Shown piece after piece: positions 1 through 64,000 of a stretch of DNA of 64,000 nucleotides. The DNA is from Isurus oxyrinchus (lineage: Eukaryota). The stretch spans positions 110,670,001-110,734,000 of the forward strand of contig JANJGN010000008.1 of assembly GCA_026770705.1 (NCBI GenBank), written 5' to 3'. The position numbers and the translations under genes are program-made. The notes under the pieces are model-generated. The model saw nothing but the letters and a program-made list of their open reading frames with translations. It was not told the DNA's origin and made no database searches. How positions within the stretch are numbered: the stretch's first letter is position 1; each line of letters opens with the position of its first letter.

Positions 1-3000
1 CTGGTGAATCTCCTTGTTCTCTCCCCTCACTTCTGAATATGCTCGTTCTCTGCAATCACTGGTGAATATGCTATTTCTCTCCACTCCCTGGAGAATCTGC
101 TATTTCTTCCACTCACTGGGGAATATGCTATTACTCTCCAGTCACTGACGAATCTGCTAGTTTCCTCCACTGACTCTATGAATCTGCTTTTCTCTCCACT
201 CACTGGTGAATCAGCTATTTCTGCCCACTCCATGGTGAATGTGCTCTTTCCCTCCACTCACTGGCGAGTCTGCAATTTCTTCCACTTACTGGCAGAGCTG
301 CTAGTTCTTCCACTCAATGGTGAATCTGCTAGTTCTCCCACTCTTGCCGAATCTGCTAATTAACCCCACTCACTTGTGAGTCTGCAAGATCTACCCACTC
401 CCTGGTGAATCTACTCGTTTTGCACTCACTGGCGAGATTGTGAGTTTTCTCCACTCACTGGCGAATCTGCTATTTCTCTCCACTCACTAATAAATCTGCT
501 AGATTTTTCCACTCACTGGTGAATCTGATACTTCTCATCCTCACTGGTGAATCTGCTATTTCTTCCACTCACTGGCGAATCTGTTAGTCCCCAACACTCA
601 CTGGCGAATCTGTTAGTCCTCAGCACTCACTGGTGAATCACATAGTTCTCTCCAATCACTGACGAATCTTTTAGATCTTCCATTCACTGGCGAAGCTGCT
701 AGAACTCCCCACTCACTGGCATATCTGATAGTTATACCCAATAAATGGCGTATCTGCTATTTTTTTCCACTCACTGGCGAATGTGCAATTGCTCTCCTCA
801 CACTGGTGAATCTGTTCATTTCTCCACTCACTGGTGAATCTGATAATTCTCTCCCTCACTGGCGAATCTGCTGCTGCTTCCACTCACTGACGAATCTGCT
901 AGTTCTGCCACTCACTGGTGATTCTCCTAGTTCTTCCACTCACTGGCAAATCTGCTAGGTCTTTCCACTCACAGGTGAATCTGCTAGTTCCATCCACTCA
1001 CTGGTGAATCTGTTATTATTTCCATTCACTTGCGAATCTGCTTGTTCTCTCCACTCATTGGCGAAGCTGCTGGGTCTCTCCTCTCACCAGTGAATCTGCT
1101 AGCTCCCTCCACTCACTGGTGAATCTGCTCTTTCTCTCCACTCACTGTCGAATCTGCTAGTTCTGCCACTCACTGGCGAATCTGCTAGTTCTCCCACTCA
1201 CTGGCGAATCTGCTTGGTCTCTCCACTCACAGGTAAATCTTCTAGTTCCATCCACTCACTGGTGAATCTGCTATTATTTCCATTCACTGGCGGAACTGCT
1301 CGTTCTCTCCACCCATTAGTGAAGCTCCTGGGTCTCTCCACTCGCTGACGGATCTGCTAGTTCTCTCCACTCAATGGCGAATCTGCTAGTTCCGCCACTC
1401 ACCGGTGAATCTGCTAGTTCTCCACTCATTGGCGAAGCTGCTGGGTCTCTCCACTCACAGGTGAATCTGCTCGTTCCATTCACTCACTGGCGAATCTGCC
1501 ATTTCTCTCCAATCACTGACGAGTCTGCTAGTTCTCTCCACTGACTCTGTGAATCTGCTTTACTCTCCACTTACTGGCGAATCAGCTATTTCTGCCCAAT
1601 CCATGGGAATTGTGCCCTCTCCCTCCACTCACTGGCGAGTCTGCAATTTCTTCCATCCACTGGTGAATCTGCTAGTTCACACACTCACTGGTGAATCTGC
1701 TCGAACTCTCCACTCACTGGAGTATCTGCTGGGTCTCACCACTCACTGGTGATTCTGCTAGTTCTCCCCACTCCCTGGCAAACCAGCTCTTTGTCTCCAC
1801 TCGCTGGCGAATCTGATAGAACTCCCCACTCACTGGAGTACCTGCTGGGACTCTCCACTCACTGGTGATTCTCTAGTTCTCCCACTCACTGGCGAATCTT
1901 CTAATTCTCTCCACTCACTGGCATATCTGATAGTTATATCCACTTACTGGCAAATCTGTTATTTTCTTCCACTCACTGGCGAATCTGCTATTGCTCTCCA
2001 CACACTGGTGAATCTGCTCATTCTTTCCACTCACTGGCGACTCTGCTGCTGCTTCCACTCACTGTCGAATATGCTAGTTCTGCCACTCACTCCTGAATCA
2101 GCTACTTCTTTCTCTCACTGGTGAATCTGCAAGTTCTGTCACTCACTGGTGAATCTGCTAGCTCTCCCACTCACTGGCGAATCTGCTAGGTCTCTCCACT
2201 CACAGGTGAATCTGTTAGTTCCATCCACTCACTGGCGAATCTGCTATTATTTCCATTCACTGGTGTATCTGCTTGTTCTCTCCACTCATTGGCCAAGCTC
2301 CTGGGTCTCTCCACTGGCAGACGGATCGGCTAGTTCCCTCCAATCAATGGCGAGTCTGCTAGCTCTCCCACTCAGTGGCGAATCTGCTTGGTCTCTACAC
2401 TCACAAGTGAATCTGCTAGTTCCATCCACTCACTGGCTAATCTGCTACTTCTTTCCACTCGCTGACCAGTCAGCTAGTTCTGTCCACTCAATGGCGAATC
2501 AGCTATTTTCATCCACACACTGATGAATCTGCTCATTCCCTCCACTCTCTGGGGAATCTGCTCGTTCTCTCACTCACTGTTGAATCTGCTATTACTCTCC
2601 ACTAGCTGATGAATCTGCTAGTTTCCTCCACTGACTCTATGAATCTGCTTTACTCTCCACTTACTAGTGAATCAGCTATTTCTGCCTACTCCATGGGGAA
2701 TTTGCCCTTTGCCTCCACTCACTGGCGAGTCTGCAATTTCTTCCATTCACTGGCGAATCTGCTAGTTCACATACTCACTGGCGAATCTGCTAGAACTCTC
2801 CACTCACTGGAGTATCTGCTGGGTCTCTCCACTCACTGGCGATTCTGCTAGTTCTCCCCCCTCCCTGGCGAACCTGCTATTTGTCTCCATTCACTGGCGA
2901 ATCTGATAGAACTCTCCACTCACTGGAGTATCTGCTCGGTCTCTCCACTCACTGGCTAATCTTCTAATTCTCTCCACTAACTGGCAAACCTGCTATTTTT

Positions 3001-6000
3001 TTTTCCATGCACTGGCGAATCTGCAATTTCTCTCCACACACAGGTGAATCTGCTCATTCTTCCCACTCAGTGGCTTATCTGCTAGTTCCCTCCATACACT
3101 GGCGAATCTGCTGCAGCTTCCACTCACTAACGAATCTACTAGTTCTGCCACTCACTGGTGAATCTCCCAGTTCTCCCACTCACTGGCGAATCTGCTAGGT
3201 CTCTCCACTCACAGGTGAATCTGCTAGTTACTTTCACACTGGTGAATCTTCTATTATTTCCATTCACTGGCGAATCTGCTTGTTCTCTCCACTCATTGGC
3301 GAAGCTGTTGGGTCTCTCCACTCACTAGTGAATATGTTAGCTCCCTCCACTCACTGGCGAATTTGCTATTTCGCCCCACTCACTGTCGAAGCTGCTAGTT
3401 CTGCCGCTCACTGGCGGATCTGCTAGTTCTCCCACTCACAGGTGAATCTGCTAGTTCCATCCACTCACTGGCGAATCTGCTATTACTTCCATTCACTGCT
3501 TGTTCTCTCCACTCATTGGCGAAGCTCCTGGGTCCGTCCACTCACTGACGGATCTGCTAGATCTCTCCACTCAATGGCGAATCTGCTAGTTCGGTCACTC
3601 ACTGGCGAATCTGCTAGTTCTCCCACTCATTGGCGAATCTGCTAGGTCTCTAGTCTCACAGGTGAATCTGCAAGTTCCATCCACTCACTGGTGAATCTGC
3701 TATTTCTCTCCACTCGCTGACGAGTCTGCTAGTTCTCTCCACTCAATGGCGAATCAGCTATTTTCATCCACTCACTTGTGAATGTGCTCGTTCCCGCCAC
3801 TCTCTGGAGAATCTGCTAGTTTGCCCACTCACTGTTGATTCTGCTATTACTCTCCACTCGCTGACGAATTTGCTGGTTTCCTCCACTCACTCTGTGAATC
3901 TGCTTTACTCTCCACTCACTGGCGTATCAGCTATTTCTGCCCAGTCCATGGGAAATGTGCCCTTTCCCTCCACTCACTGGCAAGTCTGCAATTTCTTTTA
4001 CGCACTGGCCAATCTGCTGATTCCTCCACTCACAGGTGAATCTGTTAGTTCGCCCAATCTCTGGCAAATCTGCTAGTTCTCCCTACTCACTTGTGAATCA
4101 GCTGGATCTCTGCTTTCAATGGTGAATCTGCTCGTTCTCTCCACTCACTGGTGAATCAGCTATTTTATCCATTCACTGGCGTATCTGCTTGTTCTCTCCA
4201 TTTACTGGTGAATCTGCTCGTTCTCTCCCCTCATTGGTGCATCTGCTAGTTCTCTTCACTCACTGGCGCATCTGATATTTCTTCTATTCACTGGGGAATC
4301 TGCTGGTCCACTCTCTTCATTGGCGAAGCTGCTGTGTATCTCCACTCACTGGTGAATCTGCTAGTTCCCTTCACTCACTGGTGAATCTGCTAGATCTCCC
4401 CACTCAATGGCGAATCAACTTTTTCCATCCACACACTGGCGAATCTGCTTGTTCTTTCCACTCATTGGCGAAACTACTGGATCTCTCCACTCACCGGTGA
4501 AACAGCTATTTCCGTCCACTCACTGGTGAATATACTCATTCCCTCCACTCACTGGTGAATCTGCTAATTCTCCCACTCACTATTGAATCTGTTAGTTCCT
4601 CCTATCTGTGGCGAATCTGCGCTTCATCCCCAGTCACTGGTGAATTTGGTAGTTTTCTCCAATCACTGCCGAATCTGCTGGAACTCTCCACTCATTGGCG
4701 TATCTGCTGGTTCTTTCAAATCACTGGTGAATGAGTTACTTCTTCCCCTCACTGGCGAATATGCAAGCTCTCACTGGTGAATAAACTACTTCTCTCCACA
4801 CAGTAGTGAATCTGCTGGTTCCCTCCACTCACTCACGAATCTGCTTGTTCTCTCAAACTCACTGGCCAATCTGATAGTTTTCTCCACTCACTGGCGAAAG
4901 TGTGAGTTTTCTCCACTCACTGGTGAATCTGGTATTTCTCTCCATTCACTGATGAATCTTCTAGTTTTCTCCGTTCACTAGCGAATCTGTTAGTCCTCAA
5001 CACTCAGTGACGAAACTCATAGCTCTCTGCACTCACTGACAGAACTTTTAGTTCTTCCACTCACTGGCGAATCTGCTAGAACTCTCCACTCACTGGACTA
5101 TCTGCTGGGTCTCTCCACTCACGGGCGATTCTGCTATTTCTCCCACGCACTGGCGATTCTCTTAGTTCTTCCACTCACTGGTGAATCTTCTAGTTTGCTC
5201 CACTCACTGGTGTATCTGATAGTTCAATCCACTAACTGGCAAATTTGCTAGTTTTTTTTCACTCTCTAGCGAATCTGCAATTGCTCTCCACACACTGGTG
5301 AATCTGCTCATTCTTTCCACTCACTGGCAAATCTGCTAGTTCCCTCCACTCACTGGCGATACTGCTGCTGCTTCCACTCACTGTCGAATATGCTAGTTCT
5401 GCTACTCACTGCCGAATCAGCTACTTCTTCCTCTCACTGGTGAATCTGCAAGTTCTCCCACTCACTGGCAAATCTGCTAGGTCTCTACACTCACAGGTGA
5501 ATCTGCTAGTTCCATCCACTCACTGGCGAATCTGCTATTATTTCTATTCACTGGCAGAACTGCTTGTTCTCTCCACTCATTGGCGAATCTCCTGGGTCTC
5601 TCCACTCGCAGACGGATCTGCTAGTTCTCTCCACTCAATGGCGAATCTGCTAGTTCTGCCACTCACTGGCGAATCTGCTAGTTCTCCCACTTACTGGCGA
5701 ATCTGCTAGGTCTCTCCACTCGCAGGTGAATCTGCTATTTCTCTCCACTTGCTGACGAGTCTGCTAGTTCTCTCCAGTCAATGGCAAATCAGCTATTTTC
5801 ATCCACTCACTGGTGAATGTGCTCGTTCCTACCACTCTTTGGCGAATCTGCTAGTTCTCCCACTCACTGTTGAATCTACTAATACTCTCCACTCACTGGC
5901 GAATCTGCTAGTTTCCTCCACTGACTCTGTGAATCTGCTTTACTCTCTACTCTCTGGCTAATCAGCTATTTCTGCCAACTCCATGGGGAATGTGTCCTTT

Positions 6001-9000
6001 CCATCCATTCACTGACGAGTCTGCAATTTCCTCCACTCACTGGCAGATCTGCTAGTTCTTCCACTCACTGGTGAATCTGCTAGTTCGCCCAATCTCTGGC
6101 GGATCTGCTAGATCTCCCCACTCACTTGTGAATCAGCTGGATCTCCGCTTTCGCTGTTGAATCTGCTTGTTCTCTCCACTCTCTGGTGAATCAGCTATTT
6201 CATCCATTCATTGGCGTATCTGCTTGTTCTCTCCATTCACTGGTGAATCTGCTCATTCTCTCCCCTCACTGGTGAATCTGCTTGTTCTCTTCCATCAATG
6301 GTGCATCTGCTAGTTTCCTTCACTCACTGCCGCATTTGATATTTCTTCCATACAGTGGGCAATCTGCTGGTTCACTCTCTGCATTGGCGAAGCTGCTGGG
6401 TATCTCCACTCACTGGTGAATCTGCTAGTTCTCTCCACTCGCTGGCAAATCAGCTAGATCTCTCCACTCAATGGCGAATCAGCTTTTTCCGGCCACACAC
6501 TGGCGAATCTGCTTCTTATCTCCACTCATTGGCGAAGCTGCTGGGTCTCTCCAATCACTGGTGAAACAGCTATTTCCGTCCACTCACTGGTAAATATGCT
6601 CATTCCCTCCACTCACTGGCAAATCTGCTAAATCTCCCACTCTGTTGAATCTGTTAGTTCCTCCTCTCTGTGGTGAATCTGCACATCATCCCCAGTCACT
6701 GGTGAATTTGCTAGTTCTCTCCACTCACTGGCGATTCTGCTAATTCTCCCACCCGCAGGCAAACCTTCTAGATTTCACCACTCACTAGCGAATCTGATTG
6801 TTTTTTTTCTTCCCTCAGGGGAATCTGCTTATTGTCTCCATTCACTGGCGAATCTCTTAGTTCTTCCACTCACTGGCAAATCTGCTTGTACTCTCTACTC
6901 ACTGGTGAATCTGCTAGTCCTCTCCATTCACTCGTTAATCTGCTTGTACTCTCCACAAACTGACGAATCTCTTAGTTTTCTCCTCTCACTGGCGTATCTG
7001 CTGGTTCTTTCAAATCACTGGCGAATCAACTACTTCTTCCTCTCATTAGCGAATCTGTTAGTTCTCTCCACCCACTGGTCTCCCTGCTTGTTCTCTCCAC
7101 TCACTGGCAAATCTGCTTGTACTCTCGACTCACTGGTGAATCTGCTAGTCCTCTCCACACACTGGTAAATTTGCTCATTCTTTCCACTCATCAGCTAATC
7201 TACAAGTTCCTTTCACTCACTGGCGAAACTGCTAGTTCTGCCACTCACTAGCGAATCAGCTACTTCTTCCTCTCACTGGCGAATCTGCAAGTTCTGTCAC
7301 TGACTGGCGAATCTGCTAGTTCTCCCACTCACTGGCGAATCTGCTTGTTCTCTCCACTCACTGGTGAATATGCTCGTTCTTCCACTAACTGTCGAACCTG
7401 CTTGTTCTCTACTCTCACTGGCGAATCTGCTAGTTCAGTGCACACACTGGCGAATTGGCATTTCTCTCCAGTCACTGGCAAATCTGCTATTTCCGTCCAC
7501 TCATTGGTGAATCTGCTCATTCTCTCCAGTCATTGTCGAATCTGCTATTTTTCTCCACTCACTGACAAATCTGCTAGTTTCCTCCACTGACTGGAGAATC
7601 TGCTTCTTATCTCCACTCACTGGTGAATCTGCTTTTTCTGTGCACTCACTGGAGAATCTGCTCGTTCTGTGCTTTCACTGGTGAATGAACTACTTCTCTC
7701 CACACAGTAGTGAATCTGCTGGTTCCCTCCACTCACTCGCGAATCTGCTTGTTCTCTCCACTCACTGGCCAATCTGGTATTTCTCTCCACTCACTGACGA
7801 ACCTCCTAGTTTTCCCCACTCACAGGTGAATCTGCTATTTCTTCCACTCACCGGCGAATCTCATAACTTTCTCCAATCACTGACTTAACTTTTAGTTCTT
7901 CCACTTACTGGCGAAGCTGCTAGTTCTCACACTCACTGCGAATCTGCTAGAAATCTCCACTCACTGGAGTATCTGCTGGGTCTCTTCACTCAATGGCGAA
8001 TCTGCTAGTGCTCTCCACTCACTGGTGAAACTGCTATTTGTCTGCACTCACTGATGAATCTGCTAGAACTCTCTACTCACTGGACGAACTGCTGGGTCTC
8101 TCCACTCACTGTCGATTCTGCTAGTTCTCCCATTCACTGGGGATTCTCTTAGCTCTTCCAATCACTGGTGAATCTTCTAATTTGCTCCACTCTTTGGTGT
8201 ATCTGATATTTCAGTCCACTAATTGGCAAAGCTGCTAGTTTTTTTCGCTCTCCAGAGAATCTGCTATTGCTCTCCACATACTGGTGAATCTGCTCATTCT
8301 TTTCACTCACTGGCGAATCTGCTAAATCCCTCCACTCACTGGCGACCCTGCTGGTGCTTCCACTCACTGCCGAATCTGCTACTTCTGCCACTCACTGCCG
8401 AATCAGTTACTTCTTCCTCTCAATGGTGAATCTGCAAGCTCTGTCACTCACTGGTGAATCTGCTAGTTCTCCCACTCACTGCGAATCTGCGAGTTCTCCC
8501 TCTCACCGGTGAATTTGCTTATCTTCAACTCACTGGTGAATCTGCTCGTTCCCTCCACTCACTGGTGAATCTGCTCATTCTCTGCACTCGCTGTCTAATC
8601 TACGAGTTTCCTCCACTCACTGGCGAATCTGCTTGTTATATCCAATCACTGGTGAATCTGCTTATTCTCTTCTCTCATTGGCAAATCTGCTATTTCTCTC
8701 CACTCGCTGACAAATCTTCCGGTTCTTCCACTCACTGGTGAATCTATTGGTTCTCCCACTCACTGGCGAATCTGCTAGTTCTCTCCACTCACTGATCTAC
8801 CTGTTTGTTCTCTCCACTTACTGGCGAATCTGCTCGTTCTTCCACTCAGAGTCGAACCTGCTTGTTCTCTACTCTCACTGGTGAATCTACTATTTCCGTC
8901 CACTCACTGGTGAATCTGCTCATTCTCTCCAGTCACTGTCGAATCTGCTATTTTTCTCCCTCACTGACAAATCAGCCAGTTTCCTACACTGAATGGAGGA

Positions 9001-12000
9001 TCTGCTTCTTATCTCCACACACTGGTGAATCTGCTTTTACTGTGTACTCAATGGAGAATCTGCTCATTCTGTGCTCTCACTTGTGAAAAAACCACTTCTC
9101 TCCACTCACTAGGGAATCTGTTGGTTTTCTCCACTCACTGGCGAATCTGCAACTTCTTTCCACGCACTGGTGAATCTGCTGGTTCCCTCCACTCACTGTC
9201 CAATCTGCTTGTTCTCTACACTCACTGTCCAATCTGCTTGTTCTCTACACTCACTGACGAATCTGCTAGTTATCTGCATTACTGGTGAATCTGCTATTTC
9301 TTACACTCACTGGTGAATCTGTTGGTCCTCAACACTCATTGGCGAATCTCATATCTCTCTCCACTCACTGACGAAACTTTTAGTTCTTCCACATACTGGC
9401 GAATCTGCTAGTTCTCACGCTCACTGGCGAATCTGTTGAACTCTCCACTCACTGGAGTATCTGCTGGGTCTCTGCACTCAATAGCAATACTGCTAGTTCT
9501 CTCCACTCACTGCTGAAACTGCCATTTGTCTCCACTCACTGGCGAACCTGCTAGAAATCTCCACTCTCTGGAGTTTCTTCTGGGTCTCTCCAATCACTGG
9601 CAATTCTGCTAGCTCTCCCACTCAGTGGCGATTCTCTTAGTTCTTCCACTCACTGGCGAATCTTCTAATTCTCTCCACTCACTGGCATATCTGATAGTTC
9701 TATCCACTAACTGGCAAATCTGCTAGTTTTTTCCACTCACTGGCGAATCTGCTATTGCTCTCCACGCACACTTGTGTATCTGCTCATTCTTTCCACTCAC
9801 TGATGAATCTGCTAGTTCCGTTCACTCACTGACGAATCTGCTGGTGCTTCCACTCACTGGTGAATCTGCTAGTTCTGCGACTCACTGGCGAATCTGCTAC
9901 TTCGTCCTCTCACTGTTGAATCTGCTAGTTCCGCCACTCACTGGTGAATCTGCTAGTTCTCCCACTCACTGGTGAATCTGCTCATTTTTTCCACTCACTG
10001 GTGAATCTGCTAGTTCCCTCCACTCACTGGCGAGTTATTTTGTGCTTCACTGGCGAATCTGCTAGTTCTGCCACTCACTGGCGAATCAGCTACTTCTTCG
10101 TCTAACTGGCGAATCTGCTAGTTCCCTCCACTCACTGGCGTGCTTGCTGGTGCTTTCACACATTGGCAAATCTGATAGTTCTGCCACTCACTGGTGGATC
10201 AGCTACTTATTCCCCTCACTGGTGAATCTGCTAATTCTGTCATTCACCTGCCAATCTGTTAGATCTCCAACTCACTGGCGAATATTTGAGTTCTCCTTCT
10301 CACTGGTGAATCTGCTTTTCTTCAACTCATTGGTGAATCTGTACGTTCCCTCTACTCACTCGTGATTCTGCTCATTCTCTCCACTCGCTGGCAAGTCTAC
10401 TAGTTTCCTCCACTCACTGGCGAGTCTGCTGCTTATCTCCAATCACTGGTGAATCTGCTTGTTCTCTCCACTCACTGGCAAAACTATTAGTTTCCACCCC
10501 TCACGGGAGAATTTGTTAGCAATCTCTACTCACGGGCGAATCTGCTTGTTCACTCCACTTACTGGCAAATCAGCTATTTGTCTCCACTCGCTGACGAATC
10601 AGCTGTTCTCTCCACTCAATGGCGAATCAGCTATTTCCATCCACACACTGGCGAAACTGCTCATTCTCTTCTCTCATTGGTGAATCTGTTATTTCTCTCC
10701 ACTCGCTGAAGAATCTTCTAGCTCTTCCACTCACTGGGGAATCTGTTAGTTCTTCTACTCACTGGCTAATCTGCTAGATCTTCCACTCACTGGTGAATCT
10801 ATTGGTGCTCCCACTCATTTGCGAATCTGCTAGTTCTCTCCACTCACTGGTCTCCCCACTTGTCCTCTCCATTCGCTGGCGAATCTGCTTGTTCTTCCAC
10901 TAACTGTCGAAGCTGCTTGTTCTCTAATCTCACTGGCGAATCTGCAATTCTGTGCATTCACTGGCTAATCTGCTTATCTCTCTAGTCACTGGCGAATCTG
11001 CTATTTCCGTCAACTCACTGGTGAATCTGCTCGTTCCCTCTAGTCACTGGCAAATCTATAATTATTCTCCACTCACTGACAGATCTGCTAGTTTCATCCA
11101 CTGACTGGAGAATCTGCTTCTAATCTCCACTCACTGCAGAATCTGCTTTTTCTGTGCACTCACTGGAGAATCTGCTGGTTCTGTGCTCTCACTGGCGAAT
11201 AAAGGACTTCCCTCCACAGACTAATGAATCTCTTGGTTCCCTCCACTAACTCGCAAATCTGCTTGTTCTCTCCACTCACTGGCTAATCTGCCAGTTCTCT
11301 CCACTGTGTTTTTCCTCCACTCATTGGCAAATCTGTTAGTCCTCAACACTCACTGGCGAATCTCATGGCTCTCTCCACTCACTGACGAATCTTTTAGTTC
11401 CTCCACGCACTGGCGAAATTGCTAGAACTCTCCACTCACTGGAGTATATGTTGGTTCTCTCCACTCACTGACGATTCTGCTAGTTCCCCAATCACTAGCG
11501 AATCTTCTAGTTCCTCCACTCACTTCCGAATCTTCTAATTCTCTCCACTCACTGGTGTATCTGATAGTTCTATCCACTAACTGGCAAATCTGCTAATTAT
11601 TTCCACTCACTATCGAATCTGCTATTGCTCTCCACAAACTGGTGAAACTGGTCATTCTTTCCTCTCACTGGTGAATCTGCTAGTCCCCTCCACTCACTGG
11701 CGAGTTATTTTGAGTTCCACTCATTGGCGAATCTGCTAGTTCTCCCACTCACTGGTGAATCTGCTCGTTCTCTCCACTCACTGGTGAATCTGTTCATTCT
11801 CTCCACTCGCTGGAGAATCTACTAGTTTGCTCCACTCACCGGCGAATCTGCTTGTTATCTCCAATCACTGGTGAATCTGCTTGTTCTCTCCACTCACTGT
11901 GGAATCTATTGGTTTCCACATCTCATGGGTGCATTTGTCAGTACTCTCCACTCATGGTTGAATCTTTTGTTCACTCCACTTATTGGCAAATCAGAAATTT

Positions 12001-12639
12001 ATCTCCACTCACTGATGAGTCTTCCAGTTCTCTCCACTCAATAGCAAATCAGCTATTTCCGTCCACACACTGGCGAATCTGCTCGTTCTCTTCTATCATT
12101 GGCAAATCTGCTGTTTCTCTCCACTCGCTGATGAATCTTCTAGTTCTTCCACACACTGATGAATCTATTCGTTCTTGCACTCACTGTGGAATCTGCTAGT
12201 TCTTCTACTCACTGGCAGATCTGCTAGTTCTTCCGCTCACTGGTGAATCTGTAAGTTCTCCCACTCACTGGTGAATCTGCTATGCCTTCCTCTCTGTGGC
12301 AAATCTGCTCATTATCCCCAGTCACTGGTGAATCAGCTAATTCTCCCACCCACAGTCAAATCTTCAAGATTGCTCCACTCACTAGTGAATCTGCTTGTTT
12401 TTTTTCTCTCAGGTGAATATGCTTGTTGTCTCCATTCACTGGCGAATCTCTTAGTTCTTCCACTCACTGGCAAATCTGCTTGTACTCCCGATTCACTGGT
12501 GAATCTGGTAGTCCTCTCCACTCACTGATGTATCTGCTTGTACTCTCCACTCACTGGCCTATCTGTTGGTTTTCTCCACTAACTGCCGAATCTGCTGGAA
12601 CTCTGTACTCATTGGCGTATCTGCTGCTTCCCTCAAATC

Positions 12640-12784
12640 ACTGGCGAATCTGCTAGTTCCCCCACTCACTTGCAAATCTGCTAGTTTTCTCCACAAACTG
12701 GCGAATCTGCTAGTTCCCCCACTCACTTGCAAATCTGCTAGTTTTCTCCACAAACTGGCGAATCTGCTAGTTCCCCCACTCACT
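12640..12784 (+). repeat. Perfect 57-bp (28+29 dimer) tandem repeat, 2.5 copies
   Basis: actggcgaatctgctagttcccccactcacttgcaaatctgctagttttctccacaa starts at 12640, 12697 and 12754. It also shows as a 19-aa repeat in ORFs 12559 and 12566. Confidence 0.9.
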
Positions 12785-15700
12785 GGCGAATCTTTTAGTT
12801 CTTCCACGCAGTGGCAACTCTTCTAATTCTCTCCAATTGCTGGCATATCTGATAGTTCTAACCACTCAGTGGCACTTGCCACTCAATATCAAATCTGCTA
12901 TTGCTCTCCAGACACTGCTGAATCTGCTCATTCTTTGCACTCACAGGCAAATCTGCTAGTTCCCTCCACTCACTGGCATGCTTGCTGGTGCTTCCACTCA
13001 CTGGCGAATCTGCTATTTCCCTCCACTCACTGGTGAATCTGCTCATTCTCTCCACTCCCTGGAGAATCTACCAGTTTGCTCCACTCAGCGGCGTATCTGC
13101 TTGTTATCTCAATTACTGGTGAATCTGCTTGTTCTCTCCACTCACTGTGGAAACTATTGGTTTCCACCCCTCACGGGTGTATTTGTCAGTACTCTCCACT
13201 CACGGGCGAATCTGTTTGTTCACTCCACTTATTGGCAAATCAGAAATTTATCTCCACTCACTGTTGAGTCTTCTAGTTCTCTCCACTCAATAGCGAATCA
13301 ACTATTTCCGTCCACACACTGGCGAATCTGCTCGTTCTCTTCTCTCATTGACGAATTTGCTGTTTCTCTCCACACACTGATGAATCTTCAAGTTCTTCCA
13401 CTCACTGATGAATCTATTCGTTCTTGCACTCCCTGTGGATCTGCTAGTTCTTCTACTCACGGGCAGATCTGGTAGTTCTTCCGCTCACTGGTGAATCTGT
13501 AAGTTCTCCCACTCACTGGCGAATCTGCTACGCCTTCCTTCCTGTGGCAAATCTGCTCATTATCTCCAATCACTGGTGAATCTGCTAATTCTCCCACCCA
13601 CAGTCAAATCTTCAAGATTTCTCCACTCACTAGTGAATCTGCTTTTTTTTCTCTCAGGTGAATCTGCTTGTTGTCTCCATTCACTGGCGAATCTCTTAGT
13701 TCTTCCACTCACTGGCACATCTGCTTGTATTCCTGATTTACTGGTGAATCTGGTAGTCCTCTCCACTCACTCATGTATCTGCTTGTACTCTCCACTCACT
13801 GGCCTATCTGTTGGTTTTCTTCCCTCACTGCCGAATCTGCTGGAACTCTATACTCACTGGCGTATCTGCTGCTTCTCTCAATTCACTGGTGAATCTGTTA
13901 GTTCTCCCACTCACTGGAAGATCTGCTAGTTCTCACACTCACTGGCGTATCTGCTAGTTCTCTCCACTCACTGGCGAATCTGCTAGTTGTCTCCACTCAC
14001 TTGCAAATCTGCTTGTTTTCTCCACAAACTGGTGAAACTGCTAGTTCTCCCACTCACTGGCGAATCTCCTAGTTCTTCCACGCAGTGTCAACTCTTCTAT
14101 TCTCTCCAATCGCTGGCATATCTGATAGTTCTATCCACTCAGTGGAACTATCCACTCAATATCGAATCTGCTATTGCTCTCCAGACACTGCTGAATCTGT
14201 TCTTTCTTTCCACTCACTGGCAAATCTGCTGGTTCCCTCCACTCAATGGCGTGCTTGCTGGTGCTTCCACTCACTGGCGAATCTGCTATTTCCGTCCACT
14301 CTCTGGCAAGTTTGCTGGTGTTTTCACACATTGGCAAATCTGATAGATCTGCCACTCACTGGTGAATCTGCTACTTATTCCCCTCACTGGTGAATCTGCT
14401 AGTTCTCCCACTCACTGGCCAATCTTTGAGTTCCCTCCTCACTGGTGAATCTGCTTTTCTTCAACTCACTGGTGAATCTGTTCGTTCCCTCTACTCACTC
14501 GTGATTCTGCTCATTCTCTCCACTCACTGGCGAGTCTACTAGTTTCCTCCACTCACTGGCGAATCTGCTTCTTATCTCCAATCACTGTTGAATCTGCTTC
14601 TTCTCTCCACTCACTGGCAAATCTAATAGATTCCACCCCTCATGGTTAAATTTGTTAGAACTCTCCACTCACGGGCAAATCTGCTTGTTCACTCCACTTA
14701 TAGGCAATTCAGAAATTTATCTCCACTCACTGATGAGTCTTCTAGTTCTCTCCACTCAATAGCGAATCAGCTATTTCCTTCCACACACTGGCGAACCTGC
14801 TCGTTCTCTTCTCTCATTGGCAAATCTGCTGTTTCTCTCCACTCGCTGATGAATCTTCTAGTTCTTCCACTCACTGGTGAATCTGTAATTTCTCCCACTC
14901 ACTGGCGAACCTGCTATGCCTTCCTCCCTGTGGCAAATCTGCTCATTATCCCCAGTCGCTGGTGAATCTGCTAATTCTCCCACCCAAAGTCAAATCTTCT
15001 AGATTTCTCCACTCACTAGCGAATCCGCTTGTTTTTTTTCTCTCAGGTGAATATGCTTGTTGTCTCCATTCACTGGCAACTCACTTAGTTCTCCCACTCA
15101 CTGGAAAATCTGCTAGTTCTCACACTCACTGGCGTATCTGCTAGTTCTTTCCACTCAGTATCGAATCTGCTAGTTGTCTCCACTCACTTGCAAATCTGCT
15201 ACTTTTCTCCACAAACTGGCGAATCTGCTAGTTCTCCCACACACTGGCGAATCTCCTAGTTCTTCCACGCAGTGGCAACTCTTCTAATTCTCTCCAATCA
15301 CTGGCATATCTGATAGTTCTATCCACTCAGTGGCACTTTCCACTCAATATCGAATCTGCTATTGCTCTCTAGACACTGCTGAATCAGCTCATTCTTTCCA
15401 CTCACTGGCGAATCTGCTAGTTCCCTCCACTCACTGGCGTGCTTGCTGGTGCTTCCACTCACTGGCGAATCTGCTATTTCCCTCCACTCACTGGCGAGTT
15501 TGCTGGTGCTTTCACACATTGGCAAATCTGATAGTTCTGCCAGTCACTGATGAATCAGCTATTTATTCACCTCACTGGTGAATCTGCTAGCTCTGTCACT
15601 CAGTGGCCAATCTGTTAGTTCTCCCACTCACTTGCGAATCTGTGAGTTCTCCTTCTCACTGGTGAATCTGCTTTTCTTCAACTCACTGGTGAATCTGTTC

Positions 15701-18700
15701 GTTCCCTCTACTCACTCGTGATTCTGCTCATTCTCTCCGCTCGCTGGCGAGTTTACTAGTTTCCTCCACTCACTGGCGAATCTGCTTCTTATCTCCAATC
15801 ACTGGTGAATCTGCTTGTTCTCTCCACTCACTGGCGAAAAAAATAGATTCCACCTCTCACGGTTGAATTTGTTAGTACTCTCCACACACGGGCGAATCTG
15901 CTTGTTCACTCCACTTACTGGCAAATCAGCTCTTTATCTCCACTCGCTGACGAATCTGCTGTTCCCTTCACTCACTGGCGAATCTGTTAGTTCTCCTACT
16001 CACTGGTGAATCTGCTCATTCTCTCCACTAGCTGGAGAATCTACTAGTTTGCTCCACTCACCGGCGAATCTGTATGTTATTGCCAATCACTGGTGAATCT
16101 GCTTGTTCTCTCCACTCACTGTGGAAACTATTGGTTTCCACCTCTCACGGGTGTATTTGTCAGTACTCTCCACTCACGGGCGAATCTGCTTGTTCACTCC
16201 ACTTATAGGTAATTCAGAAATTTATCTCCACTCACTGATGAGTCTTCTAGTTCTCTCCACTCAATAGTGAATCAGCTATTTCCGTCCACACACTAGCGAA
16301 TCTGCTCGGTCTCTTCTCTCATTGGCGAATTTGCTGTTTCTCTCCACTCGTTGATGAATCTTCTAGTTCTTCCACTCACTGATGAATCTATTCGTTCTTG
16401 CACTCACTGTGGAATCTGCTAGTTCTTCTACTCACGGGCAGATCTGCTAGTTCTTCCGCTCACTGGTGAATCTGTAAGTTCTCCCACTCACTGGCGAAAT
16501 TGCTACATCTTCCTCCCTGTGGCAAATCTGCTCATTATCACCAGTCACTGGTGAATCAGCTAATTCTCCCACCCACAGTCAAATCTTCAAGATTTCTCCA
16601 CTCACTAGCGAATCTGCTTTTTTTTTTCTCTCAGGTGAATCTGCTTGTTGTCTCCATTCACTGGCGAATCTCTTAGTTCTTCCACGCAGTGGCAACTCTT
16701 CTAATTCTCTCCAATCGCTGGCATATCTGACAGTTCTATCCACTCAGTGGAAATTTCCACTCAATATCGAATCTGCTATTGCTCTCCAGACACTGCTGAA
16801 TCTGCTCATTCTTTCCACTCACTGGCAAATCTGCTAGTTCCCTCCACTCACTGGCGTGCTTGCTGGTGCTTCCACTCACTGGCGAATCTGCTATTTCCCT
16901 CCACTCACTGGTGAGTTTGCTGGTGCTTTCACCCACTGGCAAATCTAATAGATCTGCCACTCACTGGTGAATCAGCTACTTATTCCCCTCACTGGTGAAT
17001 CTGCTGGTTCTGTCACTCACTGGCCAATCTGTTAGTTCTCCCACTCATTGGCGAATCTGCTTGTTCTCACACTCACTGGCGAATCTGCTAGAACACTCCA
17101 CTCACTGGAGTATCTGCTGGGTCTCTCCACTGACTGGCGATTCTGCTAGTTCTCCCACTCAAAGGCGATTCTTCTAAGTCTCTCCACTCACTGGTGTATC
17201 TGATAGTTCTATTCACTAACTGGCAAATCTGCTCTTTTTTTTTTCCTCTCACTGGTGAATCTGCTATTGCTCTCCACACACTGGTGATTCTGCTCATTCT
17301 TTCCTCTTAATGGTGAATCTGCCAGTTCTCCATCTCATTCGCGAATCTTCTTTTCTTCCACTCACTCGTGAATCTGCTCGTTCTCTTCTCTCATTGGTGA
17401 ATCTGCTATTTCTCTACACTTGCTGATGTATCTTCTAGTTCTTCCACTCACTGGTGAATCTGCTCGTTCTTGCACTAACTGGGGAATCTGTTAGTTCTCC
17501 CACTCACTGGCAAATCTGCTAGTCCTTCCTCTCTGTGGCAAATCTGCTCCTCATCCCCTGTCACTGGTGAATTTGCTAGTTCTCTCCACTCACTGGTGAT
17601 TCTGCTAATTCTCCCACCCACAGTCAAATCTTCTAGATTTCTCCACTCACTAGCGAATCTGCTTGTTTTTTTTTCTTCCCTCAGGTGAATCTGCTTGTTG
17701 TCTCCATTAACTGGCGAAACTCTTACTTCTTCCACTCATTGGCAAATCTGCTTGTACTCTTGACTTACTGGTGAATCTGCTAGTCATCGCCACTAACTCG
17801 TGAATCTGCTTGCACTCTCCACTCACTGGCGATTCTCTTAGTCCTTCCACTCACTGGCGAATCTTGTAATTCTCACTGGCGCATCTGCTAGTTCTGCAAC
17901 TCACTGGCGAATCAGCTACTTTTTCGTCTAACTGGTGAATCTGCTAGTTCTGTCACTCATTGGCGAATCTGTAGTTCTCCCACTCACGGGTGAATCTGCG
18001 CATTCTTTCCACTCACTGGTAAATTTGCTAGTTCCCTTCACTCAATGGCATGCTTGCTGGTGCTTTCTCACATTGGCAAATCTGCTAGTTCTGCCACTCA
18101 CTGGTGAATCAGCTACTTATTCCCCTCACTGGTGAATCTGCTAGTTCTGTCACTCACTGGCCAATCTGCTAGTTCTCCCACTCACTGGCCAATCTTTGAG
18201 TTCCCTCCTCACTGGTGAATCTGCTTTTCTTCAACTCACTGGTGAATCTGTTCGTTCCTTCTACTCACTCGTGATTCTGCTCATTCTCTCCGCTCGCTGG
18301 CGAGTCTACTAGTTTCCTCCACTCACTGGCGAATCTGCTTCTTATCTCCAATCATTGGTGAATCTGCTTGTTCTCTCCACTCACTGGTGAAACTATTAGT
18401 TTCCACCCCTCATGGGTGAATTTGTTAGTACTCTCCACTCACGGGCGAATCAGCTGTTCTCTCCACTCAACGGCGAATCAGCTATTTCCATCCACACACT
18501 GGCGAAACTGCTCATTCTCTTCTCTCATTGGCGAACCTGCTATTTCTCTCCACTCGCTAATGAATCTTCTAGTTCTTCCACTCACTGGGGAATCTGTTAG
18601 TTCTTCTACTCACCGGCAAATCTGCTAGATCTTCCACTCACTGGTGAATCTATTGGTGCTCCCACTCATTCGCGAATCTGCTAGTTCTCTCCACTCACTG

Positions 18701-21700
18701 GTCTCCCTGCTTGTTCTCTCCACTCACTGGCGAATCTGCGTGTTCTTCCCATAACTGTCATACCTGCTTGTTCTCTAATCTCACTGGCGAATCTGCAATT
18801 CTGTGCACTCACTGGCTAATCTGCTTTTCTCTCCAGTCACTGGCAAATCTGCAATTATTCTCCACTCACTGACAGATCTGCTAGTTTCATCCACTGACAG
18901 GAGAATCTGCTTCTTATCTCCACTCACTGCTGAATCTGCTTTTTCTGTGCACTCACTGGAGAATCTGCTGGTTCTGTGCTCTCACTGGCGAATAAATGAC
19001 TTCCCTCCACAGACTAATGAATCTCCTGGTTCCCTCCACTAACTCGCAATTTTGCTTGTTCTCTCCATTCACTGGCCAATCTGCCAGTTCTCTTCACTGT
19101 GAGTTTCCTCCACTCATTGGCAAATCTGTTAGTCCTCAACACTCACTGGCGAATCTCATAGCTCTCTCCACTCACTGACGAATCTTTTAGTTCCTCCATT
19201 TATGGCGAATCTGCTAGAACTCTCCACTCACTGGAGTATATGCTGGGTCTCTCTACTCACTGACGATTCTGCTAGTTCTCCCACTCACTGTCGAATCTCC
19301 TTTTCCTCCACTCACTTCCGAATCTTCTAATTCTCTCCACTCACTGGCGTATCTGATAGATCTATCCACTAACTGGCAAATCTTCAAGTTTTTACCATCT
19401 CACTGGCGAATCTGCTATTGCTCTCCACACACTGGTTAATCTGCTCAATCTGTCCACTAACTGGCGAATCTGTTAGTTCCCACTATTCACTGGCAAATCT
19501 GCTACTTCTGCCACTCACTGGCGAATTTGCTAGTTCTTCCTCTCACTGGTGAATCTGCTATTTCTGCCATTCATTGGCGAATCTGTTAGTTCTCTCCACA
19601 CTTTGGCGAAGCTGCTAGGTCTCTCCACTCACTGGTGAATCTGCTATTTCTCTCCACTCACTGACGAATCTGCTAGTTCTCTCAACTCACTGGAGAATCA
19701 GCAATTTCCGTCCACTCAGTGGTAAATCTTCTCGTTCCCTCCACTCACTGGCGAATCTGCTATTTCTCCCACTCACTGGCGAATCTGCTTTACTTGCACT
19801 CACTGGTGAATGTGCTTCTTCTCTGCACTCTATGGCCAATCTGCTAGTTCTCTTCACTCATTGGTGCATCTGCTAGGTTTCTACACTGACAGGTGAATCT
19901 GCTAATTCCCTCCAACCTCTGGCGAATCTGCTATTTCTCCATTCTCTGGCGAATCTGGTTGTTCTCTCTACACATTGGCGATGCTGCTGGGTCTCTCCAC
20001 TCACTAGTGAATCTGCTAGCTCCTTCCACTCACTGGCGAATCTGCTATTTCTCTCCACTCACTGATGAATCTGCTAGTTCTTCCTCTCACTGGTGAACCT
20101 GCTAGTTCTGCCACTCACTGGCGAATCTGCAGTTCCATCCACACACTGGCGAATCTCCTCTTTCTGCCATTCACTGGCAAATCTGCTTGTTCTCGCCACT
20201 CATTGGCGAAGCTGTTGATTCTCTCCAATCAATGGTGAATCTGGTAGTTCCCTCCACTCACTGGCGAATCTGCTATTTCTCTCCACTCGCTAATGAATCT
20301 GCTAGTTATCTCCACTCACTGGTGGATCAGCTCATTCCCTCCACGCACTGGCATATCTGATAGTGCTATCCACTAACTGGCAAATCTGCTAGTTTTTTCC
20401 ACTCACTGGCGAATCTGCTATTGCTTTCCACCCACTGGTGAACGTGCTCATTCTTTCCACTGACTGGCGAATCTGCTAGTTCCCTCAACTCACTAGCGAA
20501 TCTGCTGGTGCTTCCACCCACTGGCGAATCTGCTAGTTCTGACACTCACTGGTGAATCTGCTAGTTTTCCCTCTCACTGTTGAATCTACTAGTTCTGCCA
20601 CTCACTGGTGAATCTTCTACTTCTCCCTCACACTGCTGAATCTGCAAGTTCTCCCTCTCACTGTCAAATCTGCTTTTCTTCCACTCACTGGTGAATCTGC
20701 TTGTCCTCGGCCCTCAATGGCAAATCTGCTAGTTCTCTTCACTCATTGACGTATATGCGAGGTCTCTCCACTCACTGCTGAATCTGCTTGTTCCCTCCAC
20801 TCTCTGGCAAATCTGCTATGTCTTCCATTCACTGGCGAATCTCCTTGTTCTCCTTACACATTGGTGAAGCTGCTGGGTCTCTCCACTCACTAGTGAATCT
20901 GCGAGCTCCCTCCACTCACTGTCGAAACTGCTAGTTCAGCCACTCACTGGCGAATTTATTGCTTCTTCCACTCACTGGTGAATCTGCTAGTTCCATCCAG
21001 TCACTGGTGTATCTGCTAGGTCACTCCCCTCACAACCAAATCTGCTTTTCTGTGTACTCACTGGAGAATCTGCTGATTCTCTGCACTCACTGGCGAATAA
21101 ACTACTTCTCTCCACACACTGGTGAAACTGCTGGTACCCTCCACTCACTCACGAATCAGCTTGTTCTCTCCACTCACTGGCCAATCTGCTTGTTCTTTCC
21201 ACTCAATGGCGAAACTGTGAGTTTCCTCCACTCACTGGCATATCTGGTATTTCTCTCCACTCACTGGCGAATCTGCTTGTTATCCCTACACATTGGTGAA
21301 GCTGCTGGGTCTCTCCACTCACTAGTGAATCTGCAAGATCCCTCCACTCACTGTTGAATCTGCTAGGTCTGCCACTCAGTGGCAAGATTATTACTTCTTC
21401 ATCTCACTGGTGAATCTGCTAGTTCCATCCACTCACTGGTGAATCTGCTAGGTCACTCCCCTCACAACCAAATCTGCTTTTCTGTGTACTCACTGGAGCA
21501 TCTGCTGATTCTCTGCTCTCACTGTTGAATAAACTACTTCTCTCCACACACTGGTGAAACTGCTGGTTCCCTCCACTCACTCACAAATCAGCTGGTTGTC
21601 TCCACTCACTGGCCAATCTGCTAGTTCTCTCCACTCAATGGCGAAACTGTGAGTTTCCTCCACTCACTGGCATATCTGGTATTCCTCTCCACTCACTGGT

Positions 21701-24700
21701 GAATCTACTAGTTTTCTCCACTCACTGGTAAATCTGCTATTTCTTCCACTCACTGGTGATTCTGTTAGTCCTCAACACTCACTAGCAAATCTCATAGCTC
21801 TCTCCACTCACTGACGAATCTGTTAGTTCTTCCACTCACTGGCGAATTTGCTAGATCTGACAATCACTGGCGAATCTGCTAGAACTCTCCATTCACTGGA
21901 GATTCTGCTGGTTCTCTCCACTCACTGGTGAACCTGCTACTTGTCTCCAATCACTGGCGAATCTGCTAGAACTCTCCACTCACTATACTATCTGCTGGGT
22001 CTCTCCAAACACTGACGATTCTACTAGTTCCCACACTCACTGGCGCACTCCTAGTTCTTCCGCTCACTAGCGAATCTTCTAATTCTCACCACTCTCTCGC
22101 GTATCTGATAGTTCTATCTACTAACTGGCACATCTGCTCGTTTTGTTCCCTCGCACTGACGAACCTGCTAGTTCTTCCTCTCACTGGTGAATCTGCTATT
22201 TCCGCCCCTCATTGGCGAATCTGCTAGTTCACTCCACTCATTGGCGAAGCTGCTGGGTCTCCCCACTCATTGGCGAATCTGCTATTTCTCTCCGATCACT
22301 GACGCAACTGCTAGGTCTCTCCACTCACTGGTGAATCAGCTATTTCCATCCACTCACTGATGAATTAACACGTTCCCTCCACTGACTGATGTATCTTCTA
22401 GGTCTATCCACTAACTGGCAAATCTTCTATTTTTTTCAACTTACTGGCAAGTCTGCTATTGCTCTCCACACACTGTGAATTTGCTCATTCTTTCCACTCA
22501 CTGGCGAATCTGTTAGTTCCCTCTATTCACTGGCGAATCTGCTGGTGCTTCCAATGACTTTCGAAACTGTTAGTTCTTCCTCTCACTAGCGAATATGCTT
22601 TTCTTCCACTCAGTGGTGTATCTGCTTGTTCTCTGCCCTCAATGGCAAATCTGCTAGTTCTCTTCACTCATTGGCACATCTGCGAGGTCTATCCACTTAC
22701 TGGAGAATCTGCTAGTACCCTCCACTCTATGGCAAATCTGCTATTTCTTCCATTCACTGGCGAATCATTTTGCACTCTCTACACATTGGCGAAGCTGCTG
22801 GGTCTCTCCACTCACTAGTGAATCTGTGAGCTCCTTCCACTCACTGCTAGTTATGCCACTCTCTGGCGAATTTACTACTTCTTCCTCTCACTGGTGAATC
22901 TGCTAGTTCCATCCACTCACTGGTGAATCTGCTAGGTCACTGCCCTCACAGCTGAATATCCTTTTTCTGTGTACTTACTGGAGAATCCGTTGGTTCTCAC
23001 TGCTCTCACTGGCGAATAAACTATTTCTGCCCACACACTGGTGAATCTGCTGGTTCCCTCCACTCACTCACGAATCTGCTTGTTCTCTCCACTCACTGGC
23101 CAATCTGCTCGTTCTCTCCACTCACTGGCGAAACTGTGAGATTTTTCCACTCACTGACGAATCTGCTAGTTTTCCCCACTCACTGTTGAATCTGCCAGTT
23201 CTTCCACTCACTGGCGAATTTGCTAGATCTCACAATCACTGGCGAATCTGCTAGAACTCTCCATTCACTGGAGATTCTGCTGGTTCTCCCCATTCACAGC
23301 CGATTCTGCTGGTTCTCTCCACTCACTGGTGAACCTGCTACTTGTCTCCAATCACTGGCGAATCTGCTAGAACTCTCCACTCACTGGACTATCTGCTGGG
23401 TCTCTCCACTCACTCACGATTCTGCTAGTTCTCACACTCACTGGCGAACTCCTAGTTCTTCCGCTCACTAGCGAATCTTCCAATTCTCACTACTCACTGG
23501 CGTATCTGATAGTTCTATCCACTTACTGGCAAATCTGCTAGTTTTGTTCGCTCTCACTGACGAACCTGCTAGTTCTTCCTCTCACTGGTGAATCTGTTAT
23601 TTTCGCCAGGCATTGGCGAATCTGCTAGTTTTCCCCACTCACTGGTGAAGCAGCTATTTCAGTCCACTCACTGATGAATTAACACGTTCCCTCCACTGAC
23701 TGTTGTATCTGCTAGGTCTATCCACTAACTGGCAAATCTTCTATTTTTTCCAACTTACTGGCGAGTCTGCTATTACCCTCCACACACTGGTGAATTTGCT
23801 CATTCTTTCCACTCACTGGCAAAACTGCTAGTTCCCTCCATTCACTGGCGAATCACTGGTGCTTCCACTGACTGGTGAAACTGCTAGTTCTTCCTCTCAC
23901 TGGCGAATATGCCTTTCTCCCACTCAATGGTGTATCTACATTTTCTCTGCCCTCAGTGACGAATCTGCTAGTTGTCTTCACTCATTGGCGCATCTGCGAG
24001 GTCTCTCCACTTACTGCTGAATTTGCTAGTTCCCTCCACTCTCTGGCAAATCTGCTATGTCTTCCATTCACTGGCGAATCTGCTTGTTCTCTCTACACAT
24101 TGACGAAGCTGCTGGGTCTCTTCACTCACTAGTGAATCTGTGAGCTCCCTCCACTCACTGTTGAATCTGTTAGTTCTGCCACTCACTGACGAAATTACTA
24201 CTTCTTCCTCTCACTGGTGAATCTGCTAATTCCATCCACTCACTGGTGAATCTGCTAGGTCACTCTCCTCACAGCTGAATCTGCTTTTTCGGTGCACTGA
24301 CTGGAGAATCCGCTGGTTCTGTGCTCTCACTGGTGAATAAACTACTGCTCTTCACACACTGCTGCATCTGCTGGTTCCCTCCACTCACTCACGAATCTGA
24401 TTGTTCTCTCCACTCACTGACCAATCTGCTAGTTCTCTCCACTCACTGGCGAAAATGTGAGATTTTTTCCACTCACTGACGAATCTGAGCGTTTTCTCCA
24501 CTCGCTGGTGAATCTGCTACTTCTTCCACTCACTGGTGAATCTGTTAGTCCTCAACACTCACTAGCGAAACTCATAGCTTTTTCCACTCACTGACGAATC
24601 AGTTAGTTCTTCCAATCACTGGTGGTTCTGTTAGTTCCATCCACTCGCTGGCAAAGCTGCTATTTCTTCCATTCACTGGCCATTCTGCTTGTTCTCTCCA

Positions 24701-27700
24701 CTCATTGGCGAAGCTGCTGGGTCTATCCAGTCAATGGTGAATCTGCTAGTTCACTCCAATCACTGTTGAATCAGCTATTTCCCTCCACTCATTGGCCTAT
24801 CTTATAATTCTATCCACTAACTGGCAAATCTGCTAGTTTTTTTCCACTTACTGGCGAATCTGCTTTTGCTCTCCACACACTGGTGTGTCTGCTCATCCTT
24901 TCCACTCACTGTCGAATCTGCTAGTACTGCCACTCACTGGCGAATTTACTACTTCTTCCTCCCACTGGTGAATCCGCTAAATCTGCCATTCTCTGGAGAG
25001 TCTGCCAACTCTCCCGCTCACAGGCGAATCTGCGAGGTCTCTCCCCTCACAGGGGCATCTGCTAGCTCCCTCTTCTCACTGGTTAATCTGCTCATTCCCT
25101 ACAGTTCACTGGCGAATCTGATATTTTTTCTCCACTTACTGACAAGTCTGCTAGTTTCCTCCACTGACTCGAGAATCAGCTTCTTATCTCCAGTCACTGC
25201 TGAATCAGCTTTTTCTTTGCACTCACTGGAGAATCTGCTGGTTCTTTGCTCTCACTGGCGCATAAATTACTTCTCTCCACACACTGCTAAATCGGCTGAT
25301 TCCCTCCACTCACTCGTGAATCTGCTTGTTCTCTTCACTCACTTGGCAATCTGCTAGTTCTCTCCACTCACTGGCGAATCTGTGAGTTTTCTCCACTCAC
25401 TGGTGTATCTGGTATTTCTCACCACTCACTGATGAATCTGCAAGCTTTCTCCACTCACTGGTGAATCTGCTAGTTCTTACACTCACTGGCGAATCTGTTA
25501 GTACTCAACACTCACTAGCAAATCTCATAGCTCTCTCCACTCACTGACGAAACTATTAGTTCTTCCACTCATTGGCGAATCTGCTAGTTCTCACACTCAC
25601 TGGCGAATCTGCTAGATCTCTCTACTCACTGGAGTATCTGCTGGGTCTCTCCACTCACTCGTGATTCTGCTAGTTCTCCCACTGACTGGCGAATCTCCTA
25701 CTTCTTCCTCACAGGCGAATCTTCTAATTCTCTCCACTCACTGGCGTATCTGACAGTTCTATCCATTGATTGCCAAATCTGCTTGTTTATTTTCCTCTCA
25801 CTGGCGAATCTGCTATTGCTCTCCACACACTGGTGATTCTGCTCATTCTTTCCTCTCAATGGTGAATCTGCTATTTCTGCCACTCATTTGCGAATCTGCT
25901 AGTTCTCTCCACTCATTGATGAAGTTGCTGGGTCTCTCCGCTCCCTGGAGAATCTGCAATTTCTCTCCAGTCGCTGACGCATCTGTTAGTTCTCTCCACC
26001 CACTGACGAATCAACTATTTCCATCCACTCACTGGTGAAGCTGCTCGTTCCCTCCACTCACTGGTTTATCTGATAGTTCAATCCACTAATGGGCAAATCT
26101 TCTATTTTTTTCCACTCATTGGCGAATCTGCTTTTGCTCTCCACACACTGGTGATTCTGCTCATTTTTTCCTCTCACTGTAGAATCTGCTAGTTCCCTCC
26201 ACTCACTGGCGAATTTGCTGGTGATTCCACTCACTGGCAAATCTGGTGGTTCTTTCTCTCACTGGTGAATCTGCTGGTTATGCCACTCACTTTCGAATCT
26301 GCTAATTCTCCCACTCACTGGCGAATCTGTGAGTTCTCCCTCTTACTGGCAAATCTGACTTTCTTCCACTCACTGGTAAATCTGCTTGTTCTCTTCCATC
26401 ACTGTTCTCTGCCCTCAATGGCGAATCTTCTTGTTCTCTCTACACATTGGCGAAGCTGCTGGGTCTCTCCACTCACGAGTGAATCTTCGAGCTCCCTCCA
26501 CTCAGTGTTGAATCTGCTAGTTCTGCCACTCACTGGAGAATTTGCCATTTCTTCCTCTCACTGGTGAATCTGCCACTTCTGCCACTCACTGGCGACTCTG
26601 CTAACTCTCCCACTCACAAGTGAATCTGCTTGGTCTCTCCCCTCACAGTTGAATCTGGTAGCTCCCTCCAGTCACTGGCGAATCTGCTATTTCTCCCCAC
26701 TCGCTGACGAATCTGCTAGTTCTCTCCACTCACTGGCGAATCAGCTATTTCCGTCCACTCACTAGTGAATATGCTAGGTCACTCCCCTCACAACTGAATC
26801 TGCTTTTTCTGTGCACTGACTGGAGAATCTGCTGGTTCTGTGCTCTCACTGGCGAATAAATTACTGCTCTCCTCACACTGGTGAATCTGCTGGTTTCCTC
26901 CACTCACTCACGAATCTGATTGTTCTCTCCACTCACTGACCAATCTGCTAGTTTTCTCCACTCACTGGTGAATCTGCTATTTCTTCCACTCACTGGTGAA
27001 TCTGTTAGTCCTCAACACTCACTGACGAATCTGCTAGTTCTGCCAATCACTGGCGGTTCTGCTAGTTCCATCCACTCACTGGCAAAGCTGCTATTTCTCC
27101 CATTCACTGGCCATTCTGCTTGTACTCTCCACTCAATGGCGAAGCTGCTGGGTCTATCCAGTCAATGGTGAATCTGCTAGTTCACTCCAATCACTGTTGA
27201 ATCAGCTATTTCCCTCCACTCATTGGCCTATCTGATAATTCTATCCACTAACTGGCAAATCTGCTAGTTTTTTTTCCACTCACTGGCGAATCTGCTTTTG
27301 CATTCCACACACTGGTGTATCTGCTCAATCTTTCCACTAACTGGCGATTCTGCTAGTTCCCTCCACTCGCTGGCGAATCTGCTTTTGCTTCCACTCCCTG
27401 ACGAATCTGCTAATTCTGCCACTCACTGGCGAAACTGCTAGTTCTTCATTTCACTGTTGAATTTGCAAGCTTTACCACTCTCTATCGAATCTGCTAGTTC
27501 TCGCAATCACTGGCGAATCTGCGAGTTCTTCCTCTCACTGGCGAATCTGCATTTCTTCCCCTCACTAGTGATTCTGCTTGTTCTCTTCCCCCATTGTTGA
27601 ATCTGCTTGTTCTCTGACCTCAATGGCGATTCTGCTATTTCTCTTCACTCGGCGCATCTGCGTGGTCAATCCACTCACTGGTGAATCTGCTAGTTCCCTC

Positions 27701-29634
27701 GATTCACTGGCGAATCTGATTGGTCTCTCTACACATTGGCGAAGCTGCTGAGTCTCTCCCCTCACTAGTGAATCTGTGAGCTCCCGCCACTCACTGTCGA
27801 ATCTGCTAGTACTGCCACTCACTGGTGAATTTACTACTTCTTCCTCCCACTGGTGAATCTGCTAAATCTGCCATTCTCTGGAGAGTCTGCTAGCTCTCCC
27901 ACTCACAGACGAATCTGCTAAGTCTCTCCCCTCACAGGGGCATCTGCTAGTTCCCTCTTCTCACTGGTTAATCTGCTCATTCCCTACAGTTCACTGGCGA
28001 ATCTGCCATTTTTGCTCCACTCATTGACAAATCTGTTAGTTTCCTCCACTGACTGGAGAACCTGCTTCTTATCTCCAGTCACTGCTGAATCAGCTCTTTC
28101 TTTGCACTCACTAGAGAATCTGCTGGTTCTTTGCTCTCACTGGCACCTAAATTAATTCTCTCCACACACTGCTAAATCTGCTGGTTCCCTCCACTCACTC
28201 ATGAATCTACTTGTTCTCTCCACTCACTGGCCAATCTGTGAATTTTCTGCACTCACTGGTGTGTCTGGTATTTCTCACCACTCACAGCTGAAACTGCTAG
28301 CTTTCTCCACTCTCTGGTGAATCTGCTAGTTCTTAAACTCACTGGCGAATCTGTTAGTCCTCAACACTCAGTAGCGAATCTCATAGCTCTCTCCTCTCAC
28401 TGATGAAACTATTAGTTCTTCCACTCATTGGTGAATCTGCTAGTTCTCACACTCACTTGCGAATCTGCTAGAACTCTCTACTCACTGGAGTATCTGATGG
28501 GTCTCTCCACTCACTGCTGATTCTGCTAGTTCTCCCACTCTCTGGCGAATCTCCTACTTCTTCCACTCACAGGCGAATCTTCTAAGTCTCTCCAGTCACT
28601 GGCGTATCTAATAGTTCTATCCATTGATTGCCAAATCTGCTTGTTTATTTTCCTTTCACTGGCGAATCTGCTATTGCTCTCCACACACTGGTGATTCTGT
28701 TCATTCTTTCCTCTCAATGGTGAATCTGCTATTTCTGTCACTCATTTGCGAATCTTCTAGTTCTCTCCACTCATTGGCGAAGCTGCTGGGTCTCTCCACT
28801 CCCCGGAGTGTCTGCTATTTCTCTCCAGTCGCTGACGCATCTGTTAATTCTCCCCATGCACTGGCGAATCAACTATTTCCATCCACTCACTGGTGAATCT
28901 GCTCGTTGCCTCCACTCACTGGTGTATCTGATACTTCTCTCCACAAATGGGCAAATCTTCTATTTTTTTCCACTCACTGGCGAATCTGCTTTTGCTCTCC
29001 AAACACTGGTGATTCTGCTCATTCTTTCCACTCACTGGCCAACCTGCTAGTTCCCTCCATTAACTGGCGAATCTGCTGGTGGTTGCACTCACTGGTGAAA
29101 CTGCTAGTTCTTCCTTTCACTGTCGAACCTGATATTTGCCTCCACTCACTGGCGATTCTGCTAGTTCTCTCCACTCACTGGCGAACCTGCTATTTGCCTC
29201 CACTCACTGACGAATCTGCAAAACTCTCCACTGACTGGAGTATCTGTTGGGACTCTCCACTCACTGATGATTCTGCTAGTTCTCCCGCTCACTGGCGAAT
29301 CTCCTAATTCTTCCACTCACTGGCGAATCTGATAGTTCTATCCACCTACTGGCAAATCTGCTAGTTTTTTTGCTCTCATTGGCGAATCTGCTATTGCTCT
29401 CCACACACTGGTGAATCTTTTCATTCTTTCCACTCACTGACGAATCTGCTATTTCTGCCACTTACTGGTGAATCTGTTAGTTCTTGCTCTCAATGGTGAA
29501 TCTGCTATTTCTGCCACTCATTGGTGAATCTGCTAGTTCTCTCCACACATTGGCAAAGCTGCTGGGTCTCTCCACTCACTGGCAAATCTGCTATTTCCCT
29601 CCACTCGCTGACGCATCTGCTAGTTCTCGCCACT

Positions 29635-31010
29635 CACTGGTGTATCTGATAATTCTATCCACTAACTGGCAAGTCTTCTATTTTTTCAACTCATTGGCGA
29701 GTCTGCTATTGCTCTCCACACACTGGTGAATCTGCTCATTCTTTCCACTCACTGGCCAACCTGCTAGTTCCCTCCATTCACTAGCGAATCTGCTGGTGCT
29801 TCCACTAACTGGCGAAACTGCTAGTTCTTCCACTCACTGGTGAATTTGCTAGTTCTGACACTCACTAGCGAATCTGCTAGTTCTGCCACTCACTGGTGAA
29901 TCTGCTTGTTCCCTCCACTCCCTGCTGAATCTGCTATATCCTCCATTCACTGGCGAATCAGCTTGTTCTCTGTACACATTGGCAAAGCTGCTGGGTCTCT
30001 CCACTCACTAGTGAATCTGTGAGGTCATCTACTCACTGTCGAATCTGCTAGTTCTGCTAATCACTGGCGAATTTACTACTTCTTCCTCTCACTGGTGAAT
30101 TTGCTAGTTCCGCCACTCAGTGGTGAATCTGCTAGCTCTCCCACTCACAGGTGTATCTGCAAGGTCTCTCCCCTCACAGGGAAATCTGCTAGTTCCATCC
30201 ACTCACTGGTGTATCTGCTAGGTCTCTCCCAACACAGGTGAATCTTCTAGCTCCCTCCACTCGCTGGTGAATCTGCTATTTCTTACCACACACCAACGAA
30301 TCAGCTAGTTCCCTCCACTCACTGGTGTATCTGATAATTCTATCCACTAACTGGCAAATCTATTTTTTTCAACTCACTGGCCAGTCTGCTATTGCTCTCC
30401 ACACACTGGTGAATCTGCTCATTCTTTCCACTCACTGGCCAACCTGCTAGTTCCCTCCATTCACTGGCGAATCTGCTGGTGCTTCCAATAACTGGTGAAA
30501 CTGCTAGTGCTTCCGCTCACTGGTGAATTTGCTAGTTCTGACACTCACTAGCGAATCTGCTAGTTCTGCCACTCATTGGTGAATCTGCTTGTTCCCTCCA
30601 CTCCCTGATGAATCTGCTATGTCCTCTATTCACTGGCGAATCAGCTTGTTCTCTGTACACATTGGCAAAGCTACTGGGTCTCTCCACTCACTAGTGAATC
30701 TGTGTGGTCCCTCTACTCACTGTCAAATCTGCTAGTTCTGCTAATCAGTGGCGAATTTACTACTTCTTCCTCTCACTGGTGAATTTGCTAGTTCCGCCAC
30801 TCAGTGGTGAATCTGCTAGCTCTCCCACTCACAGGCGTATCTGCAAGGTCTCTCCGCTCACAGGGGAATCTGCTAGTTCCATCCACTCACTGGTGTATCT
30901 GCTAGGTCTCTCCCAACTCAGGTGAATCTGCTAGCTCCCTTCACTCGCTAGTGAATCTGCTATTTCTCACCACACACCAACGAATCTGCTAGTTCTCACC
31001 ACTCACTGGC
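29635..31010 (+). repeat. About 684-bp (about 24-monomer) tandem duplication within the satellite
   Basis: Diagnostic variants tgtacacattggcaaagct (29971, 30654) and caccaacgaatc (30291, 30975) are offset by 683-684 bp. Boundaries are approximate. Confidence 0.85.
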
Positions 31011-31077
31011 GAATCAACTATTTCTGTCCACTCACTGGTGAATCTGCTAGCTCTGTCCCCTCACAGGTAAACCTGCT

Positions 31078-31090
31078 AGCTCCCTCCACT
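31078..31090 (+). repeat. Target-site duplication, left copy (AGCTCCCTCCACT)
   Basis: Identical 13-mer at 32291-32303. Flanking bases differ on both sides (t/g and a/t). Paralogous empty sites carry a single copy. Confidence 0.9.
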
Positions 31091-31108
31091 ATAAAAACAA
31101 AAAAAACT

Positions 31109-31177
31109 GCGGATGCTGGAAATCCAAAACAAAAACAGAATTACCTGGAAAAACTCAGCAGGTCTGGCAGCATCGGC
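31109..31177. other. Imperfect inverted repeat (potential 3'-terminal stem-loop of the element RNA)
   Basis: GCGGATGCTG (31109-31118) versus CAGCATCGGC (31168-31177): 9 of 10 positions complementary. It lies between the ribozyme and the element 3' end. Confidence 0.5.
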
Positions 31178-31189
31178 GGAGAAGAAAAG

Positions 31190-31228
31190 AGTTGACGTTT
31201 CGAGTCCTCATGACCCTTCGACAGAACT
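31190..31228 (-). ncRNA. Minimal type I hammerhead ribozyme motif (variant core) in the PLE 3' region
   Basis: Minus strand reads AGUU-CUGUCGA-A-GGGUC-augag-GACUC-GAAA-CG-UC-AACU. Helix I is AGUU/AACU; helix II is GGGUC/GACUC (5 bp, one G-U); a palindromic ACGU replaces helix III; the GUC cleavage triplet is present. This matches the known architecture of PLE minimal hammerheads except A6>U. Confidence 0.75.
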
Positions 31229-31272
31229 TGATTTCGAGTCCAAGAAAGAGTTGAAATATAAGCTGGTTTAAG

Positions 31273-31311
31273 GTGTGTGTGTGGGGGGCGGAGAGATAGA
31301 GAGAGAGAGAG
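31273..31311 (+). repeat. Compound microsatellite (GT)5-G6-(GA)n in the element 3' UTR
   Basis: gtgtgtgtgtggggggcggagagatagagagagagagag read directly from the sequence. Confidence 0.8.
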
Positions 31312-31570
31312 GTGGTTGTGTAGACAAACAAGCAGTGATAGAAGCAGATCATCAAAAGATGTCAGTGACAATGGTACAAAAGAACACATAGGTGTTAAAG
31401 TTAAAGTTGGTGATATTATCTAAACGAATGTGCTAATTAAGAATGGATGGTAGGGCACTCAAGGTACAGCTCTAGTGGGGGTGGGGGGAGCATAAAAGAT
31501 TTTAAAATATTTAAAAATAATGGAAATAGGTGGGAAAAGAAAAATCTATATAATATATAGGGAAAAAAAA

Positions 31571-31614
31571 GGGGGAAAAGGGGGAAACAGAAAGGGGGTG
31601 GGGATGGGGGAGGG
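31571..31614 (+). other. G-quadruplex-forming motif (six G-runs) just downstream of the element stop codon, on the antisense/cDNA strand
   Basis: GGGGG-aaaa-GGGGG-aaacagaaa-GGGGG-t-GGGG-at-GGGGG-a-GGG; the last four runs have 1-2 nt loops. Confidence 0.6.
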
Positions 31615-31617
31615 AGC

Positions 31618-32322
31618 TCACGACCTAAAGTTGTTGAATTCAATATTCAGTCCGGAAGGCTGTAAGGTGCCTAGTCGGAAGATGAGGTGTTGTTCCTCCA
31701 GTTTGCGTTGGGCTTCACTGGAACAATGCAGCAAGCCAAGGACAGACATGTGGGCAAGAGAGCAGGGTGGAGTGTTAAAATGGCAAGCGACAGGGAGGTT
31801 TGGGTCATTCTTGCGGACAGACCGCAGGTGTTCTGCAAAGAGGTCGCCCAGTTTACGTTTGGTCTCTCCAATGTAGAGGAGACCACATTGGGAGCAACGA
31901 ATGCAGTAGACTAAGTTGGGGGAAATGCAAGTGAAATGCTGCTTCACTTGAAAGGAATGTTTGGGCCCTTGGACGGTGAGGAGAGAGGAAGTGAAGGGGC
32001 AGGTGTTACATCTTTTGCGTGGGCATGGGGTGGTGCCATAGGAGGGGGTTGAGGAGTAGGGGGTGATGGAGGAGTGGACCAGGGTGTCCCGGAGGGAGCG
32101 ATCCCTACGGAATGCCGATAAGGGGGGTGAAGGGAAGATGTGTTTGGTGGTGGCATCATGCTGGAGTTGGCGGAAATGGCGGAGGATGATCCTTTGAATG
32201 CGGAGGCTGGTGGGGTGATAAGTGAGGACAAGGGGGACCCTATCATGTTTCTGGGAGGGAGGAGAAGGCGTGAGGGCGGATGCGCGGATGAGCTCCCTCC
32301 ACTTACTGGTTAATCTGCTCAT
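31618..32322 (-). pseudogene. Truncated PLE ORF: post-RT linker, Cys-rich Zn-finger-like motif and GIY-YIG endonuclease. The first 10 codons are satellite-derived.
   Basis: 234-aa open frame. C100-x4-C105-x2-C108; NLVYCIRCSQCGLLYIGET (GIY-YIG); CCHH residues C143/C146/H165/H181; LEEQHLI (Glu); GLN (Asn); TGA at 31620-31618. The usual RFxEH reads LFAEH here. No RT domain. Confidence 0.88.
32291..32303 (+). repeat. Target-site duplication, right copy (AGCTCCCTCCACT)
   Basis: Identical to 31078-31090. Removing the element plus one copy restores monomer register and matches the empty paralog near 35830-35960. Confidence 0.9.
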
Positions 32323-35300
32323 TCCCTCCAGTCACTGGCGAATCTGCTGTTTTTCTCTGCTCACTGACAAATCTGCCAGTTTCCTCCACTGACTGGAGAA
32401 TTTGCTTCTTATCTCCACTCACTGCTGAATCAGCTTTATCTATGCACTCACTGGAGAATCTGCTGGTTCTGTGCTCTCACTGGTGCATAAATTACTTTTC
32501 TGCACACACTGCTAAATCTGTTGGTTCCCTCCACTCACTCATGAATCTGCTTGTTCTCTCCACTCACTGGCGAAACTGTGAGTTTTCTCCACTCACTGGC
32601 ATATCTGGTATTTCTCACCACTCACTGACGAATCTTCTATTTTTCTCCACTCACTGGTGAATCGGCCAGTTTTTACACTCACTGGCGAATCTGTTAGTCC
32701 TCAACACTCATTAGCGAATCTCATAGCTCTCTCCACTCACTGACGAAACTATTGGTTCTTCCAGTTATTGGCGAATCTGCTAGTTTTCACACTCACTGGC
32801 AAATCTGCTAAAACTCTCTACTCACTGGAGTAACTGCTGGGTCTCATCACTCACTCGTGATTCTGCTAGTTCTACCACTCACTGGCGAATCTCCTACTTC
32901 TTCCACTCACGGGCAAATCTTCTAATTCTCTCCAATCACTGGCGTATCTGATAGTTCTATCCATTGGTTGCCAAATCTGCTTGTTTATTTTCCTCTCACT
33001 GGCGAATCTGCTATTGCTCTCCACACACTGGTGATTCTGTTCATTCTTTCCTCTCAATGGTGAATCTGCTATTTCTGTCACTCATTTGCGAATCTGCTAG
33101 TTCTCTCCACTCATTGGCGAAGTTGCTGGGTCTCTCCACTCCCCAGAGAATCTGCTATTTCTCTCCAGTCGCTGACGCATCTGTTAGTTCTCTCCACCCA
33201 CTGACGAATCAACTATTTCCGTCTACTCACTGGTGAATCTGCTCGTTCCCTCCACTCACTGGTGTATCTGATAGTTCAATCCACTAATGGGCAAATCTTC
33301 TATCTTTTTCCACTCACTGGCGAATCTGCTTTTGCTCTCCACACACTGGAGATTCTGCTCATTCTTTCCTCTCACTGGTGAATCTGCTAGTTATGCCACG
33401 CACTTTCGAATCTGCTATTTCTCTCCACACACTGGCGAATTTCCTCATTCTTTCCACTCACTGACGAATCTGCTAGTTCCCTCCACTCACTGGTGAATCC
33501 GCTGGTGCTTCCACTGACTGGCGAAACTGCTAGTTCTTCATCTCACAGTTGAATCTGCTAGTTCTGTCCCCTCATAAGTGAATCTACTAGTTCCATCCAC
33601 TCACTGGTGAATCTGCTAGGTCTCTCCCCTCACAGTTGAATCTGGTAGCTCCCTCCACTCACTGGTGAATCTACTATTTCTCTCCACTCACTGACGAATC
33701 TGCTCGTTCTCTCCACTCACTGGCGAATTGCTAGTTCTTCCTCTCTCTGGCCAATCTGCTCGTCATCCCCAATCACTGGTGAATTTGTTAGTTCTCTCCA
33801 CTCAATGGTGATTCTGCTAATTCTCCCACCCACTGGCAACTCTTCTAGATTTCTCCACTCACGACCGAATCTGCTTGTTTTTTTTTTTCTCACTGATAGA
33901 ATCTGCTTGTTGTCTCCATTCACTGGCGAATCTTCTAGTTCTTCCACTCACTGGCAAATCTGCTTGTACTCTCCACTCACGGGTGAATCTGCTACTCCTC
34001 TCCACTCACTGGTGAATCTGTTTGTTGTCTCCACTCATTGGCGAATCTGCTTGTTCCCTCAACTCACTAGCAAATCTGCTATTCTTCTCCACAAACTGGT
34101 GAATCTGATAGTTCTCTTTTCTCACTGGTGAATCTGCTATTCTCTCCACTCACTGGTGAAACTGGAGGGTCTCTCCACTCTCTGGCAAATTTCATAGTTC
34201 AGTCGACACACTGACAAATCTGCTAGTTCTTCCACTCAGTGGCGAATCTGCTAGTTCTCACACTCACTGGTGAATTTGCTAGAACTCTCCACTCACTGGA
34301 GTATCTGTTGGGTCTCTCCACTCATTGGCGATTCTGCTATTTGCCTCCACTCACTGGCAAATCTGCAAAACACTCCACTGACTGGAGTAAATGCTAGGTC
34401 TCTCCACTCACTGACGATTCTGTTAGTTCTCCCACCCACTGGTGAATCTCCTAATTCTTCCACTCACTGGTGAATCTGATAGTTCTATCCACTAACTGGC
34501 AAATCTGCTAGTTTTTTTCCTCTCACTGGCGAATCTGCTATTGCTCTCCACACACTGGTGAATCTGCTTGTTCTTTCCACTCACTGGCAAAGCTGCTGGG
34601 TCTCTCCACTCACTGGCGAATCTGCTATTTCTCTCCACCTACTGACGCATCTGCTAGTTCTCTCCACTCACTGGTGAATCAGCTGTTTCCGTCCACTCAC
34701 TGGTGAATCTGCTCGTTCCCTCCACTCACTGGTGTATCTGATAATTCTATCCACTAACTGGCAAATCTTCTATTTTTTTCAACTCACTGGCGAGTCTGCT
34801 ATTGCTCTCCACACACTGGTGAATCTGCTCATTCTTTCCACTCACTGGCCAATCTGCTAGTTCCCTCCATTCACTGGCAAATCTGCTGGTGCTTCCACTA
34901 ACTGGCGAAACTGCTAGTTCTTCCTCTCACTGGTGAATCTGCTATTTCTGCCACTCACTGGCGAATCTGCTAGTTCTGCCACTCACTGGTGAATCTGCTA
35001 GTTCCCTCCACTGCCTGGTGAATCTGCTATGTCTTCCATTCACTGGCGAATCATTTTGTTCTCTGTACACATTGGCAAAGCTGCTGGGTCTCTCCACTCA
35101 CTAGTGAATCTGTGAGCTCCCTCCACTCACTGTCGAATCAGCTAGTTCTGCTACTCACTGGCGAACTTACTACTTCTTCCTCTCACTGGTGAATTTGCTA
35201 GTTCTGCCACTCAGTGGTGAATCTGCTAGCTCTCCTGCTCAAATTCGTATCTGCTAGGTCTCTCCCCTCACAGAGGAAACTGCTAGTTCCATCCACTCAC

Positions 35301-36589
35301 TGGTGTATCTGCTAGGTCTCTCCCAACACAGATGAATCTGCTAGCACCCTCCACTCGCTGGTGAATCTGCTATTTCTACCCACACACTGACGAATCTGCT
35401 GGTTTTCTCCACTCACTGGCGAATCAGCTATTTCCGTCCACTCACTGGTGAATCTGCTTGTTCTCTCTACACATTGGCGAAGCTGCTGGGTCACTCCACT
35501 CACTAGTGAATCTGCTAGCTCCTTCCACTCACTGGCGAATCAGCTATTTCCGTCCACTCACTGGTGAATCTGCTTGTTCTCTCTACACATTGGCGAAGCT
35601 GCTGGGTCACTCCACTCACTAGTGAATCTGCGAGCTCCCTCCACTCACGGTCGAATCTGCTGGTTCTGCCACTCACTGGTGAATTTACTACTTCTTTCCC
35701 TCACTGGTGAATCTGCTAAATCTGCCATTCACTGGCGAATCTGCGAGCTCTCCTGCTCATAGTCGAATCTGCAAGGTCTCTCCCCTCACAGGGACATCTG
35801 CTGGTTCCATCCACTCACTGGTGAATCTGCTAGCTCTCTCCCCTTACAGGTGAATCTGCTCGCTCCATCCACTTACTGGTTAATCTGCTCATTCCCTCCA
35901 GTCACTGGCGAATCTGCTGTTTTTCTCCAGTCACTGACAAATCTGCCAGTTTCCTCCATTGACTGGAGAATCTGCTTCTTATCTCCACTCACTGCTGAAC
36001 CAGCTTTTTCTGTGCACTCACTGGAGAATCTGCTGGTTCTGTGCGCTCACTGGTGCATAAATTATTTCTCTGCACACATTGCTAAATCTGCTAGTTCCCA
36101 CCACTCACTCGAGAATCTGCTTGTTCTCTCCACTCATTGGCCAATCTGCTAGTTCTGTCCACTCATTGGCGAAACTGAGTGTCCTCCACTCACTGGCGTA
36201 TCTGGTATTTCTCACCACTCACTGATGAATCTGCTAGCTTTCTGCACTCACTGGTGAATCTGCTAGTTCTTACACTCAGTGGCGAATCTGTTAGTCCTCA
36301 ACACTCACTAGCAAATCTCTTAGATCTCTCCACTCACTGACGAAACTATTAGTTCTTCCAGTCATTGGCGAATCTGCTGGTTCTCCCTCTCACTGGCGAA
36401 TCTCCTACTTCTTCCACTCACAGGCGAATCTTCTAATTCTCTCCAATCACTGGTGTATCTGATAGTTCTATCCAATAACTGCCAAATCTGCTCGTTTTTT
36501 TTCCCACTCACTGGCGAATCTGCTATTGCTCTCCACACACTGGTGATGCTGCTTATTCTTTCCTCTCAGTGGTGAATCTGATATTTCTG

Positions 36590-39500
36590 CCACTCATTGG
36601 TGAATCTGCTAGTTCTCTCCACTCATTGGTGAAGCTGCTGGGTCTCTCCACTCCCCGGAGTGTCTGCTATTTCTTTCTACACGCTAATGCATGTACTAGT
36701 TCTCTCCACCCACTGGCTAATCAGCTATTTCCGTGCACTCACTGGTGAATCTGCTCTTTCCCTTCACTCACTGGTGTATCTGATAGTTCTTTCCACTAAC
36801 TGGCAAATCTTCTATTTTTTTCCACTCACTGGCAAATCTGCTATTGCTATCCACACACTGGTGAATCTGCTCATTCTTTCCTCCATTCACTTCCGAATCT
36901 GCTAGTTCCCTCCACTCACTGGCGAATCTGCTGAGGCTTCCACTCACTGGCAAATCTGGTGGTTCTTTCTCTCACTGGTGAATCTGCTAGTTCTGCCACT
37001 CACTGGCGAATCTGCTAGTTCTCCCACTCACTGGCGAGTCTGCGTCTTCTCCCAATCACTGGCGAATCTGCTTTTCTTCCACTAACCGGTGAATCTGCTT
37101 CTTCTCTTCCCTCACTGGAGAATCTGATTTTCCTGTGCCCTCAATGTTGAATCTGTTAGTTCTCTTCGCTCAATGATGCATCTGCGAGGTCTCTCCACTC
37201 ACTGGTGAATCTGATAGTTCCCTCCACACCCTAGCGAATATGCTATTTCTTCCATATACTGGTGAATCTGCTTGTTCTCTCTACACATTGGCGAAGCGGC
37301 TGGGTCTCTCCTCTCACTAGTGAATCTGCGAGCTCCCTCCACTCAGTGTTGAATCTGCTCATTCTGCCAATCACTGGCGAATTTGTTACTTCTTCTTGTC
37401 ACTGGTGAATCTGCCACTTCTGCTGCTTACTGGAGAATCTGCTAACTCTCCCACTTAATGGTGAATCTGCTAGGTCTCTCCCCTCACATGTGAATCAGCT
37501 AGTTCCATGCACTCACTGGTGAATCTGCACGAGATCTCACCTCACTGGTGAATCTGCTAGCTCCCTCCACTCACTGGCAAATCTGCTATTTCTCTCCACT
37601 TGCTGATGAATCTGCTCTTTCCCTCCACTCACTGGCGAATCTGCTTTTTCTCCCACTCACTGGCGAATTGTTAGTTCTTCCAATCTCTGGCAAATCTGCT
37701 CGTCATCCCCAGACACTATTGACATTGCTAGCTCTCTCCACTCAATGGTGATTCTGCTAATTCTGAAACCCACTGGCAAATCTTCTAGATTTCTGCACTC
37801 ACTAACGAATCTTCTTGTTTTTTTCTCACTGTTTGAATCTGCTTGTTGTCTCCATTCACTGGCGAATCTTGTAGTTCTTCCAGTCACTGGTGAATCTGCT
37901 TGTTGTCTGCACTCACTGGCGAATCTGCAGGTTCTCTCTTCTCACTGGTGAATCTGCTAGTTCTCTCCACTCACTGGCGAATCTAAAGGTTCTCTCCACT
38001 CACTGGTAAATCTGGTAGTTCCCTTCACTCATTGGCGAATCTGCTTGTTCCCTCAACTCACTGACAAATCTGCTATTTCTCTCCACAAACTGGTGAATAT
38101 GATAGATCTCTCCAATACTGGTGAATCTGCTAGTTCCTATATTCACTGGCGAATCAGTTAGTCCTCTCCACTCTCTGGAAAATCTCATAGTTCATTCCAC
38201 CACTGAGGAATCTGCTGGATCTTCCACTCACTGGCGAATCTGACAGTTCTCACACTCACTGGTGAATCTGCTAGAACTCTGCACTCACTGGAGTATCTGC
38301 TGGGTCTCTCCACTCACTGGTGATTCTGCTAGTTGTCTCCACTTACTGGCGAACCTGCTATTTGCCTCCACTCACTGGCGAATCTGCAAAACTCTGCACT
38401 CACTGGAGTATCTGCTGGGTCTCGCCACTCACTGACGATTCTGCTAGTTCTCCCACTCACTGGCAAATCTCCTAATTCTTCCACTCACTGGCGAATCTGA
38501 TAGCTCTTTCCACTAACTGACAAATCTGCTAGTTTTTCTTCCTCTCATTGGCGAATCTGCTATTGCTCTCCACACACTGGTGAATATGCTCAATCTTTCC
38601 ACTCACTGACAAATCTGCTATTTCTGCCACTTACTGGCGAATCAGCTAGTTCTTCCTCTCACTGGTGAATCTGCTATTTCTGCCACTCATTGGCGAATCT
38701 GCTAGTGCTCTCCACTCATTGGCGAGCTGCTAGGTCTTTCCACTCACTGGCAAATCTGCTATTTCTCTCCACTTGCTGACGCATCTGTTAGTTCTCACCA
38801 CTCACTGGTGAATCAGCTATTTCCGTCCACTCACTGATGAATCTGCTCGTTCCCTCCACTGGCTGGTGTATCCGATAGTTTTATCCACAAACTGGCAAAT
38901 CTTCTATTTTTTTCAACTCACCAGCGAGTCTGCTGTTGCTCTCCACACACTGGTGAATTTGGTCATTCTTTCCACTCACTGGCGAATCTGCTAGTTCCCT
39001 CCATTCGCTGAAGAATCTGCTGGTGCTTCCACTAACTGGATAAACTGCTAGTTCTTCCTCTCACTGGTGAATCTGCTAGTTCTGCGACTCATTGGTGAAT
39101 CTGCTAGTTCTCTCCACTCATTGGTGAAGCTGCTGGGTCTCTCCATTCCCTGGCGAATCTGCTATTTTTCTCTACACGCTAACGCATGTACTAGTTCTCT
39201 CCACCCACTGGCTAATCAGCTATTTCCGTGCACTCACTGGTGAATCTGCTCTTTCCCTCCACTCACTGGTGTATCTGATAGTTCTTTCCACTAACTGGCA
39301 AATCTTCTATTTTTTTCCACTCACTGGCGAATCTGCTATTGCTATCCACACACTGGTGAATCTGCTCATTCTTTCCTCCATTCACTTCCGAATCTGCTAG
39401 TTCCCTCCACTCACTGGCGAATCTGCTGGTACTTCCACTCACTGGCAAATCTGGTGGTTCTTTCTCTCACTGGTGAATCTGATAGTTCTGCCACTCACTG

Positions 39501-41555
39501 GCGAATCTGCTAGTTCTCCCACTCACTGGCGAATCTGCGTCTTCTCCCGATCACTGGCGAATCTGCTTTTCTTCCACTCACCGGTGAATCTGCTTCTTCT
39601 CTTCCCTCACTGGAGAATTTGATTTTTCTGTGCCCTCAATGTTGAATCTGCTAGTTCTCTTCTCTCAATGATGCATCTGCGAGGTCTCTCCACTCACTGG
39701 TGAATCTGATAGTTCCCTCCACACCCTGGTGAATATGCTATTTCTTCCATACACTGGCGAATCTGCTTGTTCTCTCATTACATTGGCGAAGCTGCTGGGT
39801 CTCTCCTCTCACTAGTGAATCTGCGAGCTCCCTCCACTCAGTGTTGAATCTGCTCATTCTGCCAATCACAGGCGAATTTGTTACTTCTTCCTGTCACTGG
39901 TGAATCTGCCACTTCTGCTACTTACTGGAGAATCTGCTAACTCTCCCACTTAATGGTGAATCTGCTAGGTCTCTCCCCTCACATGTGAATCTGCTAGTTC
40001 CATGCACTCACTGGTGAATCTGCTAGGTCTCTCACCTCACTGGTGAATCTGCTAGCTCCCTCCACTCACTGGCAAATCTGCTATTTCTCTCCACTTGCTG
40101 ACGAATCTGCTCTTTCCCTCCACTCACTGGCGAATCTGCTTCTTCTCCCACTCACTGGCGAATTGTTAGTTCTTCCAATCTCTGGCAAATCTGCTCGTCA
40201 TCCCCAGACACTGTTGACTTTGCTAGCTCTCTCCACTCAATGGTGATTCTGCTAATTCTGAAACCCACTGGCAAATCTTCTAGATTTCTGCACTCACTAA
40301 CGAATCTGCTTGTTTTTTTCTCACTGTTTGAATCTGCTTGTTGTCTCCATTCACTGGCGAATCTTGTAGTTCTTCCAGTCACTGGTGAATCTGCTTGTTG
40401 TCTGCACTCACTGGCGAATCTGCAGGTTCTCTTCTCACTGGTGAATCTGCTAGTTCTCTCCACTCACTGGCAAATCTAAAGGTTCTCTCCACTCACTGGT
40501 AAATCTGGTAGTTCCCTTCACTCATTGGCGAATCTGCTATTTCTCTCCACAAACTGGTGAATATGATAGATCTCTCCAATACTGGTGAATCTGCTAGTTC
40601 CTATATTCACTGGCGAATCAGTTAGTCCTCTCCACTCTCTGGAAAATCTCATAGTTCATTCCACCACTGAGGAATCTGCTGGATCTTCCACTCACTGGCG
40701 AATCTGACAGTTCTCACACTCACTGGTGAATCTGCTAGAACTCTGCACTCACTGGAGTATCTGCTGGGTCTCTCCACTCACTGGTGATTCTGCTAGTTGT
40801 CTCCACTTACTGGCGAACCTGCTATTTGCCTCCACTCACTGGCGAATCTGCAAAACTCTGCACTCACTGGAGTATCTGCTGGGGCTCGCCACTCACTGAC
40901 GATTCTGCTAGTTCTCCCACTCACTGGCAAATCTCCTAATTCTTCCACTCACTGGCGAATCTGATAGCTCTTTCCACTAACTGACAAATCTGCTAGTTTT
41001 TCTTCCTCTCATTGGCGAATCTGCTATTGCTCTCCACACACTGGTGAATATGCTCAATCTTTCCACTCACTGACAAATCTGCTATTTCTGCCACTTACTG
41101 GCGAATCAGCTAGTTCTTCCTCTCACTGGTGAATCTACTATTTCTGCCACTCATTGGCGAATCTGCTAGTGCTCTCCACTCATTGGCGAGCTGCTAGGTC
41201 TTTCCACTCACTGGCAAATCTGCTATTTCTCTCCACTTGCTGATGCATCTGTTAGTTCTCTCCACTCACTGGTGAATCAGCTATTTCCGTCCACTCACTG
41301 ATGAATCTGCTCGTTCCCTCCACTGGCTGGTGTATCCGATAGTTCTATGCACTAACTGGCAAATCTTCTATTTTTTTCAACTCACCAGCGAGTCTGCTGT
41401 TGCTCTCCACACACTGGTGAATTTGGTCATTCTTTCCACTCACTGGCGAATCTGCTAGTTCCCTCCATTCACTGAAGAATCTGCTGGTGCTTCCACTAAC
41501 TGGTGAAACTGCTAGTTCTTCCTGTCACTGGTGAATCTGCTAGTTCTGTGACTCA
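36590..41555 (+). repeat. About 2.5-kb near-identical tandem duplication within the satellite (copy 1 about 36590-39085, copy 2 about 39086-41555)
   Basis: Near-identical artefact ORFs at a constant 2,495-bp offset (36768/39263, 37548/40043, 37745/40240). The offset falls to 2,464 at ggtcat (38961/41425). Confidence 0.9.
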
Positions 41556-44500
41556 ATGACGAATCTGCTAGATCTCCCACTCACTGGTGAATCTTTGAGT
41601 TCTCCCTCTCATTGGTGAATCTTCTTTTCCTCCACTCACTGGTGAATCTGCTTGTTCTCTTCCCTCACTGGTGAATCTGCATTTTCTCTGCCCTCAATGG
41701 TGAATCTACTAGTTCTCTTCACTCATTGGCGCATCTGCGAGGTCTCTCCACTCAATGTTGAATCTGCCAGTTCAATCCACTCCCTGGCGAATCTGCTATG
41801 TCTTATATTCACTGGCATATCTGTTGGTTCTCTTTACACATTGGCAAAGCTGCTGGGTCTCTCCACTCACTAGTGAATCTGTGAGCTCCCTCCACTTACT
41901 GTTGAATCTGCTAGTTCTGACACTCACTGGATAATATGCTAGCTCTCCCACACATAGGTGCTTCTGCTAGGCCTCTCCCCTCACAGGTGAATCTGCTAGT
42001 TCCAACCACTCATTGGTGAATCTGCTAGGTCTCTCGGCTCACAGGTGAATCTCCTAGCTCCCTCCACTCACTGGCGAACCTGCTATTTCTCTCCACTCTC
42101 GGACGAATCTGCTAGTACTCTCCACTCACTGGCGAATCAGCTATATCCGTCCACTCACTGGAGAATCTGTTTGTTCCCTGCACGCACTGGCACATCTGCC
42201 AGTTCTCCCATTCAGTCTTGAACCTGCTAGTTCTTCCTCTCTCTGGCGAATCTGCTCATCATCCCCAGTCAATGGTGAATTTGCGAGTTCTTTCAACTCA
42301 CTGGTGATTCTGCTAATTTTCCCACCCACTGGCAAATCTTCTCGATTTCTCCAATCACTAGCGAATCTGCTTGTTTTTTTTCTCACTGGTGAATCTGCTT
42401 GTTGTCTCCATTCACTGGCGAATCTTCTAGTTCTTCCACTCACTGGCAAATCTGCTTTTACTCTCCACTCCATGGTGAATCTGCTAGTCCTCTCCACTCA
42501 CTAGTGAATCTGCTTGTTCTCTCCACTCACTGGCGCATCTCCTCATTCGCTCCACTCACTCTTGCATATACTAATTCTTCCACTCTCTGGCAGATCTGCT
42601 AGTTCTTCCACTCACTGGCGAATCTGCTAGTTCTCCCCACTCAGTTATGAATCTGCTAGCTCTTCCACTCACTGCTGAATCTGCTCGTTCTTCCACTCAC
42701 TGCAGGATCTGTTAGTTCTTCTAATCACTGGCGATCTGCAAGTTCTTCCACATACCGGTGACTCTGTCAGTTCTCCCAATCACTGGGGAATCTGCTAGTT
42801 CTCTTCACCCATTGGCGCATTTGTGAGGTGTCTCCACTCAATGGTGAATCTGCTAGTTCCCTCCACTCCCTGACAAATCTGCTTTTCTTCCACTCACTGG
42901 TGTATCTGCTTGTTCTCTCCTCTCACTGCTCAATCTGCTTGTTTTTTTCACTCACTGGTGAATCTGCTTCCTCTCTCCATTCACTGGCGAATCCGTTAGT
43001 TCTTCCACTCATTGGCAAAACTACTTGTACTGTCCACTCATTGGTCAATCTGCTTGTTCTCTCCACTCACTGGTGAATCTGTTAGTCCTCTCCACTCACT
43101 GGTGATTCTGCTTGTTCTCTCCACTCACTGGTGAATCTGCGAGTTCTCCCTCTCACTGGCGAATCTGCTTTTCTTCCACACACTGGTGAATCTGCTCATT
43201 CCCTCCACTCACTGACCAATTTTCCACTACTCTCCACTGACTAGCAAAACTGCTTGAACTATCCATTCACTGGTCAACCTGCTTGTTCTCTCCACTCACC
43301 ACTGAATCTGTTAGTCCTTTCCACTCACTGGTGAATCTGCTTGTTCTCTCCACTCATAGGCGAATCTGCTGGTTCTCTCCACACACTGATGAATCTGCTA
43401 ATTCTCTCCACTCACTGGTGAATCTGCGAGTGCTCCCTCTCACTGGCGAATCTTCTTTTCTTCCACTCACTGGTGAATCTGCTTGGTCTCTCCATTCACT
43501 GGTGAATCTGCTTGTTCTCTGCCCTCGGTGGCGAATCTGCTAGTTCTCTTCACTCATTGGCGCGTCTGTGAGGTCTCTCCACTCACTGGTGAATCTGCTA
43601 GTTCCCTCCACTCCCTGACGAATCTGCTATTTCTTCCATTCACTGGCGAATCTGCTTGTTCTCTCTGCACATTGGCAAAGCTGCTGGGTCTCTCCACTCA
43701 CTAGTCAATCTGCGAGCTCCCTCCACACATTGTCGAATCTCCTAGTTCTGCCACTCACTGGCGACTTTGCTACTTCTTCCTGTCACTCGTGAATCTGCAA
43801 ATTCTGCCAATCACTGGTGAATCTGCTAGCTCTCCCACTCACAGGCGAATCTGCTAGGTCTCTCCCCTCACAGGTGAATCTGCTAGTTCCATCCACTCAC
43901 TGGTGAATCTGCTAGGTCTCTCCCCTCACAGTTGAATCTGCTAGCTCCCTCCACTCACTGGTGAATCTGCTATTTCTGTCCACTCGCTGACGAATCTGCT
44001 ATTTCCCTCAGTCACTCTTGAAACTGTTAGGTCTTTCTCTCTCTGGCGAATCTGCTCATCATCCCCAGTCACTGGTGAATCTGCTAGTTCTCTCCACTCA
44101 CTGGTGAATCAGCTATTTCCGTCCACTCACTGGTGAATCTGCTCGGTCCCTCCACTCACTGGCTAATCTGCTAGTTCTCCCAATCACTCTTGAACCTGTT
44201 AGTACTTCTCTGGCAAATCTGCTCATCATCCCCAGTCACTGGTGAATTTGCTAGTTCTCTCAACTCACTGGTGATTCTGCTAATTCTCCCACCCAGTGGC
44301 AAATCTTTTAGATTTCTCCACTCATTAGCGAATCTGCTTGTTTTTATCTCACTAGTGAATCTGCTTGTTGTCTCCATTCACTGGCGAATCTTCTAGTTCT
44401 TCTACTCACTGGCAAATCTGCTTTTACTCTCCACTTTCTGGTGAATCTGCTAGTCCTCTCCACTCACTGGTGAATTTGCTTGTTCTCTCCACTCACTGGC

Positions 44501-47500
44501 GAATCTGCCAGTTCTTCCACTGACTGGCGAATCTACTTGTTCTCTCTACTCACTGACGAATCTGCTGGTTCTCTGGACTCACTGGTGAATCTGTTCGTTT
44601 ACTCCACTCACTGGCGAATCTGCTTCTTCTCTCTTCTCACTGGTAAGTCTGTTAGTTCCCTCCACTCATTGGCAAATCTGCTAGTTCTCCCACTCAGTGT
44701 CGAATCTGATAGTTCGCACAGTCACTGGCGAATCTGCTTGTTATCTCCAATCACTCTTGACCTGCTTGTTCTCTCCAATCACTGGCGAATCTCTTGGTTT
44801 CCTCCACTCACTGGCGAATTTTCTAGTCCTCTCCACTCATGGGTCAATCTGCTTGTTCTCTTGAAATACTGGCAAGTCAGCCATTTCTCTCCACTCAGAG
44901 GGGAATCTATTAGTTTTCTCCACTCACTGGCGAATCGGCTAGTTCTCTCCACTCACTGGTGAATTTGCTACTTCTTTCAACTCACTGGCAAATCTGCCTG
45001 TTCTCTCCATTCACTGGCAAATCTGTTAGTTTACTCCAATCACTGGTGAATCTACCAGCTCTTTCCACTCACTGCTGAATCTGCTATTTCCCTCCACTCA
45101 GCGGTGAATCTGTTAGTTCTCTCCAGTCACTGGCGAATCTGCTACTTCTCTCCACTCACTGGTGAATCAGCTTTTTCCATCCACTCACTGGTGAATCTTC
45201 TGATTCCCTCCACTCACTGTTGAATATGCTAGTTCTTCCAATCACTGGCAATTCTGCTAATGTTCGCCACTCACTGACAAATCTGCTAGTTCTCCCCACT
45301 CAACAATGAATCTGCTAGCTCGGCCACTCACTGGTGAATCTGCTAGTTCTTCCACTCACTGAGGAATCTGTAAGCTCTCTCAATCACTGGGGAATCTCCT
45401 AGTTTTCTCCACTCACTTGTGGATCTGCTTCTTCTCTCCATTCCCTGGTGAATCTGCTTCTTCTCTCCACTCACTGGTGTATCTGGCTGTTTTCTCCACT
45501 GAAGGACAAATCTGCTTTTTCTCTCCACCCAGTGATGAATTTGCTGTTTCTTCCACTCATTGGTGAATCTGCTCGTCATCCCTATTATCTGGTAAATTTG
45601 CTAGTTCTCTCCACTCACTGGTAATTCTGCTAATTCTCCCACCCACTGGCAAATCTTCTAGCTTTCTCCACTCATTAGCAAATTTGCTTGTTTTTCCACA
45701 ATGGTGAATCTGCTTGTTGTCTCCATTCACTGGTGAATCTTCTAGTTCTGCCACTCACTGGCAAATCTGCTTGTACTCTCCAGTCACTGGTGAATCTGCT
45801 AGTCCACTCCATTCACTGGTGTATCTGCTTGTTCTCTCCACTCATTGCCGAATCTGCCAGTTCTTCCACTCACTGGCAAATCTACTTGTACTCTGCAGTC
45901 ACTGGTGAATCTGTTCGTTTACTCCACTCACTGGCAAATCTGCTGGTTCTCTCTTCTCACTGATGAATCTGCTAGTTCTCTCCACTCATTGGCGAATCTG
46001 CTCGTTCCCCCAACTCACTGGCAAATCTGCTGTTTCTCTCCACTTACTGGTGAATCTGCTAGTTCTTACACTCACTGGCAAATCAGTTAGTACTCTCCAC
46101 TCTCTGGCGAATCTCATAGCTCACTCCACACACTGACGAATCTGCTAGTTCTTCCACACACTGACGAATCTGCTAGTTCTCACATTCATTGGCGAATCTG
46201 CTAGAACTCTCCACTCATTGGCGTATCTGCTAGTTCTCTCAAATCACTGGCGAATCTGCTTGTTATCTCCAATCACTGGTGAATCTGCTATTTCTCTCCA
46301 CTCGCTGAAAATCTCTGCTAGTTCTCTCCACTCAATGGCGAATCAGCTCGTTCTCCCACTCACTATTCAATCTGTTAGTTCTTCCTCTCACTGGTGAATC
46401 AGCTTTTCTTCCACTCACTGCTCAATCTGATCGTTTTTTTCACTCACTGGTGAATCTGCTTCTTTTCTCCATTCACTGGCGAATCCGTTAGTTCTTCCAC
46501 TCATTGGTGAAACTGCTTGTACTGTCCACTCACTGGTCAATCTGCTTGTTCCCTCCACTCACTGGTGAATCTGCTTGTTCTCTCCACTCACTGGTGAATC
46601 TGTGAGTTCTCCCTCTCACTGGCGAATCTGCTTTTCTTCCACACACTGGTGAATCTGCTCATTCCCTCCACTCACTGACCAATTTTCCACTACTCTCCAC
46701 TGACTGGCAAAACTGCTTGAACTCTCCACTCACTGGTCAACCTGCTTGTTCTCTCCACTCATCGCTGAATCTGTTAGTCCTCTCCACTCACTGGTGAATC
46801 TGCTTGTTCTCTCCACTCACAGTCGAATCTGCTGCTTCTCTCTACTCACTGGTGAATCTGCTAGTTCTCTCCACTCACTGGTGAATCTGCAAGTGCTTCT
46901 TCTCACTGGCGAATATGCTTTTCTTTCACTCACTGGTGAATCTGCTTGGTCTCTCCACTCACTGCTGAATCTGCTTGTTCTCTTCCCTCAATGGTGGATG
47001 TCCTACTTCTCTTCACTCACTGGCGCATCTGCTATTTCTCTCCAATCGCTGACAAATCTACTAGTTCTCTCCCCTCAATTGTGAATCAGCTATTTCCGTC
47101 CACTTGCTGGTCAATCTGATTGTTCCCTCCACTCACTGGCGAATCTGCTAATTCTCCCACTCACTGGCGAGTCTGCTAGATTTCTCTGCCCACTGGCGAA
47201 TCTGCTTTTTTTTTACTCTCACTGGTGAATATGCTTCTTCTCTCCATTCACTGGTGAATCTGCTAGTTCTCCCACTCACTGGAAAATCTGCTTGTTATCT
47301 CCAATCACTGGTGAACCTACTGGTTCTCTCCATTCACTTGTGAATCTGCTGGCTTCATCCACTCACTGGCGAATTTGCAAGTACTCTCCACTCACGGGTG
47401 AATCTGCTTGTTCTCCCCACTTACTGGCAAATCAGGTATTTCTCTCCACTCGTTGGCGAATCTCCTAATTCCCTCCACTCACTGCCGAATCTGCTTGTTC

Positions 47501-50500
47501 ACTACACAAACTGCTGAATCTGCTATTTCCCTCCACTCACTGCCGAATCTGCTAGTTCACTACACAGATGGCTGAATCGGCTATTTCCCTCCACTCAATG
47601 GCGAATCTGCTTGTTCTCTCCACTCACTGGTCAATCTGCTAGTTCTCTCCACTCACTGACAAATCTGGTTTTTCAATCCACTCACTGGCGAATCGGCTAG
47701 TTCCCTCAACTCAGTGGCAAATCTGCTATTTCTCTTGACAACTGATGAAATGTTCTCTCCAATCACTGCTGAACCTGCTTGTTCTCTCCATTCACTTGTG
47801 AATCTGCTGGCTTCATCCACTCACTGGCGAATTTGCGGGTACTAACCACTCACTTGCGAATCTGCTAGTTTCCTCCACTCACTGGTAAATGTGCTACTTC
47901 TCTCAACTCACAGGCAAATCTGTTTGTTCTCTCCATTCACTGGCGAATCTGTTAGTTTACTCCACTCACTGGCGAATGTACTTGTTCTCTCCACTCACCG
48001 CTAATCTGTTATTTCCCTCCTTTCACTGGTGAATATTCTCGTTCCCTCCACTCACTGTTGAATATGTTCGTTCTTCCACTCACTGGTGAATCTGCTAGTG
48101 TTCCCCACTGTCTGGCGAATCTGCTAGTTCTCCCCACTCAAATATGTATCTGCTAGCTCTTCCACTCACTGGTGAATCTGCTAATTCTTCTACTCACTGG
48201 CAGATCTGCAAGTTCTTCCACACACCGGTGAATCTGTAAGTTCTCCCAATCTCTGGTGCATCAGCTATTTCTCTCCACTCGCTGACGAATCTGATAGTTC
48301 TCTCCATGCACTGGCGAATCAGCTATTTTCATACACTCACTGGTGAATCTGCTCTTTCCCCCCAATCGCTGGTGAATCTGCTTGTTGTCCAACTTACTGC
48401 TGAATTGGCTAGCTCTTCCTCTCTCTTGTGAATTTGCTCCTTATCTCCAGTCATTGGTGAATCTGCTTGTTCTCCACACTCACTGGTGCATCTGCTAATT
48501 CTCCCACTCACTGGAGAAACTGCTAGATTTCTCCATCCACTGGCGAATGTGATTTTTTTCTTCCACTCACTGGTGAATCTGCTTGTACTCTCCACTCACT
48601 GGTCAATCTGCTTGTTCTTTCCACTCACTGCTGAATCTGTTAGTCCTCTCCAAAAACTGGTGAATCTGCTATTTTGCTCAACTCACTGACAATTCTGCTA
48701 TTTCTCCTAATAAACTGGTGAATCTGCAAGTTCTCTCCACTCACTGGTGAATCTGCTAATTCTCTCACTCACTGGTGAATCTGTGAGTTCTCCCTCTCAC
48801 TGGCGAAACTGCTTTTCTTCCACTCACTAGTTTATCTGCTTGTTCTCTCCCCTCACTGCTGAATCTACTTCTTCTCTTCCCTCAATAGTGTATCTGCTAG
48901 TTCTCTTCACTCACTGGTGCATCTGCTAGGTCTCTCCATTCATTGGCGAATCTGCTAGTTCTCTTCACTCATTGGTGAATCTGCTAGGTCTCTCCAGTCA
49001 CAGGTGAATCTGCTCTTTCTTCCATTCAATGACGAATTTCGTTGTTCTCGCTACTCATTGGTGAAGCTGCTGGGCTTCTCCACTCACTGGAGAATCTGCT
49101 AGTTCCCTCCAATCACTTGCGAATCTGCTATTTCTCTCCACTCGCTGACGAATCTGATAGTTCTCTCCATGCACTGGCGAATCAGCTATTTTCATCCACT
49201 CACTGGCGAATCTGCTCGTTCCCTCCACTCACTGGCGAATCTGGCAGTCCTCCCACTCACTTTTGAATCTGCTAGTTCTTCCTCTCTTTGGCGAATCTCC
49301 TCGTCATCTTCAGTCACGGGTGAATCTGCACTTTCTCTCCACTCACTGGTGAATCTGCTAATTGTCCCTCTCACTGGCGAATCTGATTTTCTTCAACTCA
49401 CTGGTGAATCTGTTTGTTTTCTCCCCTCACTGCTGAATCTACTTCTTCTCTTCCCTCGATGGTGAATTTGCTAGTTCTCTTCACTCACTGGTGCATCAGC
49501 TATTTCTCTCCACTCGCTGACGAATCTGATAGTTCTCTCCATGCACTGGCGAATCAGCTATTTTCATGCACTCACTGCTGAATCTGCTCGTTCCCCCCAC
49601 TCACTGTTGAATCTGCTAGTTGTCCAACTTACTGCTGAATCTGCTAGCTCTTCCTCTCTCTTGTGAATTTGCTCCTTATCTCCAGTCATTGGTGAATCTG
49701 CGTGTTCTCCACACTCACTGGTGCTTCTGCTAATTCTCCCACTCACTGGCGAATCTGCTAGATTTCTCCACCCACTGGAGAATGTGATTTTTTTCTTCCA
49801 CTCACTGGTGAATCTGCTAGTTATTCCACTCACTGGTGAATCTGCTTGTACTCTCCACTCACTGGTCAATCTGCTTGTTTTCTCCAGCCACTGCTGAATC
49901 TGTTAGTTCTCTCCAAAAACTGGTGAATCTGCTAGTTCGCTCAAATCACTGGCAAATCTGCTATTTCTCCTAACAAACTGGTGAATCTGCTAGTTCTCTC
50001 CACTCACTGGTGAATCTGCTAATTCTTCCACTCAGTGGCAAATATGTTAGTACTCTCCACTCACTGCCGAATCCCATAGATCTCTCCACCCACAGACAAA
50101 TCTGCTGGTTCTTCCACTCACTGGCAAATCTGCTAGCTCTTCCACTCAATGGTGAATCTGCTTGTACTCTCAACTCACTGGCGAATCTGCTAGTTCTCTC
50201 CATTCACTGGTGAATCTGTAAGTTTACACCACTCACTAGCGAATCTGCTGGTACTCTCGACTCTCTGGTGCAACAGTTAGTTCTCTCCACTCACTGGCGA
50301 ATCTGCTAGTTCCCTCAACTCACTGGCACATCGGCTATTTCTCCCAACAAACTGGTGAATCTGATAGTTCTCTCCACTCACTGGTGAATCTACTAATTCT
50401 TCCATTCATTGCCGAATCTCATAACTCTCTCCACTCACTGATAAATCTGCTGGTTCTTCCACTCATGGCAAATCTGTTAGTTCTCACACTCACTGGCGAA

Positions 50501-53149
50501 TCTGCTGGAACTCTGCACTCACTGGCGAATCTGCTTGTTCTCCCACTCACTGGTGAAACTGCTGGATCTCTCCACTCACTGGCGAACCTCCTAGATGTCT
50601 CCCACTCACTGGTGAATCTGCTAGTTTTCTCCACTTACTGTCGAATCTGCTAGTTCTCCCATTCTCTGGCCAATCTCCTTTTTCTTCCATTCACTGGTGT
50701 ATCTGATAGTTGTATCCACACACTGGCAAATCTGCTAGTTTTTTTGACACTCACTGGCGAGTCTGCTATTGCTCATCACACACTGGTGAATCTGCTCATT
50801 CTTTTCACTTAATGGACAAACTGGTAGTTCCCTCCACTCACTGGCGAATCTGTTAGTTCCGCCACTCACTGGCCAATCTGCGAGTTCTCCCTCTCAATGG
50901 TGAATCTGCTTTTCTTCCACTCACTGGTGTATCTGCTCCATTCTCTCCACTCACTGGTGAATCTACTTGTTATCTCCAATCACTGGTGAATCTGCTTGTC
51001 CTCTCCACTCACTGGCGAACCTGTTGTTTTCCTCCACTCACTGGCAAATTTGCTAGTACTCTCCACTCACGGGCGAATCTGCTTGTTCTCCCCACTTACT
51101 GGCAAAACAGCTATTTCTCTCCACTCATTGGTAAATGTCCTAATTCCCTCCACTCCCTGCCGAATCTGCTAGTTCACTACACACACTGCTGAATCTGCTA
51201 TTTCCCTCCACTCACTGGCGAATCTGCTTGTTCTGTCCACTCACTGGTTAATCAGTTAGTTCTCTCCACTCACTGGCAAATCTGCCAGATCCCTCAATAC
51301 ACTGACAAATCTGCTATTTCTCTCGACAAACTGATGAATCTGCTCGTTCTTCCAATCACTGGCGAATCTGTTAGTACTCTGCACTCACTGGCGAATCTCA
51401 TAGATCTCTCCACTCAGTGACGAATCTGTTAGTTCTTCCACTCACTGGCAATCACGCTAGTTGTTTCCACTCACTGGTGAATCTGCTAGTTTTCTCTACA
51501 ACTAGTGAATCTGCCAGTTCCCCCAATCACTGGCGAATCTGCTATTGCTCTCCACACACTGGCGAATCTACTACTTCTTCCTGTCACTGGTGAATCTGTT
51601 AGTTCTGCCACTCACTGGTGAACCTGCTTGTTCACCCACTCACTGGCAAATATGCGAGTTCTCCCTCTCACTGGTGAATCTGCTTTTCTTCCATTCTGCT
51701 AGTTATTCCACTCACTGGTGAATCTGCTTGTACTCTCCACTCACTGGTCAATCTGCTTGTTCTCTCCACTCACCGCTGAATCTGTTAGTCCTCTCCAAAA
51801 ACTGGTGAATCTGCTAGTTTGCTCAACTCACTGACAATTCTGCTATTTCTCCTAATAAACTGGTGAATCTGCTAGTTCTCTCTACTCACTGGTGAATCTG
51901 CTAATTCTCCAACTCACTGGTGAATCTGTGAGTTCTCCCTCTCACTGGCAAATCTGCTTTTCTTCCACTCACTAGTTTATCTGCTTGTTCTCTCCCCTCA
52001 CTGCTGAATCTGCTTGTTCTCTTCCCTCAATGGTGTATCTGCTAGTTCTCTTCACTCATTGGTGAATCTGCTAGGTCTCTCCAGTCACAGGTGAATCTGC
52101 TCTTTCTTCCATTCAATGGTGAATCTCGTTGTTCTCACTACTCATTGGTGAAGATGCTGGGCTTCTCCACTCACTGGAGAATCTGCTAGTTCCCTCCACT
52201 CACTGGTGAATCTGCTCGTTCCCTCCACTCACTGGCGAATCTGGCAGTCCTCCCACTCACTGTTGAATCTGCTAGTTCTTCCTCTCTTTGGCGAATCTCC
52301 TCGTCATCTTCAGTCATGGGTGAATCTGCACTTTCTCTCCACTCACTGGTGAATCTGCTAATTGTCCCTTTCACTGGCGAATCTGCTTTTCTTCAACTCA
52401 CTGGTGAATCTGTTTGTTTTCTCCCCTCACTGCTGAATCTACTTCTTCTCTTCCCTCGATGGTGAATTTGCTAGTTCTCTTCACTCACTGGCGCATCAGC
52501 TATTTCTCTCCACTCGCTGACGAATCTGATAGTTCTCTCCATGCACTGGCGAATCAGCTATTTTCATACACTCACTGCGCGTTCCCCCCACTCACTGTTG
52601 AATCTGCTAGTTGTCCAACTTACTGCTGAATCTGCTAGCTCTTCCTCTCTCTTGTGAATTTGCTCCTTATCTCCAGTCATTGGTGAATCTGCGTGTTCTC
52701 CACACTCACTGGTGCTTCTGCTAATTCTCCCACTCACTGGCGAATCTGCTAGATTTCTCCACCCACTGGAGAATGTGATTTTCTTCTTCCACTCACTGGT
52801 GAATCTGCTAGTTATTCTACTCACTGGTGAATCTGCTTGTACTCTCCACTCACTGGTCAATCTGCTTGTTCTCTCCACTCACTGCTGAATCTGTTAGTTC
52901 TCTCCAAAAACTGGTGAATCTGCTAGTTCGCTCAGATCACTGGCAAATCTGCTATTTCACCTAACAAACTGGTGAATCTGCTAGTTCTCTCCACTCACTG
53001 GTGAATCTGCTAATTCTTCCACTCAGTGGCAAATATGTTAGTACTCTCCACTCACTGCCGAATCCCATAGATATCTCCACCAACAGACAAATCTGCTGGT
53101 TCTGCCACTCACTGGCAAATCTGCTAGGTCTCTCCACTCACTGGTGAAT

Positions 53150-56100
53150 CTTTTAGTATCCTCCACTCACTGGTGAATTTGCTAGTACTCTCCACTCACG
53201 AGCGAATCTGCTATTTTCCACCACTTTCTGGCAAATCAGCTATTTCTTTCCACTCATTGGCGAATCTTCTACTTCACTGCACTCACTCACTGGCTAATCT
53301 GCTAGTTCCGCCACTCACTAGTAAATCTGCTACTTCTATCCACTTTCTGGCAAATCTGCGACTTCTCCCTATTTCTGGTGAATCTGCTTTTTGTCCAGGC
53401 ACTGGTGGAACTGTTTGTTCCCTCCACTCACTAGTGAATTTGCTCATTCTCTCCACTCGCTGGTATATCAAGCAGTTTCCTCCACTCACAGGCAAATCTG
53501 CTTGTTATCTCCATTTACTGATGAATCTGCTTGTTCACTCCTCCCACTGCTGAATCAGTTATTTCCATCCACTCACAGATGAATCTTCCCATTCCCTCCA
53601 TTCACTGCTGAATCTGTTAGTTCTTCCACTCGTTTGCAAATCTGCTAGTGTTTCCCACTCAATGGCGAATCCGCCAGTTCTCCCCACACACTTGTGAATC
53701 TGCTTATTCTCCCCAACCACTAGTGAATCTGCTAGTCCTCTCCACCCACTGGTGAATCAGTTAGTTCTTCCTCTCACTGGCGAATCTGCTTGTTCTCTCC
53801 AGTCACTGGTGAATCTGCTTGTTATCTCCACTGACAGGTGAATCTGCTTTTTCTCTCCACTCACTGGTGAATCTTCTAGTCCCTCCACTCACTGGTGAAT
53901 CTGCTCATTCCCTCCACTCACTGGTTAATCTGCAAGTTTCCTCCACTCACTGGTGAATCTGCTAGTTTTCTCCGCCCACTGGTGAATCTGCTAATGCTCT
54001 CCATGCACTGGCGAATAAGCTAGTTCCCTCCACTCGCTGGTGAAGCTGCTATTTCTCTCCATTAACTGGCGAATCTGCAAGTACCCTCCACTCACTGGTG
54101 AATCTGCTAGTTCTCCCCACTCACTGGTGAAACTGCTAGTTCTCTCCACTCACTGGTGAATCTGTTAGTTCTCTCCACTCACTGGTGAATCTTTTAGTAT
54201 CATCCACTCACTGGCGAATTTGCTAGTACTCTCCACTCACGGACGAATCTGCTAGTTTTGTCCACTTTCTGGCAATTCAGCGATTTCTCTCCACTCATTG
54301 GCGAATCTGCTACTCCCCTCCACTCACTGGCGAATCTGCTAGTTTCCTCCACTCACTGGTAAATCTGCTAGTTCTATCTACTTTCTGGCAAATCTGCGAC
54401 TTCTCCCTATTTCTGGTGAATCTGCTTTTCTTCCAGTTACTGGTGGAATTGCTTGTTCCCTCCACTCACTGGTGAAACTGTTCATTCTTTCCACTCACTG
54501 GCGAATCCAGCAGTTTCCTCCACTCACAGGCAAATCTGCTTGTTATCTCCATTTATTGATGAATCTGCTTTTTCATTCCACTCACTGGTGAATCAGCTAT
54601 TTCCATCCACTCACAGGTGAATCTTCCTATTCCCTCCATTCACTGCTCAATCTGTTAGTTCTTCCACTCAGTGGCGAATCTGCTAGTGTTCCCACTCACT
54701 GGCAAATCTGCCAGTTCTCCCCACACACTTGTGAATCTCTGTTCATTCTCCCCACTCACTGGTGCCTCTGCTCGTTCTCTCCACACACTGGTGAATCTGC
54801 TAGTTTCCTCCACTTTCTGGCAGATCTGCTGGTTCGTCCACTCACTGCCAAATCTGCCAGTGTTCCACACTCTGGCGAATCTGCTCTTTTCTCCATTCAC
54901 TGCTCAATCTGCTAGTTCACACCACTCACTGGCGAATCTGCAAGTTCTCTCCACTCACTGACGTATATTCCAGTATCCTCCACTGACTGGTGAATCTTCT
55001 AGTCCTCCCAACTCACTGGCAATTCTGCAAGTTCTCTCCACTCACTGGCGAAACTGCTAGGTCTCCCCACTCACAGGTGAAACTGTTAGTTCTCTCCACT
55101 CACTGGTGAATCTGTCAGTTCTTTCCACTCACGGGCGAATCTGCCAGTTTCCTCCACTTTCTGGCAAATCAGCTATTTCTTTCCACTCATTGGCGAATCT
55201 GCTACTTTACTGCACTCACTCACTGGCTAATCTGCTATTTTCTGCCACTCACTAGTAAATCTGCTACTTCTATCCACTTTCTGGCAAATCTGCGACTTCT
55301 CCCTATTTCTGGTGAATCTGCTTTTTGTCCAGTCACTGTTGGAACTGTTTGTTCCCTCCACTCACTGGTGAATTTGTTCATTCTCTCCACTCGCTGGCGA
55401 ATCAAGCAGTTTCCTCCACTCACAGGCAAATCTGCTTGTTATCTCCATTTACTGATGAATCTGCTTGTTCACTCCTCCCACTGCTGAATCAGTTATTTCC
55501 ATCCACTCACAGATGAATCTTCCCATTCCCTCCATTCACTGCTGAATCTGTTAGTTCTTCCACTCGTTTGCAAATCTGCTAGTGTTTCCCACTCAATGGC
55601 GAATCCGCCAGTTCTCCCCACACACTTGTGAATCTGCTCATTCTCCCCAACCACTAGTGAATCTGCTAGTCCTCTCCACCCACTGGTGAATCAGTTAGTT
55701 CTTCCTCTCACTGGCGAATCTGCTTGTTCTCTCCAATCACTGGCGAATCTGTTTGTTCTCTCCACTGACAGGTGAATCTGCTTTTTCTCTCCACTCACTG
55801 GTGAATCTTCTAGTCCCTCCACTCACTGGTGAATCTGCTCATTCCCTCCACTCACTGGTTAATCTGCAAGTTTCCTCCACTCACTGGTGAATCTGCTATT
55901 GCTCTCCGCCCACTGGTGAATCTGCTAGTGCTCTCCACACACTGGTGAATTAACAAGTTCCCTCCACTCGCTGGTGAAGCTGCTATTTCTCTCCATTAAC
56001 TAGCGAAGCTGCTAGTTCTCTGCACTCAATGGCGAAACTGCTAGTTCTCCCCACTCACTGGTGAAACTGCTAGTTCTCTCCACTCACTGGTGAATCTGTT

Positions 56101-56700
56101 AGTTCTCTCCACTCACTGGCGAATTTGTTAGTTCTCTCCACTCACGGACGAATCTGCTAGTTTCGTCCACTTTCTGGCAATTCAGCTATTTCTCTCCAGT
56201 CATTGGCGAGTCTGCTACTTCCCTCCACTCACTGGCAAATCTGCTAGTTTCCTCCATTCACTGGCAAATCTGCTAGTTCTATCTACTTTCTGGCAAATCT
56301 GCGAGTTCTCCCTATTTCTGATGGATCTGCTTTTCTTCCAGTTACTGGTGGAACTGCTTGTTCCCTCCACTCACTGGTGAATCTGCTCATTCTCTCCACT
56401 CGCTGGCGAATCCAGCAGTTTCCTCCACTCACAGGCAAATCTGCTTGTTATCTCCATTTATTGATGAATCTGCTTTTTCATTCCACTCACTGGTGAAAAA
56501 GCTATTTCTATCCACTCACAGATGAATCTTCCCATTCCCTCCATTCACTGTTCAATCTGTTAGTTCTTCCACTCAGTGGCGAATCTGCTAGTGTTCCCAC
56601 TCACTGGCGAATCTGCCAGTTCTCCCCACACACTTGTGAATCTGCTAGTCCTCTCCAGGTACTGGTGAATCATGTAGTGCTTCCACTCACTGGCAAATCT
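53150..56700 (+). repeat. About 1.9-kb tandem duplication built from two related 1-kb subunits
   Basis: Marker ttctccctat at 53363, 54401, 55297 and 56306. ORF pair 53391/55325 is offset by 1,934 bp. Boundaries are approximate. Confidence 0.8.
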
Positions 56701-59700
56701 GCTTGTTCTCTCCAATCACTGGTGAATCTGCTACGTCCCTCCACTCACTGGCGAAGCTGCTAGTTCCCTCCACTCACTGGTGAATCTGCTAGTTCTCTCC
56801 ACTCACTGGCGAATCTGCTAGTTCTCCCCACTCACTGGTGAATCTGCTAGATCTCTCCACACACTGGTGAATCTGTTAGTTCTGTCCACTCACTGGCGAA
56901 TCTGCTAGTATACTCCACTTTCTGGCAGATCTGCTGGTTCGTCCACTCACTGGCAATTCTGCTAGTGTACCCCACTCTGGCGAATCTGCTAGTTCTCCCC
57001 AAACACTGACGAATCTGCTAGTCCTCTCCGCGGATGGGTGAATCAGGTAACTTTTCCAAACACTGGCGAATCTGCTCGTTTCTCCATTCACACTGCTGCT
57101 CACAACACTCACTGGCAAATCTGCCTGTTCTCCCCACACACTTGTGAATCTGCTCATTATTCCCACCCACTAGTGAATCTGCTAGTCCTCTCCACGTACT
57201 CATGAATCATGTAGTGCTTCCACTCACTGGCGAATCTGCTTGCTCTCTCCACTCACTGGTGAATCTGCTTTTTCTCTCCACTCACTGGTGAATCTTCTAA
57301 TCCCTGCACTCACTGGTGAATCTGCTCATTCCCTCCACTCACTGATGAATCTGCTAGCTTCCTCCACTCAGTGGTGAATCTGCTAATTCTCTCCAGGCAT
57401 TGGCAAATCTGCTAGTTCCCTCCACTCACTGGCGAAGCTGCCATTTCTCTCCACTCACTGGCGAAGTTGCTAGTTCCCTCCACTCACTGGTGAGTCTGCT
57501 AGTTCTCCCCACTCACTGGTGAAGCTGCTTTTTCTCTCCACTCACTGGCAAAGCTGCTAGTTCACTCCACTCACTGGTGAATCTGCTAGTTATCTCCACT
57601 CACTGGCGAATCTACTATTTCTCCCCATTCTCTGGTGAATCTGCTAGTTCCCCCCACTCACTGGCGAAGCTGCTATTTCTCTTCACTCACTGGCGAATCT
57701 GCTAGTTCTCCCCAATCACTGGTGGATCTGCTAGTTCTCTCCACTCACTGGTGAAGCTGTTACTTCTGTCCACTCACTGGCAAATCAGCTAGTTTGCCCA
57801 ACTCTCTGGCAGATCTGCTGGTTCGTCCACTCACTGGAAAATCTGCTAGTGTTCCCCATTCTGGCGAATTTGCTAGTTCTCCCCAATCACTGATGAATCT
57901 GCTAGTCCTCTCCGCGTTTGGCTGAATCAGGTAGCTCTTCCAAGTACTGACGAATCTGCTTGTTTCTTCATTCACTGGTCAATCTGCTGTTCACACCACT
58001 CCCTGGAGAATCTACAAGTTCTCTCCACTCATTGGTGAATCTGCTATTTCTCTCCACTTACTGATGTATCTTCCAGTATCCTCCACTGACTAGTGAATCT
58101 GCTAGTTCTCCCCACTCACTGGCGATTCTGCTAGTTCTCTCCACTCACTGGCGAAACTGTTAGTTCTCCCCACTCACTGGCAAATCTTTTAGTATCCTCC
58201 ACTCACTGTTGAATTTGCTAGCACTCTCCACTCACGGGCGAATCTGCTAGTTTCCTCCACTTTCTGGCAAATCAGCTATTTCTCTCCGCTCATTGGTGAA
58301 TCTGCTACTTCCCTCCACTCACTGGCGAATCTGCTAGTTTCCTCCACTCACGGTTGAATCTGCTAGTTCTATCCAATTGCTGCCAAATCTGCGAATTCTC
58401 CCTATTTCTGGTGAATCTGCTTTGCTTCCAGTCACTGGTGGAACTGCTTGTTCCCTCCACTCGCTGGTGAATCTGCTCATTCTCTCCACTCACTGGCGAA
58501 TCAAAAAGTTTCCTCCACTCACTTGCAAATCCGCTTGTTATCTCCAATTACAGATGAATCTGCTTGTTCACTCCACTCACTGGTGAATCAGCTATTTCCA
58601 TCCACTCACAGGTCAATCTTCCCATTCGCTCCATTCACTGTTGAATCTGTTAGTTCTTCCAATCATTGGCAAATCTGCTAGTGTTTCCCACTCACTGGCG
58701 AATAAGCCAGTTCTCCCCACACACTATTGAATCTGCTCATTTTCCCAACCGCTAGTGAATCTGCCAGTCCTCTCCAACCACTGGTGAATCAGTTAGTTCT
58801 TCCACTCACTGGCGAATCTGCTTGTTCTCTCCACTCACTGGTGAATCTGCTTTTTCTCTCCACTCACTGGTGAATCTTCTAGTTCCCTCCACTCACTGGT
58901 GAATCTGCTCATTCCCTCCACTCACTGGTGAATCTGCTAATTTCCTCCACTCACTGGTGAATCTGCTAGTTCTCTCCACGCACTGGCGAATCTGCTAGAT
59001 CCCTCCACTCACTGGCGAAGCTGCTATTTCTCTCCACTCACTGGCTAATCTGCTAGTTCCCTCCACTAACTGGCGAAGCTGTCAGTTCCCTCCACTCACT
59101 GGTGCATCTGCTAGTCCTCTCCACCCACTAATGAATAAGTTAGTTCTTCCACTCACTGGCGAATCTGCTAGTTCCCTCCACTACCTGGTGAATCTGCTAG
59201 ATCTCTCCACTCACTGGCAAATCTGCTAATTCTCTCCTCTCGCTGGTGAATCTGCTAGTTCTCTCCACACACTGGTGAAGCTGTTAGTTCTGTCCACTCA
59301 CTGGCAAATCTGCTAGTTTGCCCAACTCTCTAGCAGATCTGCTGGTTCGTCCACTCACTGGAAAATCTGCTAGTGTTCCCCACTCTGGCGAATCTGCTAG
59401 TTCTCCCCAATCACTGACGAATCTGCTAGTCCTCTCCACGTTTGGCTGAATCAGGTAGCTCTTTTAAATACTGGCGAATCTGCTTGTTTCTCCATTCATT
59501 GGTCAATCTGCTGTTCACACCACTCCCTGGCGAATCTACAAGTTCTCTCCACTCATTGGCGGATCTGCTATTTCTCTCCACTCATTGATGTATCTTCCAG
59601 TATCCTCCACTGACAAGTGAATCTGCTAGTTGTCCCCACTCACTGGCGACTCTGCTAGTTCTCTCCACTCACTGGCGATACTACTAGTTCTCCCCACTCA

Positions 59701-62700
59701 CTGGTGAATATTTTAGTATCCTCCACTCACTGGCGAATTTGCTAGCACTCTCCACTCACGGGCGAATCTGCTAGTTTCCTCCACTCACTGGTAAATCTGC
59801 TAGTTCTATCCACTTTCTGGCAAATCTGCGAGTTCTCCCTATTATTGGCGAATCAGCTTTTATTCCACTCACTGGTGAAGCTGCTTGTTCCCTCCACTCA
59901 CTGGTGAATCTGCTCATTCTCTCCAATAGCTGGCGAATCTAGCAGTTTCCTCCACTCACTGGCAAATCTGCTTGTTATCTCCAATTACTGATGAATCTAC
60001 TTGTTCACTCCACTTACTGGTGAATCAGCTGTTTCCATGCACTCAGAGGTGAATCTTCCCATTCCCTCCATTCACTGTTGAATCTGCTAGTCCTCTCCAC
60101 CCACTGGTGAATCAGTTAGTTCTTCCAAACACTGATGAATCTGCTTTTTCTCTCCACTCACTGGTGGATCTTCTAGTTCTCTCCACTCACTGGTGAATCT
60201 GCCATTTCTCTCCACTCATTGGCGAATCTATTAGTTCTCTCCACTCACTGGCGAATCTGATAGTTCCCTCCACTCACTGGCGAATCTGCTGTTTCTCTCC
60301 GCTCTCTGCTGAATCTGCTAGTTCCCTCCACTCATTGGTGAATCTGCTAGATCTCCCCACTCACTTGCGAAGCTGCTATTTCTCTCCGCTCAGTGGCGAA
60401 TCTGCTAGTTCCCTCCAGTCACTGGTGAATCTGCTTGTTCTCCCCACTCACTGGCGACTCTGCTAATTCTCTCCACTCACTGGCGAATATGCTAGTTCTG
60501 CCCTATCACTGATGAATCTGCTAGTTCTCTCCACACACTGGTGAATCTGTCAGCTCTGTCCACTCACTGGCGAATCTGCTGGTTCTTCCAAATACTGGCA
60601 AATCAGCTAGTGTTCCCCTCTGGCGAATGTGATAGTTCTCCAACATCACTGGCGAATCTGTTGTCCTCACCATGCACAGGAGATTCAGGTAGCTCTTCCA
60701 AGCACTGACAAATCTGCTCGTTTCTCCATTCTCTGGACAACCTGCTAGTTCACATCACTCACTGACGAATCAGCCTGTATCCTGCACTGACTGGTGAATC
60801 TGCTAGTTCTCTCCACTAACTAGCGAAACTTCTAGTTCTCCCCACTCACTGCTGAAAATGCTAGTTCTCTCAACTCACTGGTGAATCTGTTAATACTCTC
60901 CACTCACTGGTGAATCTGTTAGTTCTCTCTACTCACTGGTGAATCTGTCAGTTCTCTCCACTCACTGGCGAATCTGCTAGTATCCTACACTCACTGGCGA
61001 ATCTGTTAGTTCTCTCCACTCGCTGGCGAATCTGCTAGATCTCTCCACTCATTGGCGAATCTGCTACTTCCCTCCACTCACTAGCGAATCTACTAATTCT
61101 TTCCACTCACTGTTGAATCTGTTATTTCCCACCACTCACTGAAGAATCTGCTAGTATCCTCCACTCACTGGTGAATTTGCTAGTGCTCCCCACTCACTCG
61201 CGATTCTGCTAGATCTCTCCAGTTACGAGCGAAACTGCTAGTCCTCCCCACTCACTGGTGAAAATGCTAGTTCTCCCCACTCACTAGCGAATCTGTTAGT
61301 TCCCGCCGCTCACTGGCAAATCTGCTATTTCCGTCCACTCACTGATGAATCTGCTTGTTCTCCCCACTCACTGGCGAATCTGCTAATTCTCTCCACTCAC
61401 TGGTGAATCTGCTTTTTCTCTCCACTCACTGGTGAATCTTCTGGTTCCCTACACTCACTGGTGAATCTGCTCATTCCCTCCGCTCACTGGTGAATCTGCT
61501 ATTTCTCTCCACGCACTGGCGAATCTGCTAGTTCCCTTCACTCACTGGCGAAGCTGCTATTTCTCTCCACTCACTGGCGAATCTGCTAGTTCCCTCCACT
61601 CACTGGCGAAGCTGCTAGTTCCCTCCACTCACTGGTGAATCTGCTAGCCCTCTCCACCCACTAATGAATCACTTAGTTCTTCCACTGACTGACGAATCTG
61701 CTTGTTCTCTCCACTCATTGGCGAAGCTGCTATTTCTCTCCACTCACTGGCGAATTTGCTAGTTCCCTCCACTTACTGGTGAATCTGCTAGATCTCTCCC
61801 CTTACTGGCTAATCTGCTAATTCTCCCCACTCGCTGGTGAATCTGCTAGTTCTCTCCACTCACTGGCGAAGCTGCTATTTCTTTCCACTCACTGGCGAAT
61901 CTGCTAGTTCCCTCCACTCCCTGGTGAATCTGCTAGTTCTCCCCACTCACTGGCAAATTTGCTAGCACTCTCCAATCACGGGCGAATCTGCTAATTCCCT
62001 CCACTTTCTGGCAAATCAGCTATTTCTCTCCACTCACTGGCGAATCTGCTAGTTTCCTCCACTCACTGGCAAATCTGCTCGTTCTATCCACTTTCTGGCA
62101 AATCTGCAAGTTCTCCCTATTACTGGTGATTCTGCTTTTATTCCACTCACTGGTGAAGCTGATGTTCCCTCCACTCACTGGTGAATCTTCTCATTCTCTG
62201 CACTAGCTGGCGAATACAGCAGTTTCCTCCACTCACTGGCAAATCTGCTTGTTACTGATGAATCTGCTTGTTCACTCCACTTACTGGTGAATCAGCAATT
62301 TCCATCCACTAAGAGATAAATCTTCCCATTCCCTCCATTCACTGTTGAATCTGCTAGTTCTTCCACTCTTGGCGAATCAGCTAGTGTTCCCCACTCACTG
62401 GCGAATCTGCCAGTTCTTCCCACACACTTGAGATTCTGCTCGTTCTCCCCAACCACTGTTGAATCTGCTAGTCCTCTCCACCCACTGGTGAATTAGTTAG
62501 TTCTTCCAAACACTGGTGAATCTGCTTTTTCTCTCCACTCACTGGTGAATCTTCTAGTTCTCTCCACTCACTGGTGAATCTGCCATTTCTCTCCACTCAT
62601 TGGCGAATCCATTAGTTCTCTCTGCAGATTTGTGAATCTGTTAGTTCTCTCCACTCACTGGTGTATCTGCTAGTTCCCTCCACTCACTGGCGAATCTGCT

Positions 62701-64000
62701 ATTTCTCTCCGCTCACTGGTGAATCTGCTAGTTCCCTCCAATCACTGGTGAATCTGCTTGTTCTCCGCACTCACTGGCAACTCTGCTAATTCTTTCCACT
62801 CAGTGGCAAATATGCCAGTTCTCCCCACTCACTGATGAATCTGCTAGTTCTCTCCACACACTGGTGAATCTGTTAGTTCTGTCCACTCACTGGCGAATCT
62901 GCTGGTTCTTCCAAATACTGGCAAATCTGCTAGTGTTCCCCACTCTTTGGCGAATGTGATAGTTTGCCCCCATCACTGGCGAACCTGCTAGTCCTCTCCA
63001 CGCACAGGAGATTCAGGTAGCTCTTCCAAGCACTGACAAATCTGCTCATTTCTCCATTCGCTGCACAATCTGCTAGTTCACATCACTCACTGACGAATCA
63101 GCCAGTATCCTGCACTGACTGGTGAATCTGCTAGTTCTCTCCACTCACTAGTGAAACTGCCAATTCTGCCCACTCACTGCTGAATATGTTAGTTCTTTCC
63201 ACTCACTGGTGAATCTGTTAGTGCTCTCCACTCACTGGTGAATCTGTTAGTTCTCTCCACTCACTGGTGAATCTGTTAGTTCTCTCCACTCACTGGTGAA
63301 TCTGCTAGTATCCTACACTCACTGGCGAAATTGTAAGTTCTCTCACTCTCTGGTGAATCTGTAAGTTCTCTCCACTTGCTGGCGAATCTGCTACTTTCCT
63401 CCATTCACTGGCAATATGGCTATTTCTCTCCACTCACTGGCGAATCTGCTACTTCCCTCCACTCACCGGCGAATCTGTTAGTTTTCTCCACTCATTAGCG
63501 AATCTACTAATACTTTCCACTCACTGTTGAATCTGCTATTTCCCACCACTCACTGAAGAATCTGCCACTATCCTCCACTGACTGGTGAAACTGCTAGTTC
63601 TCCCCACTCACTGGCGATTCTGCTAAATCTCTCCACTTACTGGCGAAACTGCTAGTTCTCCCCACTCACTGGCGAATCTGCTAGTTCCCTCCACTCACTG
63701 GTGAATCTGCTTTTTCTCCCCACTCACTGGCGAATCTGCTAATCCTCTCCACTCACTGGTGAATCTGCTAGTTCTCTGCACACACTGGTGAATCTGTTAG
63801 TTTTGTCCACTCACTGGCGAATATGCTGGTTCTTCCACTTACTGACAAATCAGCAAATGTTCGCAACTCTCTGGCGAATGTGCTAGTTCTCCCCCATCAT
63901 TGGGGAATTTGCCTTTCCTCTCCACGCCCGGTTGATTCAGATAGCTCTTCCAAGCACTGACACATCTGCTCGTTTCTCCATTCGCTGGACAATCTGCTAC

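Follow-up and report, generated by a model that had tools for sequence, protein, structure and literature searches.

A family-wide U6 variant of the minimal hammerhead motif in an abundant Penelope-like element

A hammerhead motif that departs from the consensus core at one position raises the question of whether a single copy has decayed or a whole family has changed and, in the latter case, whether the motif still cuts, cuts slowly or is kept for its shape. The motif lies at 31190–31228 (minus strand) of the window, by which we mean the whole 64-kb stretch of DNA analysed, which is a 29-bp satellite array interrupted by a single insertion. The satellite occupies 1–31090 and ~32297–64000; it is diverged, with a strong strand skew, and its copies match one another at ~70% in the scanned stretch 28000–36000. 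The 1,200-bp insertion (31091–32290, minus strand) is 94–98.5% identical to sister copies over ~1.2 kb and is delimited by a 13-bp target-site duplication whose left (31078–31090, plus strand) and right (32291–32303, plus strand) copies are identical in sequence. Because this duplication borders the insertion, the element end at 31091 is fixed. The insertion represents the final 1,200 bp of a 5′-truncated Penelope-like element (PLE) and contains, in minus-strand order, the end of the ORF with a Cys-rich linker and a GIY-YIG endonuclease, a 3′ untranslated stretch, the hammerhead and 103 further bases. The ORF end (31618–32290, minus strand), itself 5′-truncated, aligns with the 925-aa frame in a sister locus (L095) at 94% identity across 234 aa. 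The last 103 nt (31091–31193, minus strand) include the optional ~35-nt PLE tail and, judging from sister-copy ends and PMC11167929, would be the region in which reverse transcription starts (here and below, papers are cited for those parts of them that we considered). The window copy is without RT, has one hammerhead motif only and is probably dead.

Read on the minus strand from 31228 to 31190, the motif opens with AGUU, the 5′ strand of helix I, followed by a CUGUCGA core and an extra A; it continues with a helix II of five base pairs, GGGUC/GACUC, which includes one G-U pair and encloses a 5-nt loop, and it closes with GAAA, CGUC and AACU, the last being the 3′ strand of helix I. The consensus core C3 U4 G5 A6 N7 G8 A9 is departed from at position 6, which is U (the plus-strand base at 31221 is A), and G12 A13 A14, A15.1-U16.1 and H17 are all present. 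In place of helix III (A15.1-U16.1) stands the palindrome ACGU (31195–31198, minus strand), which is the same in every subfamily majority and is predicted from the dimer model of PMC4209133 to serve as a dimerisation arm. From hammerhead geometry, cleavage is predicted after the GUC (C17), between 31194 and 31193 (minus strand), which leaves 103 nt up to the end of the element at 31091. All hammerhead parts named in the original prediction were found where it had placed them, both in the sequence and by descriptor scan. The extra A that follows A9, which it had pointed out, is standard, as PLE minimal hammerheads normally have an extra nucleotide between A9 and helix II (PMC4209133). Together with the shuffles and the helix II covariation described below, these features identify a minimal type I hammerhead with a U6 core in the pseudo-LTR of a PLE.

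A relaxed descriptor in which positions 6-7 were left free found one site in the 64-kb window, 31190–31228, and 0 matches when the 1.2-kb insertion was shuffled 2,000 times. An Rfam search gave no match for the hammerhead at 31190–31228 at E≤10, and the folding energy of the monomer showed no extra stability relative to shuffles (z 0.75–1.03). The isolated double-hammerhead dimer has a predicted energy of −10.1 kcal/mol versus −18.2 for a competing dimer with swapped helices II; nearest-neighbour dimer energies ignore the tertiary core, and these values were left out of the argument. A permuted type II reading by way of the upstream GACUC-GAAA was rejected, since it needs the same U6 box and rescues nothing.

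If U6 were a private mutation or a sequencing error of the window copy, other copies should carry A6. Exact pattern matches counted in the 4.98-Gb genome, which judging by its size and repeat content is probably shark-like, argue otherwise: a 33-base pattern that leaves core positions 6-7 open matches exactly at 72,102 places, among which position 6 is A in 106 and G in 68, that is, 99.8% are not A6. With 106 A6 and 68 G6 among 72,102 matches, A6 in the youngest subfamily is therefore at about the level of background transversion. With a looser pattern, 92,182 non-A6 and 1,568 A6 matches were obtained, so that a strict CUGANGA search misses ~98% of the family, as had been foreseen; the family is recently active and very abundant, with roughly 70,000–90,000 copies. 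For an unbiased sample, 101 copies were picked by a downstream anchor (98,951 matches) that excludes the motif, and in the 77 of these copies that reach position 6, it is U in 76, C in 1 and A in 0. Contigs of runs from two organisms, which we presume to be RNA runs and which show neither RNA ends, strand nor level, contained no position-6 variant above 5% or 10%. In view of the family-wide counts and of these contigs, we exclude private decay or error and give it practically no credence; the original proposal that a variant common to the whole family, rather than decay of the window copy, explains U6 stands on the 106 of 72,102 matches with A6 and the 76 of 77 unbiased copies with U6.

The A6 matches fall mostly in older subfamilies with different flanks and a different loop II, and the flanks of retrieved loci contained a further family, more diverged again, that has A6 and another helix II sequence. 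Median divergence of the tail from the subfamily majority is 8.1% (16 copies) and 4.8% (11 copies) in the A6 subfamilies A and B, 3.3% (30 copies) and 5.6% (32 copies) in two early U6 subfamilies and 1.6% (23 copies) in the youngest subfamily; the early-U6 values are out of order, and only the oldest and the youngest subfamilies are well separated. In the two early U6 subfamilies (1,149 and 2,838 matches), U6 was present in 97/100 and 95/100 among the matches listed. Because the older subfamilies carry canonical A6, U6 is, by this sequence comparison, derived, having arisen once and been retained through three later subfamilies. A6 was replaced by U a single time, and the change then became fixed in tens of thousands of copies of a young PLE family. 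Across the subfamilies compared, no compensating or other core change accompanies U6. Of note, both arms of inverted insertions (L055/L056 and L059/L060) carry one rare A6 variant, and therefore either one template gave rise to both arms or the arms were homogenised later. An older A6 subfamily (L061, L069, L078, L079, L089; 1497–1535) has C opposite A, a mismatch, where the second base pair of helix I should be, which is expected to weaken the ribozyme.

The same genome contains head-to-tail units of 3.32–3.35 kb that have one hammerhead per unit, flanking RT+GIY-YIG frames. Two frames are free of stops, one of 926 aa (L091:5210–7987) and one of 925 aa (L095:6886–9660), with a U6 motif at both sides of each; in Pfam, these frames match RVT_1 (E 7e-08 and 1.3e-05) and GIY-YIG (E 9e-04, below the curated cut-off). 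Because open-frame tandem units are flanked by U6 motifs, the family moved with U6. At L091:1701–8500, three head-to-tail U6 motifs are spaced by 3,353 and 3,340 bp and accompany two frames, one stop-free with 926 aa and the other frameshifted, making this a candidate source locus. A transcript through a tandem unit has two motifs, and a dimer could therefore form in cis in source elements. The claim that any dimer must form in trans accordingly holds for the truncated window copy and fails for source elements, in which a second hammerhead lies 3.3 kb away. Tandem and inverted arrangements and an optional tail were observed, as in EN+ Penelope-like elements. In the window frame, the Cys-rich linker CPRKRCNTC precedes the GIY-YIG motif and fits the CX2-5CxxC pattern of PMC8557442; by its linker, which Neptune shares with Nematis, the element would be Neptune- or Nematis-type. 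The ORF starts ~135 nt downstream of the cut. In young subfamilies, an ATG in loop II opens an 18-codon frame (31208–31153, minus strand) upstream of the main ORF start, and in older A6 copies it is core positions 6-8 that form an ATG; such ATGs, inspected by eye, open short frames only.

What would U6 do to catalysis? A natural A6C hammerhead from phage Bcep176 has a kobs of <0.1 per min, and position-6 changes are called low-activity (PMC3088659). In a second hammerhead, A6C at 300 uM Mg2+ lowered the rate from 0.3 to 3.55e-6 per min, and in Mn2+ it stayed at 0.18 (PMC7151607). Among minimal PLE hammerheads, cleavage is slow even when position 6 is A (PMC4209133). Because A6C is slow in Mg2+, we infer by analogy that U6 likely weakens self-cleavage and, to judge from the A6C data, that it may slow catalysis by orders of magnitude in Mg2+. 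Our working hypothesis is that U6 makes an attenuated hammerhead, that cleavage is not needed for retrotransposition, and that the fold is kept for a structural role, a reading whose chances of being right we judge to be even. Two other observations from known elements bear on it: in the anole Poseidon element, hammerhead mutants leave insertion in vitro unaffected (PMC11167929), and Naiads proliferate without canonical hammerheads (PMC8557442).

The same literature is compatible with U6 being a slow but working ribozyme, in which residual cleavage would be selected and U6 would act as a rheostat that leaves most of the RNA uncut; cleavage might then be helped by the element's protein, by a cis dimer of the two pseudo-LTR motifs or by Mn2+. 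That A6C variants retain some activity, at a low level, and recover in Mn2+ (PMC7151607), that cleavage by the anole hammerhead is protein-dependent (PMC11167929) and that tandem units provide a partner in cis all speak for this, and the retained G12, A13, A14, G5, G8, UH site and palindrome would also be expected of a ribozyme that is still active. However, A6 revertants failed to spread (106 versus 68 with G6), and U6 lacks a compensating core change. Considering the sequence evidence on both sides, we see residual cleavage as possible, if somewhat doubtful.

The history of changes after U6 offers a way to ask whether the fold still matters. Between the majorities of the first and the last U6 subfamily, 0/31 core and helix positions differ, and 4/7 free positions do (N7, loop II, H17); as background for the same comparison, 39/357 third positions of the ORF and 33/311 positions of the 3′ UTR changed (~11%). 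The subfamily majorities hold in copies chosen by their flanks only (7, 13 and 50 copies). With 7 of the 38 positions free, all four changes would fall on them with a chance of 5e-4, and the chance of 0/31 changes at a rate of 11% is ~0.03. The tail stretch +21..+69 is nearly as conserved, with 2/47 positions changed, and the constraint may therefore be partly regional. A covariation set of 26 rows from all subfamilies, which are hand-picked and related so that shuffle counts on them are not probabilities, has helix II paired in 95% of cells, with G-C replaced by A-U in 5/26 rows and the next pair being G-U, A-U or G-C. In these rows, helix I is paired in 85% of cells without real covariation; a check on covariation of both helices, as proposed originally, thus came out positive across subfamilies for helix II and negative for helix I. 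Because changes are limited to free positions, with 0/31 at core and helix positions, the hammerhead fold seems, as far as sequence comparison goes, to be still constrained after U6.

This pattern is again shared ground between the structural reading and a slow ribozyme, given that the changes after U6 occurred only where a working hammerhead tolerates them (N7, loop II, H17 U->C, helix II G-U->A-U), with 4/4 in the 7 free of 38 positions. It fits less well with the motif being a dead, hitch-hiking relic, whose ribozyme was killed by U6 and whose conservation would reflect a short time or an overlapping DNA signal such as an internal promoter. In support of a relic, the constraint test is modest (p ~0.03 versus background), the motif is located exactly at the inferred transcript start (see below), PLEs possess internal promoters (PMC2377424), and the helix I C-A mismatch of the older A6 subfamily suggests that the motif was damaged before. 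Yet the changes fall solely on positions that are free in a hammerhead, and in U6 copies position 10.2 in helix II toggles between G and A, both opposite U; a DNA element would have no need of this. We consider a relic unlikely.

The youngest subfamily has a peculiar upstream stretch (31229–31253, minus strand) that, in the subfamily majorities, resembles the 3′ strands of helices I and II. Close repeats of two parts of the motif region, the 3′ strand of helix II with GAAA and the post-cut sequence, lie within it; it is predicted to pair with the 5′ half of the motif, and intermediates in L033, L036, L045 and L055 suggest that it was built up stepwise. With upstream sequence included, the predicted pairing probability of helix II is 0.00–0.03 in the youngest subfamily versus 0.17–0.47 in older subfamilies; these folding models weakly suggest that the stretch may compete with the hammerhead fold. 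Such competition from gained flanks would count against selection for residual cleavage. The predicted folding cost showed no steady rise along the lineage.

A ribozyme that cuts its RNA might leave a footprint in the 5′ junctions of copies. Downstream of the cut, sister copies run on for ~70 or ~103 nt before they end, and the two-ended PLE tail has been traced to two start sites of reverse transcription (PMC11167929). Because copies end 70 or 103 nt past the cut, those that reach upstream of the site came from RNA that was uncut there; reverse transcription thus passed through an uncut hammerhead. Among the 101 tail-anchored copies, which come from 3.9 Mb of one contig and include non-independent paired arms of inverted insertions, 0 have a 5′ junction at −3..+1 and 28 have one at −30..−39, or 25 after dropping 3 that continue with older-subfamily sequence. 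This hot spot (31223–31232, minus strand; 25/101) coincides with the 5′ edge of helix I. Given that one copy in four stops at this edge and hardly any at the cut, we infer that the template RNA would start there. The observation was made in loci L186–L215 and L246–L292.

A targeted search for junctions within −5..+3 gave 983 matches. In a hand tally of the 100 among the matches listed, junctions from +3 to −5 numbered 8, 7, 20, 6, 14, 20, 11 and 14. The 20/100 at +1 among these matches, with 7 and 6 at the neighbouring positions, would favour slow cleavage, but the excess at the cut is not significant (p=0.17 under a flat model with assumed base frequencies), and several of the +1 junctions share microhomology with an inverted arm. 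Copies that begin at the cut make up at most ~0.4%. In an A6 control subfamily (52 matches, inspected by eye and with no denominator), there was likewise no clear pile-up of junctions at the cut, and therefore the missing footprint does not single out U6. A look for RNA 5′ ends at 31193 had been proposed as a check; in the genomic proxy, there is no peak at this position (0/101; no significant excess), and the peak lies ~35 nt upstream.

In older subfamilies, a pyrimidine tract precedes TTAGTTC at the 5′ edge of helix I, a sequence that resembles both a 3′ splice site and an initiator. The possibility that the AG at the opening of helix I terminates an intron was considered and rejected, in that no spliced joint was present among the joints listed (15, in contigs of 4 runs), although contigs cannot show absence. 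In D. virilis, an intron ends at a comparable AG (PMC4209133).

Taken together, we favor the attenuated, structural hammerhead, in the form set out as follows. With U6 fixed, the fold would persist at the 5′ end of the RNA and beside the start of reverse transcription. Cleavage would be dispensable there, even costly, as it would sever the template. The fold itself may still be selected, for instance as an element for binding or folding with the element's protein. More broadly, we speculate, tentatively and knowing that it is rather improbable as a whole, that this PLE lineage switched its hammerhead from catalyst to structure, that a core change without compensation had an advantage, the template being uncut RNA, that an expansion to about 100,000 copies followed, and that the fold at the RNA 5′ end was kept for protein binding or template definition.

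The role of the hammerhead in Penelope-like elements is an open question (PMC8557442), and cleavage is unnecessary in vitro for Poseidon (PMC11167929). If U6 is inactive in so successful a family, cleavage would be dispensable in vivo; if it is active, the consensus of the hammerhead core widens; and if the switch from catalyst to structure is true, the family is a natural experiment in which PLE hammerheads are selected for shape, not cutting. With dated A6 and U6 subfamilies of one lineage and intact full-length elements, it offers natural test sequences. It also demonstrates that CUGANGA descriptors can miss ~98% of the dominant hammerhead family of a genome. Elements of this class, minimal hammerheads and, in general, variants at position 6 have been described before. 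The literature searched, whose scope excluded Lunse et al. 2017, older mutational surveys (Ruffner 1990) and one supplement of PMC4209133, contained no A6U hammerhead and no rate for one, nor A6U fixed in a dominant vertebrate PLE family; any of the three sources outside that scope might list A6U.

Among known systems, the minimal hammerheads of metazoan PLEs (Cervera and De la Pena 2014, PMC4209133) share with this motif the 4-bp helix I, G10.1-C11.1, the extra nucleotide before 10.1, the palindromic 15.2-16.2, the missing loop III and the pLTR location, as well as solo copies and inverted pairs throughout the genome. As a variant of the core, the parts of that paper considered describe a U3-A8 covariation and not A6U, whereas here U6 is fixed in a dominant young family. 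The Bcep176 hammerhead (PMC3088659, PMC7151607) is likewise a natural case in which position 6 is substituted and the core is otherwise unchanged. There, the change is A->C in a single phage sequence that is slow in Mg2+ and better in Mn2+; here, it is A->U in a minimal, dimer-type motif with >70,000 copies. With the Neptune/Nematis EN+ PLEs (Craig et al. 2021, PMC8557442), our element has in common a single ORF with RT plus GIY-YIG at its C terminus, the Cys-rich linker, partial tandems, inverted 5′-truncated copies and a tail of 30–40 bp, but canonical hammerheads are called universal outside Naiad/Chlamys in that paper and the core here is non-canonical. Finally, anole Poseidon PAc (Frangieh et al. 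2024, PMC11167929) also has its hammerhead upstream of a pair of 3′ end points by which the tail is defined, and its insertion template is uncut RNA, as we propose here. PAc differs in having a cleavage-competent core and an ORF start inside stem II, whereas in our element the ORF starts ~135 nt downstream of the cut and the Cys linker is of the Neptune/Nematis type.
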